The notes below the pieces were generated by a model, which worked only from the letters and a program-made list of their open reading frames with translations, did no database searches and was not told the origin of the DNA. This document shows, in pieces, positions 1 to 38,527 of a stretch of DNA of 38,527 nt. Position numbers and translations under genes: made by a program. This stretch comes from Octopus sinensis (Eukaryota). Each line of letters begins with the position of its first letter. Within the stretch, counting starts at the first letter, position 1. Where the stretch lies: contig NW_021833223.1 of assembly GCF_006345805.1 (NCBI RefSeq), forward strand, positions 1-38,527. Reading direction: 5' to 3'.

Positions 1-44
1 CAGTCAAATGACTGAAACAAGTAAAAGAGTAAAGAGTAAGAGAG
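1..44 (+). mobile_element. 3' end of tRNA-derived SINE (family A in this window)
   Basis: CAGTCAAATGACTGAAACAAGTAAAAGAGTAAAGAGTA is the reverse complement of the tail of the full copies at 15695-16109, 19735-20150 and 33740-34140. Confidence 0.85.
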
Positions 45-574
45 AATCTGTTTCCCACAAGAACTCCGCAGACGAACGCCGCTGATCACCTGCCTCCAGC
101 ATTCGCTTTCCTGCGTTGCACTTGGTAGTTTTCTCTTCAAAAAATAAAAAAAGTGTCTGGCAGAGCGATCACTTGGTCAATTATTACATTTATGATTCCC
201 ACGTCAGTATTTGACACCATACTTTCACACTGATACGCGTGCTAATACATGGCTAGCAAAAAATATGTATAGACTTGTACCTCTATTCAGACATGTATCT
301 TTGGACGCATGCTCTCTCGATCGTGCTCACTCAAGTACACTGTCACATGCACACGCACACCAACGTAGTTCAATATCTATGGCTGCCAGTTTCTTAAATA
401 AACATACGTCAAATGTTATTTACTTATAGCCATAATGCATATAAATGCAAGCATAACTATAAATCAGGTTGATATGTGTGCATAAATGTGCATATTTACA
501 ACCATTTATATATGCATCAATACATATCTAGATAGATATATACATATCTATATAAATGTCGTTAGCTACTACAC

Positions 575-737
575 GCATTTTTTCTCTCCTTGTTTTTTTT
601 CTGTGTATCTTTCTGTGGAAGATCGTAGGCTCGAAACGTTCAAGACTTTTTCTATTCCTGAGCGCTATACTAATATATTTGTTTGTTTGTACACCACCTG
701 TCTTCGTCATTTGTTTATTTTCGTAAACTTTCCCTTT
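575..737 (+). mobile_element. Short non-autonomous Penelope-type repeat with degenerate minimal hammerhead motif (608-645)
   Basis: TCTTT-CTGTGGA-A-GATC-GTAG-GCTC-GAAA-CGTT-CAAGA. Same family as 22495-22670, 26551-26720 (minus) and 32686-32780. Ends in a (TA)n tract. Confidence 0.7.
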
Positions 738-758
738 ATATATATATATGTATATATA

Positions 759-811
<53 letters not shown>
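738..811. repeat. (TA)n microsatellite
   Basis: Direct reading. Explains the YI-rich ORFs 486..812 and 707..922. Confidence 0.97.
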
Positions 812-813
<2 letters not shown>

Positions 814-949
814 CAAAACGGAAAATGGAACAAGAACGTAATAGGCGGCAACAAAACTTTTGGACAGTAGGTGTTACAAAAGAGGATGGGAAAAACAAAG
901 ACGGATCATTCGAAGCTTTCAATCTTCAGTCGAGAATCAGATCGTCTTT

Positions 950-1190
950 GCAGTTTCGGCAGATTAATCTCCAGACTGCTCTAATCTGGCCGGCCCCAAG
1001 GAAATCTAAGCTAAGAGTACTATATTCTTTGGAAGAACGCAAGCGAATGTATATGAAAACAAGGACGAAAATAAATAAGTGGAGGAATGGTACTCAATGG
1101 CAAATACAAACAACAGGTGGGTAGTGACAAATCTCCCAAAGCAGAGCAGTTGACAGCGTGTTGTGAGAAGACACCAGGAATCTGCAGAGA
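950..1190 (+). mobile_element. Highly degraded RTE-clade LINE ORF C-terminal remnant
   Basis: With frameshifts reads ...SLEERKR...KWR.G...ANTNNRWV, resembling the RTE motif KWRWAGHVAR..DNRW. Weak match by eye only. Confidence 0.35.
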
Positions 1191-1789
1191 CTGTTGTTAA
1201 TAAATCCATCTACGTCAAAGTTAGGCAAACTTATTTCGTTGATTCATAAAATCGCTACCTTACCGACCTCTAAAGTTCTAAATTAAAATTAAAAAGTGTA
1301 ATTAAAAATCAAAATTACTTTATTCAAAAATAATAATTCTATCATGTTTTTTGTGTCAAAACCGCTTTTTGATAAATATTTAAAGAAATTTCGTGAAAAT
1401 GCTCGAAGAAATTAATAAAAGCCAATAAAATTTCGGTCATATTTTATTGATATAATCAGAATATTTAATGTGAAATATCTGTTTGGTGAATATTAGCCAT
1501 GGCATCAATATTTGGCTGGAAATTAATGAGCTTTAGTTTTAAATTACCGCGCCCTTCCAGATTCAGTCTGCTAATAATTCAGCAACTTAAATGCTTAAAT
1601 TTTTTAGAGGAGCTTATCGACTCCTTGCATAGCTACATAACTTCTAGGCGCCAATATTGTCCACATTCCGATTCCTGCTATATGTACAGATTTAGTGTTG
1701 CTACAGTAAGTGACTTTCAAACATCTGCCAAACGTAAAACATCCTCTAAGAATTCATAAATTATGAGCATGTATGATAGTCTTTTATTA

Positions 1790-1955
1790 GGAATGAGAAC
1801 CCAGGTTCGAAATATCCCCCAAGACACCTGATGAAGCCTGGAGGATATATCAGCCGAAAAGTTGTGTTAACAACAAACAAGACGAGGACAAATATCCGTC
1901 GAATATAAATAATGTAAATAATGTATATAATTCCTATTTCTCTTAAATATAGAAC
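1790..1955 (+). mobile_element. Short Penelope-type repeat with minimal type I hammerhead (1823-1868)
   Basis: GACAC-CTGATGA-A-GCCTG-(10 nt)-CAGCC-GAAA-AGTT-GTGTT. Stem I GACAC/GUGUU, stem II 4 of 5 pairs, A in place of the usual C after GAAA. Confidence 0.7.
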
Positions 1956-2653
1956 TTGAGAATTATGAAGTTTCTATGCGTAAGAGAACCTTGAAGTATG
2001 TCCTACTCAGAAGGTTAACAACAAAAATGGATGAAGGAATTTGTGCCAATGAAAACCAGGTTTGTTCCTGGGATACTTCGAACAACCTTCAGTGATATCC
2101 ACCATTTTCAAATAATTTTTTTTTTTTTGTTATACTTTGTCCTTCAAAGTTGTGGCAATCGACTAGAGTCTATTTATTAATATTTATCTTTCCTTATCAC
2201 TGATGTCGGGCTTTTTGCTTGATATAAATCCCAACTCTCTCATAAACTTCCTTCTTATACTGTTCCAAACTTCCATGGCCTGCAAGGACACACATTCGTA
2301 GCCACGTAGTTACGACACAATAATCTCCACCACAGAGCTTCATTCGAACCCAAAAACAGATACAGGCGGACAGAGTTTAGAACAGCGGGAAGTAGAATAA
2401 AATCGTTATACATTGTAGTAAATTGTAGTGTATGAAAACATAGATTCTATTGGAGGATTTCGAGTGACTGAAATATTTTCATCGTCCAGAATAAAGTGTG
2501 TTGTAAGCCTGAAGGCAATAAAATATTCCATTATATCAAATATTCACAGTATTGAAACAAGAAAAATCAGCGTTCGCGAAGGTCTTGCATTAATTTACGT
2601 CAGTGGAAGATTTAAGTTCAAATTTGCCGAGTATCCACTTCACATGCTATAGA

Positions 2654-2677
2654 ATATATATATATATATATATATAC

Positions 2678-2775
<98 letters not shown>
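2654..2775. repeat. (TA)n microsatellite
   Basis: Direct reading. Confidence 0.97.
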
Positions 2776-2776
<1 letters not shown>

Positions 2777-3305
2777 CCTTCAGCCAGAGAAGTCACTTTA
2801 TTCGAAAATAACCTGTCGGCTTCATTCTGTGACCTTAAAACAATGCTGCATAATGCCATCTCCCTCTTAAGGTATATTCCTCATGCATATGTAAGTATGT
2901 ATGCGTGCAACTTTTTTGTGTGTGTTTGTGTCTGTGTGTGTGGAGACTAGGTTTTGTTAAGAATTATTAAACAAGGAACTGTCCATTCATACATATTGTA
3001 GTTTTGCATCTCTCAACTAAATGCTTTTATATAACTTATATCTACCTGTACATAACCTATGTGTCTGAATTCAATTCTAAAACAGTTGTGACGTCAAGGA
3101 ACAATAAATTGCCCGTTTTCTTTTAGTGTTTTTCTTGGAGCAACATATCTTGGCTTATCTTAGCAATAGTTAAACTGTTTTCCCCGACAGATTTTGATAT
3201 CTATAGGGAAACGCAACCTTTGTTTGTCTCTGGCATTGTTTAGTGAAGTCAATCTTTCTTCAAATTTCGTCTCACAACTACTCAGTTTAAAGTGGTTATA
3301 ATTTA

Positions 3306-3718
3306 GGCGCAGATGTGGCCGTGTACGGAAATAAAGTTTGCTTTCCAGTCACATGGTTCCGGGTTCAGACGCTCTGCGTAGCACCTTGGGCAAGTCTTCT
3401 ACTATAGCCTCGTGTTGACCAAAGCCTTATGAGTTGTATATACAAATGTATACTAGAATGCAGGACTTAGTGTCTCTTTTTGTACTCCACCACCGCTTGG
3501 CAATCGGACTGCAGCGTGTCCATCCCCGTAACTTAGCGGTTCAGCCTGAGAGACCGATAGAATAAGTACCAGGCTTTATATAAATGGGTACTTTGGTTGG
3601 TTCGTTCGACTGGAATTCTGTTCATTACATATGCGTTTGAATTCAATTCAAAATTCCTCGAGATGGTGCTCCAGCATGGTAGCAATACAATAAATGAAAC
3701 AAGTAAGAAATGAAAGAT
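3306..3718 (+). mobile_element. Diverged full-length tRNA-derived SINE (family A)
   Basis: GGCGCAGATGTGGCCGTG head, B-box-like GGTTCAG, CORE-like CCTTGGGCAAGTCTT, 3' GGTGCTCCAGCATGG...GAAACAAGTAAGA. Colinear with the reverse complement of 15695-16109. Confidence 0.85.
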
Positions 3719-3952
3719 AAGTTTCCATTGCCACAGCCCCCATCCCATAAATCTTTCTTATTTCTTAAAAGATAATTCGGTCATTATATCATTCCCTCAG
3801 TATGTTTCTCATTTAGCTTAATCCAGGGTTGTTAGATTAGCAACACTTATGTACCTAGTCATATATTCACAGAAATAGTTTTATTTGATGCGATCGATTT
3901 TCAATACAAAATTAGATTCAATACCAATGCAAAATTGCCAGAAACGCATTCG

Positions 3953-4409
3953 GAGAGTAGTCCAGAAGCTGGCTACCCGCATTGTTCATGGTCTCAAAAA
4001 TGTGTCCTATGAAGAAAGGCTGAGGACGCTCGACCTTTATTCTCTAGAAAAACACCGCCGCCGTGGTGATCTCATTCTCGCCCACAGCATCATAAGTGGA
4101 AAGTGTAACCTCTCGAAAGAGCTGTTCTTCACTCCTGCTCCAGGGCGTCGGCTGCGGGGTCATTCCGAAAAGCTCTACCTGCGACGATTTCATCTCAATC
4201 GAAGGAGAGGAGCTTTCTCCGTCCGGGTTGCGGATCCGTGGAATAAGCTGCCAGACGAGATGGTGAAGATGCCGACGACCGCTTTGTTCAAAGCCTCCCT
4301 TGACCTCAAGTGGCCTGAACTCTTTACATGAACACCACGCTGTACGTAACTCCATGTCCCCCTACATGGCTTTGCTATTTGCTTTTGAGCCAAATTAACT
4401 AACTAACTA
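3953..4409 (+). mobile_element. 5'-truncated CR1-clade LINE: ORF2 C-terminus, 3' UTR stem-loop and (AACT)n tail
   Basis: ORF 3885..4331 contains VQKLATRIVHGLKNVSYEERLRTLDLYSLEKHRRRGDLI, RLRGHSEKL and FSVRVADPWNKLP, typical of the CR1 ORF2 C-terminus. Hairpin CCATGT-CCCCCT-ACATGG at 4352-4369. Tail AACTAACTAACT. Confidence 0.92.
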
Positions 4410-4538
4410 GTAAAATTGGAAACATAGAGAGAGCAAGGAATGACTAAAGAATATCCTCTTTTGCCTCGTTATTGATGCTTCCAAGGCAAAAACAAAATAA
4501 ACTCCTGTAGAATTCTTGTAATACTTTTGAGAGAAAGA

Positions 4539-4955
4539 AGGCGGCGCGGCGAGCTGGCAGAAACGTTAGCACGCCGGGCGAAATGCTTAGCGGTATTTCG
4601 TCTGCCGTTACGTTGTGAGTTCAAATTCCGCCGAGGTCGATTTTGCCTTTCATCCTTCCGGGGTCGATAAATTAAGTACCAGTTACGCACTGGGGTCGAT
4701 ATAATCGACTTAATCCGTATGTCTGTCCTTGTTTGTCTCCTCTGTGTTTAGCCCCTTGTGGGTAGTAAAGAAATAGGTATCCGTTTGTCTGTCCTTGTTT
4801 GTCTCCTCTGTGTTTAGCCCCTTGTGGGCAGTAAAGAAATTGGTATTTCGTCTGCCGCTACGTTCTGAGTTAAAATTTCGCCGAGGTCGACTTTGCTTTT
4901 CATCCTTTCAGGGTCGATTAAATAAATACCAGTTACGCACTGGGGTCGATATAAT
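4539..4955 (+). mobile_element. tRNA-derived SINE (family B) with internal tandem duplication
   Basis: A-box-like TGGCAGAAACG, B-box GAGTTCAAATTCC. 4715-4780 repeated at 4781-4846, then 4592-4705 repeated at 4842-4955. Confidence 0.85.
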
Positions 4956-5663
4956 GGTAGGCAAATTCATTATGTAAAAAATAGGCATTCGGTCAAGACT
5001 AAAACTGTGAAGGCTTGACAATGACTTTGGCAAAAACGCAAGCAAATTTTATTGTGAATTTGTTGTTATAAGTAGATTTTACTGCAATATATAACTAATT
5101 TTTGTATTATTCTACTTAATGTACTAACTATGACAACTGTTATTTTAATAACATATTTTCAAATTTCTAATTGCTAATTTTTAAAAATGAAAAATTTTAA
5201 AGTGCAAAAATATTTTAATTAAGTTATTTTTAATTTTTAATAGAAGTAACAGGTAATAACAAATGGAAGTAGTGACTCGTAATAAAATTTTCAGTTTTAA
5301 TAAATGCTAACATTTTCTAAATCTAAATATTAGCTTTTATTAAAACTAAAGAATTTATTACTACTTTTATTTGTTATTAATCGTCGCTTCTAATAAAAAG
5401 AACAGAGTTAAAATATTTTTTGCATTTTAAAAATATTCCTTTTTTTAAAATTATTAATTAATAATTAGAAATTTGACAATAGGTTATAAAGATATTTTCT
5501 TTGAACTTTTATCCTTAGCTACAATATTTTAAATAAAATTGCCTTGTTCTGTACTTTACCAGGTGTAATAAATTGTCCTCTACTTTTCTAAATGTAATAA
5601 CTTCTCTTGTACTTTTACAGGTTTACAATCTTAATTATTATTCTTGCTCGCATTTGTCCATGT

Positions 5664-5664
5664 C

Positions 5665-5749
<85 letters not shown>

Positions 5750-5788
5750 TGTATGTATGTATGTATGTATGTATTTATGTATATATAT
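5664..5788. repeat. Compound (TA)n(TG)n(TATG)n microsatellite
   Basis: Direct reading. Confidence 0.97.
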
Positions 5789-5791
5789 GGT

Positions 5792-6046
5792 GGAGGCGCG
5801 TGGCCTAGTGTTTAGGGTGTCAGCATCATGATCATAAGATTGTGGTTTCCATTCCTGGACCAGGCGACGCGTTATGTTCTTGAGCAAAACACTTCATTTC
5901 ACGTTGCTCCAGTCCACTCATCCGGCAAAAATGAGTAACGCTTCAATGGACTGGGGTTCCGTCCATCTGGGGAACACATACACCATTGAAACCGGGAAAC
6001 CGAGCCCATGAGCCTAGTTAGGCTTTAAAAGGGTGCATTTATTTAT
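5792..6046 (+). mobile_element. tRNA-derived SINE (family C) with CORE-like segment
   Basis: GGAGGCGCGTGGCCTAGTG head and TTCTTGAGCAAAACACTTCATTTCACGTTGCTCCAG central segment shared with 17417-17738. Confidence 0.85.
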
Positions 6047-6066
6047 ATCATATATATTATATATAT

Positions 6067-6107
<41 letters not shown>
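6047..6107. repeat. (TA)n tract, left flank of the ribozyme array
   Basis: Direct reading. Last ATAT overlaps the unit consensus. Confidence 0.95.
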
Positions 6108-6109
<2 letters not shown>

Positions 6110-6226
6110 CGATTTAGGAGTGACCCTAACAGGTCACTCGTCCACCAGAAGAGCAGCCACAACTCACACCGCCAAGTAGTAAAATTCCAAATTAGGTGAA
6201 AATTTAAAAACATTTACCCTAATTCT

Positions 6227-6327
6227 TCTTTTAGACGTTGCAACGTTTCTGTGTCATTAATGATTAAATTAGCTTAATTAAATTAAATTAAGCCAATCTA
6301 CCATAGGTACACTTCATCAGTAAAAGA
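6227..6327 (-). ncRNA. Type I hammerhead ribozyme, unit 1 of the array
   Basis: Minus strand reads UCUUUUA-CUGAUGA-A-GUGU...ACAC-A-GAAA-CGUUGCAACGUC-UAAAAGA. Confidence 0.85.
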
Positions 6328-9300
6328 CCTGGGAGAGACAAATATACACGAGGCGTCTGTATAGATGCCTACGGGATATCTGACTTAAAATTTCAAGACT
6401 GACGTATTCGCGCCAAACTTATCAACAGTAAATATAAACTGCCGATTCAATCTCAGAATTATTCAGAAAATTATCAATTAGTCAATTTAGGGTAGCAAAA
6501 AATTCAATAGAAATTTATCGCAACCAGCGGCCTGGTGAAAAAACGATGGTGAAAAAGAGAAAATAGTCATCGACAATATATAAATATAACGATTAGGATT
6601 GACCCTAACAGGTCACTCGTTCCACCAGAAAGAGCGCAGCACAACTCACACCGCCAAGTAGTTAGTAATTCAGAAATTAGGTGAAAATTTAAAAACATTT
6701 ACCCTAATTCTTCTTTTAGACGTTGCAACGTTTCTGTGTCATTAATGATTAAATTAGCTTAATTAAATTAAATTAAGCCAATCTACCATAGGTTACACTT
6801 CATCAGTAAAAGACCTGGGAGAGACAAATATACACGAGGCGTCTGTATAGATGCCTACGGGATATCTGACTTAAAATTTTCAAGACTGATGACGTATTCG
6901 CGCCAAACTTATCAAAAAGTAAATATAAACTGCCGATTCAATATCTCAGAATTATTCAGAAAATTATCAATTAGTCAATTTAGGGTAGCAAAAAATTCAA
7001 TAGAAATTTTCGCAACCAGCGGCCTGGTGAAAAAAAAGAGAAAATAGTCATCGACTAAATATATAAATATAACGATTTAGGATTGACCCTAAAAGGTCAC
7101 TCGTCCACCAGAAAGAGCAGCCACAACTCACACCGCCAAGTATTAGTAATTCAGAAATTAGGTGAAAATTTAAAAACATTTACCCTAATTCTTCTTTTAG
7201 ACGTTGCAACGTTTCTGTGTCATTAATGATTAAATTAGCTTAATTAAATTAAATAAGCCAATCTACCATAGGTTACACTTCATAGTTAAAAGACCTGGGA
7301 GAGACAAAAATATACACGAGGCGTCTGTATAGATGCCTACGGGATATCTGACTTAAAATTTTCAAGACTGACGTATTCGCGCCAAACTTATCAACAGTGT
7401 AAATATAAACTGCCGATTCAATCTCAGAATTATTCAGAAAATTATCAATTAGTCAATTTAGGGTAGCAAAAAATTCAATAGAAATTTATCGCAACCAGCG
7501 GCTGGGCCTGGTTGAAAAAGAGAAAATAGTCATCGACCTAAATATATAAATATAACGATTTAGGAGTGACCCTAACAGGTCACTCGTCCACCAGAAAGAG
7601 CAGCCACAACTCACACCGCCAAGTATTAGTAATTCAGAAATTAGGTGAAAATTTAAAAACATTTACCCTAATTCTTCTTTTAGACGTTGCAACGTTTCTG
7701 TGTCATTCTGGTGTCATAATGATTAAATTAGCTTAATTAAATTACATTAAGCCAATCTACCATAGGTTACACTTCATCAGTAAAAGACCTGGGAGAGAGA
7801 GACAAATATACACGAGGCGTCTGTAGAGATGCCTACGGGATATCTGACTTAAAATTTTCAAGACTGACGTATTCGCGCCAAACTTATCAACAGTAAATAT
7901 AAACTGCCGATTCAATCTCAGAATTATTCAGAAAATTATCAATTAGTCAATTTAGGGTAGCAAAAAATTCAATAGAAATTTATCGCAACCAGCGCCCCCC
8001 TGGTGGTGAAAAAGAGAAAATAGTCATCGACTAAATATATAAATATAACGATTAGGAGTGACCCTAACAGGTCACTCGTCCACCAGAAAGAGCAGCCACA
8101 ACTCACACCGCCAAGTATAGTAATTCAGAAATTAGGTGAAAATTTAAAAACATTTACCCTAATTCTTCTTTTAGACGTTGCAACGTTTCTGTGTCATTAA
8201 TGATTAAATTAGCTTAATTAAATTAAATTAAGCCAATCTACCTAGGTTACACTTCATCAGTAAAAGACCTGGGAGGAGAGACAAATATACACGAGGCGTC
8301 TGTATAGATGCCTACGGGATATCTGACTTAAAATTTTCAAGACTGACGTATTCGCGCCAAACTTATCAACAGTAAATATAAACTGCCGATTCAATCTCAG
8401 AATATTCAGAAAATTATCAATTAGTCAATTTAGGGTAGCAAAAAATTCAATAGAATTTATCGCAACCAGCGGCCTGGTGAAAAAGAGAAAATAGTCATCG
8501 ACTAAATATATAAATATAACGATTTAGGAGTGACCCTAACAGGTCACTCGTTCCACCAGAAAGAGCAGCCACAACTCACACCGCCAAGTATTAGTAATTC
8601 AGAATTAGGTGAAAATTTAAAAACATTTACCCTAATTCTTCTTTGACGTTGACGTTGCAACGTTTCTGTGTCATTAATGATTAAATTAGCTTAATTAAAT
8701 TAAATTAAGCCAATTACCTAGGTTACACTCATCAGTAAAAGAACTGGGAGAGACAAATATACACGAGGCGTCTGTATAGATTGCCTACGGGATATCTGAC
8801 TTAAAATTTTCAAGACTGACGTATTCGCGCCAAACTTATCAACAGTAATATAAACTGCCGATTCAATCTCAGAATTATTCAGAAAATTATCAATTAGTCA
8901 ATTTAGGGTAGCAAAAAATTCAATAGAAATTATCGCAACCAGCGGCCTGGTAGAAAAAGAGAAAATAGTCATCGACTAAATATATAAATATAACGATTTA
9001 GGAGTGACCCTAACAGGTCACTCGTCCACCAGAAAGAGCAGCCACAACTCACACCGCCAAGTATTAGTAATTCAGAAATTAGGTGAAAATTTAAAAAACA
9101 TTTACCCTAATTCTTCTTTTAGACGTTGCAACGTTTCTGTGTCATTAATGATTAAATTAGCTTAATTAAATTAAATAAGCAAATCTACCATAGGTTACAC
9201 TTCATCAGTAAAAGGACCTGGGAGAGACAAATATACACGAGGCGTCTGTATATGTATGCCTACGGGATATATGACTTAAAATTTTCAAGACTGACGTTAT

Positions 9301-11007
9301 TCGCGCCAAACTTATCAACAGTAATATAAACTGCCGATTCAATCTCAGAATTAGTAGAGAAAATTACAATTAGTCAATTTAGGGTAGCAAAAAATTCAAT
9401 AGAAATTTATCGCAACCAGCGGCCTGGTGAAAAAGAGAAAATAGTCATCGACTAAATATATAAATATAACGATTTAGGAGTGACCCTAACAGGTCACTCG
9501 TCCACCAGAAAGAGCAGCAGCCAACACTCACACCGCAAAGTATTAGTAATTCAGAAATTAGGTGAAAATTAAAAACATTTACCCTAATTCTTCTTTTAGG
9601 ACGTTGCAACGTTTCTGTCATTAATGATTAAATTAGCTTAATTAAATTAAATTAAGCCAATCTACCATAGGTGACACTTCATCAGTAAAAGACCTGGGAG
9701 AGAGAGACAAATATAACGAGGCGTCTGTATAGATGCCTACGGGATATCTGACTTAAAATTTTCAAGACTGACGTTATTCGCGCCAAACTTATCAACAGTA
9801 AATATAAACTGCCGATTCAATCTCAGAATTATTCAGAAAATTATCAATAGTCAATTTAGGGTAGCAAAAAATTCAATAGAAATTATCGCAACCAGCGGCC
9901 CCTGGTGAAAAAGAGAAAATAGTCATCGACTAAATATATAATAAAACGATTTAGGAGTGACCCTAACAGGTCACTCGTCACCAGAAAGAGCACCCACAAC
10001 TCACACCGCCAAGTATTAGTAATTCAGAAAATTAGGTGAAAATTTAAAAACATTTACCCTAATTCTCTTTTAGACGTTGCAACGTTCTGTGTCATTAATG
10101 ATTAAATTAGCTTAATTAAATTAATTAAGCCAATTTACCATAGGTATACTTCATCAGTAAAAGACCTGGGAGAGACAAATATACACGAGGCGTCTGTATA
10201 GATGCCTACGGGATATCTGACTTAAAATTTTCAAGACTGACGTATTCGCGCCAAACTTATCAACAGTAAATATAAACTGCCGATTCAATCTCAGAATTAT
10301 TCAGAAAATTATCAATTAGTCAATTTAGGGTAGCAAAAAATTCAATAGAAATTTATCGCAACCAGCGGCCGGTGAAAAAGAGAAAATAGTCATCGACTAA
10401 ATATATAAATATAACGATTTAGGAGTGACCCTAACAGGTCACTCGTCACCAGAAGAGCAGCCACAACTCACACACCACACACGCCAAGTATTAGTAATTC
10501 AGAAATTAGGTGAAAATTTAAAAACATTTACCCTAATTCTTCTTTTAGACGTTGCACGTTTCTGTCATTAATGATTAAATTAGCTAATTAAATTAAATAA
10601 GCCAATCTACCATAGGTTACACTTCAATCCTAAAAGACCTGGGAGAGACAAATATACACGAGGCGTCTGTATAGATGCCTACGGGATATCTGACTTAAAA
10701 TTTTCAAGACTGACGTATTCGCGCCAAACTTATCAACAGTAAATATAAACTGCCGATCACATCTCAGATTATTCAGAAAATTATCAATTAGTCAATTTAG
10801 GGTAGCAAAAAATTCAATAGAAATTTATCGCAACCAGCGGCCTGGTGAAAAAGAGAAAATAGTCATCGACTAAATATATAAATATAACGATTTAGGAGTG
10901 ACCCTAACAGGTCACTCGTCCACCAGAAAGAGCAGCCACAACTCACACCGCCAAGTATTAGTAATTCAGAAATTAGGTGAAAATTTAAAAACATTTACCC
11001 TAATTCT

Positions 11008-11109
11008 TCTTTTAGACGTTGCAACGTTTCTGTGTCATTAATGATTAAATTAGCTTAATTAAATTAAATTAAGCCAATCTACCATAGGTTACACTTCATC
11101 AGTAAAAGA
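11008..11109 (-). ncRNA. Type I hammerhead ribozyme, unit 11 (consensus-like)
   Basis: Same motif. Stem I UCUUUUA/UAAAAGA, predicted cleavage between 11015 and 11014 on the minus strand (GUC|U). Confidence 0.87.
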
Positions 11110-11597
11110 CCTGGGAGAGACAAATATACACGAGGCGTCTGTATAGATGCCTACGGGATATCTGACTTAAAATTTAATTAAGCTAATTTAATCATTAATG
11201 ACACAGAAACGTTGCAACGTCTAAAAGAAGAATTAGGGTAAATGTTTTTAAATTTTCACCTAATTTCTGAATTACTAATACTTGGCGGTGTGAGGTTGTG
11301 GCTGCTCTTTCTGGTGGACGAGTGACCTGTTAGGGTCACTCCTAAATCGTTATATTTATATATTTAGTCGATGACTATTTTCTCTTTTTCACCAGGCCGC
11401 TTTGCGATAAATTTCTATTGAATTTTTTGCTACCCTAAATTGACTAATTGATAATTTTCTGAATATTCTGAGATTGAATCGGCAGTTTATATTTACTGTT
11501 GATAAGTTTGGCGCGAATACGTCAGTCTTGAAAATTTTAAGTCAGATATCCCGTAGGCATCTATACAGACGCCTCGTGTATATTTGTCTCTCCCAGG

Positions 11598-11697
11598 TCT
11601 TTTACTGATGAAGTGTAACCTATGGTAGATTGGCTTAATTTAATTTAATTAAGCTAATTTAATCATTAATGACAGAAACGTTGCAACGTCTAAAAGA
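11598..11697 (+). ncRNA. Type I hammerhead ribozyme, right arm copy 1 (2-nt deletion in stem II 3' strand)
   Basis: TCTTTTA-CTGATGA at 11598-11611, GACAGAAACGTTGCAACGTC-TAAAAGA at 11671-11697. Confidence 0.75.
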
Positions 11698-12064
11698 AGA
11701 ATTAGGGTAAATGTTTTTAAATTTTCACCTAATTTCTGAATTACTAATACTTGGCGGTGTGAGTTGTGGCTGCTCTTTCTGGTGGACGAGTGACCTGTTA
11801 GGGTCACTCCTAAATCGTTATATTTATATATTTAGTCGATGACTATTTTCTCTTTTTCACCAGGCCGCTGGTTGCGATAAATTTCTATTGATTTTTTGCT
11901 ACCCTAAATTGACTAATTGATATTTTCTGAATAATTCTGAGATTGAATCGGCAGTTTATATTTACTGTTGATAAGTTTGGCGCGAATACGTCAGTCTGAA
12001 AATTTTAAGTCAGATATCCCGTAGGCATCTATCAGACGCCTCGTGTATATTTGTCTCTCCCAGG

Positions 12065-12165
12065 TCTTTTACTGATGAAGTGTAACCTATGGTAGATTGG
12101 CTTAATTTAATTTAATTAAGCTAATTTAATCATAATGACACAGAAACGTTGCAACGTCTAAAAGA
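12065..12165 (+). ncRNA. Type I hammerhead ribozyme, right arm copy 2
   Basis: TCTTTTA 12065-12071, CTGATGA 12072-12078, GAAA 12143-12146, GTC 12156-12158, TAAAAGA 12159-12165. Confidence 0.87.
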
Positions 12166-12531
12166 AGAATTAGGGTAAATGTTTTTAAATTTTCACCTAA
12201 TTTCTGAATTACTAATACTTGGCGGTGTGATTTGTGGCTGCTCTTTCTGGTGGACGAGTGACCTGTTAGGGTCACTCCTAAATCGTTATATTTATATATT
12301 GTCGATGACTATTTTCTCTTTTTCACCAGGCCGCTGGTTGCGATAAATTTCTATTGAATTTTTTGCTACCCTAAATTGACTAATTGATAATTTTCTGAAT
12401 AATTCTGAGATTGAATCGGCAGGTTATATTTACTGTTGATAAGTTGGCGCGAATACGTCAGTCTGAAAATTTTAGTCAGATATCCCGTAGGCATCTATAC
12501 AGACGCCTCGTGTATATTTGTCTCTCCCAGC

Positions 12532-12631
12532 TCTTTTACTGATGAAGTGTAACCTATGGTAGATTGGCTTAATTAATTAATTAAGCTAATTTAATCATTA
12601 ATGACACAGAAACGTTGCAACGTCTAAAAGA
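12532..12631 (+). ncRNA. Type I hammerhead ribozyme, right arm copy 3
   Basis: TCTTTTA 12532-12538, CTGATGA 12539-12545, GTC 12622-12624, TAAAAGA 12625-12631. Confidence 0.87.
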
Positions 12632-12846
12632 AGAATTAGGGTAATGTTTTTAAATTTTCACCTAATTTCTGATTACTAATACTGGTTGGCGTGTGAGTTG
12701 TGGCTGCTCTTTCTGGTGGACGAGTGACCTGTTAGGGTCACTCCTAAATCGTTATATTTATATATTAGTCGATGACTATTTTCTCTTTTTCACCAGCCGC
12801 TGGTTGCGATAAATTTCTATTGAATTTTTTGCTACCCTAAATTGAC

Positions 12847-12848
<2 letters not shown>

Positions 12849-12899
<51 letters not shown>

Positions 12900-13790
12900 T
12901 GTATGTATGTATGTATATGCATGTATGTATACGTTTGTATGTGTGTGTGTGTATTATGAACAGCTCAAATCCAAAACGAAGTGAAAGCTTGAAATATCCA
13001 CGCTTCTTTTTACAGTACATTTACGAAAACTACTTCCATATAAATATACATACACGTGTGTGCGTACGTATTTGTTGCGTATAGAAACACATATATATAA
13101 TATATGTATATTCGTATTTATATCAAACATGCATGTATATACGTATGAATGTAATGTATTTATGTATGTATATGACGTCCATACACATTCTCAAACAAAC
13201 TTATAAATTCTTTTACATTTATATATTCCGATTCCAATTTATCTTACTTTCGAAAAAGTTTCACAATAGCTGTCGCTATGAAAGTATGTGTGTGTGAGTG
13301 AGTGGTTGTGTGTGTGTTTGTATTTATATAAATATATACACTACATACATTCATATGTATATATACATATGTCTGTATTTATGTATGTATGTATGTATGT
13401 ATGTATGTATGTATGTATATATATATACCATACATATATATGCACAGATATACATATGTACATATATATAAACATATACATATATATATGAACAATGTTT
13501 ATCACCTATGTATATAGGATGTAAATAATGTACATTTACACATACACACATATAGACACACAGCACACACACAAATATACGCATACACACACATGTATAC
13601 ACACATATTTACAAATATTAATATATATATATATAAACGTACATATATACATATGTTTAACTCCTAAGTATACAGAATGTAAATAATCTATATTTACACA
13701 CATACGCACGCATATATTCATATATATATATATATATGAAGAGAGTGAGAGAGAGAGATATATGATATATAGGGAGAGAGTGAGACAGAC
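12849..13790. repeat. Microsatellite-rich tract: (AT)n, (TATG)n, (TG)n, (CA)n, (GA)n
   Basis: Direct reading, with short unique spacers. The first (AT)n is the right flank of the array. Confidence 0.9.
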
Positions 13791-14439
13791 AGAGAGAATC
13801 AGAGAAGGTGGCATTCTCAAAGTGGCGCCTTCACGTAAGTAAGATAAATTTGTTTCTTAATAATTAATGCGCAATGACATCCTAAAATGTGTATCAAAGC
13901 TCTCTGCATTTCCGGCAACCAAGAATAATAATGTTTCGAGGCTTGGAAATATTACAATGTTGCCATTTTGTAATAAACGATATTCTGGACAATTAAATTT
14001 CGAAGAATTATTATGAAACTTAAGATAACTACAGAATAAAGAATAGTAATAAAAATTTGAAAAGAAACAAATTAACGCAATATATTCCTGTATAGAATTT
14101 TAACGAAACTTTACTCAAAAGTAAATTTCACCCACTATATTAATACAATATTTTGAAATAGAAACTCAATAAAGAGGGCGTCATCCACAAGACTTGGATA
14201 TTACTCGACCACTTGAGTTCTATAGTATTAAGAAATGATTCAAGCACTTCCTACACACCGTACTTAGAAGTGCAATACTTGCAAAATACTACTTACAACG
14301 GTAGCTGCTTAAACGGCAAATATCTTAGAAAATGCGAGGTATGTCAGCTTAAAGTGAAATTGAGATATTTTACTTTGCCATAGGTCCGTGCGTTTCACAC
14401 ACTAACAATTTATATTTTCTTATCATAAAATCACCCTGG

Positions 14440-14836
14440 TTTTAATTATGAATGTGAAGATAAGTTATTTGGGTGTGCTGAAAAGTTCCTGGCTTTCGGT
14501 GAAAGAAAACAGAATCTTTTATGATTTTATGCAACATATTTCCCTCTTGTATTCACACAGTTATTGCTGTGGTTCTTCAGTTTTTCTAAGTTCTGTAAAA
14601 GAACTAGGAAGGTTCTTACACAATAATTCATATTATTGTTTCTTTGTGTCCAATTATTCCTCACTATTTTACAACGTTACATTATTATTCAAAATCATTA
14701 CTATACACATTAATACATATATACATTATATACATTAATACATATATACACACACATACATGTGTGTGTACTTTTATCGAAAGCCAGGAACTTTTCAGCA
14801 CATCCAAATATCTTATCTTCACATTCATAATTAAAA
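14440..14836. mobile_element. MITE-like element with 66-bp terminal inverted repeats, partly mariner-like
   Basis: 14440-14505 and 14771-14836 are reverse complements with 4 mismatches. The inner part GTGCTGAAAAGTTCCTGGCTT resembles a mariner-type TIR. TTAA lies near both outer ends. Confidence 0.7.
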
Positions 14837-15194
14837 AAAGGTCGATTTTATAACAAAATAAGGGTGAAACTAGAGCAGGTGCAGGGACTATCAAGAAGTA
14901 GCACGGAACCTCAGAAATTCCGCGTTGCTGCCCTGTATCCTGGAAGACCTTTCTAAGTGAAGCACACTTCGACTTTTATCAAAGACTAGCTCTGGGAGAA
15001 GGTCCCAATAATATAAAACCAGTGCACATGTTGAGCAAATTTTGCATGCACTGGAGATCGTTCTGTCCCAACACTTGTTTGCTTGAGACCAATATTGGTA
15101 CTGGACATGTTGCCCTGGTTTGACTTTGGACCATGTCAATGGAGTGAAGAGGGTCTGTCAGATGTTGTACAAGTCATATTGAATCTAAAGTTTA

Positions 15195-15585
15195 TGAGTT
15201 CGAGTCTCATGGCTGGCTGGCTGGTAACGAATTTTTCTGCAATATATGGATAGTTTATCCTGTTCATTCTATTGTATTAGTATTATCATACGTTTGAGAA
15301 AAATTATTTCTGTATTTTTCAATGCTTCTAAATTACTTTCATCGTATGTTGAATTTAATGTTAGCATCTTATAAAGCTAAATTTATAAATCCTAAAATTG
15401 CAAAACAAAACCTTACTGAGCAGTTTAAGTTAAAGATAAAGCACTTGACACGTAATCACAGGGATGTGAGTTCGAGTCTCGTAGCTGGCTGGTAACAAAT
15501 TTTTTCTGCAATATATGGATAGTTTATCCTGTTCATGCTATTTTATTAGCACTATCATGCGTTTGAGAATAAATTATTTCTGTAT
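15195..15585 (+). repeat. Two diverged direct repeats (~120 bp) each starting at a tRNA B-box-like motif
   Basis: 15195-15315 and 15467-15585 both read TGAGTTCGAGTCTC...GCTGGCTGGTAAC...GGATAGTTTATCCTGTTCAT...AAATTATTTCTGTAT. Confidence 0.8.
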
Positions 15586-15694
15586 CATATGTATGTATAT
15601 ATATATTCTAAGCACAGCTACACACAATAGTAAAGATCCTTATTATTATTAACAAGACTTAGTAAGTTTATATGCTCTGCCATTCATAAATCTA

Positions 15695-16109
15695 TACTCT
15701 TACTCTTTTACTCTTTTACTTGTTTCAGTCATTTGACTGCGGCCATGCTGGAGCACCGCCTTTAATCGAGCAACTCGACCCCGGGACTTATTCTTTTGTA
15801 AGCCCAGTACTTATTCTATCAGTCTCTTTTGCCGAACCGCTAAGTAACGGGGACATAAACACACCAGCATCGGTTGTCAAGCAATGCTAGGGGACAAACA
15901 CAGACACACAAACACACACACGCATATATATATATATACATATATACGACGGGCTTCTTTCAGTTTCCGTCTACCAAATCCACTCACAAGGCTTTGGTCG
16001 GCCAGAGGCTATAGTAGAAGACACTTGCCCAAGATGCCACGCAGTGGGACTGAACCCGGAACCATGTGGTTGGTAGACAAGCTACTTACCACACAGCCAC
16101 TCCTGCGCC
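15695..16109 (-). mobile_element. Full-length tRNA-derived SINE (family A)
   Basis: Minus strand: GGCGCAGGAGTGGCTGTGTGGT (A box), GGTTCAGTCC (B box), CTTGGGCAAGTGTCTT (CORE-like), internal TA/TG tract, (AAGAGTA)n tail. Confidence 0.93.
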
Positions 16110-16831
16110 TATATCAATTTATTTTGAATAACGCAACCTAAAACACTATCAATATCAACATTTGTCTCCATACCTATTATATTCCTTATATTTAATTTAC
16201 GTTTAGCTTAGTTTTTGTCCGTTTTGACTTGACTTTCTCAAATTTATTTTAAGGTAAATAATTTCTCGTTATTTCCTCTGGCTCTGCGAAGCGTATTTAC
16301 CAATCGTGTCACTCAACCTAAAATTCAATTACTCTTTGTCATCTTTTGTCTTAAATATATTTATATCTTACATTTTAATTCCACTTAGCGACCTTGTCTT
16401 TCTGTTCCTTCTGGCGGCTCTAGAATGTTTGTTTACACCTTGACTTACCCTTCCCATTATTTTATTTTACTTCATCAACCATTCTGTAAACTATAATCAT
16501 TTTCACCTGCCAGGATTAACGCTTACGCTTCCGCTAGTATTCAAGTATAATCTCTTAACGGAAGTTTCCAAATGTTTCACGTATTTTAAGGAATATTTTC
16601 AAATACTTTCATATACAGCAGTTTTACCTACAAGTTGTTCCCCTTTGTGATTCAATTGATAGCTGTATACACTTTAATGTTGCTTAGCGATTTTTTTTTA
16701 ATCATTAAATATGCATTCACCTCATCAAATGAACAACTGTAGTTTGTTCTAACATACATTGAAATAATTAACTCATGTTTTCCCTATACATACATACACC
16801 ATGCATACATACATACAAACATGTAAATGCA

Positions 16832-16868
<37 letters not shown>

Positions 16869-16873
16869 TATAC

Positions 16874-16904
<31 letters not shown>

Positions 16905-16912
16905 TATATGTA

Positions 16913-17144
16913 GAGGCGCAATGGCCTAGTGGTTAGGCAGCAGACTCGCGGTCGCAGGATCGCGGTTTCGATTCTCAGACCGGGCGTTGTGTGTGTTTAT
17001 TGAGCGAAAACACCTAAAAAGCTCTACGAGGCTCCGCAGGGGGGGGGGTGATCCCTGCTGTACTTTTTCACCACAATGGCGGTGCCCCAGCATGGCCACA
17101 GCTCAAGAGCTGAAACTGGAAAACAAAAAAACAAAAAAACAAAC
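16913..17144 (+). mobile_element. tRNA-derived SINE (family D head joined to a family-A-like 3' end)
   Basis: GAGGCGCAATGGCCTAGTGGTTAGG head, GGTTTCGATTC B box, 3' GGCGGTGCCCCAGCATGGCCACAGC shared with family A tails. Confidence 0.8.
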
Positions 17145-17257
17145 ATATATATATATATATATATACATATATATATACGTATATATATGTATATATATTA
17201 ATATTTATATATATATATATATATAACATATATATTTATATATATACATTTTTGTTT

Positions 17258-17325
<68 letters not shown>
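17145..17325. repeat. (TA)n microsatellite
   Basis: Direct reading. Confidence 0.95.
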
Positions 17326-17330
<5 letters not shown>

Positions 17331-17416
17331 CCCTATCACTATTGAGAGAGATCAGAGGTGAGTATTCTCGCCTAACGCTTTCAGGTGTTTTTTACACCAG
17401 GGTAATGAGGGAGTGA

Positions 17417-17738
17417 GAGGCGCGTGGCTTAGTGGTTAGGGCATTCGGCTCACGATTGTAAGGTCGTGAGTTCAATTCCCAGCGACGCGTTGTGTCCTTG
17501 AGCAAGACACTTCATTTCACGTTGCTCCAGTTCACTCAGCTGGCAGAAATGAGTTGTACGTGTATTTCAAAGGGCCGGCCTTGTCACACTCAGTGTCACA
17601 TTGAATCTCCCCGAGAACTACGTTAAGGGTACGCGTGTCTGTGGATTGCTCAGTCACTTGCACGTTAATTTCACGAGCAAGCTGTTCCGTTGATCGTATC
17701 AGCTGGGACCCTCATCGTCGCAACCGACGGAGTGCTCC
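17417..17738 (+). mobile_element. tRNA-derived SINE (family C)
   Basis: GAGGCGCGTGGCTTAGTGGTTAGGG A box, GAGTTCAATTCCC B box, CCTTGAGCAAGACACTTCATTTCACGTTGCTCCAG CORE-like segment. Confidence 0.88.
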
Positions 17739-17989
17739 GAATGAGGGAGTATCCCCCAAGGCGCTATTCCGCAGCGAACCGGTGAACAAACGAAGCATAT
17801 ACATTGAGTGCAACGGATAATATTTTAGCGTGTATGTGTGCGTATGTATATTTCTCTATATATGTATGTATATCTACTCATGTACAGTATGCACAGAAAA
17901 AATCCCGTTCGGAAAAATGAAGTAGAAATGTAAATATCTTTATTATTTTGTATTTTCTTTCCTTAATTTTGGACAGTACTGTATATGGC

Positions 17990-18768
17990 GTGTGTGGCCG
18001 AGTGTGTGTGCGTTTGTGAGTGTGTGTGTATGTGTGTGTGAGTGTGTGTGCGTTTGTGAGTGTGTGTGTGCGTTTCTGAGTGTGTGTGTGTGTGTGAGTG
18101 TGTGTGCGTTTGTGAGTGAGTGTGTGTGTGTGTGTGAGTGTGTGTGCGTTTGTGTGTGTGTGTGTGAGTGTGTGTGAGTGTGTGAGTGTGTGTGCGTTTG
18201 TGTGTGTGTGTGAGTGTGCGTGCGTTTGTGAGTGTATGTGCGTTTGTGAGTGTGTGTGTGTGTGTGAGTGTGTGTGCGTTTGTGTGTGTGTGTGAGTGTG
18301 CGTGCGTTTGTGAGTGTATGTGTGTGTGAGTGTGTGTGTGTGTGTGAGTGTGTGTGCGTTTGTGTGTGTGGTGAGTGTATGTGCGTTGTGAGTGTGTTGT
18401 GTGTGTGAGTGTGTGTGCGTTTGTGGTGTGTGTGGGAGTGTGCGTGCGTGTTGTGAGTGTATGTGTGTGTGAGTGTGTGTGTGTGTGTGAGTGTGTGTGC
18501 GTTTGTGTGTGTGTGTGAGTGTGTGTGCGTTTGTGAGTGTGTGTGTGTGAGTGTGTGTGCGTTTGTGAGTGTGTGTGTGAGTGTGTGTGCGTTTGTGTGT
18601 GTGTGTGAGTGTGTGTGCGTTTGTGAGTGTGTGTGTGTGAGTGTGTGTGCGTTTGTGAGTGTGTGTGTGTGAGTGTGTGTGCGTTTGTGAGTGTGTGTGT
18701 GTGAGTGTATGTGCGTTTGTGAGTGTGTGTGTGTGAGTGTGTGTGCGTTTGTGTGTGTGTGTGTGTGC
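17990..18768. repeat. Complex (TG)n-derived minisatellite (units such as GTGAGTGTGTGTGCGTTT)
   Basis: Direct reading. Source of the 287-aa HT-repeat ORF. Confidence 0.95.
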
Positions 18769-18975
18769 ATTTGTGTCAGTGTTTGTACCCCATCATCACT
18801 TGACAACTGCTATTGGTGTGTTTACATCTCCATAACGAAGCGGTTCGCCAAAAGATATCGATAAATACAAGGCTTAAACCAATGTCCTGGGGTCGATTCA
18901 CTCGGCTAAAAATTCTTCAAGGTGGTGCCCCAGCATGGCCGAGGTCGAATGAGTGAAATAATTAACAGACAAAGG
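18769..18975 (+). mobile_element. 3' half of family A SINE
   Basis: CACTTGACAAC...TGGTGTGTTTACATC...GCGGTTCGCCAAAAG...GGGGTCGATT...GGTGCCCCAGCATGGCC. Confidence 0.8.
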
Positions 18976-19373
18976 ATACCAACACATAGGAGTGAATGCA
19001 CCGCTTCTAAAGTGCGTATAGCAATTGCATATATTATTGATTAATTAGATGAATATTAACATTCATTGCGAAAATGTCTTCGCAACGTCAATCAGCTGTG
19101 TCATGTGAGAAATAAACGTCTAGGAAGGTGTGCGAGAAAGCGTCGAAGGTGTAAGGAAATATAAGAGGAGAAGGTAAATGAAGAAAAGCAAAAAAAAAAA
19201 AAACAGACAAAAAACGAAGGTGTCAGCTTCAATTAATATACAAAAGTAAAAAGATAGACGAAAGGAAAAGAAAAGAAGGCAAGTAAACAAAAAAACAGAA
19301 ACACATAAACAACCACACAACAACACTGTTTTAAGTTAGACATTTAACCTATTCTATTTCGTCAGTCTCTCTT

Positions 19374-19428
<55 letters not shown>

Positions 19429-19526
19429 TACACACGACTCACAGACAAACGTACTCGTGTGCGCAATGCTATACTTCGAATTCAAAGAATATTGGACACT
19501 TCAATATTTATATATATATACGATGA

Positions 19527-19613
19527 ATATATAACCAATATATAACCAATATATAACCAATATATAACCAATATATAACCAATATATAACCAATATATAA
19601 CCAATATATAACA
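19527..19613. repeat. 11-bp minisatellite (ATATATAACCA) x7 plus partial
   Basis: Perfect units start at 19527, 19538, 19549, 19560, 19571, 19582 and 19593. Confidence 0.95.
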
Positions 19614-19715
19614 AAAGGTGAAGCACCACCTTTAGTCGAACAAATCGACCCCAGGATTTATTCTTTGTAAGGCTATTATCAAGCGATGATGGGGGCACAG
19701 ACACAAAAAACATTC
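19614..19715 (-). mobile_element. Internally deleted family A SINE fragment
   Basis: AGCACCACCTTTAGTCGAACAAATCGACCCCAGGATTTATTCTTTGTAAG joined to TCAAGCGATG...GCACAGACAC. Confidence 0.75.
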
Positions 19716-19734
19716 ATATATATATATATATATA

Positions 19735-20150
19735 TACTCTTTTACTCTTTTACTTGTTTCAGTCATTTGACTGCGGCCATGCTGGAGCACCGCCTTTAGT
19801 CGAGCAAATCGACCCCGGGACTTATTCTTTGTAAGCCCAGTACTTATTACATCGGTCTCTTTCGCCGAACCGCTAAGTGACGGGGACGTAAACACACCAG
19901 CATCGGTTGTCAAGCAATGCTAGGGGGTCAAACACACACACACACACACACACAAACACACACGCATACACATATATACACATATATACATATATACGAC
20001 AGGCTTCTTTCAGTTTCCGTCTACCAAATCCACTCACAAGGAATTGGTCGGCCCGAGGCTATAGCAGAAGACACTTGCCCAAGATGCCACGCAGTGGGAC
20101 TGAACGCAGAACCATGTGGTTGGTTAGCAAGCTACTTACCACACAGCCAC
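19735..20150 (-). mobile_element. Full-length tRNA-derived SINE (family A)
   Basis: Colinear and highly similar to 15695-16109. Confidence 0.93.
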
Positions 20151-21275
20151 TTTATTTAAAAGGAGCAGAAATTCAACAAAACCTGTTACTCGGAGTTTCA
20201 TGTTCCCATTCGTCGGACAGTTTTTTCTAAAAATAGAACCGATATGCCAATTCTATCAAGACTAGTATAAAAGTTACACCTTTAAAAATAAGATTAAATT
20301 AAGATAAAATTTTAAAAGCAGAATAATAAATGAAAGGGAAATTGGGAAAAACCTCTAAAAATGCCGAGATGAACGTTAAAAAAAGATAGAAAAAACGTTT
20401 ATGTATTTCGAGCGCAAAACCCCATCTTTTGAAGTGTACATTCAAAGCTATGTCTGTTTACGTAGATCGGCCGTGACCCCGTTCTAATCCGGTGAATGTA
20501 CTAGTAGCAGCGGCTTGCAAATAATGGTACTGTTGATGCCAAACAAATAAATGTATAAACAACATAAAAAATAGGTAAATAACTATGTTACTTTCTCCAT
20601 TTTACACTCCTTCGCTCCAATAGTATTCTCTCTCTAAAAGTCTTATAGAAAATTCGCTAAATTTCTTGCAGCTTTTCTTGTATCTACACACTTAAAACAT
20701 ATGTCAACATAATAATTTGGATTTCTTTTAACACGCTAACGGCGTATCACATTTACTTGACTTTTAAATAGTAAATATTATTTTCCAATTCCTTCTTTCT
20801 TTTGTTACTTCACAATATCTATTCCATATGAAAGCCATTCCTTCATTTATTTCATCAGCTGCATTAATATGCCTATGTGTAATTAACATCCATTCTATCG
20901 TTGTCTGTTCTACTTTTTATTTGCCAAACATGAAATGAAATTAGCATATAATGAGCTACCTTTCTGGTTTAATATTCATAATTTTCCCTGCCAGCTAGAT
21001 GTAAGACCTACATCATTATTATATGATATATACATACCACACACACACACACACAACATATATATATAATATATTATATATATAATATATACACATATAT
21101 ACATACACATAATTTTTATATATATATATATATACATACATATATAATAATAAATATAGGGAAGAAATCCAAACTTACAGGGAAAATCAGATTTAGGATT
21201 GAATCCAATTTTATAGTAAAATATTATATTATATTAAATTAGAGACAATTTAATATAATATATATGTATATATAT

Positions 21276-21307
<32 letters not shown>

Positions 21308-21308
<1 letters not shown>

Positions 21309-21500
21309 ACCACATGTGAATCGTTGGCGAATTTTTTCCGTCCTTCTTCCTTTTCTATTGGACTTTCCTCTGTTTCTGAAGAAGAGCTTTGCTAGAAATG
21401 TTAAACCATCTTTCTTTCCTTACCTGAGGGTCTGCTAATGCTTTACATGTACCACGTCCTCACGTTGATGTTTTTTGTGCTTCTTCGTTTATTTCGGGGG
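21308..21500 (+). mobile_element. Short Penelope-type repeat with degenerate minimal hammerhead (21372-21406)
   Basis: GTTT-CTGAAGA-A-GAGC-TTT-GCTA-GAAA-TGTT-AAAC. Downstream body matches 23371-23472 and the reverse of 27441-27643. Flanked by (TA)n. Confidence 0.7.
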
Positions 21501-21532
21501 GAATTATGTATATATATATATTATATATATTA

Positions 21533-21563
<31 letters not shown>

Positions 21564-21579
21564 TATATATATATATATA

Positions 21580-21623
<44 letters not shown>

Positions 21624-21736
21624 GGTAGGTATGTATATAAGAAGATGCATATATATAATAGAGAGAGAGAGATATGTTCATAAATATATTAATATATATT
21701 ATACGATACAAATAAGAAGACGATATTTTTTCGAAC

Positions 21737-21829
21737 GTAGAGTTGCCGTTACAACAGTAGAATTACTGGGCAAATTACCCTCACAAGGCCGTAGTCTTTG
21801 CGAGATACGGGTTCGAATCCCATTACTAG
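21737..21829 (+). pseudogene. Degenerate tRNA-like sequence (long variable arm, Ser/Leu-like)
   Basis: B box GGGTTCGAATCCC at 21809-21821, ends GTAG.../...ACTA, length 93 nt. D and anticodon arms do not fold by eye. Confidence 0.3.
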
Positions 21830-22440
21830 ATGTTGACAAATTTTGGTGGTGGTGGTGATGGTAGTGTGTTATCTCAATTAAGTGATGTGTTTATGCATAT
21901 GTTAGTCTAATTCTTATCTATCATTATGTTTGATCACATGGTTATATCGAAAGCATCTCCCTGCCTATGCTGTGTACTAAACCGTCATTGTTAACCCTAG
22001 GATGCTTCGGACATGACTTGAGAGATTATATATATTTGTGTGTGTGTGTGTGTGCGTGTGTGTGTGTAAGTGTGTGTGTGCGTGCGTGTGTTTGTGTCGT
22101 CTCTCCGACACGGGTTTCCAATCGCATATCCGTTCCTGTAGCTTCTTTCCCCAATATTTTGTGTGGTCAAATTTCTACACACACCCTCCATATATTTTAA
22201 ACAGTGCGTTACACTTCCAGGTTTACAGATCATTCTAGATCATCGGTGAACATAGAAAGATTTCATCCGTGTGCAACTGAGCATGTCGAACGTGCAAGTT
22301 CTGCTTATCTCTCACCTAATTATCGCACGAACACTAATTCACACAGTAAAAAAAATCAGGGCGCATACTCAGATCAATAGGCACGTTCAACCCCGCTCTC
22401 AAGTAACTTCTAAGTCATACCCATATATATATAGTCATAC

Positions 22441-22489
<49 letters not shown>

Positions 22490-22494
22490 TACAT

Positions 22495-22670
22495 TCTTCT
22501 CTTTTTGTTCTTTCTTTGTTTCTTTCTGTGTCAATTTCTGTAGAAGAGCGTAGGTCGAAACGTAAAATACCTTTTCGATTCCTGAGCGTTATACTAATAC
22601 ATCTGTTTGTTTTCGACACCACCTGTCTTCGTCTTTTGTTTTCTTGTTTTTTTCGTGAATTCTCCCTTTA
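22495..22670 (+). mobile_element. Short Penelope-type repeat with minimal hammerhead variant (22534-22568)
   Basis: ATTT-CTGTAGA-A-GAGC-GTAG-GTC-GAAA-CGTA-AAAT. Same family as 575-737. Between (TA)n tracts. Confidence 0.72.
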
Positions 22671-22678
22671 TATATATA

Positions 22679-22720
<42 letters not shown>

Positions 22721-23370
22721 AGAGAGAAAATACTGTGAGATCGACGGACCTGAAACCGAACTGACGAAAGAAGTTATATCCTTGAAGATGTTGCAAATAT
22801 CGACGAGAGAACATTGACAAAAAATAATTGATTGATTAATAATGGTTAATCAAACAACTGATTAGAAAATAGGTTAAATAATTGGCTGATTGATGATAGA
22901 TAAGGCCAGAATGAAATAGAAACAGTGGGTGTGTTTATTATTGGCATGCTTGCCCCTCTGAGGGAAGCGTCCCTAAGATTTCTTAAAGCGAGTCTCTCGG
23001 TGAAAGTCACTCTGATAGGAAAGCAGTATTGTAGGAAATGGCAGCGAACAGTTTGCAGATCTTTGACTTGAATGGGAGATCATGGTTCTCCCCCATTCTC
23101 CAGGAAACTGCGTTCCTCCTGGATAATGTGAATAGGGTGGATATGGTCCATCAAATAAAATGCAAGCCTTATAGGACTTGAAATTTTGCAGGGCCCATTC
23201 ATGAGACTTTTGCATGACCAATAGTTAGTTGTAGTCTTCCTCGATCACGAGTCAAGAGATATTATGCACACACACACATATATACAAATATACACACATA
23301 CATATTATATATATATATATATATATAGATAATATATAGCAAAATAGATAAATCGATATAGATGTAGATG

Positions 23371-23468
23371 TAACCCTCCTTCTTTCTTTCTTTCCTGAGC
23401 GTCCAATAATACTATATTTGTTCCACGTCCTCGCGTTGTTGTGTTTTTTTGTGCTTTCTTCTTTGGAT

Positions 23469-23472
<4 letters not shown>
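23371..23472 (+). mobile_element. 3' fragment of the 21308/27441 repeat family (no ribozyme part)
   Basis: TAACCCTCCTTCTTTC...TTCCTGAGCGTCCAATAATACTATATTTGTTCCACGTCCTCGCGTTG matches the reverse of 27470-27540. Confidence 0.8.
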
Positions 23473-23508
<36 letters not shown>

Positions 23509-23761
23509 TATACACACTACGCACGCACACACACACATATATTTCGGATTTTAAGAGACAGGGAGATATAGTATGAATATATATAAGTATATGTTTAGGA
23601 ATTATATACATATGTTCACGAATACTTATACAAATATATATATGCGTATATATATGCAAATATAAATGTGTATATATATACATATATATACATGCATATT
23701 GATGTATGTATTATGCACACTATGTTTTCGTGTCTAGTTATTTACTCATACATATAACCTC

Positions 23762-23792
<31 letters not shown>

Positions 23793-24520
23793 AATTCGTA
23801 GCGTGTGAGCGCGAATGCGTGTTGCTATGAAGAATATATATCTACACACACACACACACCCAGAAACACACACACACACACACACAACACACACACACAC
23901 ACACACACACGCACGCACACTCACATATATACATGTTGAAAATTGCCTATACATTCTGTGTCACCATTCAGCAAATCATAAGTTTCCGGTAGAAAATTAT
24001 TGTCTGCTATTATGTATTATCGAAATGAGGAAGGATATCAAAATTAAGTAATTGTGTTCGACAGTGAATATCACCATTAGAATAATCAGATCGTCCGTTT
24101 GTGCATGCAAGTTTTCTTCCAGTAAAATGTCTTTTATTAAATATTCATTTACTATATCACCTCTGAGAAAACCAAATCGAATTGGACTTCCTGTCGTCTG
24201 TATAAGGGAAATTCACATGGGAATGAAATTACTCCAATTTTAATATCACTCATGTTTTATTAAGAAATGAACTGTGTCCGTTATTCATCAATTTTCTCAA
24301 TACAATTCTTTTCTATTTTTATTTTTATACTTTGATTTATTTTTATTTTATTTCTCCATTTATATTTCAATATTTACTTATTTATTCGTTCCTTCCACCT
24401 TGGTCGATTTATTTGTTAAGTCAGTATGTTTCCCATAATGCATTTCGGCACTTTGTTAAAAAGTGTATGGAAACATTGTAACCACATTTAATAATTTTAT
24501 ATTGTTCATTTTGTACACAT

Positions 24521-24557
<37 letters not shown>

Positions 24558-24913
24558 TATTACTACACGCACAAAAAATACACACACGTGTGTATTATAT
24601 GTATACATATTTTTTTCGATATATTTGAGATACCTGCATGTACCTATATTTTTTAAGAAAAAGCTACATCTCCTACTTTGAAGACTCCCACATGGACCAG
24701 TGCAACTGAGGGCAGCAACATAAAATTCCATCATAAATCAGATGCCAATTAGTAATGTAGAATTAAGGAAGGTGTAGCAACATCAATTGACGGTGCTCCA
24801 TCATGGCCACAGCTTTCGAGCTGAGTCTTATAAAAGAGGAAAAATAGGTAAACTAGGATACTTATGAAATGCTTTCTACATTTGTGCTATCTCTTCGATG
24901 TTCTTATGACTAT

Positions 24914-25157
24914 ATGTGTGTGTGTGTGTGTGTCTGTGTGTGTGTGTGTGTATTTGTGTGTGTGTGTTTGCCCCACTCCTCTCCATCGCTTGACACTGAT
25001 GTTGGTGTGACTTTCATTTCCATAATCTGGTGGTTCGACAAAAGAGAAGATAGAATAACTAATAGGGTTACAAAAATAAGTTCTGGTATCGATTTGTTCG
25101 ATTCGAGGTATTGCTCCAACATGGCCGCAATCAAATGACTGAAACAAGAACAAAAGA
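24914..25157 (+). mobile_element. 3' half of family A SINE starting at its (TG)n tract
   Basis: CATCGCTTGACACTGATGTTGGTGTG...TGCTCCAACATGGCCGCAATCAAATGACTGAAACAAG. Confidence 0.82.
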
Positions 25158-25177
25158 ATTTTTGAAATGTATATGCA

Positions 25178-25589
25178 TATTCTTATATTCTTTTATTTGT
25201 TCCAATCAGTTGACAGGCTACCATACAGGAGCACTGCCTCTGGTTGAACAAATCGACCCCAGGGCTTATTCTTTGTAACCCTAGTATTTAATCTATTGGC
25301 ATGCTTTGTCGAACTGCTATATTACAGAGATATACATACACCAACATCGGTTGTCAAGCGATGGTGGGCCACAGATACATGAAGGTAAATATATATATAT
25401 ATATATTTCTTTATTTCTTTATTTCTACGACGGGCTTCTTCCAGTTTCCCTCTACTAAATTCACTCACAAGGTTTTGGTCGGTCCGAGACTAGAATAGAA
25501 GACACTTGCTCAAGGTGCCACGCAGTGGTACTGAACCCGGAACCATGTTGTTGGGAAGCAAGCTACTTACCACACAGCCATGTCTGCGC
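25178..25589 (-). mobile_element. Diverged full-length family A SINE
   Basis: Colinear with 15695-16109. Ends AAGCTACTTACCACACAGCCATGTCTGCGC. Confidence 0.88.
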
Positions 25590-26399
25590 ATGTATTTATA
25601 TATGAACGTTCGTATTTATCATATCTAAAATCTTATACGAAAAAAGTGCAGCGAACTAATATGTATTTTTTTTTAACGCTTACATCTTACAATAAAGTAG
25701 GTCATACCTAAATTCGTCTAAAACGCTTGTAATTGTAAAATCCACGTATGAATTTCCATATTAACCTATGCTCACTTACTAAATACATGTAAAGGTATTA
25801 TATGATATTAACTAAAAAGAAAAAGAAAAGATCCTTTTTAAATGCTTTATTTACGTGCAAATGTATTTACCTGTATTCCTATTATATACGTTGATTCGAA
25901 TCTAATTGATGTAGAGACGTTCGTACAGGATTCAGGGACAATCCTCTCGAGCCATTTACCATGATTGCTAATGTAAATAACCAACAGTTTAATATTTCAT
26001 TATATGAAAACTCCGAAGAAGCATCGTTTTGTTTAATGGCGTCGGGTAGATATAATAACATATGCGTTACGTATATTGCATAAACGGATTTTTTTTATGT
26101 AACGCATTTTGCCTTATAGACATATAGTTTTAAATTTTATTTGATACATACACTAGCGTCTATGAAAGTATATGAAGAGACGGCTTGCTTAATTTGATTC
26201 TGTGTACGAGTTTCTAGTCTCATATGTGATTTTATTATTCATTCCATGTTTTCGTATATGTGATTGTATGTTATAAATACTATAAAATATATATTGAATT
26301 CGAGGCAAGTTTATATGATGGATAATATATTTAGGTTTATAATCATGTGCAAATCAATACACACATATTTGTATGTATATTTTTTTCATATACATAAAC

Positions 26400-26447
26400 G
26401 CACACATACACACGTACGCATATGAATATATATATATATATATATAT

Positions 26448-26534
<87 letters not shown>

Positions 26535-26550
26535 TATGTATGTATGTACA
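26400..26550. repeat. Compound (TA)n(GATA)n(TATG)n microsatellite
   Basis: Direct reading. Confidence 0.95.
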
Positions 26551-26720
26551 CATAGTTGAAATTTATAGAAAAACGAAATACGAAGACTGGTTTATGAATA
26601 ACAAACAAGTGTATTAGTTTGACGCTTGGAGATTAATGAAAAAGTGTTTTACGTTTCGAGCCTACGCTCTTCTACAGGAAAGAATAAGAGAAAATAAACA
26701 GAGAAAGACTGACAAAAACT
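26551..26720 (-). mobile_element. Short Penelope-type repeat with minimal hammerhead variant (26646-26682)
   Basis: Minus strand CTTTC-CTGTAGA-A-GAGC-GTAG-GCTC-GAAA-CGTA-AAAC. Perfect 4-bp stem II. Confidence 0.72.
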
Positions 26721-26790
26721 TGTAGAGTTCAGCGGACTGACATTGCGAAGGATTGGGGGGGAAAAGGTTGAAAGAAAGGGAGATTATTGA

Positions 26791-26830
26791 CTCCAGCATG
26801 GCCGTGGGCTAATGACTGAAACAAGTAAAA
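26791..26830 (+). mobile_element. Family A SINE 3' tail fragment
   Basis: CTCCAGCATGGCCGTGGGCTAATGACTGAAACAAGTAAAA. Confidence 0.7.
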
Positions 26831-26835
26831 CCGCC

Positions 26836-27021
26836 GCTCACCCTCCCTACAGTCCAGACCTTAATGGCTGTGACATTTGCTTGCTGTCGAAGCTGGAGAA
26901 GATGAAGGCGAATGTGATAGGGTTTCTGGACACCTTCCGTTTGGAGGACATCTATCGGACCTTCAGGACATGACGGGAACGCTGCAACTATTTCATTGAA
27001 GTGAGAGGATCTTATTTGAAA
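26836..27021 (+). mobile_element. Mariner (DD34D) transposase C-terminal pseudogene fragment
   Basis: Translates AHPPYSPDLNGCDICLLSKLEKMKANVIGFLDTFRLEDIYRTFRT*RERCNYFIEVRGSYLK. YSPDL..CD is the mariner third-aspartate motif. Internal deletion and stop. Confidence 0.88.
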
Positions 27022-27365
27022 CGGGTTCGATGCTTCGTACTTCTTTGAAATTAGTAAATGTCACATGAAAAAGTCTAAAATCTTCTGTATCGCAAATGAT
27101 GCTTGCAAATAAAAAGATATGTAAGATAGGCGTAGGTGTGGTTGTGTACTAGGAAGTTTGTTTTGCAATTTTACGGTCGCGTGTTCAATCTTACTACGTG
27201 ACACTATTTGCAAGTAGCTTCGGTCACTGTAGTAGGCCGACCAAAGTCTTGAGTATCGATGTGGCTGACGGAAGCTGACAGAAAAGTGTTCTATCCGAGT
27301 GGAGGTGGGATGCGCGCGCATATGTATACATAGATATGTGTACGAATGTAAGTATATGTATATAT

Positions 27366-27426
<61 letters not shown>

Positions 27427-27440
27427 GATATATATATATA

Positions 27441-27643
27441 TTTAATCCACATGAAAACACAAAGAGAAAACACAACAACGCTAGGACGTGGAACAAATAT
27501 AGTATTGTTGGACGCTCAGGAAGGAAGGGAAGAAGGAGGGCTTAAGGTTTCGAGTGGAGCTCTTCGTCAGAAACATAGGAAAAGGAAAAATCCACTGAAG
27601 GGAAGGAGGAAAAAAATCGCCAACGGTACACACGCGGTCACGC
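27441..27643 (-). mobile_element. Short Penelope-type repeat with minimal hammerhead (27540-27574)
   Basis: Minus strand GTTT-CTGACGA-A-GAGC-TCC-ACTC-GAAA-CCTT-AAGC. Same family as 21308-21500. Confidence 0.72.
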
Positions 27644-27649
27644 GTATAC

Positions 27650-27680
<31 letters not shown>

Positions 27681-27709
27681 TATAAACTCCACCAACTATT
27701 CTGCCTATA

Positions 27710-27941
27710 TGTCTACACACATCTTTGAATGCAATGTATGGCAGAAGGCTTGCAAATCTAACAGAGGCCTCAAAAGGCATTTTAAGATCCACAAAGATCA
27801 GAACTTATCTGCAGCTCTTGCTGGACCAAATCGGATGTGCAATCTGGGCGGGTGCCTTTTCAAAACATTGGTTTAAAAAGCCACATCAGATGCCATGATA
27901 GAGGAGGTGGTCAAACACTGCTTAAGGAGAAGACAACCACC
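27710..27941 (+). mobile_element. 3' end of a LINE (RTE-like) with two decayed C2H2 zinc fingers
   Basis: CNVWQKACKSNRGLKRHFKIH and, across a frameshift near 27870, CNLGGCLFKTL/GLKSHIRCH. A short GGTGGTC...GACAACCACC end runs into (AT)n. Confidence 0.6.
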
Positions 27942-28079
27942 ATATATATATATATGTGTGTGTGCGCGTGTGTGTGTGTGTTTGTGTGTGTGAGTGTGTG
28001 TGTGTGTGTGTGTATGCATATATGTATTTATCTATCTATCTCTGTGAATGTGTTTATGTGTGTATCTAACTGTCGACTG

Positions 28080-28228
28080 TTCACCGACATCACTTGGCCA
28101 CCGGTGTTGCTTTGTTTTCGTAACTGTAACTTAGCGTTTCGACAAAAAGAATAAGCATGGGATCGACTTGTTCGACTAGATCCATGAAGGTGTTGCCCCA
28201 GCATGGCCACAGTTTAATGAACGAAAAT
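28080..28228 (+). mobile_element. Diverged family A SINE 3' half
   Basis: CATCACTTGGCCACCGGTGTTG...TAACTTAGCGTTTCGACAAAAAG...GTTGCCCCAGCATGGCCACAG. Confidence 0.75.
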
Positions 28229-29339
28229 ATTTGAATGAAGGTTCTACGAATTTATCCAGTGAATATTTTCTTTATTTAATAAATTCCTATTTGATGACTA
28301 TCTGGCTGCTATTTTTAGCAACCGAAAAAATCTCATGTACGTCAGTTTGTTCTGAGGGTCACTTATTCTCACATACAATATTACCCTTAAAATATATAAA
28401 CATGATACTATTTGAAAATCAATATTTCACATTTGTTCTTAACGCACAGCGTTTCCTAGCATTTTAATTTCACGCTTCGCTTTCCCTTAAATAATAACAG
28501 TAAACACAGCGAAAACTTTAACGAAATTAATAAACTTACGCTGGGATTGTTTTTTAATTAACATTGGCTAAAAGACAATCATTTAGTTTGTTTTATTATT
28601 AAAGTTACTCAAGTTAAAAAAAAAGGTTATATATAGTTTCGTAAGTCAAAATATTCTCAGCGGGTAAAAAGTTTTCGCAACAGGAAATGTCTTGTGTTCT
28701 GCTTCATTTAATTGCATCACATGATTAGGAAATCAATTTCTGCTACTCATTTGTTACATAGAACAATGAACAACGTCTCTTCCCGCATCTATTTACATCT
28801 CTCAAGACATCTATGGACCAATTTGAAGTTAAACATTTTTGTCAGACCCAGCTTAGATTACGAATCGAAGACAGCATGGCGAGATTATCTGGCTTACCGT
28901 CAATTCAGTCTGTTTTGATTGTTTGGCACTCTTGGACGGTTCAGCACCAATTTCCTTTTTGCTTTCCCTCTTCTCTTTTTCCTTCTTTCTTTCTTTCTTT
29001 CTTTCTTTTGTTAGTTTTTGCTTTCTATGAATGCCTCAGTGTGTTATAATATTCTTCGTTATTTCTCCGATTCTGTGGCATATAAGGTTTTGTGCGTATG
29101 TATATGTGTGTGTGTGCGCGTACAAGTGCATGTACATTCGTGTCCATATATGGCAATTGCTGGATGCTTGCATAAATGGGAAGAGCTGTAGGTGGAAGTC
29201 CATATGTGTATATCAATTCCTGTATTTGCGTATGTATACATAAGCATGTACATATACAAGTATACACATGCGTATGTATCCATGGATATATGTATGAAAA
29301 TATGTATATCTCTATATAGATGCATACGTATGTACGCAG

Positions 29340-29362
29340 GAATGTTTTTTATGCATACGTAC

Positions 29363-29423
<61 letters not shown>

Positions 29424-29492
29424 TATTGTGTGTGTGTGTGTGTGGTGTATAGAGATATATACGTACAAATATATGCACGTATGTATGTATCC

Positions 29493-29552
<60 letters not shown>

Positions 29553-29770
29553 GCATGCAAGTATTTATATAGGTGTGTATGTACGTTGGAAGTATGCATG
29601 TATGCGTGAATGCAGGTATGCGTGGTAATGTATGTATATGTATATATATATATATAAATATATATATGTATATATATATATGTATATATATATATATTCA
29701 TATATATATATATGTGTGTGTGTATATATATATATATCTATGTATGATTATATCAATAGATAGATAGATA
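29340..29770. repeat. Microsatellite-rich tract (CA/TA/TG/GATA)
   Basis: Direct reading. Confidence 0.92.
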
Positions 29771-30229
29771 TATACATACAACGAATGTACCCATGTATGT
29801 ACGCAAGTATGTATGTATCCTCGTATTTAACTGTGTATAGAAGTCCTTATACATCTCTACAGAAGTTCGGAAGTATACTTGTATATATGGAATAACGTAT
29901 GTCCGTATGTGCCATCCTGTATTGTGATTATTTTCCAAGTGTTAGTTAGGTAATGCGAACGGAATTACATCAATTAGTGCCCAGTTAGTCCCGAGGGATC
30001 AAACCTCATTCACATCCAATTTACCGTGTAATTACTTTTCATTACGACCTTACTAAATTCCAAACAATTTGCCAATGTCATATAATTTCTCTCAGAGTTT
30101 TTAATGTGCTTAAGACATTCTCCAACGTCACTGCATTGTCCTATAGAGCCCAACACACACACACACACACTTACACACATAGCTAAAGTAAAGAGAAATA
30201 TATAATCAAAATTAATAATGCGTATACGC

Positions 30230-30290
30230 TTTACTCTTACACTACACTCCGTCATTGAACTGCAGCCATACTGGAGTCCGCCTTTAAGTC
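30230..30290 (-). mobile_element. Family A SINE 3' fragment
   Basis: TTTACTCTTAC...GTCATTGAACTGCAGCCATACTGGAGTCCGCCTTTA. Confidence 0.6.
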
Positions 30291-30475
30291 TTTTGTCATA
30301 TATATATGCACACACACGTGCACTCGCATACAAAGAAATATACATATTGCTATATGAATTGTGCAGGACAAGATGAACCTGATCCTGAACACCACGACCA
30401 ACGGCAATCCAGATATGACCATCCTAATATTCTCTTTATATTCATTAAAGTATTCTGATATGTGTGATAATATAT

Positions 30476-30532
<57 letters not shown>

Positions 30533-30587
30533 AACTTGTTTATAATTTAACCTTTAAAGGTATTCTTTAATAGCTGGCCATTGATTA

Positions 30588-30720
30588 CGTTAGATATCAC
30601 CGTGATCACCGTGACCGACCAGGCTATCAGATGTTTCTACACATCGTTGGTCACAATGCGCTTCGCATTGTTTTAGCCTTCAAATGACGCCACCCCACTG
30701 GCTAAGCGAGCAGGCCAACA
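30588..30720 (-). mobile_element. Short retroposon-like element with hairpin and (ATCACGGTG)n tail
   Basis: Minus strand starts TGTTGGCCTGCTCGCTTAGCC, contains ACAATGCG-AAG-CGCATTGT, ends GTCACGGTGATCACGGTGATA. Confidence 0.6.
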
Positions 30721-30755
30721 TTAGATATATATATATGTATATAGATATATACATA

Positions 30756-30835
30756 CAGTAATCCCTCGGCATATCGCGGTTCACCCATCACTGGGGCATT
30801 TGGAATGTAACACTTGCGATAGTTGAGGGATTGCG
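30756..30835. mobile_element. Tiny Tc1/pogo(Tigger)-like MITE
   Basis: CAGTAATCCCTCGGCATATCGCG at the left end and its degenerate inverse TGCGATAGTTGAGGGATTGCG at the right. TA precedes the left end. Confidence 0.55.
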
Positions 30836-31719
30836 ATATACACACGCACACTCACACACATATGTGTGTGTAAATGTGCGTGTGTGAGCATGTGTGTGTG
30901 AGCGTGAGTGTGTGTGTGTATGTGTTTTTGTGTGTGTATATGTGTGTGTGTATGTGTGTGTGTGTGTTTGTGTGTGTGTTGTGTGTGTGTGTGTGCTTGT
31001 TTTCAAAGTTTATCATTCTCTCAAAGTGGCTTAAGACAATGATGCAAAACGGACAGTTTTTTTTTTTTTTTTTTAGTATGTATCGGTCTGCATACTCTCC
31101 ATAGTTATAGTTATTGCGATAATAGAATATATATATAGATATATATATATATATATAAAGGTGAAGACAAAAGTTTGGAATAATTTTTTTTTAAATCAAG
31201 ATTGTTATGCTCGAGTGTATCGTTAGATTCCATTCTGTCAACACGTCAAATGTAAATTGCTTCCCTGAAGACAGAGCCAGGTATTACCTGATGATTGAAT
31301 TCCTTTACAATCATTATGTTGAAAATCCAAGCCCTTGAAACTGCTGCTGGACTCGTAAAATACGTATTCAACTTATTCAATTCCGGAAATTGTTTGTATT
31401 TTGTGTAAGTCAGACGTTTTTATATGTAAATATATGTACATTTTTTGAGTTAAATGTATTTGATATTTTTTGTATATCGACTTGGCTAACTCCCTTGTCC
31501 TTAAATTTACTTCTCTACCTGATCAAATTTAAATCTATTGAGCACTACGAAGTGTATTCTTCACAGAGTATACCTGCCTGTAATCTCTGTCTCTCACTCT
31601 CTCTCTATACATATATATATATATATGATATGTATATACCAATGTCATTATACACACATAAACACACACACACACATACACACATACACACACACATATA
31701 TATATATATACATACTTGC

Positions 31720-31773
<54 letters not shown>

Positions 31774-32340
31774 GCATACATACATATGCCAACGTATTAT
31801 TTCATACAAATGTGCCTTTATCTTCATGTCTGTGCCTCATACCAAAATTCTATGCAGGCTACAGTAGGGAATGATAGTTTATGCTACGATAAATCCTATT
31901 TTCGATGCTCTAGGATAGTGAAAACAGACGTAGCCTTCTATTCACATGAACGAATATATCACGTCATACGCCGACGGGCAAAACAACGCCATATTGAAAA
32001 TAATTATATAGAATGAAAAAATACGTCATTATTGGTGATAGGAAATATGATTTAGCCTTTCAAGCAAAAAAAATATACTTCAATTTATATTGTCAAACTA
32101 CCAGACGGGAATTCATCTTTGGTGTGCATAAGTTATTACATTGTATATGATGTTATATATTATATGTTATTACATTCAAGGTTACTAGCTAGTTCATTGA
32201 CGGTGTCAAAACTCAACTCAGTATTACCACTTGGTTGTGGCTGTTTAAGACCAGTGAAAATCGTATTATGAAAATATGGCCTCAATAAACAAGAGAACCA
32301 TCACTTGATTTATATATATATATATTTATATGTGTGTGTG

Positions 32341-32378
<38 letters not shown>

Positions 32379-32641
32379 GTGTGTGTCTGTATGCGTTTGT
32401 GTGTTAGTACGTTTATTCAAACCAAAATGCATATTTATATGAATGCATGTATGTATCTATATATATGTAAGCATGGATATATATGTATAGATATAAAGAT
32501 AGATAGATAGATATATGTATGTGTGTATATATATATAAATATCTTATATATAATTATGTATATACATATATATATATTATATATATATTATATATATATG
32601 TATATAGTATTTGTATGGATATACATAGTATATATATATAT

Positions 32642-32675
<34 letters not shown>

Positions 32676-32685
32676 TTTTTATATA

Positions 32686-32780
32686 GACTTTTTCATTTTC
32701 CGAGTGTCAAGCTAATACACTTGTCTGTTGTTCATATACCTGTCTTCGTCTTTTGTTTTTCTATAAATTTCAACTGAATA
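32686..32780 (+). mobile_element. 3' fragment of the 575/22495/26551 repeat family
   Basis: GACTTTTTCATTTTCCGAGTGTCAAGCTAATACACTTGTCTGTTG...ACCTGTCTTCGTCTTTTG...TATAAATTTTCAACT. Confidence 0.8.
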
Positions 32781-32904
32781 TATATATATGTGTGTGTGTG
32801 TATGTGTGCGTGTGTGTGTGCATGTGTGTGTGTATGTTTGTGTCTGTAGTATATACGTATATACATTTTGTCTATAAATTTTGAAATTTATCTTTACGAA
32901 CTTT

Positions 32905-33407
32905 TAGTGCTCTCTCTGGTTTTTAAAACGTGATTGAATCCCATCTCTGACACAGGTGGGACAACGTATGTGAGAAGGTTTGAAACTCCATACGTGGCAA
33001 CCCAACCTAAACTTTATGCTGGAAGGGAGTTATGTGATTAGCATATGATCTTTAAATTCCCCCCTCACATTGTCCTGTATAGGTCTTCTTATCTGTTGTA
33101 TTATCCTCTAGCGTTGCATTAACTTCTGCTTCATATATGACAGATTCAATCATACATCGCTGGCCAAGTGGACATTATCATTTGTCACGACAGTTACAAA
33201 GGAAATTAGGTTTTTGGTGTTGACCTCGTGTAAGAATATTCTTCATATTGGGGCAGCAGCTATATGATAATTTAACAGAACGCCTTTCGATATTTCTTGT
33301 ACTTGTGAGTTGCTTGAAAATATTTGGCTAAGAGAGACAGGAATCTTTTACCTATGTTAGTTTTTACATTAAGGGAGAAGGGAGTAGCATACCAAATAGT
33401 ATCCCTG
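32905..33407 (-). mobile_element. Penelope-like element ORF remnant (RT C-terminal linker plus GIY-YIG endonuclease), pseudogenised
   Basis: Manual translation across frameshifts: RDTIWYATPFSLNVKTNIGKRFLSLLAKYF...SVKLSYSCCPNMKNIL...CNCRDK**CPLGQRCMIESVIYEAEV...KKTYTGQCEG...NH...RCPTCV. Contains IW...PFS.NVKTNIG, VK.SYSC.PNM, CNCR/CPL and VIY...YTG motifs typical of PLEs. Confidence 0.9.
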
Positions 33408-33435
33408 GTCTATATATAGATATATATCTATATAT

Positions 33436-33478
<43 letters not shown>

Positions 33479-33739
33479 AAATTAAAATGAAAGTGAGTGT
33501 GAAAATTGGATATTAATTTGATAACATCGTTTTAACACCAGTGGTTAATAGTGAAACATTTTTTGTGATTAATCTATATTTTTGCTACTTTTCATTTGCC
33601 TTGCTAGCTTACGTTTCTGGTGTTTGCTAAATTTTCTAGAGAACATTTCTAAGTGGTAAGACCATAGCGGATCTACTAGAGTTCTCCACATATTTGCCAT
33701 CCCTCTCATATATATGTAATATATATATATATATGTATA

Positions 33740-34140
33740 TACTCTTTTACTCTTTTACTTGTTTCAGTCATTTGGCTGCGGCCATACTGGGGCACCGCCT
33801 TTAGTCGATCAAATCGACCCCGGGACTTATTCTTTGTAAGCCCAGTACTTATTCTATCTGTCTCTTTTGCTGAACCGATAAGTGACGGGGACGTAAACAC
33901 ACCAGCATCGGTTGTCAAGCAATGCTAGGGGGGGGGCAAACACAGACACACAAACACACTCACATACATATCTATATACGATAGGCTTCTTTCAGTTTCC
34001 GTCTACCAAATCCACTCACAAGGCATTGGTCGGCCCGGGGCTATAGCAGAAGACACTTGCCCAAGATGCCACGCAGTGGGACTGAACCCGCAACCATGTG
34101 GTTTGTTAGCAAGCTACTTACCACACAGCCACTCCTGCCC
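33740..34140 (-). mobile_element. Full-length tRNA-derived SINE (family A)
   Basis: Colinear and highly similar to 15695-16109 and 19735-20150. Confidence 0.93.
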
Positions 34141-34141
34141 T

Positions 34142-34188
34142 TATATACCAAGCCCAACCGTGTTTATCTGCAACACTACGTATCTGTA

Positions 34189-34234
<46 letters not shown>

Positions 34235-34286
34235 CACAATTACAGATACGTAGTGTTGCAGATAAACACGGTGGGCTTGGTATATA
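34142..34286. repeat. 47-bp near-perfect inverted repeat around a TG/TA/CA spacer
   Basis: 34142-34188 and 34241-34286 are reverse complements apart from one indel. Confidence 0.92.
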
Positions 34287-34792
34287 ATACACAGAAACAT
34301 ATACACATATATGTATATATAGGAATATATCAAGAGAGATAAACTTGAACGGAAACATACAGCAGGTGAAAACACTTGTATAAACATATAGATACCAATA
34401 TATTTTTACAAAATAAATAAACTTACATGGACTACAAAATATAGTGAAAACTAAGGGATGGAGGTATGGTATTTTAAATTCGACAGCTGTTTCTGGGGGC
34501 TCGGGATTACCTAATAGTTTTAAAGTTATCAAGGAGAAAAGTTCGATCTAACGTAGAGGATGCACGTAAACATTAACGGAAAACAAGCTTTGTTGGGAGG
34601 ATGGATTGGCAAATAACTGCTTTCCAATACAAGTAAGGAATACGTAGCATCAACTGCATACGAGTGAAGAACAATAGTGGAAAAGAAAAAGGGACACTAG
34701 AAGTAACAGAAGCAAAGAAACTAAACCTTGATTATAAAGACAAATGTCTTGTCTTGATGTACATTTTGTATACATATATATATATATGTATA

Positions 34793-34828
<36 letters not shown>

Positions 34829-35126
34829 TGAAAGAGAGAGCGACAGGCAGACAGGGACAGAGAGAGATGCATTGAGGCGTGTGGTGTTACAAAAATAAGA
34901 AAGGAGTAAATAATTTAAATGCACATACAAAGATCATAAATAACATGAAAATGAATGTAAGTTGGCGACTTCAAATTGCATATTATTTCACGAGCTATTT
35001 TCAGCCATCTTATTATCGATAGAAAATATATAGAGAGAGATACAGTAAATGATAGATAAATAGATAACTCTATGCATGTATAATTATATCGATTATGTAT
35101 CCATATATACATACATGTATATATAT

Positions 35127-35175
<49 letters not shown>

Positions 35176-35250
35176 GTATTTATTATATATATATGTATAT
35201 ATATATATATGTATATATATTATTATATATATAATTATATTATATATATA

Positions 35251-35413
35251 TGTATACGCATACACTCAAAATATGCATATATATCTGCATATGTTAGCAT
35301 ATCTGTATATGTACATTTCTGTATGTATATATATATATATATATGTATACGCATACACTCAAAATATGCAATATATCTGCATATGTTAGCATATCTGTAT
35401 ATGTACATTTCTG

Positions 35414-35420
<7 letters not shown>
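35251..35420. repeat. Tandem duplication, period ~93 bp, within (TA)n
   Basis: TGTATACGCATACACTCAAAATATGCA...GTACATTTCTGTATG starts at 35251 and 35344. Confidence 0.9.
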
Positions 35421-35458
<38 letters not shown>

Positions 35459-35536
35459 GCAATTACTCAGCGAGAAAGAGAAAGAGAGCGACATGAGCTG
35501 CTTTGAAATGTCTAAAAGTTGGTATATAGCTGACCA

Positions 35537-35655
35537 GATGGTAGTGGTGGTGATGGTGGTGGTGGTGGAGGTGGCGGTAGTGGTGATGGTGGTACTGGTG
35601 GTGGTGGTGCTGGTGCTGGTGGTGCTGGTGCTGGTGCTGGTGCTGGTAGTGGTTT
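35537..35655. repeat. (GGT)n/(GGTGCT)n triplet-derived repeat
   Basis: Direct reading. Confidence 0.93.
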
Positions 35656-35989
35656 TGAAAATGTTCTTCTTAATCTTCCTCAAATTGATGAAAAAAAAGA
35701 AATAATAATAACAACAACAACAATAATAATGACAAAAGCAAAAACAAGAACAAGAACGGTAACAGCAAATGGTGAACAGCAGAAAAACAAAGGAACCCTA
35801 TGTCGCCCAAACAGCATCATCTCTTGCATCCTTTGCAAAAAGTCCCCTAATTATCGGCGGAATAGTGCCAATGACAAAAAGCCGTCAGCTATATGGAGGA
35901 CGTGTGAAATGTCATATTTTACTTGGCTCAAAGCACAGAAGAGAGGAAGATCTATTTTGAAGCAGAGCCAAATAGTTCTCTCAGTCAGC

Positions 35990-36047
35990 GTAGATGATGA
36001 TGATGATGATGGGGAAGATGATGACGATGACGAATATAATAATAATG

Positions 36048-36087
<40 letters not shown>

Positions 36088-36122
36088 TGATAATAACAAT
36101 ACTAATAATAATAATAATAATA

Positions 36123-36153
<31 letters not shown>

Positions 36154-36218
36154 TGATAAAAATAATATAATAATAACAATAATAAACATAATATAATAAT
36201 AATAATAACAACAACAAC

Positions 36219-36259
<41 letters not shown>

Positions 36260-36300
36260 TATAATAATAATGATAATAATAATAATAATAATAATAATGG
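35990..36300. repeat. (GAT)n then (AAT)n trinucleotide repeats
   Basis: Direct reading. Explains the poly-D/N/I/L/Y ORFs. Confidence 0.95.
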
Positions 36301-36424
36301 ACCATAATAACGTTGCGGAGGAGTATGAGAAAGGGGGAGAGTGTGGGAAGTTGCTTGTTGAAACTGGTTGCTTTTTAGCTGGCTCGCAACAGCATTTGAT
36401 GAGCAACGCATTTTTGTACATTTG

Positions 36425-36427
36425 TGT

Positions 36428-36493
<66 letters not shown>

Positions 36494-36900
36494 GGTCGAT
36501 GTATAGATGCATTGTCGTTTGTATGTAGGAATATCGAGGAAGTATACAGATATGAATGCCAATATATTGACATATATTTCACATATATAGTCTTGAAGGT
36601 GGACCTTGTTTCAGCAATATGTATTTATACATACATACACACACACACACCTACATACGCACACACACGCATACACACACAAATATACATGTGTGTATGT
36701 ATGTGTATATGTATATATACGTGTATGTATATATATTTATGTGTATGTATATATATATGCATGCATGTATATATATATATAATGTATATGTATATATATA
36801 ATGTATATATATGCATATACACACACATACAGACACAAACACACAAACACACACACATGTACAGATATACATATATACAAACATATATAGTTATACATAT
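36425..36900. repeat. (TG)n, (CA)n and (TA)n microsatellite-rich tract
   Basis: Direct reading. Confidence 0.92.
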
Positions 36901-38289
36901 GTTCTTACATAGATGCATATTCTGATTTCCTTTCAGAAATAATTTATCGCCCATGCTGTAGCAACTCCTTGAAAACTTCTTTCTGTCGAGTACATATAAA
37001 TAATGTTTTTTTTTTTTTTTTAGTCTATTATTTATTTTGTCGATTTCTTTTAGTCGAACTACTAACTTACGGCATCAGTGTCATGTACGTGTTTACTTAT
37101 AGCTCCTTATATACATATAAGAGGAATTACCACAAGGTGGATTCCTAATATGCTAGAGGAAGACTCCATATGGTCTTACCTCTATCAAAAATATTTTCGT
37201 AAACGCCTGAACGTAAAGCTTGCAAGACAAAAAGGAAAGATACAAAATTTGTTGATACGACACATACCTAGATTTCGTTGTTTACATTTACAGTGAGTAA
37301 ATGTCCGCAACTCATCAGTGTGACCGTCACGGAATATATAATTCACAGAACTATACACGAGATATCCTCACAAGAAAGGACATGTGACATACACCCCCAA
37401 ATATAATTGATAGAACTATGTACAGGTCGTCTCTTGTAAGGATGAGTAGCTTATCTTTGAGTCGGGTATATGTGAAAGAAATGGAAAAGAATTTATCAAA
37501 GCAGAATTATGGTATTTAAAGAGAGTTAAGGCTAATGCACAATAGGTAGAGTTAAAAATATAGTCTCATACAGTTATTTCTGGCATATCCCAGGATCGAG
37601 TACCTAGGATATCATATTTTCCTAAGGCTCCATATAATGTGGATTCTATCATCGGGAAAATATATGAAATATAAGCTGGGAAATATAGGCAGGAACATTT
37701 ATTGTAGAAAAATGCGTTGCACAGTAGAAAGTTCATGGTTCGTTATAGTTTATAGATTATCGTATTCCGGATTGTAGTGGCGTTTATTTAGATCCAAATG
37801 CAAGGGTTCTTCCTTACATATGTTCCTAAGTAAATCCATTGTTCAAAATAGAGGTTGAGTAATGTATCCAGAAAAGATAGTGCTAGCAGTTTTTATTTTG
37901 AACAATGGTACATGTGTCCCAATCGTTTCCGCTGGATGGCCGTCCTTTAAGAGGTTTTGTCGTTTTGTTTCTCGTTCCGCTGTGTGTGAAAGAAAAGCCA
38001 CCTTCCTTACCAAGAACACTTGGTAGATTTCACTGATTAGTTGCTGGCAGTTCAAATATGCGGCCGACTTCTCGAGTGCACATGCTACCAGTTGCACTAA
38101 GAGTGGCATACCTACATACAGACGGACAGACATGTATGCATGCATTAAACTTGAAGATATCTTAAAATGCACCTTCATCAAGATGAGAACGTCTCTCTGG
38201 CAAAACATCGAAATACCTGTCACATTTAAAAATTAAATATTTTATGTATTACTCTTTTGGTTCAGTTCATATTTGTCTTCGTATAACTA

Positions 38290-38331
38290 ATAGAATGTAT
38301 GTATACATACATGCATACCATACATAATACA

Positions 38332-38410
<79 letters not shown>

Positions 38411-38527
38411 CTTGAATATAAATACCATGTAACTTACATATAGAAACACATACACACACACACACACTCACACACATACCACACATATATATATATATAT
38501 ATATATATTATACATACATACACACAC
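38290..38527. repeat. (TA)n/(CA)n microsatellite-rich tract
   Basis: Direct reading. Confidence 0.93.

What the first reader, a model, noticed from the sequence alone, without database searches (positions are those of the whole stretch)
6104..12850. 6.7-kb tandem array of a 473-nt hammerhead-ribozyme unit: candidate retrozyme / circular-RNA system
Seen: ~14 near-identical non-coding units, each with UCUUUUA-CUGAUGA...GAAACGUUGCAACGUC|UAAAAGA, a type I HHR with a GUC site. There are 14 complete motifs, and by eye 8 retain core and stems (units 1, 2, 4, 5, 7, 11 and right-arm copies 2 and 3). No ORF of 60 aa or more lies in the unit. Established: tandem HHR repeats that self-process into monomers occur in newt satellite 2, Schistosoma Sm-alpha, Dolichopoda cricket satellites and metazoan non-LTR retrozymes, which form small circular RNAs. 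Inference: a sense transcript would be cut every ~473 nt into monomers starting UAAAAGAAG and ending GCAACGUC, which could circularise into viroid-sized RNAs mobilised in trans by a Penelope RT. I know of no description of this unit in cephalopods but cannot search.
Basis: partly seen in the sequence, partly recalled or inferred. Interest (0 to 1): 0.93.

Follow-up and report, generated by a model that had tools for sequence, protein, structure and literature searches.

The report
Octopus hammerhead-ribozyme tandem repeat (retrozyme)
This is a 6.7-kb block of about 14 copies of a 473-base non-coding unit from an octopus genome; each unit carries a self-cleaving hammerhead-ribozyme motif, which makes it a new but fairly ordinary member of the known animal "retrozyme" class, not a new kind of system.

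Summary
Window 6096-12850 holds a 473-nt non-coding unit (34% G+C). About 10.6 copies lie on the minus strand (6096-11175) and 3.6 on the plus strand (11171-12850), joined head to head.

Each unit carries a type I hammerhead motif with every conserved core base and a GUC cleavage site. Helix I has 7 bp. Helix III has 4 bp inside a 12-nt palindrome. A looser version hit 6 of 40,000 shuffled strands.

The motif is atypical. Helix II is 65 nt long, and A/A flanks its G-C base. No Rfam hammerhead model reports it, even at E<=10.

Both outer ends abut (TA)n. The 5'-truncated ends meet at an asymmetric centre with about 5 nt of microhomology. This matches published Penelope-like-element (PLE) insertion architecture.

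The host is Octopus. No second locus, transcript or reverse-transcriptase (RT) gene could be found with these tools.

Best reading: a non-autonomous metazoan non-LTR retrozyme. Cleavage, circularisation and mobilisation are inferred, not shown. Novelty: new member of a known kind. Interest about 0.4, not 0.93.

The parts
6040..6108 (.). Left flank: (TA)n microsatellite directly abutting the array
   Evidence: TRF row 6040-6108; pure (TA) runs at 6058-6077 and 6078-6108; sequence.
6096..11175 (-). Left arm, HHR sense on the minus strand. It comprises consensus 313-473 (5'-truncated unit at the centre), then 10 full units, then consensus 1-144 at the outer 3' end.
   Evidence: TRF period 473, 10.6 copies; unit boundaries; blastn of the consensus against the window.
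11171..11175 (.). Head-to-head junction of the two 5'-truncated arms, with about 5 nt (AATTT) shared by both. The centre is asymmetric: 105 nt lie between the perfectly complementary arms.
   Evidence: The two TRF arrays overlap at 11171-11175; sequence; inverted repeat 10942-11065 / 11171-11294, 100% complementary with a 105-nt spacer.
11171..12850 (+). Right arm, HHR sense on the plus strand. It comprises consensus ~423-473 (5'-truncated), then 3 full units, then consensus 1-228 at the outer 3' end.
   Evidence: TRF period 468, 3.6 copies.
12849..12950 (.). Right flank: (TA)n at 12849-12872, then (TATG)n, directly abutting the array
11008..11109 (-). Intact type I HHR, identical to the consensus; cleavage after C17 at 11015
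9115..9216 (-). HHR that passes the descriptor (one extra C in helix I, leaving 6 bp); C17 at 9122
8167..8267 (-). Intact HHR (1-nt deletion in the distal helix II); C17 at 8174
7676..7787 (-). HHR with intact core and stems and a 10-nt duplication in the helix II internal loop; C17 at 7683
6712..6813 (-). Intact HHR, identical to the consensus; C17 at 6719
6227..6327 (-). Intact HHR (1-nt deletion in the helix II internal loop); C17 at 6234
12065..12165 (+). Intact HHR; C17 at 12158
12532..12631 (+). Intact HHR; C17 at 12624
7193..10642 (-). Span holding the five left-arm HHR copies that are damaged as assembled. C17 at 10548: CUGAUGA lost and helix III short by one base. 10073: GAAA reads GAA. 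9600: 2-nt deletion at the helix II base and an extra C at the cleavage site. 8651: A9 deleted and helix I disrupted. 7200: G5 deleted. The span also contains intact copies listed separately.
   Evidence: Most of these lesions are 1-2-nt indels that may be assembly errors.
11597..11697 (+). Right-arm HHR with a 2-nt (AC) deletion at the base of helix II; C17 at 11690
11171..11228 (+). 5'-truncated HHR at the junction: only the distal helix II, GAAA, helix III and the GUC site remain, with no CUGAUGA; C17 at 11221

Best explanation
The array is a genomic copy of a non-autonomous, hammerhead-bearing retroelement of the metazoan non-LTR retrozyme type, in an Octopus genome.

Proposed working, step by step:
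1. Sense transcripts run outward from the centre on each arm, or enter by read-through. (Inferred.)
2. Each 473-nt unit folds a type I hammerhead and cuts after GUC. This gives monomers that begin UAAAAGAAG and end GCAACGUC. The hairpin form of helix III is weak and lies in a 12-nt palindrome, so cutting is probably most efficient as a double hammerhead between neighbouring units of a multimer. (Motif shown; catalysis inferred.)
3. The 5'-OH and 2',3'-cyclic-phosphate ends are joined by the host RtcB-type tRNA ligase into a highly paired circle of about 473 nt. (Inferred from mussel and axolotl retrozymes.)
4. A Penelope-like-element reverse transcriptase/endonuclease (RT/EN) supplied in trans nicks AT-rich DNA and copies the circular or multimeric RNA round and round, producing tandem cDNA.
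5. At this locus both strands of a (TA)n microsatellite appear to have primed synthesis. That would give two arms with their 3' ends outward and their 5'-truncated ends joined in the middle through about 5 nt of microhomology. (Architecture shown; enzyme and template form inferred.)
For: Motif.
- All conserved core positions are present: C3 U4 G5 A6 G8 A9, G12 A13 A14, the A15.1-U16.1 pair and C17.
- Helix I has 7 bp and helix III has 4 bp with a UGCA loop.
- The motif lies on one polarity only.
- Chance rate is at most 1.5e-4 per strand even for a looser descriptor.
- The hammerhead-compatible fold is -27.7 kcal/mol, against an MFE of -29.9.
- Helix III scores -1.6 kcal/mol as a hairpin but -19.3 as a 12-bp duplex. 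This is the arrangement described for dimer-acting animal and PLE hammerheads (PMC4209133).

Class features.
- 473-nt head-to-tail units and 34% G+C.
- No ORF above 55 aa.
- The circular sense monomer folds at -120 kcal/mol, 62% paired, z = -4.9. The antisense gives -89.8.
- These match the definition in PMC7229834.

PLE-type insertion.
- Both ends directly abut pure (TA)n, which covers only 5.5% of the rest of the window.
- The arms are inverted with 5'-truncated inner ends at consensus 313 and ~423 and outer ends at 144 and 228.
- PMC8557442 describes partial tandems, an adjacent inverted 5'-truncated copy and a microsatellite bias for PLEs.
- PMC11167929 shows that a PLE protein cuts and extends both DNA strands, prefers AT-rich DNA and starts inside the RNA.
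- The two 3' ends lie at different unit positions, and neither is at the cleavage site. This fits a circular or multimeric template better than a linear monomer.

Link to PLE hammerheads. An extra nucleotide after A9, a long helix II and a palindromic helix III are listed as PLE-HHR traits (PMC4209133).

Youth. The units share one master sequence. R1, R2 and the 161-nt inner unit have no substitutions, and 150 variant columns are private against 26 shared.
Against: - No Rfam hammerhead model reports the motif, even at E<=10 on a perfect copy.
- An A faces an A between the core and the G-C pair of helix II. Read as 10.1/11.1, this breaks the usually conserved G10.1-C11.1 position next to the core.
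- The 65-nt helix II rules out the classical loop 1-loop 2 contact unless its 5x5 internal loop substitutes for loop 2.
- Six of 14 copies are damaged as assembled.
- Only one locus was seen. No copy lies elsewhere in the window or in 20 kb of O. vulgaris.
- There was no match in the metagenome, viral or protein collections. Dispersal and expression are therefore unshown.
- No RT/EN domain was found in the 77 longest non-repetitive reading frames outside the array.
- A target-site duplication cannot be read inside a microsatellite.
- The head-to-head layout could be a later inversion or an assembly error.
Confidence: 0.65

Rival explanations
1. It is an ordinary satellite that grew in place by unequal crossing-over or replication slippage and later suffered an inversion. 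The hammerhead is an inherited relic that no longer does anything.
For: Only one locus was seen. Six of 14 motifs are damaged as assembled. Rfam models do not recognise the motif. The helix II base is non-canonical. Microsatellites are very common in this window.
Against: In-place growth predicts variants shared by neighbouring units, yet 150 variant columns are private against 26 shared. Both ends lie exactly at (TA)n, and both inner ends are 5'-truncated in opposite orientation. That is the published PLE insertion signature (PMC8557442, PMC11167929). The sense strand folds far better than shuffles or the antisense. The core is perfect in the consensus.
Confidence: 0.15
2. The unit is the pseudo-LTR (pLTR) region of an autonomous octopus Penelope-like element that was copied without its ORF. 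On this reading it is a pLTR-only derivative of a known PLE family and not an independent retrozyme family.
For: In Xenopus, 24 of 57 retrozyme families match PLE termini, and the trees place retrozymes beside pLTRs (bioRxiv 10.64898/2026.07.22.740005). The HHR shares PLE-HHR traits (PMC4209133). The insertion architecture is PLE-like.
Against: No RT/EN sequence lies in the array or window. No octopus PLE sequence was available for comparison. This rival overlaps the best explanation: it changes the name and lowers the novelty, not the mechanism.
Confidence: 0.3
3. The inverted right arm, or part of the copy number, is an artefact of long-read assembly (a chimeric or fold-back read, or a collapsed or expanded repeat).
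For: The differences between units look technical. Indels outnumber substitutions (149 against 77). Transitions to transversions are 23:54. Of 57 deleted bases, 42 sit in homopolymers.
Against: A fold-back chimera gives a symmetric palindrome. Here the centre is asymmetric: a 105-nt spacer, with cleavage sites 160 nt left and 50 nt right of the junction. Both arms end in (TA)n and then pass into different unique flanks.
Confidence: 0.12
4. The hammerhead-like string is a chance resemblance in an AT-rich repeat.
For: No Rfam hit. The unconstrained MFE fold is not the hammerhead fold.
Against: A looser descriptor hit 6 of 40,000 shuffled strand instances. There were no hits in the other 32 kb of the window. 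The motif sits in exactly the genomic context where type I hammerheads are known (PMC7229834).
Confidence: 0.02

Closest known systems
Metazoan non-LTR retrozymes (coral Acropora millepora, mussel Mytilus galloprovincialis, axolotl; Cervera & de la Pena 2020, PMC7229834)
   Same: Type I HHR in one polarity; head-to-tail repeats of a few hundred bp, from dimers to large multimers; low G+C; no ORF, LTR, PBS or PPT; a highly self-paired monomer; co-existence with PLEs proposed as the mobilising partner.
   Different: The unit (473 nt) is at or just above the 150-450 bp range given for invertebrates. Helix II is 65 nt instead of about 4 bp plus a loop. An A/A flanks the helix II base pair. The motif escapes the Rfam models. 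The host is a cephalopod, for which I found no retrozyme description. No expression or cleavage data exist.
Hammerheads of Penelope-like elements (Cervera & de la Pena 2014, PMC4209133) and PLE insertion structure (PMC8557442, PMC11167929)
   Same: Extra nucleotide between A9 and G10.1; longer helix II; palindromic helix III suited to dimeric action; tandem plus inverted 5'-truncated copies; AT-rich or microsatellite targets; priming on both DNA strands.
   Different: There is no RT/EN ORF in the array or window. Helix I (7 bp) and helix III (4 bp) are longer than in the 'minimal' PLE motifs. There is an additional A on the 3' side, before G12.
Newt satellite 2, Schistosoma Sm-alpha and Dolichopoda cave-cricket pDo500 hammerhead satellites
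   Same: Tandem satellite-like repeats transcribed into multimers that self-cleave to monomers; type I topology; weak palindromic helix III favouring double-hammerhead cleavage (my knowledge and PMC7229834, PMC4209133).
   Different: There is no sequence similarity, and helix II here is far longer. Those satellites are high-copy and experimentally active, whereas here only one 14-copy locus is known.
Axolotl HHR_Amex2 (PMC7229834)
   Same: A mismatch at the base of helix II (U.U there, A.A here) in a retrozyme hammerhead. The Amex2 monomer still self-cleaves (22% in 1 h), and cleavage is much better as a dimer.
   Different: Different mismatch, different helix II length, no data for this RNA.
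Plant LTR retrozymes (PMC4918200)
   Same: Non-autonomous retroelement whose hammerheads release a circular RNA intermediate.
   Different: Plant elements have type III hammerheads in two LTRs, a PBS and PPT, more than 55% G+C and Gypsy-type mobilisation. None of these is present here.

Membership tests
Hammerhead ribozyme, type I | Conserved core CUGANGA ... GAAA, the A15.1-U16.1 pair and a non-G at position 17 | tested here: met
   CUGAUGA, GAAA, A15.1-U16.1 and a GUC site are in the consensus and in 8 of 14 copies.
Hammerhead ribozyme, type I | Three helices around the core, with helix I open (5' and 3' ends in helix I) | tested here: met
   Helix I 7 bp (UCUUUUA/UAAAAGA). Helix II GUGU/ACAC plus a 19-bp distal stem. 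Helix III ACGU/ACGU with a UGCA loop. The constrained fold is -27.7 kcal/mol against an MFE of -29.9.
Hammerhead ribozyme, type I | G10.1-C11.1 pair directly adjoining A9 and G12 | tested here: inconclusive
   A G-C pair is present, but it is separated from A9 and from G12 by one A on each side. An extra base after A9 is known in PLE and some viroid hammerheads (PMC4209133). I know of no precedent for the extra A before G12.
Hammerhead ribozyme, type I | Recognised by the curated covariance models (Rfam Hammerhead_1, _3, _II, HH9, HH10) | tested here: not met
   No hammerhead hit at gathering threshold or at E<=10, including on a perfect copy. The probable cause is the 65-nt helix II plus the A/A, but this could not be verified.
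Hammerhead ribozyme, type I | Site-specific self-cleavage in Mg2+ | not testable with these tools
   Needs in-vitro transcription of a monomer and a dimer.
Hammerhead ribozyme, type I | Covariation in the helices across related sequences | not testable with these tools
   No relatives could be retrieved. Variation within the array is mostly noise.
Metazoan non-LTR retrozyme | Type I HHR inside head-to-tail tandem repeats of roughly 150-450 bp (families up to 972 bp in vertebrates) | tested here: met
   473-nt unit in 10.6 + 3.6 copies; size ranges from PMC7229834 and bioRxiv 10.64898/2026.07.22.740005.
Metazoan non-LTR retrozyme | Low G+C (<45-50%) and no ORF, LTR, PBS or PPT | tested here: met
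   34.5% G+C. Longest frame 55 aa. No terminal repeats other than the units themselves. PBS and PPT were not searched for separately.
Metazoan non-LTR retrozyme | Monomer RNA highly self-paired | tested here: met
   Circular sense fold -120 kcal/mol, 62% paired, z = -4.9 against 100 dinucleotide shuffles; antisense -89.8.
Metazoan non-LTR retrozyme | Expressed as linear and circular monomer RNAs | not testable with these tools
   No octopus transcriptome was searchable. Translated unit frames found nothing in the protein collection.
Metazoan non-LTR retrozyme | Many dispersed loci in the genome (evidence of mobility) | not testable with these tools
   Only this locus was seen. None lies in the rest of the window or in 20 kb of O. 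vulgaris chromosome OX597823.1. No eukaryotic genome search is available.
Metazoan non-LTR retrozyme | Co-occurrence with Penelope-like elements in the host genome | not tested
   Literature only. Naiad PLE lineages, described there as long-inactivated remnants, are reported in Octopus spp. (PMC8557442), and Penelope elements in the giant squid (PMC6962438). None is in this window.
Autonomous Penelope-like element | ORF encoding a telomerase-like RT with a GIY-YIG endonuclease between pLTRs | tested here: not met
   No ORF above 55 aa in the unit. No Pfam family in the 77 longest non-repetitive frames of the window.
Plant LTR retrozyme | Type III HHRs in two LTRs, with a PBS, a PPT and >55% G+C | tested here: not met
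   Type I topology, multicopy tandem array and 34% G+C.

The most novel reading that the evidence does not exclude
The locus may be the footprint of a single insertion event. In that event a Penelope-type enzyme nicked both strands of a (TA)n tract and reverse-transcribed a circular 473-nt hammerhead RNA by rolling circle from both nicks, and the two cDNA arms were then joined by microhomology. If so, it is direct genomic evidence for the still hypothetical circle-to-tandem-array step of animal retrozyme mobilisation.

It would also show that a hammerhead with a 65-nt helix II and an A/A next to the core is functional. Cephalopod, and probably other, retrozymes would then be systematically missed by Rfam-based annotation.

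A further untested corollary: a read-through transcript of the two arms would form about 1.7 kb of near-perfect double-stranded RNA. That could feed small-RNA silencing or the very active ADAR editing of octopus.
Probability: 0.3. Interest if true: 0.6.

Novelty: new member of a known kind. Interest (0 to 1): 0.4.

Why it matters
It would add cephalopods to the animals known to carry hammerhead retrozymes. The one cephalopod record I found is a bare count of 235 Rfam Hammerhead_1 hits in the giant squid (PMC6962438).

It gives a concrete example of a natural hammerhead that the standard covariance models miss, so surveys based on them probably under-count such elements.

The locus is also unusually legible. 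It has near-identical units, both ends in a (TA)n tract, and inverted arms with different start and stop points in the unit. It could therefore serve as a test case for the proposal that Penelope-like enzymes copy circular ribozyme RNAs into tandem arrays. None of this changes the existing picture of retrozymes; it extends it.

Tried and rejected
- Rfam 15 on the whole window at gathering threshold, on 5900-13100 at E<=10, and on two single hammerhead copies (one perfect) at E<=10. No hammerhead or other ribozyme family was reported. The mir-297, mir-3688 and similar hits are the (TATG)n microsatellite at 12850-12960.
- Pattern scans for the hammerhead (CTGATGA-N50-78-GAAACGTTGCAACGTC) in JGI metagenome contigs and IMG/VR, and for a 26-mer of the unit hairpin in metagenome contigs. 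Zero matches.
- The eight longest reading frames of the unit, concatenated and searched against the 5.8-billion-protein collection in the hope of reaching Logan or RNA-seq contigs. No hit.
- Exact look-up of the LINE-tail ORF in two start variants to find the source contig. Not on record.
- The O. vulgaris locus of the closest LINE-tail protein (L001, 20.5 kb) as a possible orthologous empty site. It shares only dispersed repeats and contains no unit.
- ARAGORN on the window. No tRNA, including in the SINE-like element next to the array.
- Pfam on the longest frames, then on 77 frames packed into 10 pseudo-proteins. Nothing significant, so there is no RT or endonuclease nearby.
- I did not build a generic hammerhead covariance model from remembered sequences, because I could not vouch for the letters.
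- I considered and rejected a simple fold-back assembly artefact, because the centre is asymmetric, and a chance motif, because of the shuffle result.

Full report
WHAT IS THERE

Tandem Repeats Finder reports two adjoining arrays. One spans 6096-11175 (period 473, 10.6 copies, 93% matches, 5% indels). The other spans 11171-12850 (period 468, 3.6 copies, 97% matches). GC and AT skew change sign at about 11.1 kb. The sequence shows the right arm is the reverse complement of the left. The feature is therefore a head-to-head pair of tandem arrays of one unit.

I cut the arms at the predicted cleavage sites and aligned the 13 full units. The consensus is 473 nt and 34.5% G+C. Units are about 95-99% identical to it. 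The longest stop-to-stop frame through tandem copies is 55 aa. No other copy or fragment of the unit lies elsewhere in the window.

THE HAMMERHEAD MOTIF

In the sense orientation (minus strand on the left arm, plus strand on the right) each unit reads:
...CCCAGG-UCUUUUA-CUGAUGA-A-GUGU-[57 nt]-ACAC-A-GAAA-CGU-UGCA-ACGU-C|UAAAAGA-AGAAUUAGGG.

- All conserved core positions are present: C3 U4 G5 A6 (U7) G8 A9, G12 A13 A14, the A15.1-U16.1 pair and C17. The cleavage triplet is the canonical GUC.
- Helix I is 7 bp, followed by an internal loop and a CCC/GGG extension.
- Helix III is 4 bp with a UGCA loop and lies inside a perfect 12-nt palindrome (ACGUUGCAACGU).
- Helix II is unusual. It has a 4-bp base (GUGU/ACAC), then a 5x5 internal loop, a 19-bp distal stem and a 6-nt loop, 65 nt in all.

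I wrote a type I descriptor requiring the core, GAAA, a U-H site, and helices of at least 5, 3 and 3 bp. It passes 8 copies and hits nothing else on either strand of the 38.5-kb window or on the antisense of the unit. A looser descriptor (helices of at least 4, 2 and 2 bp) occurs in 6 of 40,000 dinucleotide-shuffled strand instances of the unit. The motif is therefore not a chance string.

The hammerhead-compatible fold is only 2.2 kcal/mol above the unconstrained optimum, -27.7 against -29.9. As a hairpin, helix III is worth -1.6 kcal/mol. As a 12-bp duplex between two copies it is worth -19.3. This is the arrangement that lets newt, viroid and Penelope hammerheads act as dimers in multimeric transcripts (PMC4209133).

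WHAT SPEAKS AGAINST THE RIBOZYME CALL

Rfam 15 reports no hammerhead family at gathering threshold or at E<=10. This holds even when only a 136-nt stretch around a consensus-identical copy is searched. I attribute this to two features, but could not verify the attribution:
- the 65-nt helix II;
- an A on each side between the core and the G-C pair of helix II.

An extra base between A9 and G10.1 is a recurrent trait of Penelope-element hammerheads and some canonical ones (PMC4209133). A U.U mismatch at the base of helix II exists in the axolotl retrozyme hammerhead HHR_Amex2, which still cleaves: 22% in 1 h as a monomer and much better as a dimer (PMC7229834). I know of no precedent for the extra A before G12.

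The long helix II also excludes the classical loop 1-loop 2 contact unless its internal loop takes that role. I therefore expect activity, probably modest as a monomer and better as a dimer. This is inference.

THE VARIATION BETWEEN UNITS LOOKS LARGELY TECHNICAL

- Across 13 units there are 77 substitutions, 92 inserted bases and 57 deleted bases.
- Transitions to transversions are 23:54.
- Of the 57 deleted bases, 42 sit next to an identical base.
- 150 variant columns are private to one unit, against 26 shared.

This is the profile of long-read consensus errors, or of a low-fidelity polymerase, and not of slow mutational decay. It has two consequences:
- The six 'damaged' hammerheads mostly carry 1-2-nt indels in the core or the helix II base. 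They may be intact in the real genome.
- The units derive from one master sequence, because three of them carry no substitutions at all. The array is therefore young or was made in one event. In-place growth by unequal crossing-over would instead leave variants shared by neighbouring units.

THE ARCHITECTURE OF THE LOCUS

In consensus coordinates:
- The left arm runs 313->473, then ten full units, then 1->144.
- The right arm runs ~423->473, then three full units, then 1->228.

Both arms have their 3' ends (ribozyme sense) pointing outward and their 5'-truncated ends meeting at 11171-11175. About 5 nt (AATTT) there can belong to either arm.

The centre is not a symmetric palindrome. 105 nt separate the perfectly complementary arms. 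Cleavage sites lie 160 nt left and 50 nt right of the junction. This argues against a simple fold-back read artefact.

Both outer ends abut pure (TA)n directly, at 6058-6108 and 12849-12872. Such runs cover only 5.5% of the rest of the window. The left end falls inside the unit's own UUAUAUUUAUAUAU stretch, so it merges with the microsatellite.

These features match published Penelope-like-element insertions:
- partial tandems, an adjacent inverted 5'-truncated copy, and a bias for microsatellites (PMC8557442);
- a purified PLE protein that cuts and extends both DNA strands, prefers AT-rich DNA and initiates inside the RNA rather than at its 3' end (PMC11167929).

The two 3' ends lie at different unit positions, and neither is at the GUC site. 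This is what a circular or multimeric template predicts, and not what a linear monomer predicts.

THE RNA AS A WHOLE

Folded as a circle, the sense monomer gives -120 kcal/mol with 62% of bases paired. That is 4.9 standard deviations below 100 dinucleotide shuffles. The antisense gives -89.8. Published animal retrozyme RNAs are described as small, highly self-paired circles (PMC7229834).

HOST AND SURROUNDINGS

A LINE 3'-tail frame at 3885-4331 is 91% identical in protein, and 96% in DNA over 451 nt, to a hypothetical protein on Octopus vulgaris chromosome OX597823.1. SINE-like repeats in the window match that locus at about 88-92%. The window therefore comes from O. vulgaris or a close relative. 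The O. vulgaris locus itself is not orthologous and has no unit.

The window is microsatellite-rich repeat DNA with no recognisable protein domain. In particular, no reverse transcriptase or GIY-YIG endonuclease was found. Any mobilising enzyme must act in trans.

COMPARISON WITH WHAT IS KNOWN

Type I hammerheads inside 150-450-bp, low-G+C, ORF-less tandem repeats are the defining picture of metazoan non-LTR retrozymes. They are reported as 'widely but patchily' present in animal phyla, including molluscs (mussel). There is experimental self-cleavage, RtcB-mediated circularisation and abundant circular RNA (PMC7229834). A 2026 preprint derives vertebrate retrozymes from Penelope pLTRs (bioRxiv 10.64898/2026.07.22.740005).

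In the searchable literature I found no retrozyme description for cephalopods. The only cephalopod record is a count of 235 Rfam Hammerhead_1 hits in the giant squid genome (PMC6962438).

The present element meets every sequence-level criterion of the class (see the membership table). It differs in its very long helix II, the A/A next to the core, its invisibility to Rfam, and its size at the top of the invertebrate range. I file it as a new member of a known kind.

VERDICT

The Penelope connection gains indirect support from the insertion architecture. Catalysis, circular RNA, dispersal and the mobilising enzyme are all still inferred. No relatives could be retrieved for a covariation test. 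Interest is moderate at about 0.4. It is a useful, clean example, and a warning about model-based hammerhead annotation, but not a surprise to specialists.

Noticed in passing
window 5665-6108: Directly left of the array lie a compound microsatellite, (AT)n(GT)n(TATG)n at 5665-5786, then a roughly 250-bp tRNA-SINE-like element (about 5790-6040, beginning GGTGGAGGCGCGTGGCCTAGTG), then (TA)n. The right flank of the array continues with (TA)n(TATG)n. This looks like one microsatellite that received nested insertions (a SINE, then the array). ARAGORN finds no tRNA there.
   Followed up: partly
window 3885-4409: The 3' tail of a LINE-type retrotransposon ORF (motif ...YEERLRTLDLYSLEKHRRRGDLI...). 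It is 96% identical in DNA to a copy on Octopus vulgaris chromosome OX597823.1. This is what identifies the host. Pfam does not recognise it.
   Followed up: yes
window 15701-16119, 19716-20151, 25157-25580, 33729-34144 (also 1-38, 3304-3577): A dispersed repeat family of about 400 bp. It is present at least four times in the window and several times in the O. vulgaris locus L001, at 75-92% identity. Three copies share the frame ASFSFRLPNPLTR.WSARGYSRRHLPKMPRSGTE. It is probably a cephalopod SINE.
   Followed up: partly
window 18000-18767: A GT-rich minisatellite (18- and 32-nt periods, about 24-43 copies) with extreme GC skew of +0.68. It produces a spurious 287-aa His/Thr-rich ORF on the minus strand.
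   Followed up: no
window 26791-26970: A reading frame containing HPPYSPDL, which from my own knowledge resembles the C-terminal signature of Tc1/mariner transposases. It is probably a decayed DNA-transposon remnant. Pfam gave no hit.
   Followed up: partly
window 6096-12850: The differences between repeat units are dominated by 1-nt indels in homopolymers, with a transition:transversion ratio of 23:54. This suggests the assembly is poorly polished inside this repeat. Base-level statements about single copies should be treated with care.
   Followed up: yes
window 12843-13053 and 6061-6177: Sub-threshold Rfam hits (mir-297 at E = 2e-4, mir-3688, mir-466, a pestivirus 3'UTR model) all fall on (TATG)n or (TA)n microsatellites and are low-complexity artefacts.
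   Followed up: yes
window 4713-4846: A 66-bp unit repeated twice at 95% identity, just downstream of the LINE tail. L001 has weak matches to the same region.
   Followed up: no
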